From: the human T2T-CHM13v2.0 reference genome, Homo sapiens
Assembly (NCBI RefSeq): GCF_009914755.1
Contig: NC_060926.1
Length of the DNA stretch: 64,000 nucleotides
Strand: one strand, 5' to 3'
The translations under genes were made by a program, and so were the position numbers. This document shows, piece by piece, positions 1 through 64,000 of this stretch. Within the stretch, counting starts at the first letter, position 1. The number at the start of each line of letters is the position of its first letter. Under the pieces are notes generated by a model. That model was not told where the DNA came from and searched no databases. It was given only the letters and a program-made list of their open reading frames with translations.

Positions 1-108
1 TGTTCTTAAGTAGAAAAGATTTAATATAGGAGAGGAGAGTCAGATGTATAGGTAGGATGAATTGAAGTGAGAATTACTTCTTGGGTTATCTATAGATGTT
101 AACCCTCA

Positions 109-423
<315 letters not shown>

Positions 424-604
424 TTAATAAAGGAAAAAAAAATTAAGTAAACAAACACACAAAAAAATAAACCAAACCTTTGTTGGGACTGTTGGGAAGA
501 GGAGGTTCCAATATGATGAAGCCAAGAACTTAGATTGGAGAAAACTTTGCCAAAATTTGGCTGCTTCTTTTTTTTCTAAAAGCAAACCTCTTAAGCTTTA
601 TTAG

Positions 605-1105
605 TTTTTTCAGCTTTATTGAGGTATAACTGACACATAAAAATTGTATTATTCAAGGTATACAATGTGATATTTTGATATCACAAAATGAAATAATTAC
701 CACAGTCAAACTGCTAATTAACAAATCCATCACCTCACACAGTTACCTTTTCCCCCCTGTGGAGAGAATACTTAAGATCTATTCTAGCAAATTTCAAATA
801 TGCTTTATTTTTAACTGTAGTCATCAAGCTGTACATTAGATCTCTGAAACTAATTCATCTTGAAACTGCAAGTTTGTACCCTTTGACAAACCTCTCCCCA
901 TTTTCCCCACTCCTTGACCCCCGGTAACCACTCTTCTAGTCCGTTTCTACTGAGTTTTACTTTTAAAAATTCCATATGTGAGATAATATGGTATTTGTCT
1001 TTCTTTGTTGGGCTTATTTCACTTTGTCCTCTAGGTCATCCATGTTTTTGCAAATGAAAGAATTTTCTTCTTTGTCCAGGCTAAATGATATTACATATAT
1101 CTTTA
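605..1105 (-). mobile_element. Old L1 (L1MA/L1MB-type) 3' end, interrupted by Tigger1
   Basis: CAGCTTTATTGAGGTATAACTGAC... is the typical reverse-strand L1M 3' end; the element resumes near 3465. Confidence 0.8.
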
Positions 1106-1107
1106 TA

Positions 1108-3201
1108 CAGGCATACCTCGTTTAATTGCAATTCACTTTATTGCACTTCTCAGATATTACATGTTTTAAACAAATTTAAGGTTTGTGATAACCCTGCCTG
1201 GGGCAAGTCTGTCAGTGCCATTTTTTCCGATAGCCTGTGCTCACTTTGTGTCCCTGTGTCACTTTTTGGTAACTCTCACAATGATTCAAACTGTTGTATC
1301 TGTTATGGTGATCTATGATCAGTATTCTTTGATGTTACTATTATAATTGCTTTGGGGCACCATGAATCATGCCCATATAAAACAGCAAACTTAATAAATG
1401 TTATGTGTGTTCTGACTCCCCCACCAACCAGCCGTTTCCCATCTCTTTCCCTTTCCTTGGGCCTCTCTGTTTCCTGAGATGCAACAATATTGAAATTAGG
1501 CCAATTAATAACCTTACAATGGCATCTAAGTGTTCACGTGAAAAGAAGAGTCACATGTTTCTCACTTTAAATCAAAAGCTATAAATGATGAAACTTAATG
1601 AGGAAGTCATAGTGAAAGCCGAAATAGGCTGAAATCTAGGCCTCTTATGCCAAATAGCCAACTTGTGAATGAAAGGGAAAAGTTCTTGAAGGAAATTAAA
1701 AGTACTGCTCCAATGAACACATGAATGATAACAAAGCAAAACAACAGCCTTATTGCTGATATGGAGAAAGTTTTAGTGGTCTGGACAAAAGAGCAAACAA
1801 ACCACAATATTTCCTTTAGCCAAAGCCTAATCTAGAGCAAGGTACTAACGATCTTGAATTTTATGAGTGTTGAGAGAGGTGAGGAAGGTACAGAAGCAAC
1901 GTTTCAAGCTAGCAGAGGTTGGTACATTAAGTTTAAGGAAAGAAACTGCTTCCATACTTAAAAGTGCAAGGTGAGCAGCAAATGCTGCAGAAAGTTATCC
2001 AGAAGGTCTAGCTAAAATCATTAAGGAAGGTGGCTACATTAAATAAAAGAGTTTCAATGTAAATGAATATCCTTTCATTAGAACAAAATGCATTTAGGAC
2101 TTTCATAGCTAGAGAGGTCAGTGCCTCACTTCAAAGCTTCAAAGGATAGCTGACTCTATTGCTAGGGGATAAGATAGTTGGTGACTTTAGTTGAGGCCAA
2201 TGCTCATTTACCATTCCTGAAATCCTAGGTCCCTTAAGAATTAGGTGAAATCAACTCTGTCTGTGCTCTGTAAATGGAATAACAAAGCCTGGATGACAGC
2301 ACTTCTGTTTATAGCATAGTTCACTGAATATTTTAAGTCTACTGTTGAGACCTACTGCTCAGCAATAAAAAAGATTTTTTTTTCAAAAGTATTACTTCTC
2401 ATTGGAAATTCACCTGGTCATCCAAGAGCCCTGATGGAGATGAGCAAGGGGATTAGTTTTGTTTTCATGCTTGCTAACACAACATTCATTCTGTAGCCTA
2501 TAGATCAAGGAGTAATTTTGACCCTCAAGTCTAGTTATTTAAGAAGTACATTTTGTAAGGCTATACCTGCCATAAATTGTGATTCCTCTGATGGATCTTG
2601 GCAGGGTAGATTGAAAACTTTCTAAAAGGGTTTTACCATTCTAGTTGCCATTAAGAACATTCATCATTCATCTTGAATGATGAATCATTTTGGGGAGGTC
2701 AAAACATCAACATTAACAAGGGTTTGGAATAAGTTGATTTCAATATTCATGGATGACTGAGGGGTTCAAGATATGTGGTTCAAAATAGCAAAAGAACTAG
2801 AACTAGTATTAGAAGGTGTGACTGAAATGCTACAATGCCACAATAAAACTTGAATGGACGAGGAGTTGCTTCTTATGGATATACAGAGTGGTTTCTTGAG
2901 ATGGAATCTACTCCTGGTGAAGATGCTGTGAACATTGTTGAAATGGCAACAAAGGATTTAGAATATTATATAAACTAGAAGGATTTGTTTATATAAAGCA
3001 GCAGAAGGGTTTGAGAGAATTGACTTCAATTTTAAAAGAAGTTTACTGTGGGTAAGATGCTATCAAACAGCATCACATGCAACAGAGAAATCTTTCATGA
3101 AGGGAAGAGTCAATTGATGCAGCAACCTTTATTGCAGTCTTATTTTAAGAAACTGCCACAGGCATCTGAACTGAACCTGCAATATCTCCAAGGTCTGCCT
3201 G
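1108..3201 (+). mobile_element. Tigger1 DNA transposon, near full length, transposase dead
   Basis: TIRs CAGGCATACCTCG (1108) and CCAAGGTCTGCCTG (ends 3201), TA 5' flank; ATG at 1519 reads MASKCSREKKSHMFLTLNQKL then stop. Confidence 0.93.
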
Positions 3202-3464
3202 CAACTATGTTATACATCTGCACACCTGTGTTCATTGCAGCATTATTCACAATTGTCAGGATATGGAAACAACCTCCTGAGTGTTCATTGATGAACATAT
3301 GAATAAATAAAATGTGATATATATGATAAAGATATATACGTATATGTGTATTAGATTTTCTTACATTACATTGTCAGATAAAGAGACATATATACATATA
3401 TATTACATTTCTTTATTGATATAGACATATATGTATCACTATATCCATATGGATATATAGATAT

Positions 3465-3857
3465 CACATATTCTTTATCCATCATCCATCCATGCACGCT
3501 TAGGTGGTTTCCATGTCTTGATTATTGTGAATAATGCTGCGGTGAACATGGGAGTTCACACACCTCTTTGAGATACTGATTTTATTCCCCTTGGATATAT
3601 ATATATCTAGAGGTGGGATTGCTGGATCATATGGTAGTTCTATTTTCAATTCTTTGAGGTTCTTTCATACTATTTTCCATAATGGCTGTACCATAACTCC
3701 TTATCTTACATGTAGTTTGCAAATATTTTCTCCCATTCTATGGTTGCCTTTTCTTTCTGTTGATTATTTTCTTATTTGTGGAGAATATTTTTAGTTTGAT
3801 GTAATCTTATTTGCTTTTTTTTTTTGCTTTTACTGCCCGTGCTTTTGCTGTCATGAC

Positions 3858-3899
<42 letters not shown>

Positions 3900-4105
3900 T
3901 GCCACAACCAACTCTGTGGAGCTCTCCCCCTGTGTTTCCTTCTGGGATTTGTTTTTACAGTTTCAGGTCTTATATTTAAATCTCTAATCCATTTTGAGTT
4001 GATTCTTGAGTATGATGTAAGATAAGGATCCAATTTCATTTGTTCTATGTGGATATCCAGTTTTTTCAGCATCATTTATTAAAGAGTCTATCCTTTTCCC
4101 ATTGT
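3465..4105 (-). mobile_element. Old L1 (L1M) ORF2/3' region fragment
   Basis: Minus ORF 3851-4075 contains [28 protein letters not shown] (L1 ORF2 C-terminal motif). Confidence 0.85.
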
Positions 4106-4469
4106 GGTTACTTCTTTTAAAACTCCAAAAAAAAAAAAAAAAATAGAAGCAGATGCTGACTCTTGCCTGTCTAACTCTTTGATTGCTTTAGGGAAGGGTG
4201 ATATGCTTTTGTAACATCATTCAAAAGAGTCAGCCAATGTATGGCAGTGGAGATCCAACATCCCATAGACCAATTTAGGTGGAGGAAGGCCTTGGCCAGA
4301 AAATGGCTTATTTCTCTAGTTTTTATATGTTGAAGAAGTCTTTCTTAATATTTATTATGGTTTTCAGATATTCCAACCTACTTAAAATAGGTGTTTGAAT
4401 ACTTAGAATCATAAGAAAAGTGATAATATGCCCACTTTATTTTTCTTTGCAGGAAAAGGCATTGAAGAG

Positions 4470-4810
<341 letters not shown>

Positions 4811-4811
4811 T

Positions 4812-5115
<304 letters not shown>

Positions 5116-5744
5116 TGAATAAAAACTTAGTCATCTTATTTAAACACATTTCTCCAGAAAAAATTCGGTATTATTTCCTCAGAAATCATACTTGAGATAT
5201 AACTGACTTTAATGTGTTATAGGTATTGTAAGGAGAATTATCTAGATCAATTTTTTATCAATTAAAAATAAAAGTTAAAGTTCTTAGAGTATTATCCTTT
5301 TAAAGGTTCTGTATTGAACAGAGGAACTGAGAAGTAAAGAAATCATCAATATAGACTATTATGATCTAATCCATCTTCTTCATATGTTTAGTTTTCTTAT
5401 GTGAGTCTATGAAAGAGGATTATTCTTATAAAAAGAAATAGTTTCTAACAGCTCATATATAAAAATATATTAGCTCATGATTTAGCATAATTCCCATTTT
5501 AAAATTAAAATAAATGCACTTTTGAACTAAACAATGCTTTTTATACACGTATGTCTCACGTTGCCATGTAAAAACACATCAATCATCTTAAATTATAAGT
5601 AAATTTATCTTCTGTGTTTTCGCTGCTACTGTTACTCTAAAACAATTTATCTTTTTAAGTTTCCAAAGGAGCAAAATTTGAAGTTAAAAAAAAAACCTGT
5701 TATCTTACCAAGATTACTTTATATTTTGCTGAATTCAAATTCGC

Positions 5745-5965
5745 TGCTGTCTTGGTTAGAAATGCTTTTGTTGCAAGCAACAGAATACTTGCCATGATTA
5801 AATACCACGATTAATATCATGATTAAAACAATGTCAGTCCCAAAGGTGGCTATGCAATGGCATGAGGACTCAAGGACCCAGAGTTTGGTGACTTTCCACT
5901 TTTCCATCCTTAGCATGTTGGCTTCTGTCCTCCTGAGTAACCTTCCTGCTTGCAAGATTGAGGAC
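5745..5965. mobile_element. Old MaLR LTR fragment (MLT1J/K/L-like)
   Basis: GTTGCAAGCAACAGAA and CCATCCTTAGCATGTTGGCTT motifs. Confidence 0.5.
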
Positions 5966-7002
5966 AGAGCTTTATTAGCTTAAGCATCTTGCCATCTATT
6001 TTAATCTCATCAAGGCTAAAAGAGAACTGCTTACTCTCCTCCCTATTCCTTCCATTTTCTGTATCATCTCAGCAACGCTATTTCTGCTAACAATAGAATT
6101 ATCATTCCCTTTTTCCTTTATTTTCTCTATCTATCCCCCAAATCATAAAGATTTCCCTCAATTAAAAAATCCTAGTTATCCAGTCTTATTCCATTTTAAT
6201 CTAGAATCTAGAATCTCATTATCACCCTGGCACTAGAAACTGAAACAATCCTCTAGCTAATTGCCCGAGCTTCCTCCTGCCCTATCAGGTTACTTCTTTC
6301 TAATATAATCAGAAAAAATTCCAAATATCTGTATATTTTACAATTTACGAGACTTTTGGATAACTAGTTCATTTAATAATAGGAACAAAGTAGGAATTCT
6401 TAGAGCCTTAATTTAAGCTGACAACACATGTTTAGGAGGTGGTATAACTTTGAGTCTTTTATCCCTTTTTACTACCCGCCCCCACCTTCTTCTCCTTGCC
6501 TTTCCTCTGGAACACCCTGGTCTATATAAGAAATTCGTAGGATGAATATCGATTCAGCATATGAAGGGGAAGTGATACAGTTGTGAATGCTGCACATCAG
6601 AGCAAAACCACCAGTTTCTCTCTGGTCCGAAATTTTCTGTCGTGCTTTGCAGTTTCGGGTTGTGTTACTTAGAAGCTTAAAAATGAGTATATGGGTACTT
6701 GTGGCCATGCAAACAATGGGAATTCCAGAAAGGCTCTATGAGAGCTGTAAATACCATGAAGGTGAAGATTGCTCTTTGTCATACCTTTTGGGAAATGTTG
6801 GATGGACTGCTTTGAAAAAAGTTGCCTTTGCTATTATTTTCTTGGGACTATGGGATCTTAAGTAATCACCACAACAGGCCAGATGTTCATGTATTTCACT
6901 TAACAACGAAGTGAATACTTTTTACTGCTCTCACTAATGAAAACTAGAAAATGTCACAGTTTTAAAAGTGCATAACTTTGCACATTTTTGTTAGTTCTCT
7001 TA

Positions 7003-7019
7003 CTCAGCAGGTGGCAGTG
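7003..7019 (+). promoter_or_regulatory. Candidate CTCF motif
   Basis: TCAGCAGGTGGCAGT versus core consensus CCASYAGRKGGCRSY (one mismatch), in non-repeat DNA. Confidence 0.4.
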
Positions 7020-8220
7020 TTCATCTTTCAGCAGGTAAGTAAGCGCTTGCTTCTTTTCTTGCAGCTACACATTAAGAATAAAGAGTAACCTTTGTATTGT
7101 GTCCCTTACAGATCAGGTTTATGAGTGGATACATAACAATGCTCAGATTGTGGTACAGTTAAACTTAGGACCACACTGGCAGATTGGGGCAAATGACATG
7201 TCTTCTTAGTCCTGATGCACTGTAGAGACATCTTCTATTCTATTCGTGAGGACATAGACCAATAAGGTGAGTAAGTGATAGTTCCATTTTTTTCCATAGG
7301 CCCCTCTGTTGAAAGCCATATTATGATCATTTATTTTACAGGACTGCTGTTCAAATTAAAACATGAGAACACCCTGGGAAATACTTTTACCCTTAATATT
7401 TTTTTAAGGTATTTGATGAATTCGCTCTAATTTTTCTTATAAAAATACTTTATCATCTCAAGTACTGGGAGGAAGATTTCAAGATTTGTCAGTTGCTCTT
7501 AATTAATGATATTTACATCTTCCTTCTCATGAACAATGATTTCCATTGCTGTGCAGAATGGAGGAGGCTTCTTAACCTACTTAGAGGTTTAGAGATTTGC
7601 AAAGGGGAAAAGTTACTATAAAGCTGGATTGATTCAGAGTCATGGCTACCACGTGTGGTCAGGGAATTCAACACTCAATTATGTCTTTTAATGTTAATAT
7701 CTGATCAGAGTATGACATGGATTATTTTTGTTTTAATAAAGTTTATTGTGTTTTCAGTAGATTCAGTGTGTAATAATTGTAAGTACTTTGAATTTGATTA
7801 CTTTTACATGATTATAAACCTAAAGGGTCAAACTGATTTCTGTTTGGTTGTCACAGACAAAAGTAAGTCTGAGACCAGACAGGGAAACCATCTGCTGTCA
7901 CTTGCATTTCAACAGGCGATCAGAGGTTCAGAGGAGAATCTGTTTTATTGAGTAAAAAGAGGAAATGTGAGGCAGCCTCTCATTAACAAGCATTCTATGA
8001 AGACAGGAGCTTTGGAAGTGGGGTGATTTTCTAATTGGTCTTCAGGTACATTTGGCAGTTTCTTTAAGGATTGCTCAATGCTATGGGTGGAAGGTTTTCT
8101 CTGGTGGCCATTTTCTGGAATAAGTGGAGGTCAATGGTGCTTTGTTGACATCAAACTGTCATAATGGTTTTTATTTGAGAGGAGGGGTGGCTGCCATGAC
8201 AGCCCATTTCTCACGAGTGA

Positions 8221-8350
8221 CAGCATTTTGGTGATTGAAAATACCGACTCTGGAATCAGAATGCCTGTTTTAATATCCTGCTCCACGAGGTTTTGGTTCT
8301 GAGACCTTGAGAATTCAGTTTGTGACTCAGTTTTCTCACCTACAAAATGA
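8221..8350 (+). mobile_element. MIR fragment
   Basis: GACTCTGGAATCAGAATGCCTG...GACCTTGAG...CTCAGTTTTCTCACCTACAAAATG. Confidence 0.7.
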
Positions 8351-9044
8351 CCTTCCCTTTCTCCATTGAGAATGTGCCATTTCTAGGCTGGAATCAGTTC
8401 TGTCTGTGTGACAGGAGGGAAGATCTTGCATGCACTGCCCTTCCTGCAAAGTGCAAGGGCAGCTCCTCTGCCTTTCTAAAGACCATTCATTGCTGCTGCA
8501 GCAGAGCCTTTGTCTCTCCAATGTGCTTCTGAGTCACTCAGGTTTTACTGACTCCCTTGGGGAAAGCAGGTGGTCTATATTTAGAATAGCGTTAGCTGCT
8601 TTCCCAAGAATTTGAGCTAATACTTAATGAGTATTAATCCAAACCTTTTTGTAGCATTGGCTATATGTACATTTCAGATAATCTCTTGCTATCTATAAGA
8701 TCTTCCTCTTAGGGTTGGTTTGAAAGAAGAGGATAAAAATAGGAGAATGTGGATATCTATATATATCTATATATATCTGAAAGCGAGTTTCTTTAGAGGG
8801 AAATGTTGATTGCTGCAAAATACACATTATAACATTCAAAGATAATTTATTTGTAAATGAATCATGTTAGCATATTTAACCTTCAATTTTGAAGGTTAAA
8901 TGAGTGAAGTATGTCATCTCAGGTGTTCATATAGCTCACTATCTAAAGAAGTTCAAGTTTCCCATTCTTATATTCCCAGGTATCTGTGAGCTGATCCTAA
9001 TCTGCATTTCTGGCCCCATCTTTCCTGCTCCTGTATATCCCAGA

Positions 9045-9243
9045 TGTTATAGGTTGAGTTGTGTCCCTCCTAAAATTCATCTGTTGAAGTCCTAACCCCC
9101 AGTACCTCACAATGTAATTATTAGAAGATAGCATCTTTAAAGAGGTAATTAAGTTAAAATGAGACCACGGGGGATTGGGGGGGGGGGGTTCCTAATGCAA
9201 TATGACTGGTACTCTTTTTTTTTTAATCCATCCCCTCAAGTAT

Positions 9244-9278
<35 letters not shown>

Positions 9279-9903
9279 TTTTACTTTAAGTTCTGGGATA
9301 CATGTGCTGAACATGCAGGTTTGTTACATAGGTGTACATGTGCCATGGTAGTTTGCTGCAACTATCAATCCATCATCTACGTTTTAAGCCCTGCATGCAT
9401 CAGGTATTTGTTCTAATGCTCTCCCTCCCCTTTTACCCCACCCCCCCGCAACAGGCCCCAGTGTGTGATGCTCTCCTACATGTGTCCATGTGTTCTCATT
9501 GTTCAACTCCCACTTTTGAGCAAGAACATGCGGTGTTTGGTTTTCTGTTCCTGTGTTTGTTTGCTGAGGATGATGGCTTCAAGCTTCATCCATGTCCCTG
9601 CAAAGGACCTGAACTCATTCTTTTTTATGGCTGCATAGTATTCCATGGTGTATATGTGCCATCTTTTCTTTATCTAATGACTGGTGTTCTTATAAGAAGG
9701 AAACACGAGGCAGGCAAATGCATAGAGGAAAGAGCATGTGAGGACACAGTGGGAAGGTGCCATCTGCCAGCCAGGGAGCAAGACCTCAGAAGGAACGGGA
9801 GCACCTTGATCTTGGACTTCTAGCCTCCAAAATTGTGAGTAAACAAGTTGTTTAAGCCACACAGTCTGGTATTTTGTTATGGCGGCCCTAGTAAACTAAT
9901 ACA
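9045..9903 (+). mobile_element. MLT1B-like solo LTR, interrupted by L1PA
   Basis: TGTTATAGG...AAACTAATACA termini; 5-bp TSD CCAGA/GCAGA. Confidence 0.88.
9217..9676 (-). mobile_element. 5'-truncated L1PA (L1PA8-like) 3' end
   Basis: TTACTTTAAGTTCTGGGATACATGTGC... L1PA 3' UTR; TSD ATGACTGGT(AC/GT)TCTT at 9202-9216 and 9677-9691. Confidence 0.9.
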
Positions 9904-10521
9904 GCAGATAGACTACTCACTAGGTCTAAAAATGTGCCATGCTTTCCTTTCTCTGTGATTTTACTTTTACCTAACTACTCTAAAATTCCTTTTCTATCCC
10001 TACAACTGGACAATTTTACCCCCTCATACTTTAGAATTTACTGCAGATATCATTATTTTCTTGTACTCTTTTTTGAGTTTCTCCCACCGACTCTTGCCCT
10101 CCACACTGGAAAAGATAGGCTTCCAAAATTCCATTGATGCATGCCTATTAATTATCCTCCTCTTGCAAATGTAGACTAGGGTTTTCAGAACTTGGGCTGG
10201 AGATGGAAAAGGTGAAGGAACCATGGATCATTGGAGGTAATTGTGGTTTGTTTTTAGAATGAAAGAGGCTGACATCTGACTGAGAAGATGGTCCTAGGGG
10301 AAAGAGAAATGAAGAATCAGAAGAAAATTGGTATTTGCTGAAGCCAGTTGCTTAAGGAGGAAGAGGAGGGATGAAAGAGCAGACAGAGAGGGAGGTTGAC
10401 ATTATAATGAGAAACAGCTCCTGTTCTGAGACTGGAGGAGAGGATGTGAGGAAGACAATGGTCTTGCTAAATTTTCTTTGTTTTTATTTCTAAAATCATT
10501 AAGAGCATGAGCTCCGGAGTG

Positions 10522-11613
<1,092 letters not shown>

Positions 11614-11629
11614 TTAAATAATTCTTGTC

Positions 11630-12175
11630 AATATCCCCCAGCTGAAGACCACCAGGACCATGATTATAGTTGAACAAATTTGGTTGATGCCGCCTTGGAA
11701 AGAAAACGCACTCCCTGGGAAAGCATGGAGTGTCTCAGAGAATTTTAGAGAGAATTTATTATAGGATATGAGCTTGTGTTAGGTTAGGTTTAGGGACTTT
11801 GCTCTATATTGGACGCTATCAGGAAGTGAGGATAATTCTGCATCATGGGGTACTTCATAAATTATCCATAGGGACAGCAGACTAGAGCAAGCCTAACATG
11901 ACTGGCAAAGGAGCAGCTGTCACTCATATCAGCCAAGAGATGGGGTTGTTTCGTCATTTTTATGGATTGGACAATGCTCACGTTCTGTCTGTTCAGACAT
12001 GATTCTAGCGTGCTCTTGTTTTTGGTCTTGATCTCCATCATGATCACAGAGTAGCCTTGTTTATGTTGATGTTCTGTGAAGTTGTGTTCAACTGGAAAAC
12101 ACCAAGGCCTGGCTCTGAGTATCAGGCCAGTAGAAACACCAAGACCCGAGTAATTAATGCCTGATGACTTTGCTT
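11630..12175 (-). mobile_element. Old ERV LTR (LTR41-like, family uncertain)
   Basis: GGTCTTGATCTCCATCATGATCACAGAGTAGCCTTG...GAAAACACCAAGGCCT resembles a recalled ERVL-class LTR; partial second copy at 13971-14270. Confidence 0.6.
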
Positions 12176-13885
12176 TCTGGTGATGTCTGCTGAGAATGAG
12201 GTGTTTTTTGCGGAGAGAATAGTCACTGAAGAGAATCATATAGGGCTGATGGGCAGCATCAGCGGTGCAGCCAAAGTTGGAGTTGATGGAGTTACTGGAG
12301 CGATCGGCATTCTGATTGTGTGATTCTCTCCCATAGGGCTAGGCTGTGCAGCACTGGTGTGGAGAAGGCACATCCTAACACTGGCCCTGGGCTGGGGGTT
12401 TACAAAGAGATCAGGACAAAGGACAGGAGTTCAGAGTTGAAAGTGCCAGGGAGCACAGATCTGTTGGTTCCCTGTGAGGAATGGGCTATTCCATGAATAA
12501 AGACAGAATATGAAAAGACTAACCACCAAGAAAAGAGGAGGCTAGATATCTTTTAGAGAATGTTCTGAGCTGAAGCCCTGCTGGGTGATGGGAAGATCGT
12601 TGGCTGGAAAGAGCCTAGGCCATTTGGAAATAAGGAGGTTGGGGAAAAATGGAAAATCTTGCAAGAAGGTCCACGAAAGTAGACTTTGAATTCTCCTTGG
12701 GACTCTGTGGATTTGTCAAACATCCTGCTTTTTCCAAGACAGGATGCAGGTGAAGTGACAAGTGCTTCTATCTCTGTCCACTGGGATCATCACCTTTTCC
12801 TGTTTGGATAGATAACATTTTCTCATATTCCATTTTAAAAATCTTTTCCACCTCAAGTGCCTTTTGGCACTGCTTTAGCAGTTTGCTGTGTGGGCTGTAC
12901 AGCAGCTTTGCTGCTGCCCCAATGTTTCATAGAGATGTTTGTGATGGAGCACTATGTTTTTAACTTATCTTCCCAGGGCTGTGGCCCAAGTTCACGGAGG
13001 AGAGATGAGGTCGGGAAAAATGTGGCTAGTACACATCTACAGTGTTCACAACAGTCTGCCTCCTCTGTCAGGGACTCATTGTCTTTGGAATAAGCCCCAT
13101 AGGACCTGGAGGCTGCTGCTGGACCTCAGTAATGTCCACAAAGACCTGCAACCTCAGGAGTGTTATTGTCCCTTTTCAATCAGGTCCTACCACCAGGAGA
13201 CGAAGCTTCTCTTCTTACTCGGAGCTTCTCCAAAATGTGGCATGTTAGAGTGCTCTAAATAGTGAATTAATTGATTGATTGATGGAGTAAATACATGAAT
13301 GAATGAATACTAACATGGCTCATGACTTTAACATTGATTTTCAAACTCAGCTTTATGGAGTCTCAGCTATTTTTCAAAGCTCAGTGAGTGAGGAGCTGAG
13401 TACACGGAATCCTGTCTTCCACACTGCACTTTAGCCAGAGGAGTGCCATTAAAAACACTTTTTTTGTCTTTGATTTTAGCCTCCAAGTAAAAAGCATTTG
13501 AAGAAAAATTTTTTGAATCTTGAGATAGAGAGATAGAGAGTTAGATAGATAGATAGCAAGAAACCACTGGCTGCAAGAATGAAGTTCTGCATTTAATTGT
13601 GCAAAATCTGGTCATGATCTATTCGTCCACACTTGTTTTCCCTCACTCTATCACATGAATTCTTTGTTTAGTTTATCTTGTATGATGTGTCCAGATATGC
13701 CCTTTCTAATCTCTACACTTTTGTTCCCCCACGCTCTATCCTTTAACCCCAGGTCATATTATAAATCTTCTCTGATCTCCATGGCCAGATGTGCTCACTC
13801 CTTACGCTGAATTCCAATAGCATTTATTGTGTCTCAAGGCCCATCCTTTATGTTGCATGTTTTACCTCTTCAACCAGATTGTTCC

Positions 13886-13967
13886 TCCTTCCCTTCCCCT
13901 TCCTTCCTTCCTTCTTTCCTTCCTTCGTTCCTTCCTTCCTTCCTTCCTTCCTTCCTTCCTTCCTTCC
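13886..13967 (+). repeat. (TTCC)n microsatellite
   Basis: Visible TTCC tandem array. Confidence 0.95.
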
Positions 13968-13970
13968 GGC

Positions 13971-14270
13971 TTTGCTCTTTGCTTTAGATGGAATACTCTC
14001 AGGAAGTGAGAATAATTTTATATGATTGGGTGTCTTCATAAATTATCCATTGAGAAAGCAAACTAGAGCAAGGTTAAAGTTGTAATTGGTAAAGGAGCAG
14101 CTGTCACTCATACCAGCCAGGAGAGGGGGCTGTTTAGTCACTTTCGTGGCTTGGACAACGCTCATGTTGTGTCTGTTCAGATGGCCGTATGGTGATTTTT
14201 TTGTTTTGTTTTGTCTTTTGTCTTGGCCCACATCATGATCACAGAGTAGCCTTGTTTGTGTTGATGTTCA
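13971..14270 (-). mobile_element. Internal fragment of the same LTR as 11630-12175
   Basis: Collinear similarity with ~11798-12073. Confidence 0.75.
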
Positions 14271-14385
14271 CTGGGTGCCTGTTATGGGCCAGGCGTGTTG
14301 CTAGGTACTGGGATTCATAAAAGGGAAGACAGACATCTCTCCCTCACGGTTTACAATTTAGTGAGGGTTGGGGAGTATATCAATC
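14271..14385 (-). mobile_element. L2 3' end
   Basis: CTGGGTGCCTGTTATGGGCCAGGCGTGTTGCTAGGTACTGGGA. Confidence 0.65.
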
Positions 14386-14409
14386 GAGGTTCAAACAATG
14401 AACGGAGTA

Positions 14410-14685
14410 AGTAGAAAACATAAAGACATTTACTGTAAGGAATTGTCTTCCAGGATTCTGAGGCTGACTAGGCAAGTCTGAAATTCTTAGGGAAGGCCAT
14501 CAGGATAAGTGTCAGCTGAAACTTTTGCCACAGGCAGAATATCTCATTCTCCTGAGAGGCTTTTATTCTTCTCTTTAGATCTTTCAGCTGAGTGAATCAG
14601 GGCCATTCAGACTGTGTACGATAATTGCCCTTACCTAAAGTCAGCTGATTATGGATTTTAATCACCTCTACAAAATACCTTCATA
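14410..14685 (-). mobile_element. MLT2 (ERVL) LTR fragment
   Basis: GGAATTG...GGCAAGTCTGAAAT...AAAGTCAGCTGATTATGGATTTTAATCAC...AAAATACCTTCA; terminal-like piece at ~18075-18150. Confidence 0.7.
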
Positions 14686-14745
14686 AGACCCAGTACAGTG
14701 GCTCATGCCTATAATCACAACATTTTGGGAGGCCAAGGTGGGAGA
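14686..14745 (+). mobile_element. Alu 5' stub (~60 nt)
   Basis: CAGTGGCTCATGCCTATAATC...GGGAGGCCAAGGTGGGAG, then an abrupt switch to L1. Confidence 0.8.
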
Positions 14746-15935
14746 AATCTGCTGTTAATCAGATAGGTTTTCCTTTATAGGTTACTTGATGCTTTGCCTC
14801 GTAGCTCTTAAGATTCTTTCCTTTGTCTTGACTTTAGATAACCTGATGACAATGTGCCTAGGCGATGATCTTTTTGTGATGAATTTCCCAGGTGTTCTTT
14901 GAGCAAGGCCGGGGAAAGTTTTTTCGATTATTCCCCCAAATATGTTTTCCAAACTTTTAAATTTCCTCAGGAATGCTGATCTTTCTCAGGAATGCCAATT
15001 ATTCTCATATTTGGTCATTTAACATAATCCCAAACTTCTTGGGGGTTTGCTCATTTTCAAAATTCTTTTTTCTTATCTTTGTTGGATTGGGTTATTCCAA
15101 AAACCTTGTCTTTGAGCTCTGAAGTTCTTTCTTCTGCTTGTTCAATTCTATTCCTGAGACTCTCAAGTATGTTTTGCATTTCTCTAAGTGTGTCCTTTAT
15201 TTCCTGAAGTTGTGATTGTTATTTATGCTACCTGTTTCACTGAAGATTTCTCCCCTCATATCTTGTATCATTTATTTGATTTCCTTAAGTTGGACTTCAC
15301 CTTTCTCTGGTGCCTGCTTGAATAGCTTAATAATTGACCTTCTGAATTCTTTTTCTGGCAATTCAGATTTTTCTTCTTGGTTTGGATCCATTGCTGGTGA
15401 GCTAATGCGACTTTTTGGGGTGTTAAAGAACCTTCTCTTGTCATATTACCAGAATTGTTTTCCTGGTTCCTTCTCATGCGGGTAGGCTATGTCAGAGGGG
15501 AGATCTGGAGCTCAAGGCTGCTGTTCAGACTCTTGTGCCACGGGGTACTCCCTTGATGTAATATTCCCCCTCTTTCCCTAGGGATGTGGCTTTCTGAGAG
15601 CCAAACTGTAGTGATTGTTATTTCTCTTCTGAATCTAGCCAGCAAGCAGGGCTGCCAGGCTCTGGGCTGGTACTGGGGGTGTCTGCACAGAGTCCTGTGA
15701 GGTGAACTGTGTTCAGTTCTCTCAGCTGTGGATACCAGCACGGTATTTGAGATGTCTCCTGGATCCTGCAGGAGGAATCCACTTCCTTCAAAGGGTCTGT
15801 GGATTCTCTTGGCTTTTCTGGTATACTCCTGCAGTAGTTTTTGGAGCAATAGTCCACAATGCTAGTCTCCACATTCTGCTCTGTCTATCCAGAGTGGGAG
15901 CTGCACTTTAGTACTGCCTCCTATCTGCCATTTTT
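14742..15935 (-). mobile_element. L1PB-type 5' UTR and start of ORF1
   Basis: Minus strand starts ATGGCAGATAGGAGGCAG...GCAGCTCCCAC; ORF1-like frame HQQWIQTKKK. Confidence 0.8.
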
Positions 15936-16099
15936 TTTTCAGTCACCTGTCAGTTGAGAAATGTGTTTCTATTTTCCTTTGGATAACTGGAAGCTAACTA
16001 ATGTTAAGTTTAATTTTTAATTTAATGTTTAATATTAAGACTACTTAAAAGACTTATCCCAGGAGCTTAATGCAATTATTAAAGTCATTGAATCTGAAA

Positions 16100-16240
16100 C
16101 TAGGGAACTTTAAAAATACCAGTGCCTGGGCTCCACTGTGGACCAATTAAATCAGAATCTCTGACAGTTAGGGCCCTGACCTTGGTAGTTTGAAAATGTT
16201 CCCAGGTGATTCTGATATAGCCAAGGTTGAGAATAAATGC
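16100..16240. mobile_element. MER5 (hAT-Charlie MITE)
   Basis: CCAATTAAATCAGAATCTCTG...CCCAGGTGATTCTGAT...AAGGTTGAGAA. Confidence 0.8.
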
Positions 16241-16454
16241 TCTAAATATATTTGAATTTTTTGGTTTTCCTGTTTTATACATGTTTTGATATTGAAATGA
16301 TCATTCTATCATCTTTGGAAATAAATGCCTTCATAAATTGGAAATAACTAATTATTTTGGTAAAAATAAATACATGTTATTAAAGCCACTGAGACACTTG
16401 AAATCACCTTCCTAGACTGTAAGCACATGGAGGGCAGGTACCACGTGTTACTTA

Positions 16455-17190
<736 letters not shown>

Positions 17191-17267
17191 CTGTTTGGTT
17201 TTATATTTCTGCACTTAACCTAATAACTCTCATAGTGTGAGAGCTTACTAGATATTCAGGAATCCAC

Positions 17268-17781
17268 ATTAAGTTATCCCTCTCTTATCCTTACAGGATA
17301 TGTTCCAGTCGCCAGTGGATGCCTGAAACCTATATATATAATATTGAGCCCTGTATATACTATGTTTTTCCTGTACATGCATACTATGATGAAGTTTAAT
17401 TTATAAATTAGGCACAGTAAGAGACTAACAATGATAATTAATAATAAAATAGAACAGTTAGAAAAGCTATCACAATATACTGTAATAAAAATTATGTGAA
17501 TGTGATCTGTCTTTTCCCTCAGCTACTAAGTGACGGAGGGCAGGTAGTGTCTACAGTCACATGCTGGTCAAAGGGATGATTCGCTTCCCAAATGGGACAG
17601 AGTGGGATGGCATAAGATTTCATCATGCTACTCAGAATGGAAAGCAATTAAAAATATATAAATTGTTTATTTCTGGAACTTTTTACTGATTATTTTTGGG
17701 TCCTTGGTTACTCAAGGACCACAGTTGACCTTGAGTAACAAAACTACAGAAAGTGAAATTGTGGATAAGGGGAAACTACTG
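17268..17781. mobile_element. MER44 (Tigger7 derivative)
   Basis: CTTATCC...CAGTGGATGCCTGAAACC start; GTGGATAAGGGGAAACTACTG end. Confidence 0.85.
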
Positions 17782-18826
17782 TGCCACATTTTCTTCACTG
17801 TTAGAGATTATGCATCATTGTGGGTGTTCATGCATGTGTGTGCATGTGTATTTTTCTCTCCAGGCAGGTTCATCTCGGCATATTGGCTCTGCGAGTCTAT
17901 AGCTCTGCAGATTTGCTATCTCTGGGAGTGGAAGAGCAGAGCTGGGATTCCCATACCTATAGCTGTGAGATCCAAGGTGACCTCAACCACAATGATAGTG
18001 CCACCACAGACACTCCAACTACTCATTGATCCTCACTCACGTTTTCAGATTTTTCTCATTTATACTCAATAAAAAAGCAAATAGAACTTCCAGAGTGTTT
18101 AAATGACTGGGGACAATAGCCTTGCCAAGTAGACACATAAAACTGACCCACCTTGGGAAGAACAGTGAACACATTATTCAAAAATATCACAATAAGTTTC
18201 AGGGAGGAGACAAATAACTCTATTTTCTATAGACAAAAAAAAAAATCATTTTGCAACAAACCCAGATAAGTTCTGTTGTGAGTCAGTAACGTAGTTCCTG
18301 GATTGCTCCCCTGGTCAGATACATACCACTGGCTAGTGCTGTCCCTGCATCCCCAGATCGGCATAGCTCTGGAGAATGGGGACTTGACTAGAAAGGGAAA
18401 GACAGGCTGTCCTGAGGTCAAGGCTTTTCAAGAACCTTACCAGTGACCTGCCAAGCTTCTGCACTTTCCAACCCCAGCTGTTCAGGTATCACCACCTCAA
18501 AAGGAAGGTTCACTTGACAGAGACTTCCACAGGACAAACTCACCAGAAACCCTCTTTCCTGAGACCAAGTAGAATGAGAGCATTTTCATAGTAGAGAGAA
18601 AATGAAGACAGACTCATATTTATTCAGACACTAAGTTTTCATTGGAAATACCCTGTTTGTATTTAGGTTTTATAAAATTCCCAGTTGAAAAACTAGATTG
18701 TGATCCAAGTTGTTCCAACCATGTTGTAAAAATTGTCCAATAACTAAACTGAGTAGCAAATAATCATTTTTCTTTAATAGTCACACCTACATTGACAGGC
18801 CTGGTATATCTTTTTTAGAAGAATTG

Positions 18827-19142
18827 TTTTTTTTTTGTTTTGTTTTTCTTTTTGTTTTTTTGAGACAGAGTCTTGCTCTGTCACCCAGGTTGGAGTACAG
18901 TGGTGCGATCTTGGCTCACTGCAATCTCTGCCTCCCAGGTTCAAGCTAATCTCCTGCCTCAACCTCTAAGTAGCTGCGATTACAGGCACCCACCACCATG
19001 CTCAGCTAATTTTCATATTTTTAGTAGAGATGGGGTTTCTCCATGTTGGCCAGGCTGATCTTGAACTCCTGACCTCAAGTGATTTGCCCACCTTGGCCTC
19101 CCAAAGTGCTGGGATTACAGGCGTGAGCCACTGCGCCCAGCC
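18827..19142 (-). mobile_element. AluS
   Basis: Reverse Alu; TSD core AGAATTG. Confidence 0.92.
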
Positions 19143-19254
19143 AGAATTGATTTGAACTTAAAGCAAAAGTATCTGTTTCAAAACTACATTTATTCGAGTT
19201 AAATAAATTCAGTAATTCTTATGTCAACTCAATATGATTAACATCAAATTAATA

Positions 19255-19385
19255 AAGTGAAAATGTTAGTTCTTTAGTCACACCAGCCACATTTTGAGTA
19301 CTCAATAATCATATGTCACCAGTGGCCACCATTTTGGACAGCATGGATATAGAAGATATAATACCACTTCTGCATAATGCAGTCA
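19255..19385. mobile_element. MER3/MER33-type hAT fragment
   Basis: AGTCACACCAGCCACATTTTGAGTACTCAATA...GTGGCCACCATTTTGGACAGC. Confidence 0.7.
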
Positions 19386-19585
19386 GATATATTTATAGCT
19401 GTAACTCTAGCCACATCAAGGCAATGGCCAAGGTCAGGGCAGTGAACAGCATTTGCTTTTCCTCTACCTAGCTTGTAAGTCTTATACTTTATGGGCATAT
19501 TTGTAATCACCTGATGTGTTCTTGCCTGCTGCACAGATAAGCCCAATTCACTGAGACAGTGTGATCGCAGTAAAGAAAGAGTTTA

Positions 19586-19870
19586 GGCCAAGTGCTGTGG
19601 CTCATGCCTGTAATCCCAGCACTTTGGGAGGCCAAGGCAGGTGGATCATGAGGTCAGATCGAGAGCAGCCTGGCCAATATGGTGAAACCTCGTATCTACT
19701 AAAAATACAAAAATTAGCCAGGTGTGGTGGCACGTGCCTGTAGTCCCAGCTACTCGGGAGGCTGAGTCAGAAGAATCACTTGAACCTGGGAGTCAGAGGT
19801 TGCAGTGAGCTGAGATCATGCCACTGAACTCCATCCTGGGCAAGAAAGTGAGACTCTGTCTCAAAAAAAA
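19586..19870 (+). mobile_element. AluS
   Basis: Dimeric Alu; TSD AAA(G/A)AGTTTA. Confidence 0.92.
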
Positions 19871-20267
19871 GTTTAATTAACTTAAGCCTGGTCAAGCAGA
19901 AAGGCTGGATTCATTACTCAAATCAGTCTCCCTGAGAACTCAGAGGCTAGGTTTTTATGTTTTGGTGGGTAAGGGGAATGGGTGCTGCTGATTGGTTGGT
20001 GATTAAATTTTAGGGGTATGGGAAATGGTCCTTGTGTACTGAATCTGCCTCTGAGTAGAGGTGGGCACAGCACCAGTTGAGTCACGAGTCACAGGTCTGG
20101 GTGGGGTCAATCAGTTGTCAGCATGCACAAGTCTGAACAACATCTCAAAAGACCAACTTTAAGTTCTGCAATAGTGATGTTATCTATAGGAGCAATTGAG
20201 GAAGTCACAAATCTTGTGACCTATGGCCATGACTCCTGAGCGATAAGGGATTATAGAAACTATGCTT

Positions 20268-20475
20268 GGCTGGGCATGGTGGCTCATGCCTGTAATCCCA
20301 GCACTTTGGGTGGCTGAGGCAGCAGGATCAATCGAGCCCAAGAGTTCAAGACCAGCTGGGTAACATAATGAGACCCTATCTGTTAAAAAAAAAAAAAAAG
20401 AAAGAAAAAAAAAGAAAAAGGAAGAAAAGAAAAGAAAAAGAAATGAAAAGAAAAGAAAAAAAAGAGAGGAAAGGA
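20268..20475 (+). mobile_element. FLAM_C with long A/GAAAA tail
   Basis: Single monomer followed by ~90 nt purine-rich tail. Confidence 0.88.
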
Positions 20476-22067
20476 AACTACACTGACATTTTAGCAAAAT
20501 TCAGACCCCTCCAATAATACTAATGCTATAGCTTTTCATTAGTAAAGAGGGGTTAGGTTTAGGGAGGGACTATTATCATCCTTGCTTCAAAATTAAATTA
20601 TAAACTAAATTCTTCCCATGGTTAGCTTGGCCTACACCCTACACACAGGAATGAGTGAGGACAGCCAGCTTGCAAGGGTAGAAGTAAGATAGAGTCAGCC
20701 ATGCTAACTTTCTCTCATTATAGTCTTTGCAAAGGTGGGTCATACTGACTCTAATTGATTGACTGCCAGACTAGACTCCTTGCTAGTCCAGGGCCTTGGA
20801 CGTATCACCCAAGGCCTTTCTGTGAAAGACACTCAAATATTTGTTCAATGATTTCTAATTGTATCCATTACTTATTTGTAGCTTCAAAAACAACGTTTGA
20901 ATCTTAACTTGTTTCACCTTGAGTTAATTTTGTTTCTATACCTCTTCAAAGAAAAGGAAGATTGAAGGGGTCTTTAACGCCTCCATTAACTCCTGCAACG
21001 TGAATTTGATATACTCTCTTTTGCATGAATTCAGCTTTGTGATTTCTGAAATGGTATCACCTGAAAGCCACTTAAGGCCAGACCAATGAAATGTTATAGG
21101 CAATATTTGAACCTAGGACTGACTGTTTTTTTTTGGCTCTGCTCATGTCTCTTCCAATTCTAAAATTTTATGATTTAATGATTTTGGAAATGTGTCAAAG
21201 AGAGACTTAGTGTAATTCAAAATAAATTTCAAATCTGAGGTGTCTTGTTTTCCTTTTAGATATTTAGCCTGACAAATATAAAGTTTTGAATCTTAAATAT
21301 AATTTTCATGTTTTGCTCTATCAAAAACACAATGGCAAAATAACAGATGGAAATGCATTTCTCAAACGAAACTGCCCTAAATTACTTCAGCAATCACTTT
21401 TGATAAATCTTTAGCCACCTGTGTATATTATTAAAACATCAACCAGCAGGAAGCGTATAATTTTATTTGGGTGGAAGTCTTTAGTTTTAAGGTAACAAAG
21501 ACAGGTGAATAACAGCGTTTTCAGATACAGCCTATTCTGAACAATGAGCTTTGACAGAACCCTGCTAGAAATTTATTCTTTGCGCTTGAGTCTTCTGATG
21601 AAAGTTTCCAGCTTGAAGCAATGGATTCAGGTACTATATTATTTATGCTTCTGCCGTAATTCTAAATGGACCCTTTTAAATCAAGAGCTAGCACATCTTC
21701 ATAGGAAACCTCAAACTTGTACACACCAACCCCCCATACCATCTAATTATAAAATTGAACATTATCAAAGAGAAGAAAAGAAGATAAAAAGAGTTTCTTT
21801 AGTACTTAACAGATGAACCATTTGACTAGTCTCTGTGTATTACAGTTTTTTGTTTACAAGAATGCTTTTCAGTGGAGCAGGGACCTTGTTTATATTTGGT
21901 GTTCCCAGGATGCTTGGGTACAGTGATACTTAATAAGTGCTTTTCTAACAAAGTGGCATTCAAGTTAAAGCTCAGTCGGGCAGCCAAATTCCCCTTCCAA
22001 GCATTAAGCTATACTTACAGTGTACTTAAAGGATATTTTATGTGGAATTATAAAAGTTAACACTTCT

Positions 22068-22403
<336 letters not shown>

Positions 22404-22943
22404 CTATCTTTAGACTTTGTCTCTTTATTCATACTGAGATCTGGATAAGAGGCACATACAAATCACACTTTCTCTTCTATTGCCAGAAAAGGATCTTCAA
22501 ATGTTAGGCTTCAACTCTAACACGTTTTTCTCCTTCACTGAAACAATCGATGAGAGTTGAAACGACGACTGAATAAGTATTCTTATAAGGGCCTGTTGTT
22601 TTCCATGAAAGAAAATATATTTGCAGACCTGTTACCACCAAGGGATTGCGGTCAAGGGAAGGCTAAAGCTTTCTTCCTCCACCAACGGATTGCTTAAAGC
22701 CCCTTTAGACAAACATAAAAGACTCAAAGTCAGTATGCTTCACTTCAAGCACAGCTTTTTCCTGCTAAGCTGCTCCTACTATATGGAAATTCTGGGGGTG
22801 TCAATGTTTGTATGCCCAACTGAGTATCTGTTATAAAACACACTTTTCCCAAGCCCCCACATTAATAATTTCTGACACATAAAAAATTAAGAGTTCAGAT
22901 TTAATTAATTGTGGACATTTAGGAAGGCTAATTTGAAAGTGTA

Positions 22944-25460
<2,517 letters not shown>

Positions 25461-25755
25461 TTACCTAAAGTGGATTCCAATTTGAAACTTGCCATGTTGA
25501 TGCTGAATACTCATTTCCAGTGATGCTAGGTAAGCACCAGAATGTAGTTACTGCTGGGATAAATAAGTGCACTGTAGTTCTAGGAAGATATGCTTTGTGG
25601 AGCATATTTCCACAAGTAATTATTAGTAAATATGTCCAAACTGGTCAGGATGAAAATATAGGAGAGCATTACATTTGCATTTTAGCATGTATGTCTTTTC
25701 TAAATAATAAAAATTTGTCATTTATGCTTACCACATTTATATTAAAAAAGGTTTA

Positions 25756-25892
25756 GCAGGAGGGAGGTGAGGGTTGAAAAATTACCTGTTGGGTACAATG
25801 TTCACTATTGGGGTGACAGGTACACTAAAAGTCCAGGCTCCATCACTACACAATATATGCGTGTAAGAAACCTGCACTTGTACCCCCTACAT
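25756..25892 (+). mobile_element. L1PB/L1MA 3' end fragment
   Basis: GAGGGTTGAAAAATTACCTGTTGGGTACAATGTTCAC...CCTGCACTTGTACCCC. Confidence 0.8.
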
Positions 25893-26250
25893 CTGCTTTT
25901 AAAAAAATAATCTGAGAATAATCTACTTTGGGAATAGGAGAGAATTATCCTTTTCCTTTTTAATTAAATTAGAACAAAATTTATTAGTTAATTATCTCAG
26001 GTTTGTTTGCTTCAATTTTGGAATGGTGTGACCAAATAAATCAATGCTCCTGGACTGTTGCATTGGTTTTCTAAAAATGGAGTGAAGAGAAGTAAGAGGA
26101 CTTACATTTCTATTGCTTTAATTTTTTATGCAATAGTGATGTTGATTTTTCAGAGCATGTCTCCTCAAAATAGTCCAGATTTTCTGTCATTACAATCCTA
26201 ATTGGAGAAAACTTAGAGTTTAAACATCTTTTTAAGTTTTTGATTCTGAG

Positions 26251-26611
26251 TGATATGGTTTGGCTGTGTCCCCACCAAAATCTCATCTTGAATTCCCAAG
26301 TGTTGTGGAAGGGACCTGGTGGGAGGTAACTGAATCATGGGGGCAAGTCTTTCCTGTGCTGTTCTCATGATCCTGAATAAGTCTCATGAGATCTGATGGT
26401 TTCAAAAAGAGAAGTTCTCCTGCACAAGTTTTCTCTCTTTGCCTGCTGCCATCCGTGTAAGATATGACTTGCTCCTCCTTGCCTTCTGCCATGATTGAGG
26501 CTTACCCAGCCACGTGAAACTATAAGTCCAATTAAACCTCTTTTTTTTTTTGTTGTAAATTGCCCAGTCTTGGGTATGTCTTTATCAGCAGCATGAAAAC
26601 AGGCTAATACA
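26251..26611 (+). mobile_element. THE1B/C solo LTR
   Basis: TGATATGGTTTGGCTGTGTCC...CTAATACA; perfect TSD CTGAG. Confidence 0.93.
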
Positions 26612-27331
26612 CTGAGGAAAGGGAGAAGTAAAGATATTTACATTTGCCTTTAAATGTCTAATATGTGGCAAGTGGTTTGTAAAGGTTATCACTTTTAAAC
26701 TTCGCAGACTGTCTGGAATTTAAGAACCTAGCTAACCAACCCTAAATGACCCAACTAGTGATGACAGAGCACAGATTTGAACCCTGAAATGTCTGCCTTA
26801 AAATCTTATACACTTTCGAATATGCTGTACTACCTCCACTAGTTAAGAATCACCCCTCATGTTGAAATTTAATATAGATGGCCTTGAGATGCCAAAAATG
26901 AGATATCTATAACTATGTCTATATCTATAGTTTTTTAGTGTTTAATACATTTTTTCTTAATCTTACAACTTCTTGAGGATAGAGTCAATATTTCATGCTC
27001 TTTATGTCTGCTGCAAACATTGATTAGACTTGTCAGGAGCACAGTGCCTTGATGGTATCTGATAGACTAATTGCTTACAGTTCATTGTTAATCCCCAGGC
27101 TTCTTCATTTCCTTAGTTCAAATAAGGTCAATGTTAATAATAATTGCTCAAATTCCACTGCCTTCTTATCTTCACTTGTATTCTGAAGGATCTCAATTTA
27201 AAATCTCTCCTAATGATTTCTAGGGGCCCCTGGAGATGTTTCATGTCAATGCAGAGTTTAGTTAAGATGTTTAGTTCTAGACTGCCTTGATTATGTCCTT
27301 GGACTGAATCTGAGAAATACCACTCACCCTG

Positions 27332-27687
27332 TGATATGGTTTGGCTCTGTGTCCCCACCCAAATCTCATCTTGAATTATACTCCCATAATTCCCATGTGT
27401 TGTGGGAGGGGCCAAATGGGAGGTAATTGAGTCATGGGGACTGGTCTTTCCCATGCTATTCTTGTAATAGCAAATAAGTCTCATGAGATCTGATGGTTTT
27501 AATAAGGGGAGTTTCCTTGCACAAGATCTCTCTTCTCTTATCTGCTGCCATGTGAGACGTGCCTTTCACTTTCTGCCATGATTGTGAGATCTCTCCAGCC
27601 ACATGCAACTCTTAAGTCCATTAAAACCTCTTTTTCTTCCCAGTCTCAGGTATGTCTTTTTCAGCAGTGTGAAAACTGACTAATACA
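27332..27687 (+). mobile_element. THE1 solo LTR
   Basis: TGATATGGTTTGGCTCTGTG...CTAATACA; TSD CCCTG/CTCTG. Confidence 0.92.
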
Positions 27688-27738
27688 CTCTGCAAATCAT
27701 TCAGTCACCTGGTATTTTAAATTTTTTTTTCTTTTTGA

Positions 27739-28244
<506 letters not shown>

Positions 28245-29016
28245 TGAACGTAGCTTCTTCAGCTTTTATCTACAACCTGCCCTCTTCAGGGCTTAAATAC
28301 CTGTTTGTGAGAGGTAGAGTAAGGAGCAAGTATTTTACTATCCTCTATAAATTCCTCACTCCTTGCAAATCATCTCCACTAAAACTTCACCATTGCATCA
28401 GGTACTCTCAGACATGCTTCAGTCTCTAGGTACCTTGGTATCTAGGTTTTAGATATCTAGTATATTAGATCTAGATATCCAGGTATGTAGATATCTAATG
28501 TATTGCAAAGGAAAGGTTTCAACATGTTTGACTTGGGGCACCATATTGTTTTATACAATTAAGTTGGCATATGTTTTAATTCCCCCAACTCTCATTTAAT
28601 ATTCCTATCCAGCTTTACAATGTATCTGCCTTCTTCCTATTCAAAGTTTAGCATTGCCTTCATCTAGGAGCTTGTTAAAAATACAGAAATTTGGTCACTA
28701 CTCCAGGCCTACTGAATTGGAATCTGAATTACTGTTGTCAATTCCACTAGTTAACATCAAAGTAATTCGTATTCATGTTAAAGTTAAGAGGTTATGATCT
28801 TTATTAGTCTACCATGCCCTGAACTTATTAGGTAACGATGAGCTAGGTAGTTTGAACAAAACCTCCAATGAAACAACTAAAATGAACTGGATAAAATATA
28901 AAATTATCTTAAGGAGGTCTCAGACTGAAAGATTTCTCATGTGCCTGGCAGAAGCAAACAAAAATTGCCACAAGAGAATGGTTTCATCACAGGACTAAAA
29001 TTACTTGTATAGATAG

Positions 29017-30782
29017 TTTTTTTTTTTTTTTTTTTTAAATGTGAGCCTTTTATTAAAATAAAGAAATAAAACTTTACTAAATAAATGGAAATATCTTTCT
29101 AGATAAAGTTGTACAACACTTCAAAATGCAGAATTACCTTATTTGATTTATATTTTATAAACTTGCTTTGTATTTTTCAATGTAAAAAGGAAAAACAAAC
29201 ATGTAAACCAGTTCACACTCTCCCTGGCGGAACAGATTGGTCCAGGGATAATTGCTGATTATACTGGAACGAATAATTGTAAATACATTTCACTTTGCTA
29301 GAGATAGCAAGAAACCCAATATACTAACAGAATAATATGCTACAACCAAACAAATTATAACATAATGAAAGAAAAGTAATAAATATTAATCTAAAGAAAG
29401 TTAGAAAAAAATTAAGGTAAAAACACACCATAAATAATAACAAAAAATATTCATATTGTCAATAAAACACCCCAGCTTTTAAAAGCTTTATATTAAGCAT
29501 ATTTCTATATTTCTATCTAAAATGAGGTTTTTTTAATCTTATAAGATAGTTTATTCAGTTTATAAAAGAGAAATAGGCAAAATATATTTGTATGACAAAT
29601 AACATTTATATGATTATTTCAGCACTTGGAATTGATTCAATAAAAGCTAAAGCCCTTTCCTCATTAAAAAAATTTCATTTAAAAATTAGATATGAAGCAT
29701 TGTAAGTTTAACAGAATAATGATCACTATTAGCTGTTAAAACGGTCAGCTAACTGCTATACTAAGACGTTTGGATAGCAAAGGATTAAGCTTGGTCTCTG
29801 AAGATAGACACTGATCCTTTCCTTCTCACGTTCTACCATGGACCAGTTGGGTAAGCCTTAGCAAATTACCATATTGCAGTTCCTTCATCAGAAATATGTT
29901 CATAAAAACAGTACCTCCTCTAAGGGTTTTCTCCAGGATTAAATAAGTTAATAAATATAATGCTCTTAGGATAATCCTTGCTACATATTAAGTTATCTAT
30001 AAATGCAAGCTTTTAGTATTACTATACTTAAATATAGAACTATCAGAGGTATTGCAGTAAAAATAGGAAAGAAAAAATTTTACTGTTACTGCTATAATTA
30101 TCATACTGCTCACAGTCTATGATACTACAAATTTTAATTAAAGCTTTCAATTGAATAGGTTTTTGTTAAAACCACAATCACATTAAATGTATATAACAAC
30201 TATAAGATTTCACCTATATTTCAAAAGTGTTAAAGTATAAGAAAGTACGTTAGGATGTAAATAATATGTTAATATTGGCCTGAAAATGTAGCAGGTTATA
30301 AAAAAATTGAATTGAAAGAATACATAATTGTTATTCTACGTCATATAAATTCATGTCTAGTATCCCAAGAAGACTAATTTAAAAAATGCGAATTAATAAG
30401 AGATAAGCAAATAGGAAAGTATATATTTGTAAAAATAAAAACATTTATAATAACTATCAGGCAACTATTAAAATCACATTTAAAATGCATTCATTCAATT
30501 AATATACTTTCCCATTATTTATTCATGCATTGTTTTATATAGACATATATATGTGTGTGTATATATGTATATATATATATATTTGTATTCATCCATTTGA
30601 CATTCTCTTACTTTACTAATACCTTTAGATCTGAATTTCAATTTTCTTTTTTTTTTTTTTGAGTTGCACAAAATTTTTATTTTTTTTATTTTTTATTTTT
30701 TATTTTTTATTTTTATTTTTTTTAATTTTTTTTATTATACTTTAAGTTTTAGGGTACATGTGCACATTGTGCAGGTTAGTTA
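29017..30782 (-). mobile_element. Young L1 (L1PA2/non-Ta L1HS-type) 3' stub with ~1.6-kb 3' transduction
   Basis: L1 end ATTATACTTTAAGTTTTAGGGTACATGTGCACATTGTGCAGGTTAGTTA (30734-30782); T tracts at 30674-30733, 30647-30660 and 29017-29036; minus-strand AATAAA at 29049-29054; TSD ATAGTTTTT. Confidence 0.88.
29775..30020 (+). mobile_element. MIR carried inside the transduced segment
   Basis: CAGTTCCTTCATCAGAAATATG...AACAGTACCTCCTCTAAGGGTT...AGGATTAAATAAGTTAATA. Confidence 0.7.
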
Positions 30783-30969
30783 TAGTTTTTAAAGTAGATA
30801 TCTAACATGCTATCAAAGATACCAGATGCTCAGAGAACATAGGGGACATGAATGAGGTCCAGCAAAACAACAGGCCACAGCAATAGACTTTAGATCAAGA
30901 AATTATTAGACACAAACCAAAAGACAACTGACTATGCTTATTTGAAGAAATATTTAAAATATCTAAACT

Positions 30970-31225
30970 TGGGTTCAGCCTCCATGAGTCAAATCTGTAA
31001 TCTCAGTACTTTGGGAGGCTGAGGCAGGCAGATCACTTGAGGTCAGGAGTTCGACACCAGCCTGCCCAACATGGTGAAACCCTGTTTGTACTGAAAATAC
31101 AAAAATTAGCTGAGTGTGGTGGCGCACACCTGTAGTGCCAGCTACTCAGAGGTTGCAGTGTGCTGAGATCATGCCACTGTACTCTAGTCTGGGCAACAAA
31201 GGGAGACTCTGTCTCAAAAAAAAAA
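30970..31225 (+). mobile_element. AluS with internal deletion in right arm
   Basis: GCTACTCAGAGGTTGCAGTG junction lacks the usual GAGGCTGAGGCAGGAGAAT segment. Confidence 0.88.
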
Positions 31226-31687
31226 TCTATACTTGGAAATGTATTTAGTGAATAGAGAGCTGTAATAAAAAGTGACATAATAGATTTTTTAAAGGACCAA
31301 ATAGAACTTCTACAACTGAAAAACAGTAACTGAAATTTAGACACAATTGATGAGTTTAACAGCAGGCTAAGCTGAAGAGAGAATGTGTGAACTGAAAAAT
31401 GGTCAGAAGAAATTATCTAGCATGGAGAGATACTAGAAGGGTGGATGAAACACTGTGGAAAAATCTGCCATGTTTAATTGGAGACATGGAAAGGAAGGAG
31501 AGAGTGAGAAGGGTACAGAAATGGCTGAGAATTTTCCAGAACTATTTAAGAAGCTAACCACAGATTCAAAAAGTTTATTAAATCCTAAGTATAATTTTAA
31601 AAAACCATATCTACACACATAGTAGCTGAAACGTATCAAAGAAAAATCTTGAAATCTATTCTTGAAGAGGAATAAAGGCAAATATTC

Positions 31688-32135
31688 CTGTTACTATGTG
31701 GCATAACACACCACTGAAAACATAATGGCACAAAAAAACAACCTTATGCTAACAAATTCTGTGGCTTAGGAATTTAGATAAGACAGAGCAGGGTTAGTTT
31801 ATCTCTGATCAATGGCATGTGTGAGTGGGATGGATGACTTGAAAGACAGGCTTTCCTGTTTACAGTCCTAGCGAGCCTATTTGGTTTCTCCAACATGGTA
31901 GTTTCAGGCTGATCTGTTTGGTTTTGTTTTTTAAAACATGGCAGATGGATTCTTTCATGGTGAACACCCAAGAGCAACAGGCAGAAGATGTACTGTGTTT
32001 GATGACCTAGCTTTAGGAGACACATTACCTCACTTCAACTAAACACTTGTGTGTGAAGAAGTCAGAACCCCACCTAAATTCAAGCTTAGCGGACATAGAC
32101 ACTAGTCAATTGGAGAAGTGTCGAAAAATCAGCTG
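31688..32135 (-). mobile_element. Old MLT1 LTR
   Basis: ATTCTGTGGCTTAGGAATTTAGATAAG...TCTCCAACATGGTAG...TGACCTAGC. Confidence 0.6.
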
Positions 32136-32155
32136 CATTAAAAAAAATCACCTTG

Positions 32156-32299
32156 GGCTGGGCACAGTGGCTCACACCTGTAATTTCAGCACTTTGGGAG
32201 GCTGAGGCATGTGGATCATTTGAGCCTAGGAGTTTGAGATCAGCCTGAGCAACATGGTGAGACTCCCTCTCTAAATAAAATAAAATAAAAATAAAAAAA
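32156..32299 (+). mobile_element. FLAM_C
   Basis: Single monomer; TSD AAAAAAATCACCTT. Confidence 0.9.
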
Positions 32300-33599
32300 T
32301 CACCTTATCAAAACTAGGAAAAGCTGTATGCACACTAAGGACAAATCTCCTTAGTAGCATGAATTACTGCAATAACTTAACCAAGTTGTCTGATATGATT
32401 TTCATGGTGCTTTATTGAACACCTATTTTAATAGATTTATGGAGCTACCGGTTACTAGAGGAGATATCCCTGGCTTATGCAAATTTCATTCCGCAGCAAA
32501 ATACCAAGACTTCTTGGAGAGACTTTTAATCACTTTAACTTAAGCTCCAATATTAGTTGAACTATATAAACAGATGGTCAGAATGATCTTCCCAATATTT
32601 AGAAAGAAATACATTTTAGTCCCAGGAAACCCTAATTCAATAGAACCATGTGAAATGCCACAAATACTTAGTGAACAAGTTAGAAAAATGGAAAATAAAA
32701 ATAAAGAAAAAAGCCCATTTATCCTGACCAATCAATTTAATTAGACCACAATAGTCAACAAAATCTAGCCCAACCCTCTAGATTTGGTCATATGTTCACT
32801 GTTAAATCAACCCCTTGTCCAAAGAAATATAATGCAGTGACTGGTCTAATCTAGGTACATATCTACCCCTCTAGGCTGGAAAGCCATTAGTTTCCCTCTT
32901 AAGCAAGCAGATACATAGATGAAAATTAGCAGTCATTGGGATGTGACAAATAGACGCAAGTAGAGTCACCTTCAAGTGTCCATGATAGGAGAAGGTGTAT
33001 TCCAGGCAGAGAAACAGCTTATGTAAAGTTCTGCAAGATCATTGATCATTTGGGGGAAAATGGCAAGGAAGTGTTATGACTGGAGTAAATAATATCTAAC
33101 ATCCTTGGCCACTGAAATCACAGGAACCAGACTATAATTATGTCACACTAAAAGGAGATTACCTAATTGTTTCATTAACAACACATTTTCAAAATAAACC
33201 AGAGACCTGTATTCTTATGGAACTGAGATAGGAGAAATCTCATAAATATTCTCTGGAAAAATATAGAGAATGAGAGGGTACAATACAACGTATTATATAA
33301 AGGCTTAACTCTTAAAAACCTTATTTATGTTATCTAAGATCTTAGTAACTCAGCTTCAAGCTAACGTTGACTACCCTCAATTATAGACTCTATTCATGGG
33401 TCCATGAACCTGACACTTGAAAGCTTCCCTTGAAAATTACCTGTCAAAAATATGCTTTATCCAAGTGAAAACTAGGTTTATAAATACTTCAGCCTGTTTT
33501 TAACTCTGTCTCTTTAGACTAATATGTCCTTTTCTGAGCAGACATCATTTAGGGTGACCTTTTCAAAATAGAGTCAAGGGTTCAGGAATCACACTGGCT

Positions 33600-34144
<545 letters not shown>

Positions 34145-34297
34145 TCACTAGAGCTTCTCATTTATCAAAGTACAATTTGAATCACAGAACCCACATCATA
34201 TATTAAGCTACTCTATGTAACTGGAATTATGGCAATAGTTTGTCTATACCTAGAATACTAGAATAATAAAAAATACACATTACCTATTTTTATTGTA

Positions 34298-35405
34298 TAA
34301 TTGACCCTTGAACAATTCATGAGTCACCAGTGCTGACCCCCAGGACAGTCAAAAATCCATGTATAATTTTTGACTCCCCAAAAACTTTACTAATAGCATA
34401 CAGTTGACCAGAAGCCTAACAATAACATAGTCGATTAACACCTATTTTGCACAGTATATGTATTATATATGGTATTCTCATAATAAAGGAAGCTAGGGAA
34501 AAGAGACTGTTGTAAGATAATCATAAGGAGACTTCACAGCCTTTAGAACTGTAAGAAATAAAGCTCTGTTCTTTAAAAATTAAATAAAAAGAAAATTATA
34601 AGGAAGATAAAATACATTTACAGTATTGTGCCATACTTTTTGATACAATATGTTTATGCAATCTGTTTATAAGATGAATTGTCTGTCTGAAATAGTGGGC
34701 AACCACAGTTGTAGACCTCCATCTATGACACATATCAAGAAATTCAACTTTTTCTTGTAATGTTATGACTTTTCTCTACTTTTTGCAACCACTTCCAGCA
34801 TCACTAGTGGCACTTTATATGAGTCCCATGCTGTTAGTGAAGGTTTACAGTACTGAATTAAATACAATGAAAAATCTAAGAGAGATCATTTTTTACTGTG
34901 CTTTGCAATTTGCTGGAGAGATGAACTGCTCACACAGAGATGATTGGCATCACACGGCTTTTTAAGAGGCTACTTGCCACACTTGAGCTATTTCAATAAC
35001 AACAGGAGGTGAACACAAAATTGTTATGGTAGCACAATAAATACTACGGTTATTTTTATGCGGTTATGATTCAATACTGCATCTTTATGTTTGTTTACAT
35101 TTTTCTTGATGGTGAATGACATCACGTACAATCTGTGTGCGTAAGTTTTGATAAATTTTTTATAATAGGTTTGTGTATATTTTATGCTAACAAATGATAT
35201 AACAAGCTAGTATTTATATATATTTTATGCATTCATAACATACGTGACTTCTTAATTGTGTCCATATTTCTAGGTTATGCAGTTTGCACGCTTTTTCAAA
35301 TTGTCGCAAAACTCCAAAATAAATATATTTTCCAATATTTTTATCGCATGGGTCCCCGTATAAGCGGACCCATGCAATTTGAACCTGTGTTATTTGAGTC
35401 AACTG
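34298..35405. mobile_element. Tigger2 derivative (~1.1 kb, Tigger2b-like)
   Basis: TIR-like ends TTGACCCTTGAACAA and GTCAACTG with TA flanks. Confidence 0.85.
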
Positions 35406-35979
35406 TAATTTTTAGTTGAACACTATAGTTTCAATAAAGAAAATTATCAAAACACATACAAAAAGCAAAGCAAAACAAAAACCACACAAGTGTGAATAAA
35501 ACACTGCATTGTATGGATGGATCCTACGTTCTTAGCTGTTTGTTCAAGGCTGCCTACATTTAGACTCCAAGCACTTCTGAATCATGAGTCTTCCCATTCT
35601 CCCACTCTCTGTGTCCTATATTGTCTCAGCTTTGAGTCCCCCTACTGTGACTTACACTCTTTCTTTTGTATCTTCGCTACACCTCTTCCATTTCTGATTT
35701 CCTACATCTGACTTGAGCTTTCAGGCTCTAGTCATTAATAGACTCTAACAGTAACTAATAATAGACTCTAACAGTCATTATTCCCCACTAATCCCTCAGA
35801 CTATCTCACTGTAACTCTATTTATGTCTAATCTTTGTCTCAGAATGTGTATGTGATGAGAGCAAGGCAGATGGCAGCTTCATGGTTTCTCTGGCGTAATT
35901 CATAAATTACCTTTTTATTTGTCTTCAAACCAAGCTTCTTGGCTTAGGTTGCAGAAGTAAGTCCAGCACTGCCAACCAG

Positions 35980-36400
35980 GCCAGATGATTCTTAATTGGT
36001 TAAATGTAACTTTCTATAAGAGGTATAAAGTTATTTGTTTACATATCTTAATAATGCTGCCAAAATGTCCCCCAAAGCTTTAGCATTCTGCATTTCCATC
36101 AGCATTGCATGAGAGTGCTTGTTTCCCTCTACCTTTGCTAGCACTGAATGTTATCAATGATTTAAATTGTTGCTAATCATATCTTAGTTTTATTTTTATT
36201 TGCATATTCCTGATGGCTGAAGAAGCAGATAATTTTTCTGCATGCTTTTTGGTCTTTTTCTTTCACTATTTATTAATTGTCATTATTATCTTCTGTCCAG
36301 TTACTGTGGAGATTTTTTTATTTATCAGTTGTAGAGCATTAAATAGCATGATTTGTTTTTGTACAATATGATATACATTATAAATATAGTGTTTTGTTAC
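35980..36400 (-). mobile_element. Ancient L1ME fragment
   Basis: TTCTGCATTTCCATCAGCATTGCATGAGAGTGCTTGTTTCCC. Confidence 0.65.
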
Positions 36401-36604
36401 ACAGTTTATAACATATTAACTAAATTTACCTAACTATACAATTTAACTGAATTTATTTAGTTAAATATGTGCTTATTCTCTTGTATCATTTAACAGGAGT
36501 ACCTCTGACAATATAACTCAAATTTAAACAATAACTTCCATTATTTTAAAGATATTTGAAATATTTACATTTTATTCAATATTTTTCATTTTTTATGGAT
36601 AACT

Positions 36605-37855
36605 GTGATTTGGTTATCAATTGCTGAGTAACATACTGTTTTACCCCCAAACTTAATGGCTTTAAATAACACCATTTATTTTTTCTCATGATTTGGTGGA
36701 TGAGGAATTTGAGCAAGGCTCAGCTGATTAGTTCTTCTGCTCCATGTGGTATCAGCTGGTCACTGTGTTGGCAGCATTCAGCTGACAACTGGGCTGGACT
36801 GGGATGGAAGATACAAGAATGAGTCCCTCCCATATTTGTCACCTCGGTGCTCCTTCCCATGACCTCTTTTTTCACGTGACCAGCTTGGGCTTCCTCATAG
36901 TATGGTGGTCTCAGGATAGTAATACTGTTACAGTAGGTAGTCAGACAGAAGCAGGGCAGGAGACAGCCCCCCTCCCCCCACCCGACAACTCCAAGGGATG
37001 TCTGGCAACCATCAGGTGATGGTCAGGTGGTCGTTAAACTGCCTCTCTGAAATAATAGTTGGGTCACAGCTGGTGCCAGGGAAAGGTAGTCTCCCAATAG
37101 ATAGAAACACCAGGAACGGATGATCAGCAGCTTCCAGATAAGATCTCAGGAAATGGGTGAGTAGGCTCAAGCATATGCACTAAGAGACAAAATGGCGGAG
37201 TTTAACTGGTAACTGGTAACTTGACTGGTAAGGGAAAAATGCCTCTAGGGAACACGTGCATAACTTCAGCAAGCACTGTGCACGAGGCCCCTCCCAAGTG
37301 CTAGAAGGCCACAGTGCATGTGGACAGCCCACCCTAAGGGGAGAGGCAGGGGAGAAGAGATGCAACCCCCTGCACCCATGCCAAGGTATAAACCACATGT
37401 CAAAGGTCAAACCGTGCACTTGATCTCTCAGGTTGCCCGCTTGGCCCTGTTCCAAGAATACTTTACTCCCTTTGATTCCTGCTCTAAAGCTTTTTAATAA
37501 ACTTTCACTCCCACTTTAAAACTTGCCTCAGTCTCTCACTCTGCCTTATGCCCCTTGGTCAAATTCTTTCTTCTGAGATGGCAAGAATTAACGTTGCTGC
37601 AAACCCGTGTGGATTCACCGCTGCTGACATACTTTGGTGCTGCGTAACTCGGATACATTTCCCTAGTGCTAACAATACTTATATTGCTGCTAGTTTTCCC
37701 CAAGAGAATATGAAGATTGGCAGGCCTTTTGCAGGCCACAATCAGAACTGTGTAACATCATTTCCATTGAATTCAAAAAGTTACCTCACTGAACTGGTAA
37801 GCGAGGGACGAATAAACTTACATTACTTTGAGGTTCATTTTTTAGAGTAGTTAAT
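36605..37855 (-). mobile_element. Old MLT1 LTR split by MER50
   Basis: CCCAAACTTAATGGCTTTAAATAAC...GGGCTTCCTCATAGTATGGTGGTCTCAGG; resumes after 37678. Confidence 0.65.
36926..37674 (+). mobile_element. MER50 solo LTR
   Basis: TGTTACAGTAGGTAG...GCTAACA; TATAAA and AATAAA inside; perfect 4-bp TSD ATAC. Confidence 0.85.
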
Positions 37856-38377
37856 GATACTAAAATATATGTATTTCTACTTATAAAACAATAATGAAGA
37901 CTTTTATGATTTTATATAGGTAGACATAGGGCAGCTCTGAGCAGGGTAAGTTGAGGGTTTAGATCTGATCCTCTGTAGTTTTCTCAGCAGTACCCGTCCC
38001 CAAATTTTCAGTCTTGACCCCCTCTACGTACCCACTCATGCCCAGAGGAAACTGTTTAAAGGCATTTTGTTCTTTCTTGTCTTCCTTGTAGTTTGTAGAT
38101 GAGCTGATAAATTATCTAAAATGTTATCACAAGTTGCATTTCTTAAATGTGGATATTGTCCTCAAACTGATTTCATGCATTTATAATTGGGTTTATTAAG
38201 CAATATGAACTCTGCAGGCTACAAACATACAAGTATTTAATTGTTGTCCACTTACCTTTCCAAACCAATTTTAAATACCTGTCTTACTGCCTCCTCTTAT
38301 CACTCAGGTTTGATTATGGCCTGAAGGAACTATAAGGAGAAGAGGGCATGGTTTTATTTGTTCCTTTACTTTTCCAC

Positions 38378-38545
38378 AGGCTTCATGGGTGTGCTGCCCG
38401 TGTAGCCACCTAGGCCCTACACTTTGTGAAATCATGCACTTGGTTTAATGCTTTGCTGTTGCCATCTTGAAATTCTTAATAATTTTAGAAAAAGGGGCCC
38501 TACACTTTCATTTTACACTGGGGCTTGCTGATTATGTAGCTGTGC
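38378..38545. mobile_element. MER91-like DNA element
   Basis: TTGGTTTAATGCTTTGCTGTTGCCATCTTGAAATTCTTAATAATTTT. Confidence 0.65.
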
Positions 38546-38702
38546 TGTTTTCTTGGTTTTAAATTTCTCCAACAGGTTGGAGGGAAAGGGAGGCAGAAGA
38601 AAAAAGAACAAAATTCTACTTATCTAGCCAATTTTGAAACACTCTGTGTCACGGTTGTCACTGTTTCTCTGACCATTGACAGTCTTCTCTGAACATTGAT
38701 CC

Positions 38703-39141
38703 TGTCGACCTAAGAAAGAAACTAAGGCAAAATTAATATAAGTAGAGGGTTTATTTGGGCCAAATCTGAGGACCACAACACAGGAGAAACAGACTCAAAT
38801 TGCCCTGAATATATTGTCCAATTAGCAGCAGTTACAAGTGGGTGTTTAAAGGAAAAAATAAGGGACAGTTCTCACATTGATTCATTAAAATAGCATAAGC
38901 TATTGATTGGCTATACACTGTTCTTTGTATCACAAATTTCAGGAACATGAAGATAATGGGTGAGGGTCACTTTATGCAACTCTAAGACAATAAACAACAA
39001 ATGCCTTTAAACAATTGACCCTAGGCATAGGTGTGTATGTGGAGCGGGTCGAGATTCAAGTCTCTTACTTATGCCACTCTGGGCATGATACATTTCTCAT
39101 ACCTCATGTAGCTCAGACTGCTTTGAGCTAATTTTCTTTTC
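38703..39141 (-). mobile_element. LTR47-like solo LTR, terminal bases replaced by L1 tail
   Basis: Minus strand GAAAAGAAAATTAGCTCAAAGCAGTCTGAGCTACATGAGGTATG; other end TGTCGACC. Confidence 0.6.
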
Positions 39142-43340
<4,199 letters not shown>

Positions 43341-44055
43341 CAGTCTAAACAACATCTCAGAAAGCCAATCTTAGATTCTACAATAGTGATGTTATCTACA
43401 GGAACAACTGGGGAATTTACAAACCATGTGACCAAAGCCACATGACTCCTGAGACTACAGAAACTATGCCTACATTTTAGCAGAATTCAGGCCCCTTCCA
43501 TAAATCTAATCTTGTGGCCTTTCACTAGTCTTACAAAAGCAATTCAGACCAGGCATGGTGGCTCACACCTGTAATCCCAGCACTTTGGGAGACCAAGGCG
43601 GGAGGCATCACTTGAGCCTTGGAGTTCAAGACCAACCTGGGCAACACAGTAGGACCCTGTCTCTCCAAAAAGAAAAAAGAAAGCCAGTCATGGTGGCACA
43701 CATCTGTAGTCCCAGCTACTTAGGAGGCTGAGGTGGGAGAATTGCTTGAGCCCAGGAGATCAAGGCTGCAGTGAGGTGTGATAGCGCCACTGTACTCTGC
43801 CCTGGGTGAGAGAGTGAGTCTCTATCTCAAAAATAAATACATAAAAAATAAAAGGTGATTCCAGCCCTGGAAAAGGGAGGTAAATTTTTTTTAGGGAGGG
43901 ACTTTATTATTCTTGATTCAAAGTTATACTATAAATTCCTCCCAAAGTTAGCTGGGCCTATGACCAAGAATGACCAAGGACAGCTTGGTGGTCAGAAGCA
44001 AGATAGAGTCAGCTATGTCAGATATGTCTGTCATAATTTTGCATAGGTGATTTCA
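43341..44055 (-). mobile_element. LTR8-family LTR, 5' half only
   Basis: Collinear with ~20130-20742; ends GGTGATTTCA. Confidence 0.8.
43546..43853 (+). mobile_element. AluJ
   Basis: Dimeric Alu inside the LTR8 fragment. Confidence 0.92.
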
Positions 44056-44095
44056 AGAAAATGGATATCTTTCCATTCCTTCACCTTTTTGTTCT

Positions 44096-44281
44096 ATTCA
44101 GGCCCTAAATGGATTGGGTGATGCCTGCTCACATTGGTGAGGTGGATCTTCATTATGCAGTCTGCTGATTACAATGCATATCTTTTCCAGAAACACTGTG
44201 GCAGACACATGAGAAATGATGTTTTCCCTATCTGCATATCCCTTAATCCAGTCAAACTGACACATAAAATTAACCATCACA
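44096..44281 (-). mobile_element. MLT2 LTR fragment
   Basis: CAGTCAAACTGACACATAAAATTAACCATCACA terminus. Confidence 0.85.
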
Positions 44282-45049
44282 CTGTGCTTGAGAAGTTTTG
44301 TGGGTATCCTGCCCAAGAGGGCTGCCTATTGGGTATTGGGGGAAATGGGAGATGGGGATTGCTGGGTCATCAGCTGCAGGGATAAGGGGTAAAGCTGGAG
44401 TTGGGGTAGTGTCTCCCACATCAGAGAAATGGTAAAAAAGTGACCCCACAGAGCCCTCCACAAAATGCATACACATATTCATGAGATGGCAGACATTTCG
44501 CTTTCCGTCCCAAGGAGAACATAGCCAGCAATTGTATTAACCAGGGAAGCAATAATGGCTATCAGAGAATTGCAGTTGCACTTCCAGATAAAGAAAGAAA
44601 TATTTGCTCTATTTCCCTTCTGTCCCCCCAGTGCCCAATACCAGTGGAAATAGAACTAGAGAAGGCAGGAGAAGAACAAAACCACAGACACCGCCCCTCT
44701 TCCTATTTCGAGCTCCTCAAGCCAAAGCCAGCCAGGTGCTTAGGAAAGGGAGACAAGAGCGATAAGCTGCTTGCAAAAGCCAAGTCTATAAATTGGATTA
44801 GACTGACTGAAGATTTTAGTAATGCAAGTGACCAGAAGATATGGGATCTGCCATAGATTCATAATACAATGGCAGAAAAGAGATTTGACAGAATACAGTT
44901 GGCCTTATAGTTGGTGAGATTTAAAAATGCATCATATTTTTGTCTGCCTCACATAATTCGAGTTGTTTAATAAACCATTTACATTTGCAAGCTGACTGCT
45001 GAGGAAATGATTCCCTGTTCAGTATTCCCAGGGAGTTGGAGCAAGAGGG

Positions 45050-45132
45050 GAAACAGAGAGAGAGAAACACAGAGAGAGAGAGAAAGAGTGAAAGAAACAG
45101 AGAGAGACAAAGAGAGAGAGAGGGAGAAAGAG
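45050..45132 (+). repeat. (GA)n-rich simple repeat
   Basis: Visible interrupted GA array. Confidence 0.9.
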
Positions 45133-46464
45133 CAAGAACCTTCTGTATGATTTCTTCCCTTCAGATCGGGGCAATTTAGGTCCTATGTCTATTTCTGGGC
45201 TAAATGCTCTGATAAGGGAAGACTCTGGTGGGCTTGGTCCAGCCTGCATCCACCCTGGGAGTTGGGATACAGTCAGCTTCTCTTGCATCACATAGGTTAT
45301 GTGCAGGAAGGTGGATGCCTACCAAAAAAAAAAAAAAAAAACGGTAAAAAGGAGAGAGAGAAGGCATGCTGCTGACTAGGGGACAAAAAGCCTCTACTAC
45401 ACGGTGTCACTGTATGTGATAATCATCTGCTTCCACTTTGGCCATGACCCATGTGGCCCTTGGCAGTGTAACCAATTTTCTTTGGATTGCTTCACGCCAA
45501 AGATCCCCTCCATCACTCACAGTCACTATGAATGCCCAGATTGGGACAGGACAGTTGTCATTTTCAGTGTATAATTAGTGACCAACAGGTCTGTGTACTG
45601 TGGTGACGTTGTGCATACCCTCTTTCCATCGGCCTGTCTAAAGGGAAGATTCCTCTAACTCCTAGACGTGTAATGAATTCACGTTGGCATTTGTTACTTT
45701 GAAAAATAACCTCCTGTTACTTTTTCTCTTTTCTCGTTGCCTCCTGGAGTCAAGTTTAAAAGGAGAATTTGAAAGTCATCTCCCAGTGTGTTTAGGATTC
45801 GTTCATTCTTCCCATGCTGAGTGTTTGGCTCGCGCACGCTCCCTCTGCGATCCACTGAAAAATTCTGCTTTTTGGTTTGCTGCTTAATTTTCCATTTTGA
45901 ACAGACGAATGGCACAGCATTATTCATTGAGTATTTAATATAATATAGCGTTTTAAAGGATACATATAATATAGCATTTTAAAAATACTTCTAAAAGCAT
46001 TATGAGGGAAGCCAAACATTTTTTTTTGGTGCCTTATGAAGAAACTTTTATTTTAAATTGTAAATTTCAAAGTTTTGGATAACATAACCTGGTGTTCTTC
46101 CAGATTGTGGGCATCTTTACATGTTGCGGTTAAATGCAGTGTTTGCCTGGAGGCAGCTTATATGAATGGTCTAGAAGTAGAGGCTCCTCCCCAGGGATGC
46201 TCTCAAACAGTCAACCCAACCATATAAATAGCCATCAGCTCCACTTTCCCAGCCTTAATTGTGCTCAATGTCAAGTAAATAACACAGTTTTATTCACTGT
46301 TCTCTCTTCTTACTTTAGAAGAGTCACGGTGGCTGAGAAAATACATAATACAATCGAGAAAGAATGATTTGTGGGTTATGACTCTGCTTCTTTTTCTCTC
46401 TGCATTGTCCGTCCTCTGACCTCCCTTGCTTTTCATGCCTCCAACTTATGCCAATTAACAACCT

Positions 46465-46715
46465 TGCAGCAGAAGCTAAGAGTGCAGCCTCTGAGGCTCA
46501 TCTGCCTGGGATCGATCCTGCTCTGCCTGTTTCTGGCTCTGTGACCTTAAGCAAGCCACTTATTCTCTTTGTGCTCCAAGTTTTTCAGTAACGAAGTGGT
46601 AATAATAATACCTATTTCAGGGAGTTATGGCGGAGAGTAAATCAGTCAATGCACGTACAGCACTTCAAATCATGTCTGGAACATGGAGCAAGTGCTCACA
46701 TAAATGCTAGTTGTT
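46465..46715 (+). mobile_element. MIR
   Basis: CTGTGACCTTAAGCAAGCCACTT...AATAATACCTATTTCAGGGAGTT...AAGTGCTC. Confidence 0.8.
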
Positions 46716-47037
46716 GTTGTCTCTGCTTCCTTGCTCAGGTCCTCTCAAATCTCTGCATCTTGATTTGCTTACCTATAAAATTACATTCAATTTTTTCCCC
46801 CACATTCAAATAAGTACGTGGACCTGAACAAGGAGCACAGAGGAAGAAATCATTAATAAAACACTGGCTAATTAGCATTGGTAAGCTTCTTGTCAAGGCT
46901 GTCCTGCTTTCCAGAACTATTAGAAGTTGACCCTTCTCGGACTTCTGTGAGATACTCATTAGCGGATGTCACTGTCTTAACTGAAGGGCTGGCCAAAACC
47001 TCCATGCTGAGTCAGGAAACTTCATTTTCTTCCATGA

Positions 47038-47354
<317 letters not shown>

Positions 47355-48189
47355 AAATTTGTTTATTTTAAAATGATGTTTATTCATCAGTCAGGGTAGT
47401 TCCAGCGATGATGGTATTGCCCTTGACATTCTGAAGGATGAGACCCCATGACTCAGGCAACCTGCGCTTCTGTGTCACCCACCCATGTGGCAGCGCAGGA
47501 CAAACGAATGCAGCATGCAGGGACAGAACGTGCTGGAGACAGCTGGAAAATGTCAGGAGAGAATAAAGGTGGGAAAAATACATCACCAAAGAGACATGGG
47601 GCTGAGAGGAAAAACTGTCCAAAGAATAGAGATGTATTGGCTCCGTGTACACTACTGTCCTTTGATATATAGTTTACTCTTTCAACCCCGCTTCCAGCAT
47701 TGTTCTCACGGTTATAACAAGCAAGCACAGACCCTCTCAGTTGATGAGGTGCAGGCAATAGCTGGCTTTCTCACCACCTCTTTACTTGGTACCAATAATC
47801 GCATGCTGAGATTGACTAGTGAGTCAGTCCTCAGGGACCATCTCAAGTGTCACTCTTTGACTTCTTCAAAAACTTTCACATTTACTCAAAGGCCCTTGGA
47901 ACCACTGAGGGGAGGCATGACCTAAATGAACACTTTTCACTACCCTTTAAACCTTACTCTGCTTTTAAATTAAAGTTTTTTTTCTAGCATTTTTTATTGT
48001 TGCTATATGCCCAACTAAGTTTTATATATTATTAATATATTTTTGTTATGGCTCATCATTTATGTCCTTTACTAGAGTGGAAATTCTCAAATGTTGAAAA
48101 CCCTCTCTGCTCTCCATTGCATTTCTTTGTGTCATCTAGAACAGTGCTCAGCATGCTTGGTGTTGAATAAGTATTGGTGGAACGAGTAG

Positions 48190-48625
<436 letters not shown>

Positions 48626-48931
48626 TGAGAACATGCTCTACACACACCAAAAAACAAAAACCTTTAAAGTAGCATTACTTCTGGTCAGAATCTGAGTTTT
48701 TTGATCTGCCGTCCTCATAAATGAGGGTGGGTTTTCTTCAAACAAATAAGAATTGACGATAGGAACCAGAGGCAGGGTCTGGAAGGTGAAAGCAAATGAA
48801 GAAGACATGAGCCCTACTATTCAGAAACTAGAACCGAGTTATGTAGAAGGCTTGAACAGCTCCCTGAAGTTCTACCAATAACCCCTAAATTTTGTGTATT
48901 TGCAGCTTTCCTCAGGTTTTCAAAAGAGCCT

Positions 48932-49314
48932 TGATATGGTTTGGCTGTGTCCCCTCCCAGATAATCTTGAATTATAGCTCCCATAATCTCCATGTGTTGT
49001 AGGAGGGACCTGGTGGGAGGTAATTGAATCATGGGGGCAGTTACCTCCATGCTGTTCTCATGATAGTGAGTGAGTTCTCACGAGATCTGATGGTTTTATA
49101 AAGGGCTTGTCCCTGCTACTTCACTCTACGCATCTCCTTGCTGCTGCCATGTGAAGAAGGATGGGTTCTTCACCCATGAAGGATGGGTTCCACCATGATT
49201 GTAAGTTTCTTGAAGCCTCCCCAGCCCTGCGGAACTGAGAGTAAAACTTCTTTCCTTTATAAATTACCCAGTCTCAGGTATGTCCTTATAGCAGCATGAG
49301 AAAGGACTAACACA
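48932..49314 (+). mobile_element. THE1C-like solo LTR
   Basis: TGATATGGTTTGGCTGTGTCC...CTAACACA; perfect TSD AGCCT. Confidence 0.92.
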
Positions 49315-51113
49315 AGCCTATGCCATAAAAATGTTAAGAATTATAGCTACATTTTTTCTTTGTCTCACTCAACACTCTCAGAGTTTTCCTCACCTCTTTG
49401 GGAATAGTTGTTCAAAATTTGATTTCTCTGCCTCTTGCCAGAGGCATTTAGAAAACAAAGAAACAAACTGTTCCTGGATGTTTAGGAGCAAGCTTCTTCT
49501 AACCTTCACGTTGTTTAGACACCGCACCCCAGACAATTGCTTTGTTCCTTCCTTGGTATCATCTCTCTGCTAGACAGCAATATACAAAATGTTCAGTTAG
49601 AAATGGTCTTATATATCAGATTATTCACGACTTGTTATATTAAAACATACATTAAAAAATGAAGTATCAAAAGCATTTGGTAAATATATTGGAGAGCCTA
49701 GAACTCTCCAATACTATATACCTGCAATGAATATTTAAAATAAGATTCTGCTGTCAAAAATGCAGAGGGTAATGACTGATCTAATTCAGTGAGGTGGGTT
49801 TTTTTTTTTTTTTTTTTGGCATTTCCGTGCATTTCATAAAAGGTCATCATGTGGTCTACTGCCCTGATTAGTAAAAATATTGCTAGGTTTAAAATAATTG
49901 GGTCCTGTTGCTTGACACAGTCGGCAAGAGTATCCTTCACAAATGTCACACATGGGCCTGGAGAAGGATCCATGGCACTTAAAGCTAGAGGCTGTCTTGG
50001 TTTCATCCGCCTTTATTCTGTCTCAACAAAGAGCCATTAATTCTACTTTTCTCTGTAAGAACAGAAACTCTTGTTTCTGTTTTATCTGTCCTGCATGTTG
50101 TTGTTTGTGACATACTAATAGAGAGACAGGTTGTGTGTGTATAAATATTTGGGCCAGATGTTCAGCCCAAGGACATCACGATTTGCCATAAAACAATCTT
50201 TGCACCTGGGTTTTGAGTGCTCAGAGCATCATTGTAAAATCCGGAGTCCCTACCATGTTCTAGATCAGAAACTGGCAGAATGAAGGGTATAGTAATGGGA
50301 TGGAGTTCAACAAAGTGGTGGGAATCTTCCAAAAAGGAATAAAAACATGTTGATAATTGTTTAATGGAAGGCCATCTCCAAGGAATGGAAGGGCTTCCCT
50401 TAGCTTTTTGCAGAAAGGAGCTGTGAACACTGAACAGAAGAATGGGAAATTAGAGGACTTTCAAGAGGGCATTTTTGAAGGAACTATTCAGGAAAAATTT
50501 AGTTGGTTAAAGGATCTTTGCAACAATAAAAATAGATTAACATTTTGTGCACAAACAAGTTTTGCTGGGAGCAAGGGAGGCTCAAAGAATGTTTTTCTTC
50601 CTCTGTTAGTTTCATTCGAACCTGCCTGCACTTGATTGGATTCCAAGTTCTGCTGGTAATGTCCTGGATATCACTTAAATTCATTCTAATACCTCTAAAA
50701 TAGTCTCAGTTTTGTGGTATTAAAATATTTTACGTCAAACATTCTTATACAATTCCAACAACATGCAAATGTTTGTAGAACGCTTCACTTGCCTGAATCC
50801 AAAAGTAATTTCATAAGAAATTCTGAGCAGCTTTATATGCCAGGTAGCAGTCTCTAATAAGCTAAGAAGAGCATAAAAATAAAACTGTAGTTTTAGAATT
50901 AATGGCTGAACTTTATCAGATATAAACCAAGGCCTCAGTTCCCCAAGGTCTATTAGTTTTCCAGGTCTACATAACATCCGCTATTGTGCTAGGGACTATG
51001 GCAGAATTCATAGACGAGTAAAATGTGGTTTCATCCTCCAGGAATTCACAATCAGCAACAGAGACCACCTGTACGCAATGTGCCATGCTAGAAGGCAGAT
51101 GGTGATAAGTGCT

Positions 51114-51714
51114 TGGGCAGGAAAGGGTTAACTCATGATGCCTGGGTTGTTTCAACCCTGCACATTCCCCAGAGAGGTCTATTTCCAGGACTGACTTTTG
51201 GCTGGTTCCTAAGAGCTAAGCATTGAGCCTTGGGAATGTTCTGCCTGGTAAGAGTGTTTTGCATGCCTGAGGCCTTGGGCCATGCTGTACCACTTTGGCC
51301 ACATAATTTACTCTAATAATGGGATGTATCATAAACATCCATTTTTGGTGTGTAGTGGGGGCTGGAGCATGAGTAGCCAAGGTCCGTCACGTGGGTGCTG
51401 CATGCCTACATGACTGACCTCCAGTACCAAACCCGGACACTAAGGCTTCCCTGGTTGGCGACACTTCGCGTGTGTTGTCATGTATCATTATTGAAGAGTT
51501 AAGTGCATCCTGTGCAACTCTACTGGGAAGGGACACCTGGAAGCTTGTATTTATTTCTCCCGGACTTTGCTCTATGTGCCCTTTTCCCTTGCTGAGCTTA
51601 ATTCATTCCTTTTTGCTGTGATAAATCATAACCATGGATACATGGCTTCTGAGTCCTGTGGGTCCTTCCAGCATATCATTGAGTCTGAGGTTGGTCTTGG
51701 AGACCCCGGATGCA
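51114..51714 (+). mobile_element. MER77/MER68/MER21-group LTR
   Basis: GCAGGAAAGGGTTAAC start; TTCTGAGTCCTGTGGGTCCTTCCAGC...GGTCTTGGAGACCCC end. Confidence 0.7.
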
Positions 51715-51945
51715 GAGTGCTGTATGAGAAGAAGAAATCATATCATAGAACTGTGGGGAACCCCTCTACCCATGAACATGCCCATGAACAAAGCTGTCTT
51801 CCATGGCATTGTCTCAAATGTAAGATAAAACTCAGTGGCCCACACATGTATTCACATATATAATTTTTCTTACATGTACATCTGATTTTCCATCTCCTTT
51901 GATTAAAAGGATTCGTGCTCAAATAATACATTTTGGGACAAATAG

Positions 51946-52070
51946 AGGGGCTTATGCTTGTACTCTCTGCACTTTGGGAGGCTAAGGCAGGAGGATTGCT
52001 TGAGGCCAGGTGTTTAAGACCAGCCTGGGCAACATAGCAAGACCCTGTCTCTATGGGGGAAAAAAAAAGA
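51946..52070 (+). mobile_element. FLAM / left Alu monomer
   Basis: GCACTTTGGGAGGCTAAGGCAGGAGGATTGCTTGAGG...GACCCTGTCTCTA. Confidence 0.85.
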
Positions 52071-52674
52071 ATATATTTTGGACTCCTTTGCATAGATGGG
52101 GAGCCTCTTAAAATGTGGCTTTGATTTCTATTCCCAGCTTCACACCTGGTGACTCCCTCAGCTCATAGCTGTGTTACAATTACATCAAATTTCCAGCCGT
52201 GTCTCAGGCTGCATATCCAGACTGCTGCTAATTATCTTTCTGCTCTGAATGTCTTCTCTTCAGCAGTTTGGGGTCTCTTCTCCCTACTTATTAAATGACT
52301 CCTTCATACCCCAAAAGCTGAGCTGAAATATTTTCTCCACCACATAGCAATGAATATTCCCCAGTGTTCCCTGCCTTGCCAGTCCATATAGAGTTGCATT
52401 ATAGCCATTATTATATTGTTCTGTTAGACTTTGATGTGTACATTTCCCCTATAGTCTGTGAGCTCCTAAGTGCCATGCCGCGTGATTCAGCTCTTCATTC
52501 CAACTGTCTAGCATGGTGCCCAGCACCCAGTAGTTCCTAGGAAAATGTTTATTAAATGAAGGGACATGCGCTTACACTGTGAAAGGAAGACAGTGGGCCC
52601 CAAGAAGATGTCAAGGACAATGGTTTCCTAAGGACTATCTGCTGAGTCTTTGATATGGACAACTGAGATGCTGG

Positions 52675-53561
52675 TAAACAGCCATGGTTAGGGAAATTCC
52701 CCCAACCAGTATGTTCTAGAAATAGCTTAGTGCAAGGAATGATCTTTCCACAGACGACTTAAGACTCGTGGATCACTCTCTGGTTTACTTCTAACAAGGC
52801 CAGACACAGACCCTCCAAATTTTCGTTTTTTATCTCATAATTAGCCAAGCTGTATCTATTGACCAACTGGAACAAAGGTTTGTAACTAAACTTTAGTTAA
52901 GCTTCTCTCCCTTCCTTGGTTCCCTGAACTTTGGCCCCTTCTCAGTATAAGAAGAGACCCCTCCTGAGACCAGGCTGATCTCAGGATAAAACATTCTCTA
53001 ATCTACTGTGCGATCACTGGCTCACCCTGTGCATCCCATTCCCCACACCTGGTTCATTGTAGCCTTATTTACTCCTCTTTCTAACAAAACAAAACAAACA
53101 AACAAAAAACTCCTTTTTGCCTAACCCTTAACACATTTGCAGATCTTGTGGTTGGAGCATTCTTGTTATTGCAATAGTTCTATTCTCCATTGAAAGAGTC
53201 CCCCAACCCCGCTTGCCATAACAAGAGACCCCTCCTGAGACCAGGCTGATCTCAGGATAAAACATTCTCTAATCTACTGTGTGATCACACCACCTCACTG
53301 GCTCACCCTGTCCATCCCATTCCCCACACCTGGTTCATTCTAGCCTTATTTACTCCTCTTTCTAACAAAACAAAACAAACAAACAAACACAAAACTCCTT
53401 TTTGCCTAACCCTTAACACATTTGCAGATCTTGTGGTTGGAGCATTCTTGTTATTGGAATAGTTCCATCCTCCACTGAAAGAGTTCCCCAACCCCGCTTG
53501 CCATAATCTGTTTAAATAAAGCCTCTCTTTGCCAATGTCCAGAGTTTGTTTTTATTTAACA
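52675..53561 (+). mobile_element. MER67/MER31-group LTR with internal tandem duplication
   Basis: CAAGGCCAGACACAGACCCTCCAAAT motif; AATAAA near end; TTTTATTTAACA terminus. Confidence 0.65.
52947..53506 (+). repeat. Two-copy tandem duplication, period ~271 bp
   Basis: AAGAGACCCCTCCTGAGACCAGGCTGATCTCAGG at 52952 and 53223; both copies end GCTTGCCATAA. Confidence 0.97.
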
Positions 53562-53963
53562 ATATCCCCTGACTGACTGGAGAATTCAAAGCATGTTCAT
53601 GCCTCCTTATTAGTGAATAAAACAAAGTGTCCATGATTCTCAATGTTCTATTTGCATATATTCTAATAGTTTATTTCCTGAATTCAAAGAGCATCATCCA
53701 CTTACCTCTATCCCTGATGAGTTTACTTTGAGTTTACTTGAGTCTAGGTTAGTTGATCCCCAGGTTTGTAGACTCCTTGTCTGTCTTGTGCCTCTTTCTC
53801 CTATTCCCCAGATTTAAGGTAAAAGCCACACTCCATGGGCCTTGGGTAGGGAAATGCCCGGTTTTCAGGCTCCTTATGGGGATTCCCTAGGCGGCTGAAG
53901 GCACGTCCTCCTTTAACACCTCATAGAGACTCAGGCCCTGGTCCTTCAATGCATTCTTGACAA

Positions 53964-54177
53964 CAGTGGTCCTCAACCAGTGATGATTTTGGCCTCCAGG
54001 GGACATTTGGCAAGGCTGGGAATATTTTTGGTTATCACACCTGTGAGGGGTTAGTTACTAGCATCTAGTGGGTAGAGGCCAGGGATGTTGCTAAACATCT
54101 CACAATATTCAGGATAACCCTCTGCAACAAAGAATGAGGTGGTCCCAAATGTCAATAGTGCCAAGTTTGAGAAACTG
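53964..54177. mobile_element. MER20
   Basis: CAGTGGTCCTCAACC...GGGGACATTTGGCAA...GTAGAGGCCAGGGATG...TTGAGAAAC. Confidence 0.9.
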
Positions 54178-57100
54178 ATTTCCATGAATATTACTGATTT
54201 TAACAAATTAAGCCAAGAACATTTACTTTTTCAAAAAAATGAAAGCAGGACAACAAAACTTTTCTAAGGGATATATAGGCCTTTATACAATTGTACTGGG
54301 ACTGTTTTTTCTATGAGGTGCTTAAAGCTCTTCCAGAAAAAATAATCAACAATCTGACAACAGAGATTTATTGATTAATTTGCAATGTTAGGTACAACAT
54401 AGATAACTTCATCACATGGTTACAATCCAGTATTTGAGCTTTGTAAGATAAGTAAACATTTATTTGAGCACAACAAAAGTCTACACACAGTATTCTGGGA
54501 TTGTTTAAAAAATAAGTGTATTCTATTCCATTTGATAGCACAAAGAAGCACATTTCAGCGTGAATTGATGGATATATTTTAAAACTGGGCATTTAGTTAA
54601 TGTGTCAAATTAAGCATAATAACCTAAATTTGGACTATCTGAATAAGAAATGCCTAATGAGCACTGGGCAAGTATCCTAGGATGGGAGTGGGGAAGGAAG
54701 TATGGCTTACAAGGGAGCTTTCTTTGCATTTCAAAATGTGGATGATAGAGAAGGTGAGGCCAGCATTCATGGTATGGGAACCTGTTCACATTTAAAATTA
54801 CTTTGTGATCTTTAAAAATAGAGTAAAAGTATAGTTATCCAGAAGTCCTTAATAAACACCTCTTTGATCAAGAAAATAAAAGTCCGTGTAGGTCATTTAG
54901 TTGGAAGGAAAGAAGACTTATTAGGGAGACATTAGATACCTTTATTTTTCAAAAGAGTAAATCTCTGTTATTAAAATAACTAAAATGTGTCAAAGTCTTC
55001 TTTTCCCCCAATTCAAGGCTAATATCTACGAGTCAGGGAAAGTCTATGATCCTAACTGATCATGTCAAACACAAGACCATTACCCTGCTTCTGTCATTAT
55101 AAATGTCACTGGAGCGGCATGTCTGCTGTACAGGTAGCAGCACATACGTGATGAAACAGGCCACTGAGCTCAATGTCAATATGTGACTTTAGACAACAAT
55201 CTCTTCATATTTTAGGAAGCTTGAAGCTAACTCAATATATTATTTAAGACAATAATCTCTTTATAATTTACAATAAAATAAAGTGAAAGTTTGTATTTCA
55301 TATTATTCAAGACACAAGCAGATTTTATCTGAAAAGACTTTTTTTTAAATATGAAAGCTTTCTCTTAGGATAAGAATTATGTAATCATGTTACACAAGTA
55401 ATACAGTGATGGAAACAAGACAATCTTTTATCTTCCTCTTCAGTTGAATGACAATAGTTTTCTGCTTAGCTGGGAGTCCACATACTATTTGGGAGAAGTG
55501 AGATATTTATCAGTGGGCTGCAGGGAATAAATGAAATCACCTCAGTAGAGGATGCTGCTATACTTTTATCAATGTCTACTGACATTGATTTGAAAGTGGA
55601 AATCTTTTGTATAAAAGTCTGGGGATTTCTCACCCATATCTTAAGTATTTCTCTGGGCTGGCAGCCCCTTAATATAATCAGAAAAGTAAAATATAGGTTA
55701 CGGAATACTCTTAAAAATTATTTTGACCACTGAGTTTGTTTCTAGTTGATTCATCTAATTAGAGACATTACAAATCATTTTATATGATTAAACTTATGTG
55801 AGTGTTGTTTTCCTGGAGATTGGGTCTCATTATAAGCATTCTAATTTGGGCCCCATTGAATTCTCTCTTTGTCCAGCCCTTCTAATCCAAGCTCTTTGGA
55901 ACTCACCCACAAGTTGTATGAATTTGGACAGACCTATATTTTGCTTTTCCTCTGACTTATTCTGTATGCAGTGGATCTGAGTAGCAGATTTTTTTTTATA
56001 GTTCTGCTAATGTGATGTGATGTTTTGAGAATGTTTAGAGCATTTAGAACAAACCACTGTAATCTAAGTTGGAATAAAGGGAAGGAATGATCTATACGGC
56101 AGACTGCCTTATTATCCCAGTTCCAAGAGCCAGTCAAAGAGACTCAGTCTCCCATCCTTCTGCTCCTCATGCATTTTGCAGTACTGGACAACTGCATGGA
56201 AGATATCACCCACTTTCCAGGACTTCCGATGAACCAGCTGCACGACATCTAGAAACTAAAATAAAACGGAGAGTTAGGGCTCACAGAGCACAGAGGGTCC
56301 TCAAAGCCACCTCATTCAACCACCCTCGCGAAGCCAATGGCTCTCCAGTCTCTGTTTAAATGTCTCTAGTGTCAGAGGACTGTTTTCCGGGATAATCTAT
56401 TTTCTTTTTAAGAATTTCAGATTATTACCGAACTTCATCAACTAAATTTTTTTTTTTTTTTCACAGCAGTTTGCCATTCATTGACTGCAGAGGATTAGGT
56501 GGAATGAGACTAATTCTTTTTTTTTTAAGAGCCAGTCTTTTAGATATTTAGTGTTTTCTTGGGTCTGCTTTTTTCTCAGTTAGACTTTCTGTAATAGGAT
56601 TGTGTATTACAGCTCCCAGTCCCTTCTATTTCTATCACAAATAAGATCTCATTGGGTGTGTAAATTTAGGCCAAATAAATCAAGTGGTAAACTTTGATGC
56701 AGGACCACCTATTGATTCTTCATTCCATCCTGAGAAGCAACTCCCTCACCCTCCAGGCTAAAATCAAGGATCAAGAAAGCCTGGCTTTCCACAGCCACAG
56801 GATCAGGAAAGATGGAGGAAACACCTTAGATTTGTCACCTGGGTATTGGTACCAGTTCTATTGGCCACAGCCTAGAGAGAAAGTCTGGACTGCAAGTGAA
56901 ATTGAGGGCTTGAAGGGAGGAAAAATGGAGAAATAATTATAAGTCATTCTCTTCATGGAACTGATGAAGTCCAGTGTGAAGGACTCTCTAACTCCTTAGG
57001 TACTTTTTTGAGGAAAGATGTAATGAAAGCCAGGAACTGTAGGAAATATTTTAACACATGTAACCTCATTCAATTCTGTCACAACTCTATGATGTGAGCA

Positions 57101-57226
57101 TTTGCAATGAAAAAGATGTGGGCTTGAAAGATGAAAAATTGTCAGTAGGATCATGGTCTTCTAACACTTCCGTACAATGCTCTTTCTACCACCGCACCTT
57201 TCTGCATTTTGGTGGCAAAAGAACTA

Positions 57227-58038
57227 TGCCTGCACATAGTAGGGGCTCCATGCATATTTGCTGAACGACAGAAGGGTTGCAAGACCAAGCGTGAGTCAAA
57301 TACATTCAAAGATCTCAAGAAGACTGTTGGGAATATGGATAAGTAAATTCTATGTTCTTGATATTTACTTGGAGCACTGGGAGAAAAAATAGGCTGGAAA
57401 TTTGGCATTGTTTTAGGAGGAGGAGAGCCTTAGTTGCTAAAAAGATGAGGATTGTGGTTCAGTTACTATTTCTTCAATTTTTTTTCTAGGATTTTTTAAA
57501 ATTAATTAATTATTATTATTTTTTGGTATTTGTTTGCTCAGACTTCAGAGATCAGCCAGGAACTGGAATGCTAATTTCTTTCCAGTTTGAGTATGTTAAT
57601 TCACTTCAGTTACTGAGAAGTTGTCTCATAGAGATCCGCTGTTAAATGATGTTTCTTCTCCCAGCTGTGATGGTACCAACTATTTGCACAGTTACAGTAA
57701 TCAGTGCTTTATTGTACTCATTTGGCTTGTATTGGCTGAATCAAAATAAAGCAATTTCCTAGGCTGGAAAATGACATCCTTAACTTTTAATACCTGGAAA
57801 TATAAACATTGTCTTAAAGAGTGTTAGGATGTTGTGAAAAGGGAGACAGATGGGAGGCAGATGGCAACCATAGACAGCAATCTCCCAGCAGAAGGACATC
57901 TTAGCCATCTTTTCATATCTCGTGCCTGCACATAGTAGGTGCTCCATGCATATTTGCTGAATGACAGAAGGGATGCAAGACCAAGCGTGAGTCAAATACA
58001 TTCAAAGATCTCAAGAAGACTGTTTGGAATGTGGATAA
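57227..58038 (+). repeat. 116-bp direct repeat pair (57227-57342, 57923-58038)
   Basis: Ungapped match with 5 mismatches counted by eye. Confidence 0.97.
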
Positions 58039-58410
58039 ACATTTAGCATCATTGAGGACGAACTTTCACTAAGTATTCATTCTTGAGTTTTAGGTAATGT
58101 ATTTTCGCATATATAATTTCAACAGGCATATCTTGAGGCTGTTGCTCGATAATTTTCTACTGCAGGAGTGCTCCTTGAAAATGACTGGAGGTTATAGATC
58201 TAGGAAAAGGCTGAACAGAGCCTGGAGTAGGAGAGTGGTGGGCAAGCAGCAAAATAAAAGCTGGTCATGGGGCACGTTTCTTATCATGTGGTGACTGAGT
58301 GGGAATATACGTTGTGGGGGTGAGATGTGGGGCTGCTTCATGCTCATGGTAACAGCCACGGTGGGCCAGCTCATTCACTCCCATCAGTCTCAGTGTTAGA
58401 ATTTCAGAGA

Positions 58411-58726
58411 GGCTGGGTTCGGTGGCTCACGCCTGTAATCCTGGCACTTTGGGAGGCTGAGGCAGGCTGATCACGAGGTCAGGAATTCGAGACCAGCCTG
58501 ACCAATGTGGTGAAAACCACGTCTCTACTAAAAATACAAAAATTAACCGGGCGTCGTGGCATGCACCTGTAATCACAGCTACTCAGGAGGCTGAGGCAGG
58601 AGAATCGCTTGAACCTAGGAGGCGGAAGTTGCAGTGAGCTGAGATTTCACCACTGCACTTCAGCCTGGGTGACAGAGTGAGACTCCATCTCAAAAAAAAA
58701 AAAAAAAAAAGAAAGAAAGAAAAAAA
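58411..58726 (+). mobile_element. AluS (Sg/Sc-like)
   Basis: GATCACGAGGTCAGG variant; A tail. Confidence 0.92.
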
Positions 58727-60674
58727 TTTTCAAAGAAAGTATTCATTGCCTGGGACCTCTCACCACCCTTCTTAGCTTCTTGTCTACCTGATTCTTGACA
58801 TTTTAGGAACAGACTACAAACCCTTTAGGTTAAGGCTTTGCTAATGAGGAAAATACTCTTGGGAAGGGGAACATTTCAAGCAGCTATTAGTGATTTATGG
58901 AGATACATAAAAATAATTTTGTGAGCTGTTACTTATATCTAAGAGTGTATGTAAGATCCAAGCCATGATTTTGATTGAACAAAGGGATGATGACATGCGG
59001 CTTCGGAATAGCGGTCTTGAAGGGAATGAAGGGGAGAAAGGCTAAAATGACAGCTTTTGTATGATTCCACTAAGCAGGCTTTTCCTCACTCTCCAGCTCT
59101 TACTGGAAATCTAGAAAGTAGAGTTCCTGGTGCAGAAGGCCTGGACATTGAGTTTCTGAGGTCTCACTGGGAGAGGCTCACAGGTTGTTGATTTGTTTCT
59201 CGAGACTTCTCTAAGGTATCCCCAGTAGTCTTGGTGCCTCCTTTCACTTAGCAAGTCTGTAAAGATTCCACTGATGGAAACATGACATTTGCCTTGGCTC
59301 CTTTCTGTAAACCGTGGCTTACGGGACCACCACCTTATCCCCAACTTTTATCTCTGAGTCATTTTCTGGGTGGGGGAAGAATCAAAGCTCTGGAGCAGAT
59401 GCCAATATTTGCTAAACTCTTCCCAGAATTCTCTCTGCCTCATACCTTTCTGGAAGCCCTAACACCAGCTTCTTTCCATCTATTTGGGGCCTGTGAAGGA
59501 GAGTCTCTCCAAAGTTGTCAAAATAACTCACCAGCTAGGCCACTCTGTGTATAGTTTGTGGTGTGGTCACAAGCTGGAATCTGTCATAATTTCTAAGTCC
59601 AGGCTGATATCCCAGTAAAGTGGCATTTAAAAATGGTCTGGCCCCACTAAACAGAGCATGCTCTGAGGCCGTGACGACTTAATCTTGGATATTGAGACCT
59701 GGAAACATCTTTGGGGCTGATGAGCAAGAAGAACTCTTCTTTTCTTTTCTTCCATTAAAAAAAGGTAAGAATGAAAAAAGATTGTGAAGAAGTCAGAAAA
59801 GGACATTCTAGTTCTTTACCGGGCTTTTAAAACCATGTTTTATTTAGCAGAAAGTCCTAGAGCTCTCACTGTGCCTGTTCATGCTATTGCCTGGGTATTT
59901 TCACAATCAGCTTTAGCAAGTCACGATCTGAGTTTTTCTTTCCGCTGCATTGAAAAATAAAAATGAAAATAATTTCATTTTCTGCCATTTCACAATCAGT
60001 AATAATTAGGTTCCCTACCCATAGATCATAGTTGGCATTTCTTTGAGCAAATATTTTGTCTTAAGAAACTATATGATGGTATATCATCTGTAGACTCATT
60101 TGAAGAAAAGTATAAGATAGGAGATAACTTTTATATTCTTAGGTGCATTTAATAAATTAGATTAATTGTTTACAAAACTATATCATGAAATCTATGGGAG
60201 TTGTTGCAAGTTGTGCAATTTTTTGGAAACAGTCAACTTAGATTTCTGAAAGCAACTACCTTCTTTTGCTCCAAGGCAGAATTAGATTGCATTAAGCATA
60301 AGTGAGTTGGTCCCTATATTGCTCTGCAATTAAGGCCTGTAGAGCTATCAGTCTGAGCCTTGGCTGCACTCTGGAACCCCAGGCACCTTTACAAAACCCT
60401 GATGCCTGGGCAGCATCCCCAGAGAAGATTCTGATCTAATTGGTTTGAGCATTGGAGTTCGTAAAACCTCCCCACGTGACTCTAACGTGCACTAAATCTG
60501 ACTAAAGGACTCAGTTTTAAGGCACTTTCCTATGATTACAGATGAAGCGCCTCAGTATCAAATTCTTCTAATTTTCCCCTTCCTTTCCAATGAGTTTCTT
60601 TGAAGCTGATAACCTTAACTGTAGTTTTTTTGTCTTTGTATTTGCAAAGGTAAGTCAAAAGTCAATACCATCAA

Positions 60675-60976
60675 ATTGGAGACTATTATTCTAAGTTAAG
60701 TAACTCAGGAATGGAAAACCTAACATCGTATGTTCTCACTCATAAGTGGGAGCTAAGCCATGAGAATGCAAAGGCATATGAATGATATAATGGACTTTGG
60801 AGACTTGGGGCAAAGGGTTGGAGGCAGGTGAGGGATAAGAGACTACAAATTGGGTTCAATGTATACTGGTCGGGTGATGGGTGCACCAAAGTCTCACAAA
60901 TCACCACTAGGGAACTTACTCATATAACCAAATACCACCTGTTCCCCAAAAACCTATGGAAGTAAAAAAATTTGTT
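60675..60976 (+). mobile_element. L1PB1-like 3' end
   Basis: AAGTAACTCAGGAATGGAAAACC...CCCCAAAAACCTATGGAA; perfect 17-bp TSD AAAGTCAATACCATCAA. Confidence 0.88.
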
Positions 60977-63829
60977 AAAGTCAATACCATCAACATTTTC
61001 TCCTTCATTTTTCTTCCACCACTTTTTATGTAAAATAGAATAAGAAATTAGAGGGAGGCACTCCTCTTCTGACGCCCACTTTCTTAGGAAGGTAAGCACA
61101 TACCCATTTCCTCCTTGGGCACATTCCTTTCTCTGCACTGCCCCCATAGAAAGGAAATAATTCTCAATGCAGGCTCAAAGATGAGAAAAATACCAATTTA
61201 CTGTGAGAGGCAAGTCATCAGCTACCCCAGCTCAGAGAAGCTCACTGAATTCAAACAGAGAAGAGCTGGAGAGCAATGATCTTTGGATCTAAAAAACCAG
61301 GACCATTAGCCATGTGCGTGTCTTTTATTGGCCTTGGATTAATTACATTCAAGTTAACTGATGTCAAGGTTTACAAAGTGTTTTAAATTATTGGATGTAG
61401 GATTTTCAGCAATCTTTCCCCTGGGATTTAGGATACTTTAAGGCCACCTCAAATTCTGCTGCTTGTCTAAGATATTTCTCTGGAAGGAGGTCTCAAACTT
61501 CAGTGTTTATCAGAATCACATCACTTGTGGGAAATTGTTAAAAATGCATATTTCTAGGCTCCACTACCAGAAAGTGATCAGGTCCTAGAAGGGATCTAGC
61601 AATCCAATTTGTGAATAAATGTCTGTCCCACATGACTGTTTCATGCCCACATGGCTCATGGTAACAGTTTGAGAAATACTGTTCTCCGTGTGCTTCTTAT
61701 TTCCCTTGTCCAGAAAAAGTCCCCATCGTATCTCAAGGTTGCTATTTACAATCTGAGCTTCTCTCCGTTTATATTCTTCTTACCTTTGGTCTGTTCTAAA
61801 TTAGAATGTAAAATCTAAGAGGGTAGGAAGTGATGTCTCTTGCTCACTGTATCTCCAGGGTGTATAACAGTGCCTGGCATTTGTAGATGCTTAAGACCTG
61901 ATGAATGTTCTGAATGTACGATTTTCAGGTGCATTTAGCTTTTTAATAATTAGATAAAACACAAGTGAAAGGGAAAATTTGAAAATGAAGTACCATTTGT
62001 CACGAGAGGAGTATATTGGGCACTCAGAATGTTTGGAATTTGCCTTTTAAGTTGAACAAAGGATGGAATTAGTGGTGAGTTGCCTTTAGGTGCCCTCCAA
62101 CTCCAAGGCCAAGTTCCTGGGCAGTGGTGGGAAAGATGAGCTGTTTCATTATGAATTCCTGAGACCCTGTTCCCTAGCACATACCTCCCTTTTCACAAGG
62201 CAAGAAGGTTAGTAAATTGGGAACACAGTAAAATAAAACACATAGACTAATTAGCCCAAAAAAATTTTAGGATTCACACAAATTAGGAACTCAGGGATTC
62301 ATCTGTGAATATTGTCCAATACCCTAGTGACAGTGGGAAGATGACATTTTCTGGACTTTGTAGAGACTTTTCTTTAACCTTATCTAAGCTGATGAGAAGC
62401 TAATGAGACACTGCTGTTCTCGTATGACACAGCCTCCATGGAAGACGAGCTCTCTTTCGTACACCACTTGAAAATGGCCATTTAACTACCTGGCTAATTC
62501 AATAACATCCAGAATAAGGTCCCCAAAAGTACTATTGATAAAAGAAAGATTATCAAAATGTTGCTTAAGGGTTTTTTTTCTTTAACCAGTTCAGTCACAG
62601 ACAACAAATGGTACTCGTATTCGTGGAAAAGCCACTATGTGCAGAGAGTCTTAGATGACTCAAAAGAAAAATTAGGAGATTTTGTTCCTAAGATTACATT
62701 ATTTAGAATTAAGTTTCTTGAGCTGGTGCTAATTGAATGAGTGAAATATCATTTAATATCCTTCTTGATAACATTAGCGGAATGTCTATTTTCTCAGAAA
62801 AATAGTTGTATCCAAAAACAAGCATTCTCTTTGAGAATCGAAAATCAGGTCGGGATAAACAAATACCAAGTCAGGGCATGATTTGTGTAACTCAGGTGTT
62901 TGTGAGACACCTCTTACCCTTGTACCGAATGGGGATTTATGAGACATATATTCACATAACATTGTTTCTTCAAGAAGATACATTGTACAAACATCTATTC
63001 CATTCAGATACCACCTGAAAATCTACCATGTCATGCTCTTATTCAGGGAGTGGCAGGAGATAGAGTTGGAACCAGCTCCTCTTTCATTTTCCCATGAGCC
63101 TGGGAATGTATTCCTGAGAATGTTTTTCCCTCCTCTACATAGCAAGGGGTCTTTGGGACAGTGTATGGCATGGGGGTAGGGTCACACATGATTATGCTTT
63201 TTTATTGCACCCTTTGCTGCTGAGTTGTAAGGTCAGAGGAGAATTTATCAAATAGTGAACCGCTCAACACCTTGTAAATGAAAGTATGACAAGTATAGGA
63301 AGGTGCCTAGAATAATTTTGGGTAGAACAGCAGGCAGACATAGGCATGAAGGGAAGTGTTAATTACCAGTTGGAAAAAGGTTGAAGTGAGAAAGGGTATG
63401 AAAAATGAATTAGGTCTCCTTTTCAATTTTTCCTGTAGTCGATCCCATGGACTAGTGATGCAGAAATAGAGAAGCTGTTCTAACTACTGTAAGCAGGGAC
63501 AAGAAGGTAAAGAACATTTCATTTCAGGCTGCTAGATTTTGGCACTGAGAATTAAAATGCAATTACACAGTTAAAAAAATCCAGATTGTAAGCCCAAGGT
63601 CATTTAACTTGAGAAAGATCCTTTTAAAATAAAGAACTACTGGGAAGTATTTTATGGAGAAAACAGGGCACAGGGGCTTGGCCTGGGAAATCGCTCATGT
63701 ACCCGATTTGCTCCTAGTCAAAAAGGGACAATAATATCTGTTCTGTTTTTTCACAGGCTTGTTGAGAAGCAAGTAGGATGAGGCACATGGAGGCACTTTG
63801 TGACAATAAGACATGAAAATCCTACCTGG

Positions 63830-64000
63830 TGGCTTGATAGGCAGGATCCTAAAACAGTACTCAAGGTTTTTCACCCTAATCCCTGGGACCATGAATAGGA
63901 TGCGATATCATGCCCTTATTACGCTACCTTATATGGCAAAAAGGATTTATCAGTTACCTTTGAGTTAATCAGAAACCTATCAGGTGATTATAATCTAATC
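63830..64000 (+). mobile_element. MLT1 LTR start (runs off window)
   Basis: TAGGCAGGATCCTAA...CCTTATATGGCAAAAAGGATTT...CTTTGAGTTAATCA. Confidence 0.65.

What the first reader, a model, noticed from the sequence alone, without database searches (positions are those of the whole stretch)
29013..30790. Near-orphan L1 3' transduction: ~50 nt of young L1 carrying ~1.6 kb of foreign DNA
Seen, reading the minus strand: TSD, 49 nt of L1 3' end (30782-30734), A-rich tail, short tag, A14, ~1610 nt of AT-rich non-L1PA DNA (30646-29037), AATAAA 12 nt before a pure A20 tail (29036-29017), TSD. The TSD is ATAGTTTTT (29013-29021 and 30782-30790). The reconstructed empty site ATAGTTTTT/AAAAG is a canonical L1 endonuclease site. 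Established: read-through of the weak L1 poly(A) signal plus TPRT gives this structure. From recalled consensus, CACAATGTG with CTTAAAGTAT points to L1PA2 or non-Ta L1HS. Inference: a recent, possibly human-specific or polymorphic duplication that repeat annotation would show only as scattered fragments. The cargo holds a MIR and old L1-like DNA, so it looks like genomic flank, not a processed mRNA.
Basis: partly seen in the sequence, partly recalled or inferred. Interest (0 to 1): 0.8.

Follow-up and report, generated by a model that had tools for sequence, protein, structure and literature searches.

The report
Truncated L1 carrying chr8 DNA
A jumping-gene (L1) copy that kept only about 48 bases of itself dragged 1.6 kb of chromosome 8 DNA into chromosome 2, an ordinary but very clean example of a known process, and it records two parent L1s that this genome no longer holds.

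Summary
On the minus strand the insert reads: 9-bp TSD AAAAACTAT, 48-49 nt of L1 3' end, a 60-nt patterned A-rich tail, a 13-nt tag, A14, 1610 nt of cargo, AATAAA, 12 nt, a run of 20 A, and the TSD again.

The predicted second locus exists. The cargo matches chr8:84320924-84322548 end to end, with 6 substitutions and 5 small deletions. The chr8 copy has no poly(A), no TSD and no L1 upstream. It is therefore the source flank, seen as an empty allele.

New here:
- The event is a two-step transduction. The tag comes from chr5:128.43 Mb, which is also an empty site.
- A sibling on chr12 has the same L1 end, tail, tag and junction, but only 77 nt of chr8 flank. This rules out a template-switch chimera.
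- A cousin on chr6 carries about 109 nt of chr5 flank.

Substitution divergence is 0.37%, which gives roughly 1-4 My. That fits a human-lineage event, but presence or absence in apes and other humans could not be tested. The mechanism is textbook L1 TPRT. It is a new, well-resolved instance and not a new kind.

The parts
30782..30790 (-). 5' target-site duplication AAAAACTAT. The T at 30782 is also the next L1 base, giving 1-nt microhomology at the truncation point.
30734..30781 (-). The last 48 nt of a young L1 3' UTR (AACTAACCTGCACAATGTG...AAAGTATAAT). It is identical to the same stretch of the chr12 and chr6 relatives.
30674..30733 (-). 60-nt patterned A-rich tail: A8 TT A8 T A5 T A6 T A6 T A6 T A8 T A5. 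It was inherited from the source element. Its last 5 A match the A5 of the chr5 empty site.
30661..30673 (-). First transduction: a 13-nt tag TTTTGTGCAACTC copied from the flank at chr5:128428653-128428669 (minus strand).
30647..30660 (-). A14, the poly(A) of the chr5-to-chr8 insertion event. Up to 5 of these A may be templated by the chr8 site, and up to 2 by the chr5 flank.
29037..30646 (-). Second transduction: 1610 nt of unspliced, colinear chr8 flank (chr8:84320924-84322548). It differs by 6 substitutions and 5 deletions of 4, 3, 1, 4 and 3 nt.
29049..29054 (-). AATAAA poly(A) signal inside the cargo, 12 nt before the cleavage point. It is also present in the chr8 source.
29022..29036 (-). 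Untemplated poly(A) of the chr8-to-chr2 event: 15 A, which with the 5 A of the TSD makes a run of 20. chr8 reads TATTTTC at this place.
29013..29021 (-). 3' target-site duplication AAAAACTAT.

Best explanation
This is one L1 target-primed reverse transcription (TPRT) insertion on the minus strand. It is about 1.77 kb between 9-bp TSDs and carries a serial (two-generation) 3' transduction.

Generation 1. An L1 at chr5:128.43 Mb was transcribed past its own tail. The transcript was polyadenylated 13-15 nt into the flank, probably using an AATAAA inside its patterned tail, and it inserted at chr8:84.32 Mb.

Generation 2. The chr8 element was transcribed through its tail, tag and poly(A) into chr8 flank. 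One transcript ended after 77 nt and inserted on chr12. Another ran 1610 nt to a genomic AATAAA, was polyadenylated 12 nt later, and was reverse-transcribed at a TTTTT/AAAG nick on chr2.

The cDNA stopped after about 1.72 kb, only 48-49 nt into L1 sequence, so almost nothing of the L1 remains.

What is shown: the anatomy; the chr8 and chr5 origins of the two cargo pieces; the direction of copying; and the shared junctions in the sibling and the cousin.

What is inferred: that full-length L1s once sat at the chr8 and chr5 sites, since both are empty in this assembly; the choice of poly(A) signals; and the age of roughly 1-4 My.

The insert lies in intergenic DNA about 23.6 kb from the SPHKAP 3' end. 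The cargo is 18-38% GC by 200-nt window. No function was tested or is claimed.
For: - Anatomy: TSD, L1 end, tail, tag, A14, cargo, AATAAA plus 12 nt, and A-run were all verified.
- Source of the cargo: in the whole-genome search, 59 matches passed E<=0.001. One is the window itself and one is chr8 at full length. One is the first 73 nt on chr12. The other 56 are simple-repeat hits or weak 75-76% hits.
- Exact boundaries: the chr2/chr8 alignment starts at GAAAATTG and ends at CACATTT, with 6 substitutions and 5 gaps over 1610/1625 nt.
- Direction of copying: chr8 has unique DNA on both sides, with no L1, no poly(A) and no TSD.
- Sibling: chr12 has the same L1 end, tail, tag, A13 and junction. 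It is then identical to chr8 for 77 nt and ends in poly(A).
- Tag origin: the 17-nt tag pattern hits 10 places against 3 for the reversed control. Four of the 10 are chr2, chr12, chr6 and chr5.
- Cousin: the chr5 flank is copied at chr6, behind an L1 end with the same tail. The match is 113 nt; counted from the tag start it is about 109 nt with 1 mismatch.
- No further copies: DNA beyond the cargo on chr8 has no near-identical copy elsewhere.
- The general mechanism (read-through of the weak L1 poly(A) signal, then TPRT) is established knowledge. Section 19 of PMC12350158, read, describes partnered and orphan transductions and source tracing.
Against: - No filled allele, meaning an L1 actually sitting at chr8:84320923/4 or at chr5:128428669/70, was seen. 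Both sites are empty in this haploid assembly.
- No empty allele of the chr2 site was seen, because no other human or primate genome was available.
- The TSD has only 4 non-A bases.
- The implied chr8 target, AAAAG/AAAAAG in L1 sense, is not the best endonuclease consensus.
- All 5 indels are deletions in the chr2 copy, and there are almost as many indels as substitutions (5 against 6). Simple neutral decay does not predict this. It may mean errors at the retrotransposition step or a different source haplotype.
Confidence: 0.96

Rival explanations
1. A template-switch chimera. L1 reverse transcriptase started on a polyadenylated chr8 transcript unrelated to any L1. At that transcript's 5' end it jumped onto the poly(A) of a tagged L1 mRNA, so no L1 ever sat on chr8.
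For: chr8 shows no L1 upstream of the cargo in this assembly. Chimeric retrocopies made by template switching are known (recalled).
Against: The chr12 sibling has the identical tag-poly(A)-GAAAATTG junction but a different 3' end, 77 nt against 1610 nt. Two independent switches at the same nucleotide are very unlikely. The junction on chr8 lies in an A-rich stretch, as expected of an L1 target.
Confidence: 0.02
2. A DNA-level duplication, such as a segmental duplication or repair-mediated patch of chr8 DNA into chr2. It happened to land beside a small L1 fragment, and the 9-bp repeat is chance.
For: The TSD has only 4 non-A bases, with P of about 0.006 at a fixed place.
Against: - The copy ends in untemplated A15-20 exactly 12 nt after AATAAA, where chr8 reads TATTTT.
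- It starts exactly at the junction that the chr12 L1 copy also uses.
- The target is an L1 endonuclease-type site.
Confidence: 0.01
3. The copying ran the other way: chr2 is the original locus and chr8 the copy.
For: None beyond the bare similarity.
Against: The chr8 copy has no poly(A), no TSD and no L1, and it is continuous with unique flanks. The chr2 copy has all the retrotransposition marks. chr12 agrees with chr8, not chr2, at the TTAG indel.
Confidence: 0.005

Closest known systems
L1 3' transduction, partnered type (Moran 1999, Goodier 2000, Pickeral 2000, Szak 2003 are recalled and not read; PMC12350158 section 19 was read)
   Same: Read-through of the L1 poly(A) signal and use of a downstream genomic AATAAA. 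TPRT at a T-rich nick. TSDs flank the L1 plus cargo, and the cargo traces to a unique source flank.
   Different: The cargo is long: 1610 nt, against a range of 7-997 nt for the high-confidence polymorphic calls in the abstract of PMC9311842. The L1 part is unusually short, at 48-49 nt. The source L1 is absent from the assembly.
Orphan transduction (Solyom 2012 seen only in a reference list; PMC12350158 reports 48 orphan events)
   Same: Truncation is so severe that repeat annotation sees almost no L1. The insert looks like a dispersed duplication of unique DNA.
   Different: It is not a true orphan. It keeps 48-49 nt of L1, the inherited tail and an earlier tag, which allow the lineage to be read.
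Serial or nested transduction lineages used to trace L1 families (Szak 2003 and Macfarlane 2013, TS-ATLAS: recalled; could not be opened)
   Same: Successive cargo pieces, each followed by its own poly(A), record successive source loci. Relatives share the inner tag.
   Different: Here both recorded progenitor sites (chr5, chr8) are empty in the genome that holds the offspring. I found no paper that holds the tag string (0 papers).

Membership tests
L1 TPRT insertion with 3' transduction | Target-site duplication flanking the whole insert (L1 plus cargo plus tail) | tested here: met
   AAAAACTAT at 30790-30782 and 29021-29013
L1 TPRT insertion with 3' transduction | Insertion at an L1 endonuclease-type site (TTTT/AA-like on the primed strand; consensus recalled) | tested here: met
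   The reconstructed + strand reads ATAGTTTTT/AAAGTAG
L1 TPRT insertion with 3' transduction | L1 3' end and its tail lie 5' of the cargo, in the same orientation | tested here: met
   48 nt identical to the 3' ends of the chr12 and chr6 L1 copies, followed by the tail
L1 TPRT insertion with 3' transduction | Cargo ends in untemplated poly(A) a short way downstream of a poly(A) signal | tested here: met
   AATAAA at 29054-29049, then 12 nt, then A15-20. chr8 reads TATTTT there
L1 TPRT insertion with 3' transduction | Cargo is a colinear, unspliced copy of a unique locus elsewhere | tested here: met
   chr8:84320924-84322548, 1610/1625 nt, 6 substitutions and 5 gaps. It is the only full-length match among the 59 matches
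L1 TPRT insertion with 3' transduction | A full-length L1 lies immediately upstream of the cargo at the source locus | tested here: inconclusive
   Not present in this assembly. Its former or polymorphic presence is inferred from the chr12 sibling, which shares the junction
L1 TPRT insertion with 3' transduction | An empty pre-integration allele exists at the insertion site in other genomes | not testable with these tools
   No other human or primate genome is held
Orphan transduction | No L1 sequence at all in the insert | tested here: not met
   48-49 nt of L1 plus the inherited tail are present
Serial (nested) transduction | Two cargo pieces from two different loci, each followed by its own poly(A), with the inner one the older | tested here: met
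   Tag from chr5, then A14, then chr8 flank, then poly(A)
L1HS pre-Ta subfamily | ACG at the 3' UTR diagnostic trinucleotide (recalled: Ta = ACA, pre-Ta = ACG, older = GAG) | tested here: inconclusive
   The chr2 copy is too short to hold the site. The chr12 sibling and chr6 cousin read GATGACACGTTGG. The diagnostic rule comes from memory, not from a tool

The most novel reading that the evidence does not exclude
The chr5 and chr8 progenitors may not be extinct. They could still segregate in human populations as non-reference, retrotransposition-competent L1s of a small ACG/TTGG sub-lineage, which has 24 copies with this 24-mer in this genome. The chr2 insert itself may also be polymorphic. 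The tag-plus-tail signature would then be a ready barcode for finding the filled alleles in pangenomes.

Separately, there are 5 differences that are deletions at microhomologies in the copy, against 6 substitutions. These may be a direct footprint of errors made during transcription or L1 reverse transcription. That footprint is measurable here because the template, chr8, is known.
Probability: 0.25. Interest if true: 0.4.

Novelty: new member of a known kind. Interest (0 to 1): 0.25.

Why it matters
The finding shows that a 1.6-kb interchromosomal duplication of unique DNA, chr8 to chr2, was made by L1. It sits in a stretch where the hub's masking list shows no masked run of 100 nt or more, so repeat annotation would give little hint of it.

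It also recovers a three-generation L1 pedigree from tags alone: chr5 to chr8 and chr6, then chr8 to chr12 and chr2. Both parents are missing from the genome. This illustrates how dead, truncated offspring outlast their active parents.

In practice it gives exact coordinates and a barcode for looking up two candidate non-reference source L1s in pangenome data. It does not change any concept, because the mechanism is textbook.

Tried and rejected
- TSDs of the relatives. I looked for a TSD of the chr12 sibling and of the chr6 cousin and found none of 8 nt or more.
- L1 5' end on chr6. The ORF layout shows an inverted RT-bearing segment instead.
- Other tag hits. 6 of the 10 hits of the tag pattern are unrelated. 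Five share a different common context that looks like a processed-pseudogene family, and one is unique DNA on chr8:104.16 Mb. I rejected them as chance matches.
- MIR claim. Re-searching 211 nt of the cargo gave only 1 weak hit besides the two copies, so the repeat content could not be decided.
- Literature. Szak 2003, Pickeral 2000 and Macfarlane 2013 are not held. The full-text search for the tag string found 0 papers. The main texts searched by passage do not mention sources at 8q21.1x/84 Mb or 5q23. The 8q21.11 source in PMC12350158 is a different element that makes 5' transductions.

Full report
**1. Observation**

| Element | Window coordinates |
|---|---|
| 5' TSD AAAAACTAT | 30790-30782 |
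| L1 3' end AACTAACCTGCACAATGTG...AAAGTATAAT | 30781-30734 |
| Patterned A-rich tail, 60 nt | 30733-30674 |
| Tag TTTTGTGCAACTC | 30673-30661 |
| A14 | 30660-30647 |
| Cargo, 1610 nt, AT-rich (18-38% GC by 200-nt window) | 30646-29037 |
| AATAAA, followed by 12 nt | 29054-29049 |
| A run of 20 | 29036-29017 |
| 3' TSD AAAAACTAT | 29021-29013 |

- The L1 part is 48 nt, or 49 nt if the T shared with the TSD is counted.
- The only correction concerns the last five A of the run. They are also the first five bases of the TSD, so the untemplated tail is 15-20 A.
- The reconstructed target, CTTT/AAAAACTAT in L1 sense, is a T-run/A nick site of the L1 endonuclease type (consensus recalled).
- A chance match of the four non-A bases of the TSD at a fixed position has P of about 0.006.
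- The 9-mer occurs 3 times on the + strand of the window and 0 times on the minus strand.

**2. The source of the cargo**

I searched the window's own genome with the 1610-nt cargo. It gave 59 matches at E<=0.001.
- One is the window itself.
- One is chr8:84320924-84322548, full length.
- One is chr12:26640856-26640932, covering the first 73 nt of the query.
- The other 56 fall on a TA/CA simple repeat (query 39-139) or are two weak 75-76% hits (query 626-754).

The chr2/chr8 alignment starts exactly at GAAAATTG and ends exactly at CACATTT. It has 6 substitutions and 5 gaps of 4, 3, 1, 4 and 3 nt. All five gaps are deletions in the chr2 copy, so 1610 nt align with 1625 nt.

On chr8 the segment is continuous with unique DNA on both sides.
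- Upstream it reads ...CCACACCAAAGAAAAGAAAAA|GAAAATTG, with no L1.
- Downstream it reads CACATTT|TATTTTCTATTG, with no poly(A).
- The 2.45 kb further downstream has no near-identical copy elsewhere.

So chr8 is the donor and chr2 the retro-copy. In this assembly the donor locus is seen as an empty site.

**3. A sibling settles the mechanism**

The chr12 hit is a roughly 190-nt L1 3' end. It is followed by the same patterned tail, the same 13-nt tag and A13. It is then identical to chr8 for 77 nt and ends in a long poly(A).

Two insertions therefore share the junction tag-poly(A)-GAAAATTG but end at different points of the chr8 flank. The simplest account is one L1, already carrying the tag, that sat immediately upstream of GAAAATTG on chr8 and was read through twice.

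This excludes the main rival, a reverse-transcriptase template switch from an unrelated chr8 transcript onto an L1 mRNA. That rival would need two switches at the same nucleotide.

The chr12 copy keeps the chr8 state (TTAGTTAG) where chr2 has TTAG. That deletion therefore arose on the chr2 lineage.

**4. The tag is an older transduction**

A genome-wide pattern search for the tag with four preceding A gave 10 hits, against 3 for the reversed control. Inspection sorted them as follows.
- Four belong together: chr2, chr12, chr6:87853809-25 and chr5:128428653-69.
- Five others share an unrelated common context that looks like a processed-pseudogene family.
- One is unrelated unique DNA.

At chr5 the tag lies in unique DNA, ...GAATGTT|AAAAATTTTGTGCAACTCAACCTATG..., with no L1 upstream. 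This is again an empty site, and a TT/AAAA target.

At chr6 an L1 3' end with the same kind of patterned tail is followed by the tag. It runs on into the chr5 flank and then ends in a run of about 20 A. By the match is 113 nt at 99%. Counted from the tag start it is about 109 nt with 1 mismatch. One search found no further copy of the chr5 flank.

In all three offspring the tail ends in exactly five A before TTTTGTGC, the same as the A5 of the chr5 site.

The pedigree is therefore: an L1 at chr5 gave rise to an L1 at chr8 and to the chr6 copy. The chr8 L1 then gave rise to the chr12 copy and the chr2 copy, which is this finding. Neither inferred parent is present in this haploid assembly.

**5. 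How it most likely worked**

The mechanism is established knowledge. The L1 poly(A) signal is weak, and transcripts that run into the flank and use a downstream signal are reverse-transcribed by TPRT.

Applied here:
- Shown: the chr8 element's transcript ran 1610 nt to a genomic AATAAA and was cleaved 12 nt later.
- Shown: priming took place at TTTTT/AAAG on chr2.
- Shown by the anatomy: the cDNA ended about 1.72 kb from its start, only 48-49 nt into L1. That 1.72 kb is the poly(A), cargo, A14, tag and tail together.
- Inferred: the near-orphan look simply follows from a long cargo combined with ordinary 5' truncation.
- Inferred: the 13-nt tag probably reflects use of an AATAAA inside the patterned tail.

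**6. Age and subfamily**

Six substitutions in about 1605 aligned sites give d = 0.37% (Poisson 95% interval 0.14-0.81%).
- With 1e-9 per site per year on both copies, the age is about 1.9 My (0.7-4.1).
- With 0.5e-9, it is about 3.7 My (1.4-8.1).

These are upper-leaning estimates. Differences between source haplotypes and errors at the retrotransposition step are counted as if they were age. There are 5 indels against 6 substitutions, all five are deletions in the copy, and each lies at a 2-4-nt repeat. This hints at such errors.

The chr2 copy is too short to hold the Ta/pre-Ta diagnostic. The sibling and the cousin read GATGACACGTTGG. ACG is what I recall as the pre-Ta state, and that is recall, not a test.

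This exact 24-mer occurs 24 times in the genome, against 0 for the control. I displayed the 22 copies other than chr12 and chr6. Of these 22, 8 begin their tail with A(10-15)TTA(n), as our family does, and one (chr5:122.19 Mb) has a similar (A5-8 T)n pattern. The tail motif thus seems to be inherited along a small sub-lineage.

**7. What could not be tested**

- Whether the chr2 insert is human-specific or polymorphic, and whether filled alleles exist at chr8 and chr5. No other human or primate genome is held.
- The repeat content of the cargo, because no repeat library is held (one search was uninformative).
- Whether the locus is already listed in published call sets.
- The tag string is in no held paper.

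**8. Comparison with what is known**

PMC12350158 (section 19 read in full; other passages) reports the following.
- 466 of 5,311 polymorphic L1 insertions carry transductions.
- There are 48 orphan transductions.
- There are 208 traced L1 progenitors, many of them absent from the reference.

The abstract of PMC9311842 gives lengths of 7-997 nt for its high-confidence calls.

Our case is a partnered 3' transduction at the long end of that range. It has an unusually short L1 part and a nested older tag. It is not an orphan by definition. Everything about it follows the known mechanism.

**9. Verdict**

It is a clean, fully traceable instance of a known process. It has modest interest as a pedigree whose two parents are missing, and as a pointer to two candidate non-reference source L1s.

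Noticed in passing
L019 (chr12:26640480-26640975) = L003 1200-1620: The chr12 sibling is a roughly 190-nt L1 3' end that directly abuts the 3' end of an older, diverged L1. No TSD of 8 nt or more was found within 9 kb upstream. It may be an insertion with a target-site deletion or a microhomology-mediated 5' junction.
   Followed up: partly
L021 (chr6:87853000-87862500), about 880-2122 on the minus strand and from 2123 on the plus strand: The chr6 cousin has a direct 3' segment of about 1.2 kb joined to an oppositely oriented L1 ORF2 segment. That segment holds a 627-aa open frame with RVT_1 at E = 3.5e-48. The layout is what twin priming produces. Its outer end and its TSD were not found.
   Followed up: partly
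24 genome sites listed; tails shown for 22 (L027-L048): A small L1 sub-lineage shares GATGACACGTTGG. Of the 22 displayed copies, 8 start their tail with A(10-15)TTA(n). The copy at chr5:122.19 Mb (L037) has a patterned (A5-8 T)n tail like the family described here. This suggests that tails are inherited by read-through.
   Followed up: partly
window 29037-30646 against L020 (chr8): All 5 indels between cargo and source are deletions in the chr2 copy, each at a 2-4-nt direct repeat, and they nearly equal the 6 substitutions. This may be a footprint of slippage during transcription or reverse transcription, or of a different source haplotype.
   Followed up: partly
L010, L012, L013, L017, L018 (chr5:20.31, chr6:25.01, chr6:76.03, chr14:58.81, chr22:45.67 Mb): Five dispersed copies of one GC-richer sequence, which looks like a processed-pseudogene family, happen to contain the 17-nt tag pattern. 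They are unrelated to the L1 lineage.
   Followed up: no
L020 7670-8925 (chr8:84323670-84324925): About 1.2 kb downstream of the cargo's end on chr8 lies an old interspersed repeat with many copies at 69-75% identity across the genome. It is not part of the transduced segment.
   Followed up: no
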